Source: Campylobacterota bacterium
GTDB lineage: Bacteria; Campylobacterota; Campylobacteria; Campylobacterales; Sulfurovaceae
DNA: 37,100 nucleotides
Direction: 5' to 3'
Assembly: GCA_034722955.1 (NCBI GenBank)
Contig: JAYEOM010000093.1
Location: 1 to 37,100, forward strand
This document shows positions 1 to 37,100 of the stretch, in pieces (positions within the stretch are counted from its first letter, which is position 1; each line of letters starts with the position of its first letter). The position numbers and the translations under genes are program-made. The notes beneath the pieces were generated by a model. That model was given only the letters and a program-made list of their open reading frames with translations. It was not told where the DNA came from and ran no database searches.

Positions 1-67
1 TGTTCACAGCAGGAGTAGCACCAAGATAGCCAAATAGCAGGATTAGAGAGATAAAGTATTTTAACAT
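1..67 (-). CDS. N-terminus of a secreted protein (partial, runs off the window)
   Basis: Reverse-strand ATG at 65-67 reads MLKYFISLILLFGYLGATPAVN..., which is signal-peptide-like. A G-rich tract lies upstream. Confidence 0.5.
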   Translation of the reverse strand, partial: MLKYFISLILLFGYLGATPAVN

Positions 68-258
68 TACACCCCACCTTCCATACAGGTACTTAAGCTT
101 AGGGACATCTATATATTAGAGATTACCCCTAGGTAGACTATGCAAGTATATCTTTGTTCTCCTTGATACTGTGCCGGCACAATCTGATAAATCTGAAAAT
201 CTATAAAATTTGCGATATTATGTAGCAAACGCATAAAGTCTATGGGGTCAAGTCATTA

Positions 259-846
259 CTATTTACTTTCTGGTTCCACCTCGGGAGAGGTGGAACCAGG
301 TAGCTCGAATTTTTCAAAAACTTTTTTAAAGTCAAGCTCTATATCGCAATCGATATCATCAAATGTAAGTTTTTCATTTGTAAAATCACCACGCTTTGAA
401 TAGTTGTCATTTTTGAGTGAGTATACTTTTGCTTTGAGATCATCAGGATATACTAAAATGTAGTATTGGACACTCTCCTCTTCGTAAATATCAAATTTTA
501 CTGTTTCATCTTTTTGAGCTGTTGATGGACTCAGGATTTCGATGATAATCTTAGGTGCCCTGATAAGGTAGCGGTCTCCATTATCATTACAAGTCAAGAC
601 AATATCTGGTCTGACTGTTGTAGAGTTTGAAATCTTCCAATCCATTTCATAAAGAACTTCACAATCTAGGCAACCATCATCTACCTCCTGTTTGAGACAA
701 AAAAATAGTTCACTGGCAATCATCTGATGTATCTTCATAGGGGCAGGAGCCATCGATACAGGAATGCCATCTATCAACTCCCAAGCACCTTCCCAACTCT
801 TATAGTCGTCATATGTATAGTGTAAAAGTTTTGCTATAGACATCAA
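259..846 (-). CDS. Uma2 / DUF820 family PD-(D/E)xK endonuclease-like protein
   Basis: Motifs YTYDDY..WEG.WELIDG, H(QMI), VRPDI, PKIIIEILSPST..KD..K..Y and YYILV.P. GAGG-type RBS upstream. Confidence 0.9.
   Translation of the reverse strand: MMSIAKLLHYTYDDYKSWEGAWELIDGIPVSMAPAPMKIHQMIASELFFCLKQEVDDGCLDCEVLYEMDWKISNSTTVRPDIVLTCNDNGDRYLIRAPKIIIEILSPSTAQKDETVKFDIYEEESVQYYILVYPDDLKAKVYSLKNDNYSKRGDFTNEKLTFDDIDCDIELDFKKVFEKFELPGSTSPEVEPESK
270..299. repeat. REP-like perfect hairpin inside the 3' end of the Uma2 gene
   Basis: ctggttccacctc (270-282) - ggga - gaggtggaaccag (287-299), a 13-bp perfect stem. Confidence 0.75.
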
Positions 847-869
847 CTCTCCCTCCTCTCAAATAGACG

Positions 870-1070
870 CTTGGGGTAGCCTTATTGCTCATTATAGCAA
901 AATATGTTAAATCATTGATGTTAGTCAGCAATTCAGAAGGAATACCCAAGCGAAAATTGCTAAGTTTATTGGGGTTTCTCGATTTTTGGTTTTTAAGATT
1001 TTGAAAGGAAGTGGTGTATATTCAACGCCTGACCCATAGAATATGACCCATAGAATAAGGCTACCCCAAG
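870..1070. repeat. 201-bp segment bounded by perfect 17-bp inverted repeats (MITE/REP-like)
   Basis: cttggggtagccttatt (870-886) and aataaggctaccccaag (1054-1070). Internal 14-bp tandem duplication tgacccatagaata at 1030-1043 and 1044-1057. Confidence 0.75.
944..1039 (+). pseudogene. Startless fragment encoding a C-terminal HTH, probable remnant of a RAYT-type (Y1) transposase
   Basis: The frame reads TQAKIAKFIGVSRFLVFKILKGSGVYSTPDP*. It has an HTH pattern, no start codon or RBS, and sits among REP-like repeats. The family assignment is from recollection only. Confidence 0.45.
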
Positions 1071-1284
1071 GAGATAAACACACAATTAGCTAAGCTACCC
1101 CTTTACCTGCCTTTACCTGATATCTTACTGAGGGTGTCAGAGACGCTGTGCAGGTATTATATATAAAATATTTAATATAATAATAAAATCCATAATTTAT
1201 ACTGATATATAAGGGCAATAAAGAGTCATAAGAGTGTAAAAGCCCTACTACAAGGGCTTCTCCTTGTATGATGAAATAAATTTG

Positions 1285-1293
1285 TGATATACT
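1285..1293 (+). promoter_or_regulatory. Extended -10 promoter for hup
   Basis: TGaTATACT about 33 nt upstream of the ATG. AAGGA RBS at about 1315. Confidence 0.5.
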
Positions 1294-1325
1294 ATTTCTG
1301 TAAAATTATTATTTAAGGAATAGGT

Positions 1326-1604
1326 ATGACAAAATCAGAATTTGTTGAGTTGGTACAGGAGACAGGTGGATTTGAGACAAAAGCAGCTGCTGAAAAAGCG
1401 GTCAAAGCATTCACTGATTCGGTCACAGCGGCTCTTGTGAAAAAGGATAGTGTATCTCTTGTGGGTTTTGGTACATTCTCTACAGTTGAAGTAGCAGAGA
1501 AGAGTGGTAAAGTGCCAGGTACTGACAAGACTTACACAAAAGCAGCACATACTGCACCTAAGTTTAAGATAGGTAAAACACTCAAAGATGCAGTGGCAGG
1601 TTGA
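1326..1604 (+). CDS. hup: DNA-binding protein HU
   Basis: MTKSEFV...VSLVGFGTF...GKVPG...PKFKIGKTLKDAV. Confidence 0.95.
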   Translation: MTKSEFVELVQETGGFETKAAAEKAVKAFTDSVTAALVKKDSVSLVGFGTFSTVEVAEKSGKVPGTDKTYTKAAHTAPKFKIGKTLKDAVAG

Positions 1605-1609
1605 TCTTG

Positions 1610-1645
1610 AACTATCGATGAGCTTTTGAGCTCATTGTAGTTTTT
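1610..1645 (+). terminator. Intrinsic terminator of hup
   Basis: Stem atgagct-tttg-agctcat, extended by aacta/tagtt and followed by a T-run. Confidence 0.7.
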
Positions 1646-1785
1646 ATGAAATCTCTTTTTGCAAAACTCTCAACCCCAATCAGAAACAAAAATCATGCAG
1701 AGTGTAGATATATTTATCTCTAACACCTCGTTGTAAACTTCACTAAGTTATACTATCTTTATATCGCTAAAAACAAGGAGTCGCC

Positions 1786-2583
1786 ATGGAGCTTCGTAAT
1801 GTTATCGGTTTGGGTGTTGCAGGAAATTTTGCACACCATTTGGAACAGGCTGGAGAGTTAAAAGATTTTGAAAATGTTGTGACGAAAGAGCCTGATGCAC
1901 CTAAGGGAATATTTCCTTTTTATCTCCCTGGGCATGAGAGCTTTCTAGGTCTATATCCTGTTGAGAGAGAGACTTTGACTCTCCCTGACTATGAAGCAAA
2001 TGCACAGGTAGAGCCTGAGGTAGCTATACACTTTGATATCCAGTATGATGAGAACCACAAAGTAGTAGGGCTTGATGCAAAGGCATTTACCTCCTTCAAC
2101 GACTGTACCATACGAAAAGAGGGTGCCAAAAAGATATCGGAAAAGAAGTCATGGTCTAGTGACTCCAAGGGGATAGGGCATAAATGGATAGAGATAGACC
2201 AATTTTCAGCAGGTGGTATCATGGATCACTATCGTCTATGCTCTTTTGTGGAGAGGGATGGCCTGCTGCATCCGTATGGCGTGGATGCTCCTCTAGTAGG
2301 ATACTCCTATTTTTATGAAAAACTTGCAGATTGGCTCATCGAAAAGATGAATGAACAGGAGGATTTTGGTCCGCTCGAAGATATCAGTATGCACCTGAAG
2401 GATTGTGGCTATCCGACTGAAGCACTTATTACGATCGGTGCTACGGCTTATGCTGATTTTGGTGAGAACCACTATCTTCAGAGTGGAGATGAGATCTTTG
2501 TGGTCACATATGATGCCCGAGAGAGTCTTGGAGATCTTGAAGCTTCAAAAGATAAAGTCATACTGCATCAAAAGGTAGTGTAG
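1786..2583 (+). CDS. DUF5718 family protein
   Basis: N-terminal GLGVAGNFA.HLEQAGE, APKGIFPFY, Q.EPEV and FNDC.IR....KISEKK.W. AAGGAG RBS. Confidence 0.75.
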   Translation: MELRNVIGLGVAGNFAHHLEQAGELKDFENVVTKEPDAPKGIFPFYLPGHESFLGLYPVERETLTLPDYEANAQVEPEVAIHFDIQYDENHKVVGLDAKAFTSFNDCTIRKEGAKKISEKKSWSSDSKGIGHKWIEIDQFSAGGIMDHYRLCSFVERDGLLHPYGVDAPLVGYSYFYEKLADWLIEKMNEQEDFGPLEDISMHLKDCGYPTEALITIGATAYADFGENHYLQSGDEIFVVTYDARESLGDLEASKDKVILHQKVV

Positions 2584-2585
2584 AT

Positions 2586-3323
2586 ATGAGAAGCTCTATC
2601 CTTTTACTATGGGCTACTCTACTCTTTACAGGATGCAATCAAGGGGAATCACAATCAGTTAAAATGGTGTCAGATACTTATCACAAGGTACCTACCGGAT
2701 ACACTGCTACTCCAACTGCCGAGCCTAAAAAGACACGAGAAGAGAGAGAGGATATCCACAGAAAAGAGATCGAAATAGCAAAACTGAAACGAGAAGAGAA
2801 TCTGCAGCTAGCCAAGATAGAAGCAGATACCCAAGAGCATGTGAAGCGTATCGAAGTAGAGGCTATGAAGCATAAAATATTGGTAGACAAAGAGGTGAGT
2901 TTGGAGGCACAAAAGATAGAAAAAGAGATCGCCGCCTCAAGAGAGACTACTTTGATCCAGACAAAAGAGAGAGATCTGCTTATTGATCAGATCATCATCG
3001 CTGTTGTCGCTGGTATACTACTCATCACTCTATTGGTATACTATCTGATGCAGCATAAAAAAAGAGTGTTTGAGATGAAGATTCAAGAGGAGAAACTCAA
3101 ACATGAAGCACATATGCAAGCGACTACACAGCATCATGAAAAGATATCTAGAGTCTTGGAGATCATCGCCGATAAAGATACAGATAGTTATGTTAAAAAT
3201 GAGCTATTGGGTATCTTGAAGGAGCCACAAGATGAGCAGGTACTCATAGAGTATTCCCCCACAGAGGATGAGGTTCAAAAAGAGGAGGAGTCTCAAGAGA
3301 AAGAGGTTAAAAACCCCCTCTAG
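2586..3323 (+). CDS. Putative lipoprotein with coiled coil and an internal TM helix
   Basis: Lipobox LFTG-C, E/K-rich heptads, hydrophobic IIIAVVAGILLITLLVYYL and an acidic tail. Confidence 0.65.
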   Translation: MRSSILLLWATLLFTGCNQGESQSVKMVSDTYHKVPTGYTATPTAEPKKTREEREDIHRKEIEIAKLKREENLQLAKIEADTQEHVKRIEVEAMKHKILVDKEVSLEAQKIEKEIAASRETTLIQTKERDLLIDQIIIAVVAGILLITLLVYYLMQHKKRVFEMKIQEEKLKHEAHMQATTQHHEKISRVLEIIADKDTDSYVKNELLGILKEPQDEQVLIEYSPTEDEVQKEEESQEKEVKNPL

Positions 3324-3335
3324 TTTTACGACTTC

Positions 3336-4466
3336 CTACTCTCCTGTGAACCACCCTTTGACACGATCAAAGGCGTTTTCCAATGAACTTTTGTGAGGAG
3401 TACTCTCTACCCCAAAGCTCTCTTGGAGTCTGTTGAGTAGATCCTCCTGCTCATCGTTGAGTTTTTTGGGCAGAACGAGCTGTACTTGAGCGATCAGGCG
3501 ACCTTTTCTGCCACCATGGACATCTGCTACACCTTCACCCTCAAAGACAAAATGCTCTTTATCTTTAGTTCCTGGTTTTAGATCGAGCTGAAGTTCACCA
3601 TCTAGTGATGGTATAGTGATACTCTCCCCCAAAATAGCCTGCGTGAAAAATACAGGCACTTCGATATATATATCGCTGCCGTTTCGTACAAAGTTCTCAT
3701 CCTCTTCGACATAAAAAGTGAGGTATAGATCACCTCTGCGACCATGACGATCTTCATTGCCATACCCTTGAACTCTGAGCCTATTTCCACTATCTACTCC
3801 CGCAGGGATATTGATAGTGATGGTCTCATCTACGCTGTTGTACCCTTTACCGTGGCAGCTTTCACACTTTTCAACGATCTTCTTGCCTTCACCTTTACAC
3901 TTGGGGCAAGTTTGGGCGAAAGTCATAGGTCCCTGTCGCATAACTACCTGTCCTTGACCTTTACAGTAGTCACAGGTTGTAAGCTTACCATCTTTGGCAC
4001 CGGTACCTTTACATCCACTACAAGGTGTTTTGTAAGTGATCTCTATCTTCTTCTCACAGCCAAATATAGCTTCATGAAATTCCAATGGCTGTTCGATCTC
4101 AAAGTCAAGAGCATATTTTTGGCTTGGGTCTCTTCTAGTCTGCCCAAAACCGCCGCCAAAGCCACCTCCACCGCCAAACATAGAGTTGAAGATATCTCTC
4201 ATATCATCCATCCCGCCGCCAAAGCCACCGCCACCTTGGCGATCGAGTCCCTCTTTGCCGTAACGGTCATAGATAGCTCTCTTATCTTCATCGCTGAGTG
4301 CTTGATAAGCTTCATTGATCTGCTTAAATTTATCTTCAGCCTCTTTGTCATCTGGATTGCGGTCAGGATGGTACTTCATCGCTAGTTTACGATAGGATTT
4401 TTTCAGTTCTGTACCATTACAGTCTCTACTGACCTCTAAAATCTCATAATAATCAATTTCTGTCAT
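3336..4466 (-). CDS. dnaJ: Chaperone DnaJ
   Basis: J domain with HPD, G/F-rich linker, four CxxCxGxG repeats and C-terminal domain. Confidence 0.97.
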
Positions 4467-4579
4467 TGCTCTACTCTCATTAATAAATAATTTTCGCGAA
4501 TTTTACCATAATTTTGTTCATTTTTGTTTTGCATAGAGTTTGATAAGATATAATACTATATCAAATTGAAGGAGATGGA

Positions 4580-4870
4580 GTGGTTACTCATATAGTATTG
4601 TTCAAATTTAAAGAGAAAGATAGAGAGGCTAATGTCCAAAAGGCTGGTCAAATGCTAAGTGCTCTGCTAGAGAGTGTGCCTGAACTCAAAAGTATAGAGG
4701 TTGGTACAAACTTTTCAAATGAGGAGCGTGCTATGGATCTGAGCATTATCACAACCTTTGATGATAGAGATGGACTAGAGCAGTATGTCATGCACACTGA
4801 ACATATGAAAGTTGTAGAGTTTATCAAGAGTGTAGTTGAGGAGTCTAAAGTAGTAGACTATATAAGTTAG
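4580..4870 (+). CDS. Dabb (stress-responsive A/B barrel) protein
   Basis: GTG start with AAGGAG RBS. HIVLFKFK...F.D.D.L..Y..H..H...VVDY. Confidence 0.88.
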   Translation: MVTHIVLFKFKEKDREANVQKAGQMLSALLESVPELKSIEVGTNFSNEERAMDLSIITTFDDRDGLEQYVMHTEHMKVVEFIKSVVEESKVVDYIS

Positions 4871-4882
4871 GAGCATGGTCTA

Positions 4883-5452
4883 TTGAAGCGGTACAAGATC
4901 GAACCATTTGAAAATCTAGTAGAGGCATTTCAGTCTCTCCCTAGTATAGGAAAAAAGTCGGCAATCCGACTGGCATATCATCTAGTGATGGAAGATGGCT
5001 TTGGGGCGATGAAGTTAGCACATGCCATCGAAACAGGTGTCAATGAGGTGCAGCGTTGCAGTCAGTGTCACAACATGAGCGAAGATGAGCTATGTGCGAT
5101 CTGCACAGATGATCAACGCGACATCAGTACGCTCTGTATCGTACAGAGTGCCAGGGATGTTTTGACGATAGAGGAGAGTGGGGAGTTTAGAGGGGTCTAT
5201 TATGTACTCTCTCGTGTCGAAGATCTGGATGAGTCTCATCTCAAGAGCGTAGCTAGAGATGCAGATGAGGTGATCTTTGCTTTTCCTCCTAGTATAGCTA
5301 CAGATACTATGATCTTATATATCGAAGATAAGTTAGAGGGGTTGGGTCTTCATTTTACCAAGATAGCACAAGGGGTTCCGACAGGAGTCGATCTGGAAAA
5401 TATAGATGTAGTATCACTCACGCGTGCTATGGAGGCTAGAGTAAAAGTATGA
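4883..5452 (+). CDS. recR: Recombination mediator RecR
   Basis: LPSIGKKSA.RLA, C4 zinc finger (CSQC...CAIC), Toprim region and IAQGVPTG..LE..D. Confidence 0.95.
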   Translation: MKRYKIEPFENLVEAFQSLPSIGKKSAIRLAYHLVMEDGFGAMKLAHAIETGVNEVQRCSQCHNMSEDELCAICTDDQRDISTLCIVQSARDVLTIEESGEFRGVYYVLSRVEDLDESHLKSVARDADEVIFAFPPSIATDTMILYIEDKLEGLGLHFTKIAQGVPTGVDLENIDVVSLTRAMEARVKV

Positions 5453-6627
5453 ATCTGTCTATCATCAAACCGATCAAGAGTATTCTTTTGATCATACTCT
5501 TCTCTGCTATGCTATGGGGTGTAGATATCACCCCTGCTGCCAAACGCCCAGATCTCTATCTGCCACTTCTAAAAGGAAAGAGTGTCGCCTTGGTGGTCAA
5601 CCACTCCTCCTTGGTGGGTAGAGAACATTTAGTTGATTTTTTACTAAAAAATGGTGTAGATGTTCGTAAGATATTTGCTCCCGAACATGGGTTTCGCGGC
5701 AGAGCAGATGCAGGTGCATATGTCAAAAATAGCCGAGACACCAAAACGAATCTGCCCATCGTCTCACTCTATGGAAAACATAAGAAACCAACCAAGCAGG
5801 ATTTGGCAGGGATCGATCTGATCCTCTTCGATATCCAGGATGTGGGAGTACGGTTCTACACTTACCTCTCTACGCTTCACTATGTCATGGAGGCAGGTGC
5901 CCAGCAGAATACCCCTCTGATCGTACTCGATCGTCCCAATCCCAATGGGCACTATATCGATGGTCCTCTCCTTGAGAAAAAATACCGCTCATTTGTCGGT
6001 CTCGATCCTGTACCTGTCGTCTATGGTATGACGATCGGAGAGTATGCCCGTATGCTCAATGGAGAGGGTTGGCTCAAGAGAGGAGTAAAAGTCAAACTTA
6101 CTGTTATACCCCTAGCCAACTATACACACGATAGTTTTTACTCCCTGCCAATCAAGCCATCACCCAATCTGCCCAATGATAGAGCTATCACACTCTACCC
6201 CTCTCTAGCATTTTTCGAGGGAACAGTTATGTCAGCAGGGAGAGGTACAGAAAAACCTTTTCAACTCTATGGCGCACCAAAATATAGAGTAAAAAAGTTC
6301 TCTTTTGTCCCACAGTCAAGAGCAGGAGCCAAATATCCCAAGTTTAAAGGAGAGCGATGTTATGGGGTTGATTTGAGCAGGGATAGCTTCAAAAAAAAGC
6401 GTGCAAAAAGAGAGCTAAATCTTTCATATCTCCGGGATGCTTATGCCAAATATCCCGATAAAAAGAGTTTTTTTCTAAAAAACAGATTTATAGATAGGCT
6501 TGCAGGCAGCGATCAGCTGCGAAAGCAGATCTTGGCAGGTACTTCGGAGTCTGCTATCCGTAAAAGTTGGCAGAAAGATTTAAATAGATTTAAGAGGATA
6601 CGAAAAAAATATTTGCTCTATCCTTAA
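5449..6627 (+). CDS. namZ: Exo-beta-N-acetylmuramidase NamZ (DUF1343, GH171), secreted
   Basis: APEHGFRG, SLYG, FDIQDVGVRFYTY, VLDRPNP, YGMTIGE, PSPNLP and GRGT motifs. Signal peptide. ATGA overlap with recR. Confidence 0.92.
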   Translation: MNLSIIKPIKSILLIILFSAMLWGVDITPAAKRPDLYLPLLKGKSVALVVNHSSLVGREHLVDFLLKNGVDVRKIFAPEHGFRGRADAGAYVKNSRDTKTNLPIVSLYGKHKKPTKQDLAGIDLILFDIQDVGVRFYTYLSTLHYVMEAGAQQNTPLIVLDRPNPNGHYIDGPLLEKKYRSFVGLDPVPVVYGMTIGEYARMLNGEGWLKRGVKVKLTVIPLANYTHDSFYSLPIKPSPNLPNDRAITLYPSLAFFEGTVMSAGRGTEKPFQLYGAPKYRVKKFSFVPQSRAGAKYPKFKGERCYGVDLSRDSFKKKRAKRELNLSYLRDAYAKYPDKKSFFLKNRFIDRLAGSDQLRKQILAGTSESAIRKSWQKDLNRFKRIRKKYLLYP

Positions 6628-6647
6628 CCCAGAAAAAAAGGAATTTT

Positions 6648-7313
6648 ATGACAAAAATTATGTTTATTTGCAGTTTGCTATTGAGTGCAAGCTTGAGTGC
6701 AGAGACAGTGAAGATCATCAATAAGCCGATAGATTTTGGTTCAAAACGAGTAGAGATGACCAAAACATATATCGCACAGCACTATGGCAAGAGAGTGAAA
6801 GATATCACGATCGTACCAAAGATCATCGTGCTGCATTGGACAGCAGAGATGAGCTTTGAGAAATCATTTAACAGACTCAAACCCGAAAAGCTCCTGAGTG
6901 ACCGCAAAGATATAGCAAAAGCGAGTCTCCTCAATGTCTCAGCACACTATATGGTAGATCGTGATGGGACTATCTATCGCCTGATGCCTGATAACCATAT
7001 GGCACGACATGTTATAGGGCTCAACTACTCTACTATAGGTATAGAGAATATAGGAGGCAGAGACAACAAGCAAGATGATCTCACCTCTGCACAGCTCAAA
7101 TCCAATATCGCACTTGTCAAGTATCTAAAACAGAAGTACCCTACTATAGAGTATCTCATAGGACACCATGAGTATCGGCAGATGGAGAAGAGTTCTCTTT
7201 GGCTAGAGAGGGACAAGGGATACAGAACAGTCAAGAGCGATCCAGGGAGACGGTTTATGAGTGATGTCCGCAGGGCAGTGAAGCCTCTGCATCTGAAAGA
7301 GCCACCAAAATAG
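6648..7313 (+). CDS. N-acetylmuramoyl-L-alanine amidase (Amidase_2/PGRP-like), secreted
   Basis: IVLHWT, SAHYMVDRDG, A.HV.G.N..IGIEN, IGH.E and KSDPG (Zn ligands H/H/D). Sec signal peptide. Confidence 0.9.
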   Translation: MTKIMFICSLLLSASLSAETVKIINKPIDFGSKRVEMTKTYIAQHYGKRVKDITIVPKIIVLHWTAEMSFEKSFNRLKPEKLLSDRKDIAKASLLNVSAHYMVDRDGTIYRLMPDNHMARHVIGLNYSTIGIENIGGRDNKQDDLTSAQLKSNIALVKYLKQKYPTIEYLIGHHEYRQMEKSSLWLERDKGYRTVKSDPGRRFMSDVRRAVKPLHLKEPPK

Positions 7314-7320
7314 AGAAGAG

Positions 7321-8844
7321 ATGAATAGTACATTTACCCCTGTAGACTGGATGATATTTGGCTCCTATTTTCTGATACTTATTCTCACCTCTGTGGTACT
7401 AAGTCGCGTGAAACTGGAGACGACTCGTGACTATTTCGTAGGGTCTAACTCGATGCCGATGCTAGCAGTAGCTATCTCAGTATTGGCCACTTCTCAGTCT
7501 GCGGCTACATTTTTGGGTGGACCAGAGTACTCTTATGGCAAAGATTTGACCTTTTTGGGTTTCTATTTTTCTGCTTTTATTGCTGTGATTTTTGTCGCTT
7601 ATCTGCTGATACCGCGATTTTATGCTATCAAGGCAGTCACAGTCTATGAACTGCTTGAGAAGCGTTATGGTGCAAGTGCCAAGAAGCAGGCAGGGGTGAT
7701 GTTCTTGATAGGACGGTTATTTGCCTCAGGGGCTAGACTCTATATCGGTGCATTGGCTATCTCGATGATACTCTTTATGGATATCGCCCCGACCCATATC
7801 GCACTCTCTATTATGATTTTGATGTTGGGTGCATTGGCTTATGCCTATTTTGGTGGTATCAAGTCGGTGATTTTGAGTGATGTCATTCAGGCGATGACCT
7901 ATATAGGAGCGGCTATAGCTGTATTGATCTTTCTCTTCTATTCGCTCGATGCAGACCTCTCTACGATGATCGATATCCTCAGCAGAGAGAACAAACTCCA
8001 AGTTGTTAACTTCTCATTTGACCATTTTGAGGGTGGGTTTAACTTCTATACCATTCTTGTTGGTTGGCTCCTGCTAAATATCGCTGCTTATGGACTCGAC
8101 CAAGATATGACTCAGCGTGTACTTAGCTGTAGAGACAAGTCGGAGGGAGCAAAGTCGCTGATATACTCTATCATCTTTACCATCCCTGTAGCACTGCTGT
8201 TTTTGGTGATAGGTCTACTGCTATATCTCTACTATCAACACCCTGAACTCTCAGGTTTTGAGGGAGCAGTAGACAAGAGCTTTCAGGGTGACAAAGTCAC
8301 TATCATGATGTACTATATCCTCAATGAGATGCCAGAGGGACTGCGTGGGCTGGTGACAGTAGGAGCCATCGCCGCCGCACTCTCCAGCACCAACTCAGTA
8401 CTAGGTGCGATGAGTTCTGTAGCGATCGAAGATCTCTATCGTCCCTGGAGACTATCCAGAGGAGAAGCCTCAGAGAAGCACTTCCTCAAAGCAGGAAAGA
8501 TGGGTGTACTGCTTTTTGCTCTACTGCTAAGCATGATGGCGATGCTGAGCTACTACTGGCAGCACGCAACCCAGTCACACCTGTTGACTTTTGCACTAGG
8601 CGTAATGGCGTTTGCCTATGCAGGACTGCTAGGAGTCTACGGAGCAGCGATCTTTACAGGCAGAGGAAGCAAGAGAACTGTACTCTGGGCACTGATCGGT
8701 GGATTTATGACAGTACTCTTTCTGCAGTCCTATGTTTTGGCATTTTTTGGCATAGAGTGGAAGATAGGTTTTTCATGGCAGTTGGTTTTGGGTACTGCTG
8801 TATCGTTTGGGGTTATGATGTTGGGGAGTGATGCCGAAAGATAG
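7321..8844 (+). CDS. Sodium:solute symporter (SSS/SLC5, YidK/NIS-like); candidate MurNAc/anhMurNAc importer
   Basis: About 13 TM segments. DYFVG...SV.AT..SA.TFLG.P, GGIKSVI.SD.IQ, DQDMTQR and AAALSS motifs. The substrate is inferred from context only. Confidence 0.9.
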   Translation: MNSTFTPVDWMIFGSYFLILILTSVVLSRVKLETTRDYFVGSNSMPMLAVAISVLATSQSAATFLGGPEYSYGKDLTFLGFYFSAFIAVIFVAYLLIPRFYAIKAVTVYELLEKRYGASAKKQAGVMFLIGRLFASGARLYIGALAISMILFMDIAPTHIALSIMILMLGALAYAYFGGIKSVILSDVIQAMTYIGAAIAVLIFLFYSLDADLSTMIDILSRENKLQVVNFSFDHFEGGFNFYTILVGWLLLNIAAYGLDQDMTQRVLSCRDKSEGAKSLIYSIIFTIPVALLFLVIGLLLYLYYQHPELSGFEGAVDKSFQGDKVTIMMYYILNEMPEGLRGLVTVGAIAAALSSTNSVLGAMSSVAIEDLYRPWRLSRGEASEKHFLKAGKMGVLLFALLLSMMAMLSYYWQHATQSHLLTFALGVMAFAYAGLLGVYGAAIFTGRGSKRTVLWALIGGFMTVLFLQSYVLAFFGIEWKIGFSWQLVLGTAVSFGVMMLGSDAER

Positions 8845-8965
8845 ATTTGCACAAGAGCTAAAAAATAGAAATTTGACGAAAAATCAAATAGTAGAAAATC
8901 CTATTTTACTTGATAATGGAAAAAAGATGAAATGTAAAAATATTGTCAATGAGCAGATAGTATGA
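8831..8965 (+). CDS. 44-aa bridging ORF or gene remnant (not in ORF track)
   Basis: GGGGAG before ATG 8831. Reads MPKDRFAQELKNRNLTKNQIVENPILLDNGKKMKCKNIVNEQIV*. Its stop overlaps the anmK start (ATGA). Confidence 0.35.
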   Translation: MPKDRFAQELKNRNLTKNQIVENPILLDNGKKMKCKNIVNEQIV

Positions 8966-10047
8966 AAACCAAAGAGCTCTACATAGGTCTCATGTCCGGT
9001 ACTAGTCTGGATGGTGTGGATGCGGCACTGTGTATGATAGATGAGGTGAGTTGTGAGTTGGTTGCCTCTTTGGAGTATCCTATTCCTGATGAACTAAAGA
9101 TAGAGATACTTGCAGCCATCGAGGGTCAAGTCCGATTGGCTAAAGTGGGGGAGTTGGATCACCGTTTGGGTCTTCTGTTTGCTAAGGCGGTCAATGCACT
9201 GCTGGAGCAAGAGCATTTGAAGCCTGCTGACATCAAAGCTATTGGCTCTCATGGGCAGACAGTGTGGCATGAGCCTGCGGGGAGTTATCCGTTCACTATG
9301 CAGTTGGGAGATCCAAATATCATTGCAGTTAGAACAGGTATATCTGTTGTGGCGGATTTTCGGCGTAAAGATGTGGCTTTGGGAGGGCAGGGTGCACCTT
9401 TTGCTCCTGCTTTTCATAAGTTTTTGTTTGGTGACATGGGAGACGATATAGCTATTGTCAATATTGGAGGTATGGCAAATATCACTCTCCTCGGTGAGAA
9501 GCTGATAGGGTATGATACGGGTTGTGGCAATGTGCTGATGGATATGTGGATAGCTAAATGCAATGGTTTGGAGTATGATAGGGATGGTCTATGGGCGAAA
9601 AGTGGCAGGGTTGACTATCCTCTGCTAGAGAGGATGCTTGATGATGATTACTTCCGACAAGAGTATCCGAAAAGCACAGGTAGAGAAAAATTCAACGCAG
9701 AGTGGCTAGAGAGTATCATCAGTCAAGTCCAGAGCGGTGGAGAGTGGCAAGCTGATATCCAAAGAACACTCCTTGAGCTAACTGCTATCACTATCTCCAA
9801 TGAAGTGCTGAAGTTCCAGAGAGATATTTTGCTTCTTTGCGGAGGCGGAGCGAAAAACAGTTTTTTGGTAGAGCGTATCAAAGCTATGATACCAAACATC
9901 CAAGTAGTGATCGCTGCCAATGCAGATAGTTTGGAAGCGATGGCATTTGCTTGGCTGGCATATAAGCGAATCCATAAAGAACCTGTCAATCTCAAAGATG
10001 TGACAGGGGCAAAAGAGAATAGTATATTGGGGGGGATTTATGAATAA
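8962..10047 (+). CDS. anmK: Anhydro-N-acetylmuramic acid kinase
   Basis: IGLMSGTSLDGVD, GSHGQTV.H, DFRRKD.A.GGQGAP, NIGG.ANIT, PKSTGRE and EA.AFAWLA. Confidence 0.96.
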   Translation: MKTKELYIGLMSGTSLDGVDAALCMIDEVSCELVASLEYPIPDELKIEILAAIEGQVRLAKVGELDHRLGLLFAKAVNALLEQEHLKPADIKAIGSHGQTVWHEPAGSYPFTMQLGDPNIIAVRTGISVVADFRRKDVALGGQGAPFAPAFHKFLFGDMGDDIAIVNIGGMANITLLGEKLIGYDTGCGNVLMDMWIAKCNGLEYDRDGLWAKSGRVDYPLLERMLDDDYFRQEYPKSTGREKFNAEWLESIISQVQSGGEWQADIQRTLLELTAITISNEVLKFQRDILLLCGGGAKNSFLVERIKAMIPNIQVVIAANADSLEAMAFAWLAYKRIHKEPVNLKDVTGAKENSILGGIYE

Positions 10048-10978
10048 GGTCAAATCATGGTTGGAGAGTGTCGGGGTGGAGGGAGAACTGGAAATTGCAT
10101 CGGTTGATGCGAGTGCCCGTGCCTATTATCGGCTGAGAGAGAGCATCCATAGTAGCATCGTGATGGATGCATCGAAGCAGAAAGAGAGTATCAAGCCATT
10201 TATCGAGATGACACACCGACTTAGGGAGGCTGGTGTGAGGGTACCAAAGATTTTTGTTGTCAATCCTCAGGAGGGATTTTTACTGCTTGAAGATATAGGT
10301 GATACTCATCTGTTGCAAAAGCTAGAGGATAATACTTTTGAGGGTTTCTATGAGAAGGCGATGGATAGTATCATCAAAATCCAACAAGCTGACATAGAGG
10401 AACTGCCACCTTATAATACCGAATTTTTACGCAGTGAAATGGAGTTGATGCAGGAGTGGTATCTCGAAAAGTACCTCAATAGAGCATTTGATGATGGAGA
10501 GAAAAAGGTGATATCCGATACTATAGAGAAGGTGATCGAAGTGGTATTGTCTCAACCTCAGGGCTTTTTTGTGCATCGCGATTTTCATTCACGCAACCTG
10601 ATGCTAACACCCCAGGATGAGATCGTGGTGATTGATTATCAGGATGCCAGAGTAGGTGCGGTCACTTATGATCTGGTGTCACTGCTTCGTGACTGCTATA
10701 TCTCCTTTGACCCTGTGAAAATTGAGAAACTGGCACTGCTCTTTAGAGACAAGCAAGGCTTGGATACAGATGATGAAACTTTTATGAGATGGTTTGATTT
10801 TATGGGATTGCAACGGCATATCAAGGTTTTGGGAATTTTTGCAAGATTGTATCTGCGAGATGGCAAAGATGGCTACTTGGATGATATCCCCCAGACACTG
10901 AAATATGTGAAGGATGTGAGTGCAAAACACGAAGAGATGAAACCATTGATGAAATTATTTGAAAAGTTAGGAGTGTAA
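10040..10978 (+). CDS. amgK: Anomeric MurNAc/GlcNAc kinase AmgK (APH-like phosphotransferase)
   Basis: DASAR.YYR, LLLEDIG, VHRDFHSRNLM, IDYQDA..G...YDLVSLLRDCY and QRHIKVLGIFARL..RDGK. Adjacent to murU. Confidence 0.92.
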   Translation: MNKVKSWLESVGVEGELEIASVDASARAYYRLRESIHSSIVMDASKQKESIKPFIEMTHRLREAGVRVPKIFVVNPQEGFLLLEDIGDTHLLQKLEDNTFEGFYEKAMDSIIKIQQADIEELPPYNTEFLRSEMELMQEWYLEKYLNRAFDDGEKKVISDTIEKVIEVVLSQPQGFFVHRDFHSRNLMLTPQDEIVVIDYQDARVGAVTYDLVSLLRDCYISFDPVKIEKLALLFRDKQGLDTDDETFMRWFDFMGLQRHIKVLGIFARLYLRDGKDGYLDDIPQTLKYVKDVSAKHEEMKPLMKLFEKLGV

Positions 10979-10979
10979 A

Positions 10980-11654
10980 ATGAGAGCGATGATACTAGCA
11001 GCAGGTTTGGGAACACGGATGCGTCCTTTGACGGATCATACCCCAAAACCGCTCCTTGAGATAGGTGGGATTCCCCTGATCGTATGGCATATAGAGCGAT
11101 TGGTACATGATGGATTTCACGATATTGTCATCAATATCGCACATCTGGGATATCAGATACCCAAAGCACTTGGAGATGGCTCTGAGTGGGGGGCAAGGCT
11201 CTCATATTCGGATGAGCAGGAGGAGGGGGCTTTGGAGAGTGCCGGTGGAATCATCAAGGCACTGCCTCTTCTGAGTGATGATACATTCTTGGTGGTCAAT
11301 GGTGATATATGGTGTGAATATGATTTTGATAGAGATAAAATACTACCCCAAGGTACTCTGGCACACTTGATCCTCGTGCCAAATCCTGATCACAACATAG
11401 AGGGTGATTTTTCACTACGGGGTACTGTAGTAGGTGATGGCGGAGGAGATAGATATACATTTTCCGGTATAGGATACTACTCACCCAAGCTATTCGAGGG
11501 GTTGGCTTATGGCAAGAGAGCCTTAGCCCCTCTGCTGAGAGAGGCTATGAGAGAGGGGAGGGTAAGTGGTGAACTCTTTGAGGGGGAGTGGAGAGACATC
11601 GGTACACCAGAGAGATTGGAAGCACTCAATATCCATCTCTTTTCGGAGGGGTAG
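10980..11654 (+). CDS. murU: MurNAc-alpha-1-phosphate uridylyltransferase
   Basis: AMILAAGLGTRMRPLTDHTPKPLL, LESAGGI, VNGDI, LVPNP.HN..GDF, TFSGI and W.DIGTPERL. Confidence 0.93.
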   Translation: MRAMILAAGLGTRMRPLTDHTPKPLLEIGGIPLIVWHIERLVHDGFHDIVINIAHLGYQIPKALGDGSEWGARLSYSDEQEEGALESAGGIIKALPLLSDDTFLVVNGDIWCEYDFDRDKILPQGTLAHLILVPNPDHNIEGDFSLRGTVVGDGGGDRYTFSGIGYYSPKLFEGLAYGKRALAPLLREAMREGRVSGELFEGEWRDIGTPERLEALNIHLFSEG

Positions 11655-11677
11655 CCTAAGCAAAACATAGAGTCCAA

Positions 11678-11732
11678 TAGGAGCTGTGACTTTAGCCTCA
11701 GCCATCAGGTGGAGCTAAAGCACCACTTCCTA
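11678..11732. repeat. Inverted doublet of REP-like hairpins (REPIN-like)
   Basis: tagga-gctgtga-ctttagc-ctcagc on + and tagga-agtggtg-ctttagc-tccacc on -. Each is a short stem around (c)ttta(g). Confidence 0.55.
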
Positions 11733-11735
11733 AAA

Positions 11736-11781
11736 TCCTTATTTTATTGGCATTGCCGAGGACGGATGGGAACGAGCGAAA
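11736..11781 (+). repeat. Dispersed 46-47-bp repeat, copy 1
   Basis: Matches the reverse complement of 36793-36839 with one mismatch and one 1-nt gap. Confidence 0.85.
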
Positions 11782-11857
11782 TCAACTTGTTGTCACCAAT
11801 AGTGGGTAGCCTTAGCTTATTAAGAGGTTGTATGAATTAGGGTTGACATATCAGTCA

Positions 11858-12283
11858 CTATTGAGCTACAAACTCCTCACTACTCATCAGAGTTATCCCA
11901 TCAGAAACAAATCTTTTATCATTTGATAAAATTAAATCACAAGAAGATTTTTTAGCCATGATGTATTGAATGGTATCTTCTAGGTCTGTGAAATTTCTAT
12001 TTTTCTTCATAAATTTGCAACTCTCTTCTATCTCTTTGTTTCCAAATTCAATGACTATACAGAGTTCATTGATATCGAGTATGGAGTCTAGTGCTTCCAT
12101 CTTTCCTTTTTTTGAGAGTATATAATATAGGGTAGTTATGATATCACAAGAGGTAAAAATATTAATATCTTTTTCTATAAGTAGCCTAGATATAGCTTCT
12201 GCACTCTCTTCGTGAAAAGGTCGATTTCCATCGTACATATCAAGGATAATATTAGCATCTAAAAAAACTCTTTTATAGTTCAC
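11858..12283 (-). CDS. PIN-domain (VapC-like) toxin
   Basis: VFLDANIILD, TTLYYIL, DLEDTIQY and ILSNDKRF. The likely GTG start at 12283 overlaps the antitoxin end (ORF track start 12313). Confidence 0.88.
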   Translation of the reverse strand: MNYKRVFLDANIILDMYDGNRPFHEESAEAISRLLIEKDINIFTSCDIITTLYYILSKKGKMEALDSILDINELCIVIEFGNKEIEESCKFMKKNRNFTDLEDTIQYIMAKKSSCDLILSNDKRFVSDGITLMSSEEFVAQ

Positions 12284-12512
12284 GATTTGCCTTGATAGAT
12301 TGGATAGACTCATCTGTAAACAATCCTGTTGCTGAACCTTTTAAGCGATTAAAAGCTTTGAGACGCTTTTTTATTTTGATCTCTTTGTATCTCTCCTCTA
12401 TCATCTCTTGCATGAGTGAAGTCATAGATTGTTGGGTCTCTTTGGCTAACTCTTCGAGATGTAGAGCCACATCTTTTTCAAATACAAAGTTCTTTCTTAC
12501 CGTCACTACCAT
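12273..12512 (-). CDS. Putative antitoxin (RHH-like)
   Basis: 79 aa with an N-terminal strand VRKNFVF then two helices. AAGGAG RBS. Overlaps the PIN gene. Confidence 0.78.
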   Translation of the reverse strand: MVVTVRKNFVFEKDVALHLEELAKETQQSMTSLMQEMIEERYKEIKIKKRLKAFNRLKGSATGLFTDESIQSIKANREL

Positions 12513-12716
12513 GTGTTACTCCTTTTTATGTATATACTATTATGTAACAATAATAACACATCATAAAGGGAATGTCAAGTGCATCTCAATATAAAAACCC
12601 AAATAGCCAAAGTGGTATCTTGTTGCCACTTCCTATCTCTATATCATCAGCAACAACAAATGAGTTTGGTACATCTTTCTAGTGACAAGTTAAGTCTGTT
12701 TTGATATAGTTTAATT

Positions 12717-13019
12717 ATGAAAAAAGTAATTATAGCTATTAGTTTGACTGCAATTTTAATATTTTGTTTGGTATGGTTGGATATACAGAATGACAAAGAG
12801 AATATTTTAATTGTGAAAAAAACTTCCTATGCTTTTGATGATTGGGAATGTGGCTATAGATGTACACAAACAAAATTTAAAGTTTTTGAAGATGAACGCT
12901 ATAATGTAGAACGCATTAGATATGGAAAAGATTTTATGGCAATTCAAATAAAATCAAAAAATGATATATTAGGCTGGGTGATTTTAGATGAGAGTTATGA
13001 GGTTATCAATAAAAAGTGA
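12717..13019 (+). CDS. Hypothetical membrane-anchored or exported protein (possibly SH3-like)
   Basis: N-terminal hydrophobic helix and C-terminal GWV. AT-rich. Confidence 0.6.
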   Translation: MKKVIIAISLTAILIFCLVWLDIQNDKENILIVKKTSYAFDDWECGYRCTQTKFKVFEDERYNVERIRYGKDFMAIQIKSKNDILGWVILDESYEVINKK

Positions 13020-13027
13020 GGTTTTTT

Positions 13028-13233
13028 ATGTCTACTATAAAAGATTATGTTGAAAAGCGACTCAGTATATTAGAAGTAAATCACCATAAAAATGGGTAGT
13101 TGAATATTTTGATGGTAGAGAGTGGGAAGAAGAATCAACGATGGCCTTAGTAATATTCAATCCTTTTGGCAAAGAGACGGTAAACATCTACTCTAATGAT
13201 ATACTACCCTCTAGAAAGTTTGAAGATTTATGA
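13028..13233 (+). pseudogene. Frameshifted small gene
   Basis: GAGG RBS and ATG 13028, with TAG at 13097. Adding one A to the A5 run at 13088-13092 gives a 68-aa ORF whose TGA overlaps the ATG at 13230. Confidence 0.5.
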
Positions 13234-14186
13234 AAAATATAAACCTAGATAGAAGATACTTGCTATGGTATGCTCAGAGGGGTCCTAGTATATTTGGTGA
13301 TTGGGTGTGGCTCACTACGAAGTTTTTGCCTGCATTGGAGCGTTTCAAACTAGTAGCCAAAGGAAAAAAGGACTCCTGTCTTATCAGTGATGTCTATTAT
13401 AAACTTGGTGATATATTCTTCTTTATGGATGCCCCTTTGTTATCACTCAACTATTTTGAACTGAGTATCGAAGCTGACCCTAAATTTTATGCAGCCTATA
13501 GAGAGGCTGGTTGTAGGCTTGATGAGATGGGACGATATGATGAAGCAGAGTCCTATCTCAGAAAAGCACTCTCACTGTGTCCAAATGATGAAAGTGCACA
13601 ATCAGATTTGACTGTGATTTTATCAGATAATCAAAACAATGAAGAGCCTCTCTACAAAAAAGGTGATAAAGGCTGGGAGATAGATGAGTTGCTTGCCACT
13701 GGTAAGTTCACACAAGTCCTCAATAGACTCAAAAAAGTAAAGAGTATAAAAGATAGACAGAGAAGAGCGAGAGCCTATGGAGGTTTGGATAAAAAAGATG
13801 AGATGATACGAGAGTGGGAGTTGATGAGTACAATGAGTGGAACAGTAGAGTATCAGTCATCTGATTGGTTTTATATGCCTGACAAGGTATGGAATAGTAA
13901 GCTTTTTTGGTATGCAATCGAAAAGCTGGAGGGTAGGTTTGTGCATGGAGTTACACTTTATCATGATACACTATTTAAAGTTGTCCAATACTCCAAAGAG
14001 GGTAGTTCATCCACAGATAATGATTTAGAAGAACACAACAGAAGAGTCGCCCTCTTTGCCAAATTTCAGATAGCTAGACTCACTAAAGATGCATCAATGA
14101 GCAGAGAGTTAGCAACACAATACCCCCAGTGGACTGAAGCGTGCAAGTTGAATAGGAGACTGAACCCAACCATTTACTATAAATAG
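13230..14186 (+). CDS. Tetratricopeptide-repeat protein
   Basis: TPR patterns VYYKLGDIF...SIEADPK and AYREAG..LDEMGRYDEAESYLRKALSLCPND. Confidence 0.8.
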   Translation: MKNINLDRRYLLWYAQRGPSIFGDWVWLTTKFLPALERFKLVAKGKKDSCLISDVYYKLGDIFFFMDAPLLSLNYFELSIEADPKFYAAYREAGCRLDEMGRYDEAESYLRKALSLCPNDESAQSDLTVILSDNQNNEEPLYKKGDKGWEIDELLATGKFTQVLNRLKKVKSIKDRQRRARAYGGLDKKDEMIREWELMSTMSGTVEYQSSDWFYMPDKVWNSKLFWYAIEKLEGRFVHGVTLYHDTLFKVVQYSKEGSSSTDNDLEEHNRRVALFAKFQIARLTKDASMSRELATQYPQWTEACKLNRRLNPTIYYK

Positions 14187-14524
14187 TATCAAATTAAGCC
14201 ATTAGAGAAACACCCTCTTGTTCACTCCATGTATGAGACTACACACTCTCATCATACTCTATGACAAGTTAAGTAAGATAGGAATCAAAATATCAACTCC
14301 AAACAAAATACGCTACAATACGATAGAGCCTATGGAGAAGATAAAGAGATGTCTATAATATGTCTCGATAGCTCTATAGTTGTGAGTTAATTGAATTATA
14401 AGGCTACACCAAATCTGACACTTCCTCAAAACGAACGGGTGAAGGGTGACTCTCCTTAAGGTGCTTTTGAGATAATATAGTATAAACTTTATCGGTTTTC
14501 TTATAGACTGATGTTGTGGACTTT

Positions 14525-14612
14525 GTAGGTTTGGCAGTGTCAAACACTTGAATAATTCATATCTTGTTTTCATTGGCGTGCTTTATCTATTGCTTGGTGG
14601 TGCCAAACCTAC
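14525..14612. repeat. GTAG-initiated inverted repeat pair (REP doublet or structured RNA)
   Basis: gtaggtttggca (14525-14536) and tgccaaacctac (14601-14612), a perfect 12-bp pair. Each arm has its own imperfect hairpin. Confidence 0.65.
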
Positions 14613-14660
14613 CGTGTAAGGTCAGTTATGAAAATACATCTTTTATACTAGGATATAACA

Positions 14661-15023
14661 ATGAAAAAATTGATTCTCATCTCTGCTATCGCAGCAACTA
14701 CACTCTTTGCTGAAGGTTTGGCTGATGTCGCACAAAAAGCAGCTGTTGACCATACAACAAAAGAGGCTACCAAGATAGTCAATGATCAAATAGCAAAAGT
14801 GACCGGAACAACTAAAGAGAAGGCTGAAGCAACCGATACAAAAACAGAAGAGAAAGCTGAAGCGACCAAAACAGAGGAGAAAGATACAAATAGCAGCGAG
14901 AAAGCCAAGGAGCCGGCATCTCTAAAAGATAAGGCTATAGATGCAGCAGCAGGTCAAGTGGCAGACAAAACAGGTGCAAGCAAAGATGTTGCAAAAACAG
15001 CCATCAAGTCAGTTGTTAAGTAG
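14661..15023 (+). CDS. Small secreted low-complexity A/K/T/E-rich protein
   Basis: Signal peptide MKKLILISAIAATTLFA. Internal EKAEAT and KTEEK repeats. AGGA RBS. Confidence 0.8.
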   Translation: MKKLILISAIAATTLFAEGLADVAQKAAVDHTTKEATKIVNDQIAKVTGTTKEKAEATDTKTEEKAEATKTEEKDTNSSEKAKEPASLKDKAIDAAAGQVADKTGASKDVAKTAIKSVVK

Positions 15024-15027
15024 CAGC

Positions 15028-15843
15028 CTAACTCTCTAAGTAGTTTGCCACTGCATCTTCGTCGTTGGTGTGTGGCAGTATGATGTCTGCTCTCTCTTTG
15101 ACCTCATCTAGAGCATTTTGTACCGCTATAGCTGTGCCTGCTTTTTCAAACATCCCTAGATCATTGATACTGTCACCAAATACAGTAAAGTCCCTCAACT
15201 CTCTACCTAGATACTCTGCTACTGTCTGCAGGGCATGGGCTTTGTCTCCGTCTGGGTGCAGGATGGTGAGGAAGTAGCCATTTGAGTACTTTTCTGGGGA
15301 GAGTTTGTACTCTAGTTCATCACCAAAAATTACTCTGAAGTGTTCTGTGAGCGGTTGTAGTGTTTCGTGATCTCCGAAGTAGACTAGCTTGAGGTTCATC
15401 TCCATGGCTCTGATCTCTCTGCACTCCTGCATGCGCGGATCATTTTTGTAATTATCCAGTACACTGTTTTGGTGTGAATTTAGTGTAGTTGGAAATAGAA
15501 ATGCCTCATTGAGCTCCATATCTCTCAGAGCAATGATGAAAGGGTATATACCAAACTTCGCCCCCTCATCTATGATCGCATCTCCTAGTGCTTTGTTGAC
15601 TAGCTTGAGGTCAATAAGCTCTTTCTGGGGTGAGACGACCATGCTGCCATCGAGTAGTATCATCGGCGCATGGAGATGTAGTTTGTCTAGAAACTGGTGA
15701 GTTTTTGTATAGCTTCGTGCTGTGGCGACAGAGAGGGTAGCGTGCTTGGTTTTGTCATTCCAAACTCGTCTGCTAAAGCTGCTGACACTCTGGTCTGTTC
15801 TGAGAAATGTATGGTCAAGGTCGGTGATATATATAGGTTTCAT
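15028..15843 (-). CDS. Cof-type HAD-IIB hydrolase/phosphatase
   Basis: DLDHT (DxD), ATAR, K(AHAL), VFGDSIND..MF and NDEDAVA. Confidence 0.9.
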   Translation of the reverse strand: MKPIYITDLDHTFLRTDQSVSSFSRRVWNDKTKHATLSVATARSYTKTHQFLDKLHLHAPMILLDGSMVVSPQKELIDLKLVNKALGDAIIDEGAKFGIYPFIIALRDMELNEAFLFPTTLNSHQNSVLDNYKNDPRMQECREIRAMEMNLKLVYFGDHETLQPLTEHFRVIFGDELEYKLSPEKYSNGYFLTILHPDGDKAHALQTVAEYLGRELRDFTVFGDSINDLGMFEKAGTAIAVQNALDEVKERADIILPHTNDEDAVANYLES

Positions 15844-15845
15844 GG

Positions 15846-16892
15846 CTAAGAGCTTGCTATCTTCTGGTCTATATAGTTTTGGATAAAATTTTTGACTTGA
15901 GTGTAGATAAATGAGTCTTTGTAGTTTTCGACTTTACCACCACTGGCATTGGGGTGTCCTCCTCCGTTGCCGATCTCGGCTGCCATCTTGGAGACATCCA
16001 TCTTGTCATTGCTTCTTAGTGAAAAGTGACCGCGAAAGTTGATATCCATATAGAAGTCATAGTCACTATTGGCGATGAGGAAAGCGTTGCCGATGAGTGA
16101 ACTGCTGCCGACATTGTAGCCTAGCAGCCCCTTGTATCCACGATACTCTATGGTGAGTCGTGCTTTTTCAGCGGAGAGGAGTTTGGTGACATAGGCAGCT
16201 ACTAGATTGTCTTTGGTGTCATTCTTCTCTGCTATGAAGAAGGCTTTTTTTGCAGGATGCACTGCATCATCGAGTTGGATATTTCCCTCCTTTTGAGTGA
16301 CAAGCGTGCGGGCTTTTTCTATGAGGCTGAGTTTGAGTGCTCTATCCTCCGCAGGAAATAGGATACGATTTACCTCTCTAGCACCAGAGATCATGCCTAG
16401 ACATACTTTTCCAAACTCAAAATACTCATCATCGCTCACCCAGATATCGATCGCATTTATCGCTTTGACAATTTGGGCATTATGGTTGTTACTGTCAAAA
16501 TCATAATGTTCTTGCAGCCAATCATAGGTGATCAGTGTCGCAGAGCGAGTGGTATCGAGCTTGTACCAAGCGAACCGTTGGGCTGCTTGTGCTCCTGTGC
16601 CATGGTGATCAAGAAGCTGAAGTTTGGCACCGATGCGTATCGCCTCTTTCTCTATCCAGTTCCCCTCTTTGGTCGTGAGGTTGAGGTCAGTTATCAAGAT
16701 CAAGTACTCTCGCTCCTCTTTGTGTAGAAATTTCTCCTGCTCTATCCTCTTGATCATCTCTTCGAGACGGGCTTTGACCTCTGGTCCATAGTTGGCATTG
16801 TAGCATTCGATCTTCTCAAAGCATTGTGTCGTTAGGTATTGGCAGCCATATCCATCGAGATCGATATGGGAGAGGTGATATAGATGTTGCAT
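15846..16892 (-). CDS. DHH/DHHA1 phosphoesterase (NrnB-like oligoribonuclease)
   Basis: SH.DLDGYG, ITDL, LLDHH, SLRS and GGGHPNASGG. Confidence 0.88.
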   Translation of the reverse strand: MQHLYHLSHIDLDGYGCQYLTTQCFEKIECYNANYGPEVKARLEEMIKRIEQEKFLHKEEREYLILITDLNLTTKEGNWIEKEAIRIGAKLQLLDHHGTGAQAAQRFAWYKLDTTRSATLITYDWLQEHYDFDSNNHNAQIVKAINAIDIWVSDDEYFEFGKVCLGMISGAREVNRILFPAEDRALKLSLIEKARTLVTQKEGNIQLDDAVHPAKKAFFIAEKNDTKDNLVAAYVTKLLSAEKARLTIEYRGYKGLLGYNVGSSSLIGNAFLIANSDYDFYMDINFRGHFSLRSNDKMDVSKMAAEIGNGGGHPNASGGKVENYKDSFIYTQVKNFIQNYIDQKIASS

Positions 16893-17290
16893 TATAAAAT
16901 ATCCTTAAGTGTTAGACTATATAGAAAATCGTCTATTTTGTCTTGAAATTTGTGCAGAAAAGGGGATATAGAGCATGTCCCGATAACACCACTCGGACAT
17001 GAACCTATATATTGTGTACAGTCCAAAACAGCAGGAGGTTTTCCCTCCGCAGCAGTAATAACACTATAGAGGGTTATCTCTCCCAAGTCTTTTGTGAGGA
17101 GAAACCCCCCATGTGCACCTTTTTTGGATTCGAGTATACCTTGTTTTGCCAAGCTTTGCATAATTTTTGCTAAAAAACTCTTGGGTATATTGAGATTGTT
17201 TGCAAGTTGCTCTGCCCCGACTGGTTTATCTGATTTGCGTATCTGATCTAGTGAGAGCAGGGCATACTCACTTGCTCTTGTTAATAGCAT
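16892..17290 (-). CDS. Rrf2 family transcriptional regulator (three Cys, probable Fe-S)
   Basis: LTRASEYAL, IPKSFLAKI, S.KG.HGGF.L and C-x6-C-x7-C. AAGGA RBS. Confidence 0.92.
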   Translation of the reverse strand: MLLTRASEYALLSLDQIRKSDKPVGAEQLANNLNIPKSFLAKIMQSLAKQGILESKKGAHGGFLLTKDLGEITLYSVITAAEGKPPAVLDCTQYIGSCPSGVIGTCSISPFLHKFQDKIDDFLYSLTLKDIL

Positions 17291-17412
17291 TGAAATCCTT
17301 CTTTACTAATTAAGAGAATTTTACTCTTATTAAATTAAAATAACGAGGTATACTCTCTATACATGATCAATAATATTTTTTTGCCCCTATTTAGCCCATC
17401 TTTATATTTTCG

Positions 17413-17504
17413 TGATAAAATTACGGTTCCAATTCCAATCAGTGTATTAGAGGTACCCTTTATACATTGATATAGAAAATTCAATTACCGATCAGGAGGT
17501 CACT
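17413..17504 (+). promoter_or_regulatory. rpsO promoter and structured 5' leader
   Basis: TGaTAAAAT at 17413-17421. Hairpin atcagtgtattagagg...cctttatacattgat at 17438-17471. AGGAGG RBS. Confidence 0.55.
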
Positions 17505-17774
17505 ATGGCTTTGGATAAGGCGAAAAAACAAGAGATCATTGAAAAATACTCAAGAGGCGAGAACGATACAGGTTCTACAGAAGTTCAGGTAGCAATATTG
17601 ACAGAGAGAATCATCTATTTGACAGAGCACCTGAAGATCAATAATAAAGATCACTCTTCAAGACTAGGTCTTTTGAAGCTTGTAGGACAGAGAAGAAGAT
17701 TGATGAGATATCTCAGAAAAGTTGATTTGACTCGCTACAATACCATCAAAGATGCTCTTGCTATCAGAAACTAA
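17505..17774 (+). CDS. rpsO: 30S ribosomal protein S15
   Basis: [38 protein letters not shown]. Confidence 0.98.
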
Positions 17775-17787
17775 TACAACTCTCTCA

Positions 17788-17807
17788 AGATTGCCTTCGG
17801 GCAGTCT
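17788..17807 (+). terminator. Hairpin after rpsO (cUUCGg loop)
   Basis: agattgcc-ttcg-ggcagtct, with a weak U-tract. Confidence 0.55.
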
Positions 17808-17947
17808 ATAGACTATATACTACTAATATTACTACTTACCCTTATCTCCATCATCAAAAATCTACTATATGTCACTATCTTAATTTGTAAAATTTTAAAT
17901 ATCAAATATACCTCAATTATATAGAATATAATGTAAGGAATAGAATA

Positions 17948-18024
17948 CTTTAGTCTGTTTGACTAAACTTTATTGTGAAAATATTAAAAAAGACTTGACA
18001 AAGAGTTACTCAATGTTGTATAAT
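17948..18024 (+). promoter_or_regulatory. Heat-shock promoter with two HAIR-like (HspR) operators
   Basis: CTTTAGT-N7-ACTAAAC (17948-17968) and CTTGACA-N7-ACTCAAT (17994-18014) versus HAIR CTTGAGT-N7-ACTCAAG. TTGACA at 17995-18000 and TATAAT at 18019-18024. Confidence 0.7.
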
Positions 18025-18088
18025 ACTTCAAGCATTTAGAGATTTTTGATGAAAATGCATACTATAAAATAGATAAAAAGGAGGTGTT

Positions 18089-18646
18089 TTGATGAGCAAT
18101 AGTCAAGAAGAGCTTTTGCAAGATGAGTTGGAAGAGCAGCTTGAATCTGCCAGTCAAGATGAGGTAGTAGAAGAGTTAGAGGATGATCTTCTCATCCGGG
18201 CACAGGAGGAGGCTGCAGAGTGGAAAGATAAATATCTCCGTGCTCATGCCGATTTTGAAAACACTAAAAAGCGTTTTGCTAGAGATAAAACTACAGCAAT
18301 CTCTTATGCAAATGAGAGTTTCGCAAAAGATATTTTGGCAGTACTCGACTCATTTGATCAAGGTATAGCCTCTATAGAGAGTGCAGACCAATCATGCACA
18401 ACTGATGTAGTTGAGAAGATGAAAGAGGGAGTAGGACTCACTTATAATCAGCTCAAAAAGGTTTTGGAGAAGAACTCTATCAAAGAGATCAGCTGTGAAG
18501 GCGAATATGATCCTAGCCTCCATCAGGCTATTATGCAGGTTGAGAGTGATGAGCATGATGGCGGTCAAGTGGTACAGGTGATGCAGAAAGGCTATACTAT
18601 CAAAGATAGGGTTCTCAGACCGGCAATGGTAAGCACAAGTAAATAA
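18089..18646 (+). CDS. grpE: Nucleotide exchange factor GrpE
   Basis: [19 protein letters not shown] and QKGY....[18 protein letters not shown]. Confidence 0.96.
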
Positions 18647-18666
18647 AAAATATAAGGAATTTAAAT

Positions 18667-20547
18667 ATGGGAAAAGTTTTAGGAATTGATTTAGGTACAA
18701 CAAACTCTGCGATGAGCATCTTTGAGCGTGGAGAAGCGGCTATTATCGCCAACAGTGAAGGTAAAAATACGACACCTTCTATCGTGGCCTTTGCAGACAA
18801 AGGTGAAATTCTTGTCGGTGATACAGCGAAGAGACAAGCGGTAACCAACCCAGAAAAGACGATCTACTCTATCAAGAGAATCATGGGTCTTATGTGTGAT
18901 GAGAGTATGGCAAAAGAGGCAAAAGATAGATTGCTCTACCATGTTATAGATAGAAATGGTGCCTGTGCGATCGAAGTAGATGGTAAAACTTATACTCCAC
19001 AAGAGATCTCTGCAAAGATCCTCATGAAACTCAAAGAGGATGCAGAGGGATACATGGGTGAAACAGTTACAGATGCAGTTATTACTGTACCGGCATACTT
19101 CAATGATGCACAGAGAAAAGCGACTAAAGAGGCAGGAACTATCGCAGGATTGAATGTATTGAGGATCATCAATGAGCCTACAGCAGCGGCACTCTCTTAT
19201 GGACTGGACAAGAAAGATGCTGAGCAGATCATAGTATATGATCTTGGTGGCGGTACTTTCGATGTGACTGTTCTTGAGACGGGTGATGGTGTAGTTGAGG
19301 TCATGGCGACAGGGGGAGATGCATTCCTTGGTGGTGATGACTTTGACAATAGAGTTATCGATTATGTAGCTAGTGACTTCAAGAGTGATACCGGTGTCGA
19401 TATCAAAGCAGATGTTATGGCACTTCAGAGACTTAGAGATGCAGCAGAAGCAGCGAAAAAAGAGCTCTCTAGTGCGACAGAGACTGAGATCAACTTGCCA
19501 TTTATCACTGCAGATGCCAGTGGACCAAAGCACCTTGTGATGAAGGTAACCAGAGCGAAATTTGAATCTCTGATCTCTGACTTGATTGATGAGACGATCA
19601 AGACTATCTCTTCAGTACTTAAAGATTCAGGTGTAAGCAAAGCAGATATCAAAGAGATCGTAATGGTCGGTGGATCGACAAGAATTCCATTGGTGCAAGA
19701 GGAGGTCAAGAAGTTCTTTGGAAAAGATATCAATAAGTCTGTGAACCCTGATGAAGTTGTTGCATTGGGTGCAGCGATCCAGGGTGGTGTACTTGCAGGT
19801 GATGTCAAAGATGTATTGCTTCTTGATGTGACACCATTGAGTCTAGGTATCGAAACACTTGGTGGAGTAACAACCAAAGTGATCGAGAAGGGGACAACTA
19901 TCCCAGCCAAGAAGTCACAAGTCTTCTCAACAGCAGATGACAATCAGCCAGCTGTCAGCATCCATGTACTTCAGGGAGAGCGTGAATTTTCTAAAGACAA
20001 TAAGTCATTGGGAATGTTTGAACTTAGGGATATTCCTGCTGCACCTAGAGGTGTGCCTCAGATCGAAGTAACTTTTGATATAGATGCCAATGGTATCTTG
20101 ACAGTCTCTGCTGAGGATAAAGGTACAGGAAAGTCACAAGAGATTAAGATCACCGGTTCGTCAGGACTCAGTGATGATGAGATCGAAAAGATGGTACAGG
20201 ATGCTGAAGCGAACAAAGCTGAAGATGAAGAGAGAAAAGCTCTAGTTGATATCAGAAACCAAGCAGATGCACTAGTTCACCAGACCAAAAAATCTCTCAC
20301 TGATTTGGGTGACAATTTTGATGCAGGTGAAAAAGAGAGTATCGAAGCCTCTATTAATGAGCTTGAGACACTTCTCAAAGATGACTCTGCTACTAAAGAG
20401 CAGATCGAAGAGAAGGTCAAAGTGTTGACAGAGAAGAGTCATAAGCTAGCTGAAGCAGTCTATGCCAAAGAGCAGGGACAGAAAACAGGTGACACCAAAG
20501 GCAAAAAAGCAGATGATGACGATGTCATCGATGCAGAAGTAGAGTAG
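18667..20547 (+). CDS. dnaK: Chaperone DnaK (Hsp70)
   Basis: [34 protein letters not shown] and DVIDAE tail. Confidence 0.99.
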
Positions 20548-20579
20548 TCTCTGCATACCCTCCATCCTAATGAAAATTA

Positions 20580-20602
20580 GTAAGGGTGCGTAACAACGCA
20601 CC
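20580..20602. repeat. REP-like hairpin between convergent dnaK and the glycosyltransferase (possible terminator)
   Basis: gtaag then ggtgcgt-aaca-acgcacc, a 7-bp stem. Confidence 0.5.
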
Positions 20603-22371
20603 TAAAACCACCATCCAGAAAACCACTTCAATCCATGATCTACATAACTTTTTGTTATCTCATAACCACTCAATACAGGATAAAAAGCCAAAAACAACCC
20701 GACAACTATAGATAGATAGAGAAAATAGTATCTACGATAGAGCACAAAATATCTACTCAAATCTCTTAACATGTAAACTACAGCAAGCATCATAAAAGGA
20801 GCAGGATAGTAGAAGTAGTAGATAAACATCAATCTATCAACAAAGATATATGGCAGATACAACCCTAAAAATGCCAACAGTATAAAACCAGCCTCAAGAG
20901 TAGCTCTTCTAATCAGTACATATATGAGATAGAAGATGCTAACACTACCCACCCAAAATATAGCAGGGTTTCCAAATACTGTAATAGAGCTAATTAGTCC
21001 ATCCTCTATCTCTCTATAGTAACACATAGGTCTATAGTCTACAGTCCAACTCCACCACTGAGAGCTATATGGGTGTGTGCTTTTGATAGTTGTATGATAA
21101 TCATACATAGAGAGCTGATAATCTATAATCTTCTCAAAGCTGCCACTATGCAAATATATGTCAAGAAATGTCAAAAGATATACTATACCTGCCACAACTA
21201 CATAGCTCAAGATACCATAAAGCAGTAGCCTATATCCAGCAAAACGCTTCTGCAATGGATATCTCGTGACCAATAGATAGATGGCTATCATAAGAAAACC
21301 TGCCGCAGAGAAGACCGCCAACCACTTCACACCACCAGCAAGCCCAAAGAAGAGACCGCTAAGCATCAGAGATGAGAGTTTCTGCCTCACAATAAAGTGA
21401 TATAAAAAGTAGTAAGAGACCAGAACAAACAGAACACCAAATGTATCTATCAAGGCAACTCTTGATTGCGTAAAATGCATAAAGCTATATGTTATCAAGA
21501 TAGCTGAAGTAAAGGCAAAGAGTCTTTTTCTAAATAGCAGTTTGGAGAAGTAGTACATTGCAAATATAAATATAGCACCAAATATCACATTGGTAAATCT
21601 CCATCCGAAGGGGGTCATTCCAAAAAACTTGATACCTGGAACTATAAGCATCTTTCCTAGATATGGATGAGCAGTTTCATAAGCAGGAGTATCATGCATA
21701 ATCTCATAAGCTGTTCGTCCATGATATATCTCGTCAAAAAACATACCACCATAGTAGGTAGTGACTGCATGCATCTCCTGTTCATCTATAAGCAGACTCC
21801 TTGGTGTATTAACACTCAGAAGCTTATCATCTTGTATGAACTGCACCTCTCCTAGCATCATATCACCCATTGTGAGTTCTATATTTATCTGGGGTGTAGT
21901 GATATCTGTATCTATACAGTTCCATCGAAATGAAAAAGGAAAATCCTTATCATAGGAGTAAAACTTTTTCCAACTCTCGCCATCAAGAAAATCAAGATGA
22001 AACTTAACACTTCTCTCTATGCCTATATAGTAACAGATCTTATCGATATGTTCGGGCTTATCAAACTTGAACGATGCCACAGTACCTTTATGTTTGAAGT
22101 TCTCAAAGCTCTGTGGTGCCTGAGTAGCTCCAAGACTATAAAAAGCATATACCAAAAAACTACCTATCAATATAGTCAACAGCCAATAACGCCAGATGCG
22201 TTTACCTCTAACATATCTATATATATTGTAACCTAACAAGGAAAATAGTAGCAGAGCAGCCAATAGAGACAAAAATCCAGGCTCTGGATAGATAAGTAAA
22301 AAAAGCCCCAATGGCACTATAGAGAGAGCCTGCATCCATAATAATAATCTATCTACTCCATCTATCTTCAT
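20602..22371 (-). CDS. Lipid-carrier-dependent glycosyltransferase, PMT/GT39 (protein O-mannosyltransferase-like, GT-C)
   Basis: FFDEIYH, HP.LGK, PFGWR, SRVALID, KW, HPYSS.WWSW, GNPAIFW and R.MFIYYF motifs. Many TM helices plus a periplasmic domain. Confidence 0.85.
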   Translation of the reverse strand: MKIDGVDRLLLWMQALSIVPLGLFLLIYPEPGFLSLLAALLLFSLLGYNIYRYVRGKRIWRYWLLTILIGSFLVYAFYSLGATQAPQSFENFKHKGTVASFKFDKPEHIDKICYYIGIERSVKFHLDFLDGESWKKFYSYDKDFPFSFRWNCIDTDITTPQINIELTMGDMMLGEVQFIQDDKLLSVNTPRSLLIDEQEMHAVTTYYGGMFFDEIYHGRTAYEIMHDTPAYETAHPYLGKMLIVPGIKFFGMTPFGWRFTNVIFGAIFIFAMYYFSKLLFRKRLFAFTSAILITYSFMHFTQSRVALIDTFGVLFVLVSYYFLYHFIVRQKLSSLMLSGLFFGLAGGVKWLAVFSAAGFLMIAIYLLVTRYPLQKRFAGYRLLLYGILSYVVVAGIVYLLTFLDIYLHSGSFEKIIDYQLSMYDYHTTIKSTHPYSSQWWSWTVDYRPMCYYREIEDGLISSITVFGNPAIFWVGSVSIFYLIYVLIRRATLEAGFILLAFLGLYLPYIFVDRLMFIYYFYYPAPFMMLAVVYMLRDLSRYFVLYRRYYFLYLSIVVGLFLAFYPVLSGYEITKSYVDHGLKWFSGWWF

Positions 22372-22485
22372 CGGATACTCCTAGGGCTGGTAGTTTAAGT
22401 ATAAGCTCTTTATCTTAATGTAACCTCTGGAATATAAACAAAAAAAGATAGAATATGATTACCTTATATGAACTAGAGGAAACTG

Positions 22486-23109
22486 ATGGATCTACCTAGA
22501 GTTGAGAGAGAGTTGAAGAGGAGATGTTGTTATCCCTATCGATGGGGCAGGAGGCAGTCGGATCTTTGGGATAGGCAGACAAATTTTATATATACCACTT
22601 ATAGTATGAGTATGCTTCTCAAGAGAGTAGAAGGTTTTGATCAGGCTCTGTGTGATTATGCTCTGAATAGGTGGTATAACTTTTGGTCTGCGATGGCGAT
22701 TGAGGATATTTTTGCTTCGCATGATAGTGTTGAGCCAAATCGGAATAGTTTTGATAAATTGGTAGATTTCCATATAGAAGAGATCCCTTTTGATCATAAA
22801 ACTTCTATATTTCCGAAAGGTTTTGGTCGATCCTATGAGTATGCTAGAGAGCATGAGGATGAGTTGATCGAGTGGCTCTATACCAACCAGAGCCAGCAGG
22901 GTAGGAAGCATCTGAAAAATAGACTCTTTATTATGCTTTATGATGGAGAGACGATGCAGCACTGGAAGCTGAAATCTGAGATAATGCTCATCAAAGATGA
23001 GATAGATCAGTATGTTGAGGAGTTTAGTGAAAAACAGCTCCATAAGTTTGATTTTGGTGATGGTGAAATCTTTTCAGATATGATATGGGTCAGAAGAGGA
23101 GTGTCATGA
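22486..23109 (+). CDS. Hypothetical protein, putative PD-(D/E)xK restriction endonuclease
   Basis: E..F...LVDF....PFDHKTS pattern. ATGA overlap with the methyltransferase. GAGG RBS. Confidence 0.6.
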   Translation: MDLPRVERELKRRCCYPYRWGRRQSDLWDRQTNFIYTTYSMSMLLKRVEGFDQALCDYALNRWYNFWSAMAIEDIFASHDSVEPNRNSFDKLVDFHIEEIPFDHKTSIFPKGFGRSYEYAREHEDELIEWLYTNQSQQGRKHLKNRLFIMLYDGETMQHWKLKSEIMLIKDEIDQYVEEFSEKQLHKFDFGDGEIFSDMIWVRRGVS

Positions 23110-24098
23110 ATTATATAGGATCCAAGCTCAAGTTATCTAATTTTTTAGAAGAGAGTATCAAAGAGAGTGTTGGCAGTATCGAAGAGGCTACATTTTGTGA
23201 TATTTTTGCAGGCACCGGCATAGTCGGTCGCAAGTTTAAAACTATGACTAAAAAAGTGATAGCCAACGATATAGAGTACTATAGCTATGTGTTGAACCGA
23301 AACTATATAGGAAACAGCAGAAGATTTGAGAAGGAGTCATTGATTGATGCATTGAATGAGATGGAGGGTATAGAGGGATTTATATATCAGCACTACTCTC
23401 TAGGCGGAGATGGTCAGAGGCAGTATTTTAGTGATGAAAATGCTAAAAAGATAGATGCAATGCGTCAAAAGATTGAAGAGTGGAGAGCAGAAGAGAGTAT
23501 CGATGAGGATCAATACTTTTTTCTTTTGGCTAGCTTGATTGAGTCTGCAGATAAAGTAGCAAATACGGCTTCTGTTTACGGTGCTTATCTCAAGCATTTG
23601 AAGCGATCTGCACAACAAAAACTTCTCTTAAAACCGGCATCCTTCGATATCTATGGAGCCGGACATGAAGTCTACCATGAGGATGCCAATACTCTCATCT
23701 CTAAGATATCTGGTGATATTCTATATATGGATCCGCCATACAACCAACGACAGTATGGTGCCAACTACCATATACTCAATACAATCGCTAGATATGATAC
23801 ATTTGTACCTCAGGGAAAAACTGGCTTAAGGTCATATATCCGTTCTGACTATTGTAAAAAATCTGTAGTTAAAAGTAGTTTTGAAGCACTGATAGAGAGA
23901 GCAGATTTCAACTATATCTTTCTCAGCTATAACAATGAAGGTATAATGCGATCAGAAGAGGTTGAAAGTATCATGTGTAAATATGGCAACTATAGGCTTG
24001 AAACAACTCAATATCAACGATTTAAGGCTGATAAGAGTGAAAACAGAAACCACAAAGCAGATGCCACTACAGAGTATCTGCATATTTTGGAAAAATAA
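23106..24098 (+). CDS. DNA adenine-N6 methyltransferase (D12 class), M.NlaIII/M.HpyI-like, predicted target CATG
   Basis: MNYIGSKLKL, DIFAGTG, ADKVANTASVYGA, LYMDPPYN.RQYGANYH, LSYNNEG and RFKADK..NRNHKA..T.EYLHILEK. True start at 23106 rather than 23085. Confidence 0.9.
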   Translation: MNYIGSKLKLSNFLEESIKESVGSIEEATFCDIFAGTGIVGRKFKTMTKKVIANDIEYYSYVLNRNYIGNSRRFEKESLIDALNEMEGIEGFIYQHYSLGGDGQRQYFSDENAKKIDAMRQKIEEWRAEESIDEDQYFFLLASLIESADKVANTASVYGAYLKHLKRSAQQKLLLKPASFDIYGAGHEVYHEDANTLISKISGDILYMDPPYNQRQYGANYHILNTIARYDTFVPQGKTGLRSYIRSDYCKKSVVKSSFEALIERADFNYIFLSYNNEGIMRSEEVESIMCKYGNYRLETTQYQRFKADKSENRNHKADATTEYLHILEK

Positions 24099-24467
24099 CC
24101 CTCTTGTTATTGGTTTGTTAATGATTCATTTTCCAATAGTTAATCACAAAAGGCTATACTGCCACCTAGGAGAGAGAAATCTTTCCACAAATCGATATTG
24201 AGAGTCTGTTTTACTTCGTGTCCAAAGATAGACTTATTTGTTTTCTTTCAATATTCGTATTCTCCTTAGAAGAAGCGACTTTTTTTATTTTATATCTTCC
24301 TTGTTATAAATAATCTCCTTGTCTGTCGCTTCTTTGCCATTGAATTTATATTTAAAATTTACTTTTTATATATTTTATCACAACAACTTTTGTAATATCA
24401 CGGATGATTTCAGGGTAATCTTTGTTATAATTCGGGTTGAATTAGAAAACTCAAGGAGAGTGAAATT

Positions 24468-24761
24468 ATGAAAACTTGTACTACTTTGGATGAAGCTAGA
24501 GAAGAGATAGATAAAGTGGATGAGCAGATCATCGCTTTGATAGCTAAACGAAATGACTATATTAAGCAGATAGCACACTTCAAAAACTCTGTTGATGAGG
24601 TGAAAGCTAGTGAGCGTATCAATGCTGTTGTATCTCGTGCTAGGGAGCAGGCGATATCATTGGGTCTCTCTCCGAATTTGATCAATGATCTATATGTACG
24701 AATGATTGATGCGATGGTTGAGAGTGAAGTTGCAGAGTTTAAAAATGCAAAGACATATTAG
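24468..24761 (+). CDS. Monofunctional chorismate mutase (AroQ/PchB-like)
   Basis: L.E.R.EID..D..II.LI..R......A.FK. TGtTATAAT at 24423-24431. AAGGAG RBS. Confidence 0.88.
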   Translation: MKTCTTLDEAREEIDKVDEQIIALIAKRNDYIKQIAHFKNSVDEVKASERINAVVSRAREQAISLGLSPNLINDLYVRMIDAMVESEVAEFKNAKTY

Positions 24762-24780
24762 GCTACCTTATAGGTAGCCT
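24760..24780. terminator. Palindromic hairpin between convergent genes, built from the GGTAGCCT repeat motif
   Basis: aggctacct-tat-aggtagcct, a 9-bp perfect stem. Confidence 0.55.
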
Positions 24781-24785
24781 TAGGC

Positions 24786-26042
24786 TTAAAAATGATAATT
24801 GGCTCTCACAAGAAGTCTCTCAAGCCCTGTATCCTTGGGATTGCCTAGCTCATCTGTTTCAATACCCATATTTTTATCTTCAACAGTTATATAGACCAGC
24901 TCAATATCCCACTCTTTACTAGGGGCGTAAGCCAAAACAATATTCTGCTCAATCACTTCTCCATAATTATCACCTGTGAACTCTCCATAGTGATACTCTG
25001 CGATAACTCCTGACAAACCAAGTTTGGCAAAGTCATAACCTGCCATCACCTTCCAGGCATCACCACTCTGGGAGAGAGTAAATGTACCAGCGGTATACTC
25101 ATCCATATTGACAAAACCTACACCGCCACCAAAGCCACCAAAGTACTTTTTGCCCTCATCGACATCAAGAGCATCATAAGCTACCCCAAGTGTCGCCCCG
25201 GAGAAGATTATCTCCGCCATAGCACCATAGAGTGTCGCTTTAAAGCCTGAGTTCTCTCTCTCGCTCTGATTGGCAAACTGGAGACCACCTTTGAGTTCAA
25301 CTCCACCGGAGATGACATAGGTACCGATGGCATCGGCATAGATAACATCTGCAGTTTTATCTGCACCGTAGTACCATAGACCCACTTCTATAGTATCTGT
25401 CGTATAGGTGGATGCTGCCATAGTGACACCGTTACCCTCATCAAGAAGGTCTATGAACTTATACTCGTTGGCACCAGGTCCCTGCCATCTGGTGAGATAA
25501 GCACCGATGAAGCTGAAGTCACTGTAGGTATAGGTTGCGACAACACCTTCGAAGGTGTTGGGTGTCATGCGAATATCATCACTATCGGCATAAGGTGTGT
25601 CGATTAGTTGACGACCGCCTCGTATCTTGAAATCTCTGTAGCTATAGTCAAGATAGGCTTCTGCCAATAGGTCATAATGCCCATCTGCAGAACTCATCTC
25701 ATCATTGAACCTACCTCTCTCTTTCTCTCCGCTCAACTCATTGATAGCATGAGAAGTATAAAAAGCGACACCAAAGTCAAAACCGTAAAATTTTCCAGTT
25801 TCATACTTTAGCTGACCGCCTAATGTAGTCGAAAATCTATCCTGCTCTCCAGATAATTTAGGCATATGTTGGATATAGCCTGCTCTGACCTCTCCACTGA
25901 CTTTTCCATTTTTAAATGCATCTGCCAAACTATCTGTTGTTTCGATCTTGGCTGTTTTGGTCTGTTCGACTGGCTTGATCTCTTCGCCTGCAAATATGCT
26001 TGTAGCAGTCAAGAGTGCAACAATACTCAATTTTATTTTCAT
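24786..26042 (-). CDS. Outer-membrane porin (OprD / Campylobacterota MOMP-like)
   Basis: Signal peptide, GKVSGEVR, LKYETG, EAYL.Y, GRQ.IDTP.ADSDD.RM.PN.FEG, amphipathic strands and C-terminal Y-x-F. Confidence 0.88.
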   Translation of the reverse strand: MKIKLSIVALLTATSIFAGEEIKPVEQTKTAKIETTDSLADAFKNGKVSGEVRAGYIQHMPKLSGEQDRFSTTLGGQLKYETGKFYGFDFGVAFYTSHAINELSGEKERGRFNDEMSSADGHYDLLAEAYLDYSYRDFKIRGGRQLIDTPYADSDDIRMTPNTFEGVVATYTYSDFSFIGAYLTRWQGPGANEYKFIDLLDEGNGVTMAASTYTTDTIEVGLWYYGADKTADVIYADAIGTYVISGGVELKGGLQFANQSERENSGFKATLYGAMAEIIFSGATLGVAYDALDVDEGKKYFGGFGGGVGFVNMDEYTAGTFTLSQSGDAWKVMAGYDFAKLGLSGVIAEYHYGEFTGDNYGEVIEQNIVLAYAPSKEWDIELVYITVEDKNMGIETDELGNPKDTGLERLLVRANYHF

Positions 26043-26275
26043 CTCTTCTCCTCGTCTCTGTTGACTTCTATTTTTTCTGCTTCTTCCCTCCTAAGCACTA
26101 CAAGTGTTGTGCCTATGGATATCTCTATAGTCTGTTTTGCCAGAGAGTGTTCTTTGACAGTAATCTCTTCACCCGGAACAATACCAAAAGAGTTAAATCT
26201 ACCTCTCAACTCTTTTTGGGCATTGACCTTAATGATAGTAGCACTCTCGCCTTTTTTGAGTCGGTTGGCTAACAT
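26039..26275 (-). CDS. feoA: Ferrous iron transport protein A
   Basis: L..GE...I......LR.R..SFGI.PG...LR.EEA..IEV. Confidence 0.9.
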   Translation of the reverse strand: MLANRLKKGESATIIKVNAQKELRGRFNSFGIVPGEEITVKEHSLAKQTIEISIGTTLVVLRREEAEKIEVNRDEEKR

Positions 26276-26284
26276 AAACTCCTC

Positions 26285-28402
26285 CTAAACCAGCATAAGT
26301 GTGATACGATAAGCGATAAAACTCAGTATCCAAGCGGTTGCTGTGGTCATCACAAAGAGATAGAGTAGATATCTCCATCCTCCTGCCTCCTTGGCGAAGA
26401 CCATAGATGCTGCTAGGCAAGGTAGATAGATCATAACGAAGACGATAAATGAGATCGCCGAAGCGAAAGGGATATTTGCTCTGATCTGCTCTATCAGCCC
26501 CTCACTCTCTTCATCGACTCCATCACCTAATGCATAGAGTATACCTAGTGTAGATACGACTACCTCTTTAGCTGCCAATCCTGTCTCAAGTGCAACACTC
26601 ATACGCCAGTCAAAGCCTAATGGAGCAAAGAGTGGTTCAGAGAGGTGTCCTATTTTTCCCAGATAGCTATTTTCTAAAAGCTCTAGTTGTAGTTGATTGT
26701 TTAGTCTGTTACTCTCTGTTTGGCTTGTTGATAACTCTATCTTGCTCTGATAACTCTCTTCGAGTTGGGGATATTTAGGGTAGTTGCTTGCAAACCAGAT
26801 CAGGATAGATGCGGCAAGGATAAAGGTTCCCGCTTTGCTTAGATAGCTTTTCGCTTGTCCATAGACAGTGTGCCAAATCAGCTTGAGTGATGGCATACGG
26901 TATTTTGGCATCTCCATTACGAATGGTTCATCATCACCTTTGAAGACGAAGATTTTGAGTACTTTGGCGGAGATGAGTCCCAGCATTGCACCTGATATAT
27001 AGATAAGAAAGAGAATATTTCCTGCACTCTCCTGAGAGAAGAAAGCACCGACAAAGAGGATATAGATAGGTAGTCTAGCACCGCAGCTCATAAATCCAAT
27101 GATGTAGAGTGTGATGAGCCTATCTTTTTCATTTTTGAGTGTTCGTGCTGCCATATAGGCGGGTACAGAGCAGCCAAAACCTGTCACTAGCGGTATGAAG
27201 CTTTTTCCATGCAGTCCAAACTTGTGGAAAAATCCATCAAGTAGAAATGCGACACGACTCATATATCCTGTTGTCTCCAGTAGAGCAATCCCTATAAAGA
27301 GTATGATGATATTGGGTAGGAACATCACAACCGCACCAACCCCAGAGATGATACCATCACCAACTAGTGATCCTAGCTCACCATCTCCTAGCACTGCTTT
27401 GGTCTGATCACTCATCCACCCGAATGCTGCATCTATATACTCCATAGGGAGTGCACCCAGTTCAAAAGTAAGCTGAAATAGTCCCCACATAAAAAAGAGA
27501 AAAAGTGGAATCCCCAGTATCTTATTGATCAGGAGATTATCTATCTTTTGAGTCATGCTTTTAGCACGCATTGATTTGACGGATATCACTTCCATCTTTG
27601 CCCCTTTGGCAAAGGCAAAATGTTCATCTGAGAATATATGATCAAGATCTTTGGTGCCATGGTGTTGATATATATGCTCTAGGGACTCTCTAAGTATAGG
27701 AAGTAGCTCTATCCATATCGGTTGATCATGTATCTTTTTGTAAGTCTTGGTATCCTCTTGTAGCAACTGTACGGCAAGTTGTCGGTATGGTATACAGTTG
27801 CGATACTTTTTCTCTTTAAAAAAGGTCGTTATCTCATCGATCTCCTCTTCGATGGGGTCACTATAGATGATTTTGGCACTGCTCTCTTTTTGCTTATAGG
27901 TGTCAATGATCGCTTTTTTGAAAGCTTTGGCTCCCTCCCCTGTGGATGCACTGGTTTTTACACATGTTACACCTAGAAGTTCAGAGAGCAGTTTTTCATC
28001 TATCTCTATCCCCTCCTTTTTAGCCTCATCTATCATATTGAGTGCTACAACAACTTTTTTACCTGTCTCCAATATCTGTGTAGTGAGAAGTAGGTTTCGC
28101 TGGAGGTTGGTAGCATCGACCACATTGATGATCACATCATACTCATCACTCTGCAGAAAGCTTTTGGTAACTTTCTCTTCGATCGTATACTCTGTTAGTG
28201 AGTAGGCTCCCGGAAGATCTATGATATGTACTTCATACTCTTTAGCTGTCTCTTCATCGGTTATGATAAATTCAATTTCAGTTTTGTCTACGGTGACACC
28301 CGTAAAATTTCCTACTCTGAGTTTAGCATCTGATATAGCGTTGATGAGGGAACTCTTTCCTACATTGGGCTGTCCAGCTAACGCAACTATGATTTTTTCC
28401 AA
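26285..28402 (-). CDS. feoB: Ferrous iron transporter B
   Basis: GQPNVGKS, VGNFTGVTVDK, DLPG.YSL, NMID, GFGCSVPA, SCGARLP and YLPC.A. TTG start. Confidence 0.97.
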   Translation of the reverse strand: MEKIIVALAGQPNVGKSSLINAISDAKLRVGNFTGVTVDKTEIEFIITDEETAKEYEVHIIDLPGAYSLTEYTIEEKVTKSFLQSDEYDVIINVVDATNLQRNLLLTTQILETGKKVVVALNMIDEAKKEGIEIDEKLLSELLGVTCVKTSASTGEGAKAFKKAIIDTYKQKESSAKIIYSDPIEEEIDEITTFFKEKKYRNCIPYRQLAVQLLQEDTKTYKKIHDQPIWIELLPILRESLEHIYQHHGTKDLDHIFSDEHFAFAKGAKMEVISVKSMRAKSMTQKIDNLLINKILGIPLFLFFMWGLFQLTFELGALPMEYIDAAFGWMSDQTKAVLGDGELGSLVGDGIISGVGAVVMFLPNIIILFIGIALLETTGYMSRVAFLLDGFFHKFGLHGKSFIPLVTGFGCSVPAYMAARTLKNEKDRLITLYIIGFMSCGARLPIYILFVGAFFSQESAGNILFLIYISGAMLGLISAKVLKIFVFKGDDEPFVMEMPKYRMPSLKLIWHTVYGQAKSYLSKAGTFILAASILIWFASNYPKYPQLEESYQSKIELSTSQTESNRLNNQLQLELLENSYLGKIGHLSEPLFAPLGFDWRMSVALETGLAAKEVVVSTLGILYALGDGVDEESEGLIEQIRANIPFASAISFIVFVMIYLPCLAASMVFAKEAGGWRYLLYLFVMTTATAWILSFIAYRITLMLV

Positions 28403-28422
28403 GTTAAACCTCTCTGTTTTAA

Positions 28423-28507
28423 TAATCTATTGATAGTCATTATCAATAGATTAGAGAAGTATTACAGAAGAAGGCTTAAATATTAATTAAAATGAGAATA
28501 GTTATCA
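28423..28507. promoter_or_regulatory. Two Fur-box-like operators upstream of feoB
   Basis: tgatagt-c-attatca (28431-28445) inside a perfect 13-5-13 palindrome (28423-28453), and tgagaat-a-gttatca (28493-28507). Consensus is TGATAAT-N-ATTATCA. Confidence 0.8.
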
Positions 28508-28597
28508 ATTTTGATTTTTTAGAAATAAAGAATTATAAGTTTGAGGATAAAACAGTGGTAATACCCTCATAAAAGTTATATCATAGAGATAGTTGAT

Positions 28598-28768
28598 CTA
28601 TATCTTTGCAACTTCACCTGTACCATGACATCGGTATCCTGATGGTGTTTTATCACTGCATTTTCCGGAACCATAGCATTTTTTACAATCCTCCCCACTG
28701 CTATCTTTTCCACTGCCTTCACACCATTTGCATTTTCCTGTTCCGCCACAACTTGGACACTTTTCCAT
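28598..28768 (-). CDS. 56-aa stand-alone DnaJ-type (CxxCxGxG) zinc-finger protein (not in ORF track)
   Basis: MEKCPSCGGTGKCKWCEGSGKDSSGEDCKKCYGSGKCSDKTPSGYRCHGTGEVAKI*. AAGGA RBS upstream. Confidence 0.85.
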   Translation of the reverse strand: MEKCPSCGGTGKCKWCEGSGKDSSGEDCKKCYGSGKCSDKTPSGYRCHGTGEVAKI

Positions 28769-28857
28769 TCTCTATCCTTTTTATATGTTATTTTTATAAT
28801 TATACTTATAAATAAATAAATAATCAATAGTTTTTAAATGAATCCACTAATATTTTT

Positions 28858-30795
28858 TTAAATTTTTTCTCTTTTGATCAACTCTGTTACACCTCTCCAG
28901 TCTGATTCGTGTCCAAAGCAGTTGCTTGTATTGCAGGTCATAAATCCACTATTGCTATCGACCTTTATGTAGCTAAATGGATAAGGGAGTCTGTCTCTGT
29001 CCGATATATGCTCTTTGAGTCTATCCTGGGTTGCTTTGATGATAATATCGTCATTTAGATATCTCATCACTATCTGGCTCATACGAGGTGTAGAGATGGG
29101 TTGGCGCATGGTATCATAGGAGTATACCTCTAGTGTCTTGAAGACAAATTTTTTGTAGACTGGATCAACGAGTGAGCTTATGGATAGGAGTGCAGAGAGC
29201 ATAGTAGCGATAGCAGATGGATATGAGCTATCATGGATAGATGCATCAGTTTCGAACTCTCCTATCGAAAATTTCCATTTGCCATGTCTGTAGTACTTTT
29301 CGATAGCACTATTGGCAAGTTTGACAGCTATGATGAGGTAGATCTCATCTAGTGTACTCTCATAAGCCTCTATCAGTGTATCACATAGATAGGCATAATC
29401 CTCAAGAAAAGCTTTGATCTTGGGACTCTTGCCGATGAGTGTAGTATGGTAAAGTTCTCCATCTTGATAGATCGTCTCCATCAAAGCATCTAGTGACTCT
29501 ATGGCAATCTGCTGATAGTGGCTATCTATACGACCGGCACAAAAGAGAGACTTGATCATCATAGCACTCCAAGATGTCTGTACCTTTTTATCTACAAATG
29601 GATAGGTGCGACTCTTTCTCTCACGGCGTAATGCATCTACAGCTTCTTGGTAGTAGGGTATATCCAGCTCTAGAGGATTTTCAACTCGTATGATGTTTTT
29701 GCCATTAAAGTTTCCCTGATGGGTAATGTGAAGTGCTTTAGCCAATGGATCATGAGCCTCCTTTGGGATATTGGCTTTAGCAAAAGAGTTGAGGGCTTCT
29801 TGATAACTATAGACAAAATATCTCCCCTCCTCCTCTTGGGTATCTGCATCGCTTGCTGAGTAGTAGAGCCTATCCTCGGACATCTTCTCTAGCATAAAAT
29901 CGATAGTCTCAAGTGCGATATCACGATAAAAAGGCTGCTCTGTTATGGTATATGCTTTGAGGAGAAGTTCACTCAGCAGAGCGTTGTCATAAGTCATCTT
30001 CTCAAAGTGTGGGATTAGCCAAGTACTCTCTGTGCTATAACGGCAAAAACCGCCATCTACACGGTCATACAAGCCACCTCTGCACATAGAGACAAGAGTA
30101 TCTAGAGCCATAGAGAGTGTTTTTTTGTCTCCCCTGAGCAGGTAAATGTCCAGCAGGAGATCGATTGTTGATACTTGCGGGAACTTTGGTGCAGTATTGA
30201 ATCCTCCATCCTTTTGGTCAAAAAGCTGTTGTGCCTGCTCCTCAAAACGAGTCATGATAGATATGTCGAGTTTTGTTGCTTGAATTTTTTTCTTCTCTGG
30301 ATTGACAAATCTGAGAATCTCATCAGCTTTTTGGGTTAGGAGTTTTTTATCACTCTGGTATTTGGTGTGGATGGTTTGCAGCAGTTGGTCAAATGCCATC
30401 ATACCATATCTTGGTTTGGGCGGGATATAAGTAGCTGAATAGAATGGTTTTAGTCCATCTGTGAGAAAGAGAGAGGTGGGCCATCCTCCGGGGCGACCAT
30501 TCATGAGTTGATAGACATCCTGAAAGTGTTTGTCTATATCGGGTCTCTCCTCTCTATCAACCTTTATTGAGATAAAGTGTTCATTTAAGAGTTTAGCAAT
30601 GCTCTCATCCTGGAAAGATTCTCGCTCCATCACATGACACCAGTGACAACTACTGTATCCGATAGAGAGAAAGATAGGTTTCTGCTCATTTTTGGCTTTT
30701 GTGAAAGCATCATCACCCCAGGGATACCAATCGACAGGGTTGTGGGCATGCTGCTGGAGGTAGGGAGAGTACTCATTTTGCAAATGGTTTGCCAT
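28858..30795 (-). CDS. Thioredoxin-domain protein, YyaL/SPATA20 (DUF255) family
   Basis: [56 protein letters not shown] and LEDYA. Confidence 0.93.
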
Positions 30796-30922
30796 TTTTT
30801 ACCTTTTATATGATTAATGTTAATATTTGATTTACAATAATTCGTTATAGTACGAAATTACAGAGAGTGTACACACTACTTTATTATAATTCATTTAAAT
30901 TAGGATTAAGGATTCAAACAAC

Positions 30923-32755
30923 ATGACCAATATGATCAAAATTATACTTCTTATGACAACTTTTCTTTTTGGTGCAGGGTTTGAGTCTGCAATAAAGAAA
31001 CAGACTTTCCTGAAGCCTGAAGAGGCATTTCAAGTATCTTCAGTGAAAAAAGAGACTCTTATCGAAACAACGATCAAATTGGGTGACAAGATCCATATAT
31101 ATGAGGATTCACTCCATTTTTATATAACAAAACCTGAAAAATTTGAACTCAAATCACTAGAGAAGCCTGTCGCACATGAGATAGATGGTGATATGGTTTA
31201 TGAGGGTGAAGTGGTTGTCAAGATAGCTCTAAAGGATATCCAATCTAGAGTGCAGGGGGACTATACGCTCACTGTAGAGTTTGAGGGGTGTTCTGATACG
31301 GGGATATGTTATCAGCCTCAGAAGAGAAGTTTTGACTTTGGCAGATCAGGTGCTGCTGCAACAGTAACTGCTGACTCTAACTTGCAAACTTCTATCGACG
31401 GGGGCGAAGAGCAGAGCCTCTTTGCGAAGATAGGCAGATTGACAGAGGAGGGAAATAGTGCCAAGATTGCTGATGTTCTAGGGAGTGAAAGTTCTATATT
31501 TGTCATTTTGCTCTTTTTTATCTTTGGGTTACTGCTCTCCCTGACACCTTGTATCTTCCCTATGATACCAATACTCTCATCGATCATTGTCTCTCAATCA
31601 AGTGATGGCAAGAGCAGTACAGGTCAAGCGTTTTTTACCTCTCTAGTCTATGTACTATCTATGGCAGTTACCTACACCATAGTAGGTTTGATCGCAGGAC
31701 TGCTGGGTGCAGATATACAGACAGCTATGCAAAATCCATGGGTTTTGACGATATTTGCTGCGATGTTTGTGGCGTTGGCATTTTCACTCTTTGGGTATTA
31801 TGAGATAGGGCTGCCTCAGTCGATACAGAGCAAGCTTACCAAAGTCAGTGATGATGCACAGAGCAAAGGTATCATCGGTACTGCGATCATGGGGTTTCTC
31901 TCTGCTCTGATCGTAGGTCCTTGTGTAGCGCCGCCTCTAGGTGGTGCTATCCTCTTCATATCTCATACCGGTGATGCTCTCTTGGGCGGTATGGCACTCT
32001 TTGTGATGAGCATGGGTATGGGTATGCCTCTGCTTTTAGTGGGTATAGGTGCAGGGAAATTTATGCCAAAACCAGGTGGTTGGATGAGCAAAGTTTCTCA
32101 AGTCTTTGGTATTATGATGCTTGGACTGGCTATATTTATGCTAGCACGCATACTTCCCGATAGTATCACACTGATTCTCTGGGGGATGCTCGCTATAGGT
32201 ACTGCTCTCTATATGGGTCTGCTCAATGGAGAGGATCCATCTACTATCAATGGTTACTTGAGCAAACTATTTGCTATACTGTTTCTAGTCTATGGGGTAA
32301 CACTTTTTATCGGTGGTATCAGTGGCTCAAGCTCAATCTTTAGACCGCTTGCTAAATTTACATCTGCCAATGGGGTGATAGTCAACGAGATAGTGGAGAG
32401 TGTGAGCAAAAGCCACAGGGGCTATAGTGTAGAGAGATTGATCTCTGAGGTAGAGGCTTCCAAGAAGCCTGTAGTTGTAGATTTTGGCAAAGAGTCATGT
32501 GTAGCCTGTACAGAGCTTGAGGAGATAACTTTTCCCAATCCACTCGTACAAAAAGAGCTGAAGAGGTTTACCTTTATCAAGATCGACTTAACAGACAATA
32601 GCGAAGATGATAGAGCAATTCTCAAAAAGTTTGAACTCTTTGGAACACCAAATATCATCTTTTTTGATAGTAAAGATAACTATTTGGCAGAGAAGACATT
32701 GACAGGTTTTATCAAACCAACAGTTTTTGCTGGACATCTCAAAGGAATTAAATGA
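30923..32755 (+). CDS. dsbD: Thiol:disulfide interchange protein DsbD
   Basis: alpha domain GC...GICYQP, TM domain LTPCIFPM and GPCVAPPL, gamma domain CVAC. Confidence 0.95.
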   Translation: MTNMIKIILLMTTFLFGAGFESAIKKQTFLKPEEAFQVSSVKKETLIETTIKLGDKIHIYEDSLHFYITKPEKFELKSLEKPVAHEIDGDMVYEGEVVVKIALKDIQSRVQGDYTLTVEFEGCSDTGICYQPQKRSFDFGRSGAAATVTADSNLQTSIDGGEEQSLFAKIGRLTEEGNSAKIADVLGSESSIFVILLFFIFGLLLSLTPCIFPMIPILSSIIVSQSSDGKSSTGQAFFTSLVYVLSMAVTYTIVGLIAGLLGADIQTAMQNPWVLTIFAAMFVALAFSLFGYYEIGLPQSIQSKLTKVSDDAQSKGIIGTAIMGFLSALIVGPCVAPPLGGAILFISHTGDALLGGMALFVMSMGMGMPLLLVGIGAGKFMPKPGGWMSKVSQVFGIMMLGLAIFMLARILPDSITLILWGMLAIGTALYMGLLNGEDPSTINGYLSKLFAILFLVYGVTLFIGGISGSSSIFRPLAKFTSANGVIVNEIVESVSKSHRGYSVERLISEVEASKKPVVVDFGKESCVACTELEEITFPNPLVQKELKRFTFIKIDLTDNSEDDRAILKKFELFGTPNIIFFDSKDNYLAEKTLTGFIKPTVFAGHLKGIK

Positions 32756-33615
32756 GTGAAAAGATCAAAAACTTGATGATAGAGATCGGCAAGATCAATA
32801 CCCTAGAGGTGATGCGTGACACTGAACCGGGTCTATATCTGCAAGCCAAAGATGACTCAGAAGTTTTACTGCCCAATGCTTATGTAGTAGAGGAGGAGAT
32901 GCCCATAGGTTCCCTGATCGATGTCTTTGTCTATACAGATTCGGAGGATCGTCCGGTAGCCACTACGAAGATGCCCTATGCCAAGCTGGGAGAGTATGGA
33001 TATTTTACAGTAGTCGATTACAAATCTTATGGAGCCTTTGTCAACTGGGGCTTGCCAAAAGACCTCTTTGTCCCTCTATCTCAGCAAAAAGAGTATTTTA
33101 CTATCGGCAAAAAGTATATTCTTCGTGTCTCTCTTGATGAGCAGACAGATAGACTCTATGCTACACAGAAGATAGGGAAATACTTCTCTCGTGATACGAA
33201 AGGATTGCACCCCAACAGAGAGATGGAGTTGTTGGTCATCGCCAAAACACCGCTAGGCTATAAAGTTATCGCAGATAGTCTATATGAGGGCATGCTTTTT
33301 GAAAATGAGATCTTTGAAGAGATCAAAAAGGGAGATCGAAAAAGAGGATATATCAAAACTGTTCGAGAGGATGGAAAGCTTGATCTATCTCTGCAACCCA
33401 TAGGCAAAAAAGCCAATAGCAAAGATGCACAATCAACACTACTGAAGAGAGTAGAGGAGAGTGGCGGGGAGATGGCTTTTACCTACAAGAGTGATGCCCA
33501 AGAGATCAAGAGAGCTTTTGGTCTCAGCAAGAAAAATTTCAAACGAGCATTGACAGGATTGATAGAGGCAGAGAAGATAGAGCTTTTAGAGGGTTCGATT
33601 CGGTTATTACGGTAA
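32752..33615 (+). CDS. cvfB: CvfB/YitL-like S1 RNA-binding protein
   Basis: VFVYTDSEDR.VAT, GAFV.WGL.KDL.VP, REDGKLDLSL and FGLSKKNFKRAL..L. Confidence 0.88.
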   Translation: MSEKIKNLMIEIGKINTLEVMRDTEPGLYLQAKDDSEVLLPNAYVVEEEMPIGSLIDVFVYTDSEDRPVATTKMPYAKLGEYGYFTVVDYKSYGAFVNWGLPKDLFVPLSQQKEYFTIGKKYILRVSLDEQTDRLYATQKIGKYFSRDTKGLHPNREMELLVIAKTPLGYKVIADSLYEGMLFENEIFEEIKKGDRKRGYIKTVREDGKLDLSLQPIGKKANSKDAQSTLLKRVEESGGEMAFTYKSDAQEIKRAFGLSKKNFKRALTGLIEAEKIELLEGSIRLLR

Positions 33616-33617
33616 TA

Positions 33618-33645
33618 AACCCGAAATATGCAATAGGGGGTGCTA
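33618..33645 (+). repeat. Solo arm of the 35797-35859 palindromic element
   Basis: aacccgaaatatgcaata (33618-33635) is the exact reverse complement of 35840-35857. Confidence 0.7.
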
Positions 33646-33718
33646 TGAATATGTTGGGAAAAATATTCCGCTGAGGAGGTGTAGATTTGCTGTTTTGAAC
33701 TATCTTAGAGTATCTGAA

Positions 33719-35275
33719 ATGTTGAGACTACTGATACTCTTGTTACTCTCTCTATCATCTATATTGCTGGCTACTGAGCTAAAGATCGCTAGTTATAATG
33801 TAGAGAATCTATTTGATGATGTAAGAGATGGCAGTGAGTATGATGAGTATGTACCTGGCAAACACAACTGGACAGCACGAATGGTTGAGATCAAGCTCAA
33901 CCATACAGCTGAGGTATTGTGTGAGCTTGATGCTGATATCGTGGGGTTGCAAGAGATAGAAAATGAAGCGATCTTAGACCGTTTGCAAAAACGCCTCAAG
34001 CGTGTCGGTTGCCCTTATAGATATAGTGCCATAACCCACAAGAAATCTGCAAATATTCATGTCGCACTACTCTCACGATATCCTATCATAGCCAAACGAG
34101 ATATTCGTGTGAACTACTCAGATAGAGATCGTGATATATTAGAAGCGACAGTCAAAATCGATAACTATCCTCTGACACTCTTTGTAAACCACTGGAAAGC
34201 AAAGTCTAGAGGAGGGAAAGAGAGTCGTCGTATTGTATATGCGAAGGCTTTAGCAGAGAGGATCAACACTCTTTCTAAAGAGAGAGAGTATATTATACTT
34301 GGAGACCTGAATTGCCACTATGATGAGTATCGTGTGATCAACAGATCTTTTGATGATAGTCATGGCAAGACAGGAATCAACCATATACTCAAGAGCATCA
34401 AAGGCAGTGATATGCTTCTGGAAGAGGATATCTCTCTAGAGCGAGAGGGGCACTATAACCTCTGGATGGAGTCTGCACCTGCCAAACGATGGAGCCATAA
34501 ATATTATGGGCATAAGGGGGCGATTGATCACATCATGGTTCCCTACAAACTTTTTGATGGGAGAGGGATCGACTATGTCAACAACTCTTTTGCTGTATTT
34601 AAAGCTCCATTTCTCTTTACTTCAAAAGGGTGGATCAATACTTGGGATTATAGCCATGGCAAACATAAAGGTAAGGGCTACTCTGATCATCTTCCTATCT
34701 TTGCCTACTTTAGTACAGACCCCTACCGTATAGAGAAGAGAAAACCAGCATCAACCAAACAGATAGAGGATCTCTATAGAGTTGAGGTATTGGATCAGCC
34801 CATCAAACTAAAGGGGTGCCATGTGATCCTCAAACGAGGTGATGATGCTATCATCAAGCAGTCTGCACAAGGCATGGCTATCTATCTATATGGAGCTGCT
34901 AGAGCATTGGAAGAGGGTGAGTGTTATGATCTTGTTGTTAGTGAAATCAGCAACTATAAAGGTCTCAAAGAGATCACTAGGATCGACTATATCCAAAAAC
35001 AGAAGAGTGTAGATCTGCAGAGATATTATCTATCACAAAATGCACTAAAAAGTAAAGATCCCACACTCCAAAATCAGATATTTGTCAACCTCACAGGTAT
35101 CTATCGCAATGAACACTTGGAGATTGATGGCAAAAAGATAGCGATCTATTTCAAAAAAAAGAGATATATACCAAAAGAGGGTAGCAGACTCAAGATAGTT
35201 TATGCCCATCTGGGGTATTATCGCAAACCGCAATTGGTTATTTATAATCAAAAAGATTTTATTGAGGAGGGGTAA
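33719..35275 (+). CDS. Secreted endonuclease/exonuclease/phosphatase (EEP) family nuclease
   Basis: Signal peptide from ATG 33719 (ORF track start 33695). SYNVENLFD, GLQEIEN, VNHWK, LGDLN, IDHI and GYSDHLP, plus an extra C-terminal domain. Confidence 0.88.
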   Translation: MLRLLILLLLSLSSILLATELKIASYNVENLFDDVRDGSEYDEYVPGKHNWTARMVEIKLNHTAEVLCELDADIVGLQEIENEAILDRLQKRLKRVGCPYRYSAITHKKSANIHVALLSRYPIIAKRDIRVNYSDRDRDILEATVKIDNYPLTLFVNHWKAKSRGGKESRRIVYAKALAERINTLSKEREYIILGDLNCHYDEYRVINRSFDDSHGKTGINHILKSIKGSDMLLEEDISLEREGHYNLWMESAPAKRWSHKYYGHKGAIDHIMVPYKLFDGRGIDYVNNSFAVFKAPFLFTSKGWINTWDYSHGKHKGKGYSDHLPIFAYFSTDPYRIEKRKPASTKQIEDLYRVEVLDQPIKLKGCHVILKRGDDAIIKQSAQGMAIYLYGAARALEEGECYDLVVSEISNYKGLKEITRIDYIQKQKSVDLQRYYLSQNALKSKDPTLQNQIFVNLTGIYRNEHLEIDGKKIAIYFKKKRYIPKEGSRLKIVYAHLGYYRKPQLVIYNQKDFIEEG

Positions 35276-35709
35276 TGGCATATTACAGTTGGATATTGGC
35301 ATTTCATGTTATGAGTTTTATGAGTTGGATGGCGATGCTGTTTTATCAACCTAGACTCTATGTCTATCATAGAGAACATGCAGATAATGCTGATTTTGTC
35401 AAAGTGATAAAGATACAGGAGTATAAACTCTATACATATATTGGTCTGCCTGCGATGTGGGCGACGATCTTGAGTGGTGGATGGATGATGTATCTAGTGC
35501 CAAGTCTACTACAGGGTAGTTATTGGCTCTCTATCAAACTGCTCTTTGCTGCATTGATGATCGCCTATAGCTACTCACTGGAGAGTATACGGCGTAAGTT
35601 AGCAGATGATCCCTACTATAAGAGCGGTAAATTTTTTAGATTTTACAATGAAGTACCTACGCTATTGATGATTGTTATTGTCATTATGGTTGTAGTTAAA
35701 CCTATTTAG
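35275..35709 (+). CDS. hemJ: Protoporphyrinogen oxidase HemJ (UPF0093/CopD-like)
   Basis: W..AFH.....WMA.LFY.PRL.VYH, W...KL and FR.YNE.PT..MI.IV...VVKP. Confidence 0.88.
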   Translation: MAYYSWILAFHVMSFMSWMAMLFYQPRLYVYHREHADNADFVKVIKIQEYKLYTYIGLPAMWATILSGGWMMYLVPSLLQGSYWLSIKLLFAALMIAYSYSLESIRRKLADDPYYKSGKFFRFYNEVPTLLMIVIVIMVVVKPI

Positions 35710-35796
35710 TGTATCTTGTAGAATCAATTGTAAAATATAAGTAGTTAGAGTATTTTTATTGATAACTTTTTAATGGTAGTGTGTTATAATCTTAAA

Positions 35797-35859
35797 TTAA
35801 ATCCGAAATATCCAATAGGAGTGCTAGTTTAGTAATCTATATTGCATATTTCGGGTTAA
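35797..35859. repeat. About 60-bp palindromic miniature element flanked by TTAA, just after a -10 box
   Basis: ccgaaatatccaatag ... ctatattgcatatttcgg. TGtTATAAT at 35782-35790. Confidence 0.65.
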
Positions 35860-35900
35860 AGGTATACGCTGCCTAAATCATAAAAACCCAAGGAGAAAAA

Positions 35901-36743
35901 GTGCAACTTCCAGATATCTCAATACCAAAGGCTGTCATAGACAGTATACCGATGGAGTTAGTCCCAGCTTTAATACACCCGCCATTAGTACATTTTGCTA
36001 TAGTATTGCCTATTATTATAGTATTGCTTGAAATTGTCAATATTATCGTCAAGAGAGGTGAAACTCCTGAAGAGCCTAAAGGCAGAGGTGTAAGTACGCT
36101 CTCCTTTTTACTAATAGTCGCGATGGTTGTTATCTTTGCTGCTGCTTATATATCTGGTTCTGTAGATGGAAAAGCTGCTTGGGATACACTAGGTGATGCA
36201 GGTCAAGCAGAGCTAAAAGAGCATAAGCTACTGGGTATATACCTTGTATATGGTTCACTTGCACTGTTTCTCTTCAAGATTATTTCATTTTCAGGCGGAA
36301 AAGCAAGACTCCTATTTTTGATCTTGGCGATCGTTTTTGCAGCAGCAACAATCAATCAAGGTAAAGATGGTGGAGAGTTAGTCTATGAGCATGGTGCAAA
36401 TGTTGCAAAAGTCAAGGTACTAGATGATAAGGTGTTTGATCTGGAAGAGGAGATCGACTCTCTCAAGGAGGAGCTTGCCAAAGAGGAGCCTGTGATGAAA
36501 GATAGTGTCGCCACTAAAGAGGCAAAAGCTATAGCCAACCCAGAGCCCGTAGCCGGTGAAGCTGAAGCGAAAGCTAAAGTAGAAGAGAGTGAATCTAAAG
36601 ATCAGTTTGAAGCAAAAGAGGCAAGCGAAAGCTTCAAGGCAGAAGATGCAGCTGATGAGCAGAAGGTAGCTACAGAAGCTGAAGTTCAGACGATAGAGAC
36701 AGAAGATAAAACTACTCCCGTAGAGTCAAACCAAACAGACTAA
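35901..36743 (+). CDS. DUF2231-family membrane protein with a long acidic tail
   Basis: HP.LVHF.I.LP, L.EH..LG and G..GGELVY.HG, with four TM helices. GTG start and AAGGAG RBS. Confidence 0.8.
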   Translation: MQLPDISIPKAVIDSIPMELVPALIHPPLVHFAIVLPIIIVLLEIVNIIVKRGETPEEPKGRGVSTLSFLLIVAMVVIFAAAYISGSVDGKAAWDTLGDAGQAELKEHKLLGIYLVYGSLALFLFKIISFSGGKARLLFLILAIVFAAATINQGKDGGELVYEHGANVAKVKVLDDKVFDLEEEIDSLKEELAKEEPVMKDSVATKEAKAIANPEPVAGEAEAKAKVEESESKDQFEAKEASESFKAEDAADEQKVATEAEVQTIETEDKTTPVESNQTD

Positions 36744-36792
36744 TAGATCAACTCCTAATCTTAAAACGATCGATGCGTCTCTCCTTGCAGAG

Positions 36793-36839
36793 TTTCGCTC
36801 GTTCCTCATCCGTCCTCGGCAATGCCAATGAAATAAGGA
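36793..36839 (-). repeat. Dispersed 46-47-bp repeat, copy 2
   Basis: Inverted copy of 11736-11781. Confidence 0.85.
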
Positions 36840-36855
36840 ATCTAGATGACCATTA

Positions 36856-36882
36856 GGGTCAAGCGTTGAAAATCTACCCACT
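36856..36882 (-). repeat. Copy of the end motif of the putative RAYT remnant
   Basis: gggtcaagcgttgaa matches the reverse complement of 1021-1035 at 14 of 15 positions. Confidence 0.6.
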
Positions 36883-37100
36883 TCGTGTGTTGATTTTGCA
36901 ACCCTAAGATGCTAAGATGCAAAAAATCTTTCTCTCCTCCTCTCCTGTCATTTTTTTGTCCGAAAATGCTCCTTGGCAGGAGGGGAAGACCCTTAAGCAT
37001 CATAGAAACAAAATTAAATACTTCAAATATACTATCTCTATTTTATAATATATTGTTATTGAAATGTAATCAAGTTATACTACTCTTTGAGCATCACACT

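Follow-up and report, generated by a model that had tools for sequence, protein, structure and literature searches.

The window, a 37,100-nucleotide stretch of DNA from a sulfur-oxidising Sulfurovum-type bacterium, carries six contiguous + strand genes at 5449-11654, which encode in order an exo-β-N-acetylmuramidase (NamZ), an Amidase_2 protein, a transporter of the SSS family, an anhydro-MurNAc kinase (AnmK), an AmgK-like kinase and the uridylyltransferase MurU (Table 1). Successive genes are separated by +20, +7, +117, -8 (an overlap) and +1 nt, and the compact arrangement put forward in the original prediction matches the open reading frame coordinates exactly. The order of the cluster is not due to chance; dozens of related genomes show it again. 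Upstream, the stop of recR overlaps the start of namZ by 4 nt; recR is a neighbour outside the pathway, possibly co-transcribed with namZ, and the order RecR-NamZ-amidase-SSS is seen again in loci L012-L014. In the spacer between the transporter gene and anmK, promoter and terminator matches were no better than in shuffled sequence.

Table 1 Features of the salvage cluster and its surroundings, in window coordinates
Feature	Position	Strand	Evidence
recR	4883..5452	+	TIGR00615, 182 bits (above cut-off 162.6)
namZ, exo-β-N-acetylmuramidase (GH171)	5449..6627	+	Pfam NamZ_N PF07075, 266 bits; NamZ_C PF20732, 122 bits
Amidase_2, MurNAc-L-Ala amidase of AmpD/AmiD/T7-lysozyme fold	6648..7313	+	PF01510, 74.5 bits
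SSS-family (SLC5-type) transporter	7321..8844	+	Pfam SSF PF00474, 98.8 bits (cut-off 22.8)
AT-rich spacer, 117 nt, SSS to anmK	8845..8961	.	between the two genes
anmK, anhydro-MurNAc kinase	8962..10047	+	PF03702, 455 bits; NF007139, 466 bits (above cut-off 367)
amgK-like anomeric MurNAc/GlcNAc kinase	10040..10978	+	PF01636 APH, 85.9 bits; best NCBIfam model AmgK NF045759
murU, MurNAc-α-1-P uridylyltransferase	10980..11654	+	NF045761, 297 bits (above cut-off 250)
Cof-type HAD-IIB phosphatase, convergent to cluster	15028..15843	-	PF08282, 136 bits

Structural matches extend these assignments. NamZ matches PDB entry 4jja with an E value of 1e-112, and the amidase matches the MurNAc-L-alanine amidase 6ssc/6srt (E 3e-9) while scoring below the AmpD equivalog cut-off (31 versus 143). 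The AmgK-like product reaches 241 bits on its best model, under the cut-off of 550. Both hydrolases had been proposed to carry signal peptides, and N-terminal hydrophobic cores of this type are indeed present by a crude hydropathy heuristic applied to crude ORF starts: the 10-residue Kyte-Doolittle maxima are 3.06 for NamZ (core at residues 12-21) and 2.60 for the amidase, whose N terminus reads MTKIMFICSLLLSASLSA/ETV, versus 0.9-1.9 for AnmK, AmgK and MurU. By the same heuristic, the sole GH3 (NagZ-like) protein of the genome, of 363 residues, also has a signal-peptide-like N terminus, and all three hydrolases are presumably periplasmic.

The closest match of the SSS protein in the Protein Data Bank is the Na+/sialic-acid symporter SiaT (5nv9, E 8.7e-37) of Proteus mirabilis, followed by the monocarboxylate transporter SMCT1. 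By sequence, the protein shares family and fold with this N-acetylneuraminic acid carrier, although the two are only distantly related. With residue roles taken from the available text of PMC5931594, the aligned positions of the Na2 site (A56, A352, S355, S356) and the Na3 site (D187, N358, S359) are kept, as are S60 and T63 at the carboxylate-binding Ser60/Thr63, so that the sodium and carboxylate contacts are identical or similar. In contrast, SiaT Arg135, Gln82 and Gln250 are replaced by A135, Y82 and A256; the salt-bridge arginine is thus lost at Ala135, with conserved R132 and R139 lying one helical turn to either side. S60, T63, R139, D187, D260, Q265 and R266 are invariant in 21 of 21 family members compared, and in a 40-sequence alignment S60, T63, R139, Q265 and R266 remain invariant with D187 and D260 at least 90% conserved. 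The presumed substrates are also alike, as N-acetylated sugars with a carboxylate, but the genomic setting here is one of muramic acid rather than sialic acid.

The original prediction described the salvage as independent of AmpG, which agrees with the content of the genome (99.97% complete). A profile search with TIGR00901 returned zero matches to AmpG, MurQ scored 35.6 bits at best (cut-off 302), and the sole PTS EIIC gave 30 bits on the MurP model, its best model being the GlcNAc-type TIGR01998 (539 bits). BadF-type MurK, LdcA and Mpl likewise stayed below their family cut-offs, no DUF5009 protein was found (HGSNAT_cat reached only 20 bits, under its cut-off), and MurA is encoded. These results and the apparently exported NagZ-like enzyme all favour the original prediction.

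We surveyed the neighbourhoods of SSS homologues in 80 genome loci, among them 72 from Campylobacterota with a complete SSS ORF. AnmK lies downstream of the transporter in 44 of the 51 Campylobacterota loci with at least 3.5 kb of downstream sequence (43 detected by script, with L058 added because an ORF-call artefact had hidden it from the script), AnmK, AmgK and MurU all do so in 39, and 7 of the 51 have no Mur neighbour. The gap between SSS and AnmK in relatives has a median of -7 nt (n=48), the genes mostly overlapping or abutting, unlike the 117 nt seen here. On the other side, 65 loci extend at least 1.2 kb upstream, and a same-strand hydrolase directly precedes the transporter in 51 of them (12 Amidase_2, 18 GH3-Amidase_2 fusions and 21 GH3), with a hydrophobic N terminus in 41 of the 51, and NamZ holds this position in 3 further loci. 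In 16/39 loci the gene after murU encodes an SLT_2 lytic transglycosylase. NamZ itself adjoins the transporter in 6/58 Campylobacterota loci and occurs anywhere in the genome in 14 of 61 Sulfurovaceae, all 14 among the 27 that are MurU-positive; it is an accessory module, not part of the core, and would free MurNAc from peptide-free glycan ends. Across these 61 genomes, SSS is found in 25, MurU in 27, AnmK in 26 and AmpG above cut-off in none; all 25 SSS-bearing genomes have MurU and AnmK, and none of the 34 MurU-less genomes has SSS. Because the genomes are kin, such counts overstate how many independent events lie behind them. Among 100 other genomes sampled across the phylum, the same 2 carry both SSS and MurU, and the other 98 carry neither.

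The linkage also extends to other phyla, where the partners are murK-like, murQ, anmK and namZ genes, so that the neighbourhood survey bears out the predicted association in Campylobacterota, in Gammaproteobacteria and in a distant metagenome clade. Among 400 further Pseudomonadota sampled evenly, 10 genomes have an SSS orthologue; in 9 of them NamZ, MurQ, AnmK or a BadF kinase adjoins it or lies no more than ~3.5 kb away, two of the 9 carry MurK-MurQ fusions, and 1 locus has no Mur neighbour. Neptunicella has the order SSS-BadF kinase-MurQ-NamZ, and in Vibrio NagZ and then RpiR are divergent from SSS-BadF kinase-AnmK-MurQ. Vibrio retains AmpG in addition to the SSS gene, and the transporter is therefore not always a replacement for AmpG. 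In the distant clade (~31% identity), 33 of 45 assessable loci have a BadF-type kinase next to the SSS gene, and of the 19 loci that extend at least 6 kb in both directions, 17 contain NamZ, while AnmK is rarely paired. The SSS-linked BadF kinases match the solved MurNAc/GlcNAc kinase 8zo3 with E values of 4e-33 and 1e-15.

We propose, as the probable reading of these sequences, that the cluster encodes an AmpG-independent route by which a muramic-acid sugar from peptidoglycan is salvaged to UDP-MurNAc after import through the SSS protein. This reading rests on what the genes encode and how they are ordered and spaced, on their conserved synteny and phyletic co-occurrence, on the missing alternative permeases and on the SiaT-site residues; we infer the SSS substrate, the Na+ coupling, where the hydrolases act, the phosphatase step and co-transcription. 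Lytic transglycosylases would set free wall fragments, which the apparently exported enzymes would break down in the periplasm to free GlcNAc, peptides, anhMurNAc and MurNAc: the Amidase_2, which would strip stem peptides, the NagZ-like GH3 from another part of the genome and, in this genus, NamZ. The SSS protein, as a SiaT-like symporter of LeuT fold, would then carry anhMurNAc and/or MurNAc, most likely its substrates, into the cytoplasm, probably with Na+, in keeping with the importer role first suggested for it; GlcNAc would probably enter via the sole GlcNAc-type PTS. AnmK would open the anhMurNAc ring to give MurNAc-6P, a phosphatase outside the cluster would yield MurNAc, AmgK would form MurNAc-α-1-P, and MurU would convert this to UDP-MurNAc, which would join wall synthesis past MurA/MurB.

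The anhMurNAc branch requires a MurNAc-6P phosphatase, for which the cluster holds no gene. No MupP scored above cut-off in the genome (best 108 bits versus 359) and none of the related clusters contains a HAD gene, which leaves one step of the AnmK branch without a named enzyme. A weak lead to the candidate enzyme is the Cof-type HAD-IIB phosphatase downstream (Table 1), which scores 123 bits on TIGR00099, under the cut-off of 137. In 5 family genomes a homologue lies convergent to murU no more than 50 nt away, and in 8 others at up to ~1.4 kb. Of the 19 loci that extend at least 6.8 kb past murU, 13 contain one, Arcobacteraceae included; homologues also occur in MurU-less genera.

Synteny predicts a pathway rather than a substrate, and it is conceivable, though rather unlikely, that the SSS protein imports another peptidoglycan-derived solute (GlcNAc, GlcNAc-anhMurNAc, a stem peptide or amino acid, or D-lactate) while another carrier takes (anh)MurNAc. 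The second-best structural match to a monocarboxylate transporter would suit this, as would the D-lactate dehydrogenase-like and alanine racemase genes near SSS in some gammaproteobacterial loci, the relationship of the adjacent BadF-type kinases to GlcNAc-phosphorylating enzymes, and the non-PTS GlcNAc permeases of S. maltophilia, as far as the available text of PMC13055268 describes them. However, the genome already has a GlcNAc-type PTS; it has no MurQ, and therefore no D-lactate is made or used by this route; and LdcA and Mpl, for peptide reuse, were not found. The gene most tightly coupled to SSS, often overlapping it, is anmK, and a cell lacking AmpG offers no other way in for anhMurNAc. 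To our knowledge, anhMurNAc is the sole substrate of AnmK, and all SSS carriers of solved structure that we know of move single small solutes.

Less probable still is that the cluster mainly scavenges foreign wall, with NamZ-released MurNAc as the true substrate and AnmK as a side branch. This would suit the exported-type N termini of NamZ and the amidase, and the distant SSS clade, whose partners are MurK-like kinases and NamZ but seldom AnmK; moreover, the periplasmic NamZ enzymes of T. forsythia supply a MurNAc permease that serves scavenging, according to the available text of bioRxiv 10.1101/2021.12.02.470905. Against this, NamZ is the least conserved part in Campylobacterota (6/58 loci; 14/27 MurU-positive genomes), whereas AnmK, often with the SLT_2 lytic transglycosylase, is core, which suggests anhydro-sugars produced by transglycosylases; as MurA is encoded, the cell is no MurNAc auxotroph. 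That the transporter is unrelated to wall recycling, for instance a proline-, pantothenate- or acetate-type symporter placed here by inherited gene order, seems very improbable. No specific NCBIfam model fits it, the best being a generic SSS model, with TIGR00813 at 160 versus a cut-off of 184, and orthologues in L015, L025 and L190 are without Mur neighbours, but the linkage to MurNAc genes recurs with varied orders and with either anabolic AmgK/MurU or catabolic MurK/MurQ partners, spans Campylobacterota, Gammaproteobacteria and a clade of only 31% identity, and is matched by the exact SSS/MurU co-occurrence in the phylum sample (3 of 3 genomes with either gene, 0 of 98 without).

The proposed AmpG-independent route shares individual features with known salvage systems. 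In B. subtilis, the secreted NagZ, amidase and NamZ of the murQ-murR-murP-amiE-nagZ-namZ cluster free MurNAc extracellularly before uptake, as would happen here, but there the sugar enters through the MurP PTS and is catabolised via MurQ, whereas this genome has neither and the fate would be anabolic; NamZ was detected in the B. subtilis control genome. Pseudomonas, according to the available text of PMC5371407, shares the cytoplasmic AnmK, AmgK and MurU steps from anhMurNAc to UDP-MurNAc, but takes in intact muropeptides via AmpG and dismantles them in the cytoplasm through NagZ/AmpD/LdcA, AnmK, MupP, AmgK and MurU. Here, AmpG, LdcA and Mpl were not found, MupP is below cut-off, the NagZ-like enzyme and amidase look exported, and SSS takes AmpG's place in the operon.

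Another parallel is Tannerella forsythia, whose ampG-namZ1-murT-murK-murQ genes and AmgK/MurU salvage are described in the accessible portions of PMC5790795, PMC7670621, PMC5388701 and bioRxiv 10.1101/2021.12.02.470905. There too, periplasmic NamZ frees MurNAc, a non-PTS inner-membrane permease (MurT) encoded next to namZ takes it up, and MurNAc is convertible to UDP-MurNAc. In these sources, however, T. forsythia uses AmpG, MurK and MurQ, is without AnmK and MurA/MurB, and has its amidase not pinned to a gene, unlike the present genome with no AmpG, MurK or MurQ, and with AnmK, MurA and an exported-type amidase in the operon. The text seen of PMC5790795 places MurT both in the 'sodium symporter superfamily' and in the 'major facilitator superfamily'; a major-facilitator MurT would have a fold other than SSS. 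No description of an SSS MurNAc transporter was found in the literature searched; a functionally analogous route of periplasmic NamZ and MurNAc permease had already been described. For the bacterium itself, recycling of its own wall and scavenging are compatible uses of the cluster, and we can speculate that it may serve in scavenging and in fosfomycin tolerance.

The six plus-strand genes running from namZ to murU, which the original prediction read as an AmpG-independent salvage operon with an SSS symporter as candidate importer of MurNAc or anhydroMurNAc (anhMurNAc), were reproduced at exactly the same coordinates by ORF calls in the window, and all six gene names are backed by Pfam and NCBIfam searches. 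Successive gaps are 20, 7, 117, -8 and 1 nt, the 117 nt forming the spacer between the SSS gene and anmK, and the namZ start is overlapped by 4 nt of recR. AnmK and MurU pass their NCBIfam equivalog cut-offs, while NamZ possesses both of its domains and matches PDB 4jja at E 1e-112. The product of the amgK-like gene scores under the AmgK equivalog cut-offs (240.8 against 550 for NF045759, 94.7 against 500 for NF045698); despite this, AmgK is by far its top-scoring NCBIfam model, and on these profile scores it is filed as AmgK-like. The Amidase_2 protein matches PF01510 but not the AmpD equivalog (31 against a cut-off of 143). Signal-peptide calls were made with a hydropathy heuristic rather than a trained predictor; by this measure a hydrophobic N terminus resembling a signal peptide is present in NamZ and the amidase and absent from the three cytoplasmic enzymes. 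An exported Amidase_2 would be similar to AmiD.

Coordinates and profile support of the salvage cluster, the HAD gene beyond it and two fusion genes in homologous loci
Feature	Coordinates	Strand	Support or position
namZ	5449-6627	+	PF07075 and PF20732, both over cut-offs
Amidase_2 gene	6648-7313	+	PF01510 74.5 bits
SSS transporter gene	7321-8844	+	PF00474 98.8 bits
anmK	8962-10047	+	NF007139 465.7 bits (cut-off 367); PF03702 455 bits
amgK-like gene	10040-10978	+	best model AmgK NF045759; PF01636 APH 85.9 bits
murU	10980-11654	+	NF045761 296.8 bits (cut-off 250)
Cof-type HAD-IIB gene	15028-15843	-	3.4 kb beyond murU
BadF kinase-MurQ-like SIS fusion	L187:5190-7037	-	Pseudomonadota genome
BadF kinase-MurQ-like SIS fusion	L189:8611-10491	+	second Pseudomonadota genome

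A promoter and terminator scan of 4300-12500 was uninformative, with 18 promoter-like and 4 terminator-like sites against 16.7 and 4.5 in shuffles. The next gene beyond murU, on the minus strand, encodes a PIN-domain protein (11858-12313) and lies within an AT-rich stretch (GC 0.31 at 12001-13000) with small unassigned ORFs; it may be a toxin-antitoxin remnant. Elsewhere in the window, an unassigned 207-aa ORF (22486-23109) runs at its 3' end into a gene for a D12-class N6-adenine DNA methyltransferase (23085-24098, +), and the two may form a restriction-modification pair. At 1786-3323 (+), a DUF5718 protein gene is followed after 3 nt by a 245-aa ORF that has no Pfam or NCBIfam match.

A pattern scan, built on a 10-sequence alignment and run over the contigs of one genome per species, returned 80 loci (75 from Campylobacterota, four from Vibrio and one from Neptunicella), whose neighbouring ORFs were labelled by phmmer with the window proteins as queries; leaving out three Campylobacterota loci in which the SSS ORF is cut by a contig end gave 72. 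AnmK is encoded downstream of the SSS gene in 44 of the 51 loci with at least 3.5 kb of downstream sequence, 43 of them scripted and one (L058) added by inspection, its AnmK having been hidden from the script by an over-long ORF call. AnmK, AmgK and MurU all follow in 39/51, the amgK-murU pair is retained in 41/51, and the SSS gene has no Mur neighbour in seven (L015, L023, L025, L028, L043, L061 and L069). Between the SSS stop and the start of AnmK the median distance is -7 nt (n = 48). In 51 of the 65 loci that extend at least 1.2 kb upstream, the gene immediately before the SSS gene, on the same strand, encodes a wall hydrolase; these hydrolases comprise 12 Amidase_2 proteins, 18 fusions of GH3 (NagZ) to Amidase_2 and 21 GH3 proteins, and 41 of the 51 have a hydrophobic N terminus. 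NamZ directly precedes the SSS gene in three further loci, and a gene for an SLT_2 lytic transglycosylase comes next after murU in 16/39. From these counts, the conserved core is (NagZ and/or amidase)-SSS-AnmK-AmgK-MurU, with a lytic transglycosylase gene frequently next in line, and NamZ is an add-on found mainly within the window's own genus. The fusion, of about 555 aa and with a signal-like N terminus, precedes the SSS gene in Sulfurimonas and Sulfuricurvum (L039:8333-10000, +, and 19 further loci), and by its domain make-up looks like a one-protein periplasmic 'muropeptide stripper'.

The same association is seen when genomes rather than loci are compared. An even sample of 60 other Sulfurovaceae genomes together with the window's own contains the SSS gene in 25/61, MurU in 27/61, AnmK in 26/61 and NamZ in 14/61. 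All 25 SSS genomes encode MurU and AnmK, none of the 34 MurU-less genomes has the SSS gene, and the two MurU genomes that lack it are fragmented assemblies, in one of which a contig begins 678 nt before anmK. The presence of SSS and MurU tracks genera, of which five have the genes and six lack them; the sample therefore represents few independent events. Among 100 other genomes sampled across the phylum, two carry both SSS and MurU, separated by a few kb, and neither gene is present in the other 98. AmpG scores over its cut-off in 0/61 of the family genomes. One AmpG-like MFS match below threshold (127 bits; cut-off 350) was seen in another Sulfurovaceae genome (G151:C1:845944-847017), which also carries SSS, AnmK and MurU.

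To our knowledge, few inner-membrane routes for free muramic-acid sugars have been described, namely the MurP PTS and the Tannerella MurT permease, with AmpG serving for disaccharides. The genome that carries the window as contig C93 (2.51 Mb, rated 99.97% complete) yielded no match to AmpG (TIGR00901) at E<=1e-3, and its sole PTS EIIC is a GlcNAc-type IICB, not MurP, which leaves it without the recognised entry routes for muropeptides and MurNAc. By the names given to close homologues of its SSS protein, the genome falls among Sulfurovum-like Campylobacterota. In the same genome, nothing comes near the MurQ cut-off, and neither a BadF-type MurNAc kinase nor LdcA or Mpl was found; MurA is present. 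The route serves the sugar only and is anabolic. GH3 is represented by only one enzyme, NagZ-like and 363 aa long, whose N terminus resembles a signal peptide by the same hydropathy heuristic. This glycosidase and the amidase, which are cytoplasmic in E. coli and Pseudomonas, therefore both look, from their N termini, to be exported here.

The transporter itself belongs to the SSS family by profile (PF00474, cut-off 22.8 bits, residues 38-461 of 507), as do 120/120 of its homologues among the matches listed. It scores 160 with TIGR00813, below the cut-off of 184, the only model that it passes being the general SSF one. Among solved structures, its nearest relative is the Proteus mirabilis Na+/sialic-acid symporter SiaT (E 8.7e-37), for which residue roles are available from the parts consulted of PMC5931594. 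The Na2 site is matched residue for residue, SSS A56, A352, S355 and S356 aligning with SiaT A56, A339, S342 and S343, and at the Na3 site D187, N358 and S359 align with SiaT D182, S345 and S346. The carboxylate-binding Ser60 and Thr63 of SiaT align with S60 and T63, and S58 is also conserved against Thr58. Elsewhere in the substrate site Gln82 is replaced by tyrosine, and Arg135, which forms a salt bridge to the substrate carboxylate in SiaT, by alanine; one helical turn to either side of this position lie R132, nearly invariant in the family, and R139, which is invariant. S60, T63, R139, D187, D260, Q265 and R266 are unvarying among 21 family members compared, and in an alignment of 40 sequences S60, T63, R139, Q265 and R266 are invariant, with D187 and D260 conserved in 90% or more. 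Short of proof, this pattern is compatible with Na+-coupled transport of an N-acetylated sugar acid.

The association with muramic-acid enzymes also extends beyond Campylobacterota. A search of the whole library gave 627 SSS cluster representatives at E<=1e-30. Three look-ups of clusters named Rheinheimera, Planctomycetota/Phycisphaerales, Scalindua and one Bacteroidota MAG, and not Tannerella. In Vibrio proteolyticus, genes for NagZ and an RpiR regulator diverge from the SSS gene, which is accompanied by a BadF-type kinase, AnmK and MurQ, and in Neptunicella marina the SSS gene is grouped with a BadF-type kinase, MurQ and NamZ; close by, this species also encodes an RpiR regulator and a D-lactate-dehydrogenase-like protein. 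AmpG is present in Vibrio as well, and Neptunicella gave no match to it. An even sample of 400 other Pseudomonadota contained an SSS orthologue at >=50% identity in ten; NamZ, MurQ, AnmK or a BadF kinase is adjacent or within ~3.5 kb in nine of these, and in the tenth the SSS gene lies amid phosphate-transport genes. Two of the nine carry, directly beside the SSS gene, a gene for a protein of 615-626 aa in which a BadF-type kinase and a MurQ-like SIS etherase are fused. In two Pseudomonadota loci, PF00144 (beta-lactamase/transpeptidase-like) genes stand directly beside NamZ-SSS (L191:9823-10998, -; L193:9821-11068, -), and elsewhere the cluster is flanked by genes for alanine racemase and for D-lactate-dehydrogenase-like proteins. 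A distant clade, with ~31% identity to the window protein and traced in metagenome contigs, has a BadF-type kinase adjacent to the SSS gene in 33/45 assessable loci and NamZ in 17/19 loci with at least 6 kb on either side; among solved structures, the BadF-type kinases match 8zo3, a MurNAc/GlcNAc kinase. A profile search with the SSS clade that contains Bacteroidota returned only MAGs of Ignavibacteria, Calditrichaeota and Bacteroidota, and Bacteroidota SSF clusters at 0.98 in the Atlas serve as leads only. The family as a whole thus shows the grouping of a MurT-type operon, a permease with NamZ, MurK or MurQ, in Vibrio, Neptunicella, nine of the ten Pseudomonadota loci and the metagenome clade; in the window itself the partners are NamZ, the amidase, AnmK, AmgK and MurU. 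Three or more gene architectures link the SSS family to muramic-acid enzymes, which is hard to account for unless the family handles a muramic-acid sugar.

One step of the cytoplasmic half calls for a further enzyme, since the product of AnmK is MurNAc-6P and the substrate of AmgK is MurNAc. No MupP over its cut-off was found in the window's genome, where the best of three HAD_2 proteins reaches 108 against 359 bits and matches the Gph model instead; these three Gph-like proteins are candidate MurNAc-6P phosphatases by their profile matches. No MupP-like gene occurs among 18 ORFs inserted in related clusters, which are unrelated to MupP (HepT/MNT toxin-antitoxin, Zn peptidase, VanY, GGDEF/EAL, HtrA-like and others). 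A possible stand-in for MupP, judged by its family and position, is the Cof-type HAD-IIB protein encoded beyond murU. Homologues convergent to murU lie within 50 nt of it in five genomes of the family sample and within ~1.4 kb in eight more, and they occur in 13 of the 19 loci with enough flank beyond murU, including those of Arcobacteraceae, in which the HAD gene overlaps the murU end; the convergent position is kept across Sulfurovaceae, Sulfurimonadaceae and Arcobacteraceae. Weaker homologues are also present in MurU-less genera, and the proximity to murU may therefore be inherited gene order.

The logic of the pathway has precedents. In B. subtilis, MurNAc is released extracytoplasmically and then taken up. 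The same order of events has been proposed for T. forsythia, where namZ1 adjoins murT-murK-murQ, in the portions available of PMC5790795, PMC7670621, PMC5388701 and bioRxiv 10.1101/2021.12.02.470905. The cytoplasmic half corresponds to the Pseudomonas AnmK-(MupP)-AmgK-MurU shortcut to UDP-MurNAc, as outlined in the sections available of PMC5371407. The differences here lie in the carrier, in the absence of AmpG, in the apparent export of amidase and NagZ, whether separate or fused, and in having AnmK in the operon. The sections seen of PMC5790795 place MurT in both the 'sodium symporter superfamily' and the 'major facilitator superfamily'. NagF of S. maltophilia, reported in the portion available of PMC13055268 to be 35% identical to MurT, is described as having 9 TM segments and an HGSNAT domain, which suggests that MurT (Tanf_08375), judged by published descriptions, differs in fold from the SSS protein. 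A T. forsythia-type HGSNAT/DUF5009 permease was also sought in the window's genome, and none scored over its cut-off. Full-text literature searches, their scope excluding most subscription journals and bioRxiv supplements, and a term search in the Shewanella sugar-pathway encyclopedia returned no SSS transporter for muramic acid; by term search, the accessible text of a 2021 review of prokaryotic SSS carriers makes no mention of it (PMC7918813), and a 2026 mycobacteria paper, in the part available, has MurNAc taken up 'by an unknown transporter' (PMC13691567).

AmpG-independent salvage with an SSS importer is the best-supported reading, given that the cluster is real, that the SSS gene is syntenic and co-occurs with Mur genes, and that AmpG was not found. 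We are highly confident that the cluster is a salvage route for MurNAc sugars, and the SSS protein probably carries anhMurNAc, MurNAc or both; that its predicted transport is coupled to Na+ we favour by a smaller measure. Because anmK is the tightest partner of the SSS gene in Campylobacterota, and an AmpG-less cell has no other source of AnmK substrate, we take anhMurNAc to be the main cargo there, judging from gene order. Lytic transglycosylase, NagZ and amidase would convert GlcNAc-anhMurNAc-peptides to free anhMurNAc. In the window's genus, the MurNAc that NamZ sets free would be carried as well, as a second cargo, and MurNAc is the likely cargo in MurK/MurQ/NamZ contexts.

The enzymes and the logic are already known; they are combined here with a candidate transporter family and a proposed periplasm-first design. 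We tentatively propose, with confidence evenly balanced, that this clade represents widespread Na+-coupled muramic-sugar permeases with a fold unrelated to MurT or the MurP PTS. With a lytic transglycosylase, NamZ and exported NagZ and amidase, the last two often fused, they would make up a fully periplasmic dismantling of muropeptides that stands in for AmpG, AmpD and the cytoplasmic NagZ among AmpG-less Gram-negatives of several phyla, feeding UDP-MurNAc synthesis in Campylobacterota or MurQ catabolism in Gammaproteobacteria and soil lineages. An SSS gene locked to anmK-amgK-murU or murK-murQ-namZ is a concrete candidate for the import step of muramic sugars, and the predicted recycling design is one in which muropeptides are dismantled ahead of import, not afterwards. 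If this is true, the SSS family would gain a substrate class, a transporter would become available for MurNAc-probe labelling in new organisms, and wall recycling in AmpG-less environmental Campylobacterota would be accounted for.
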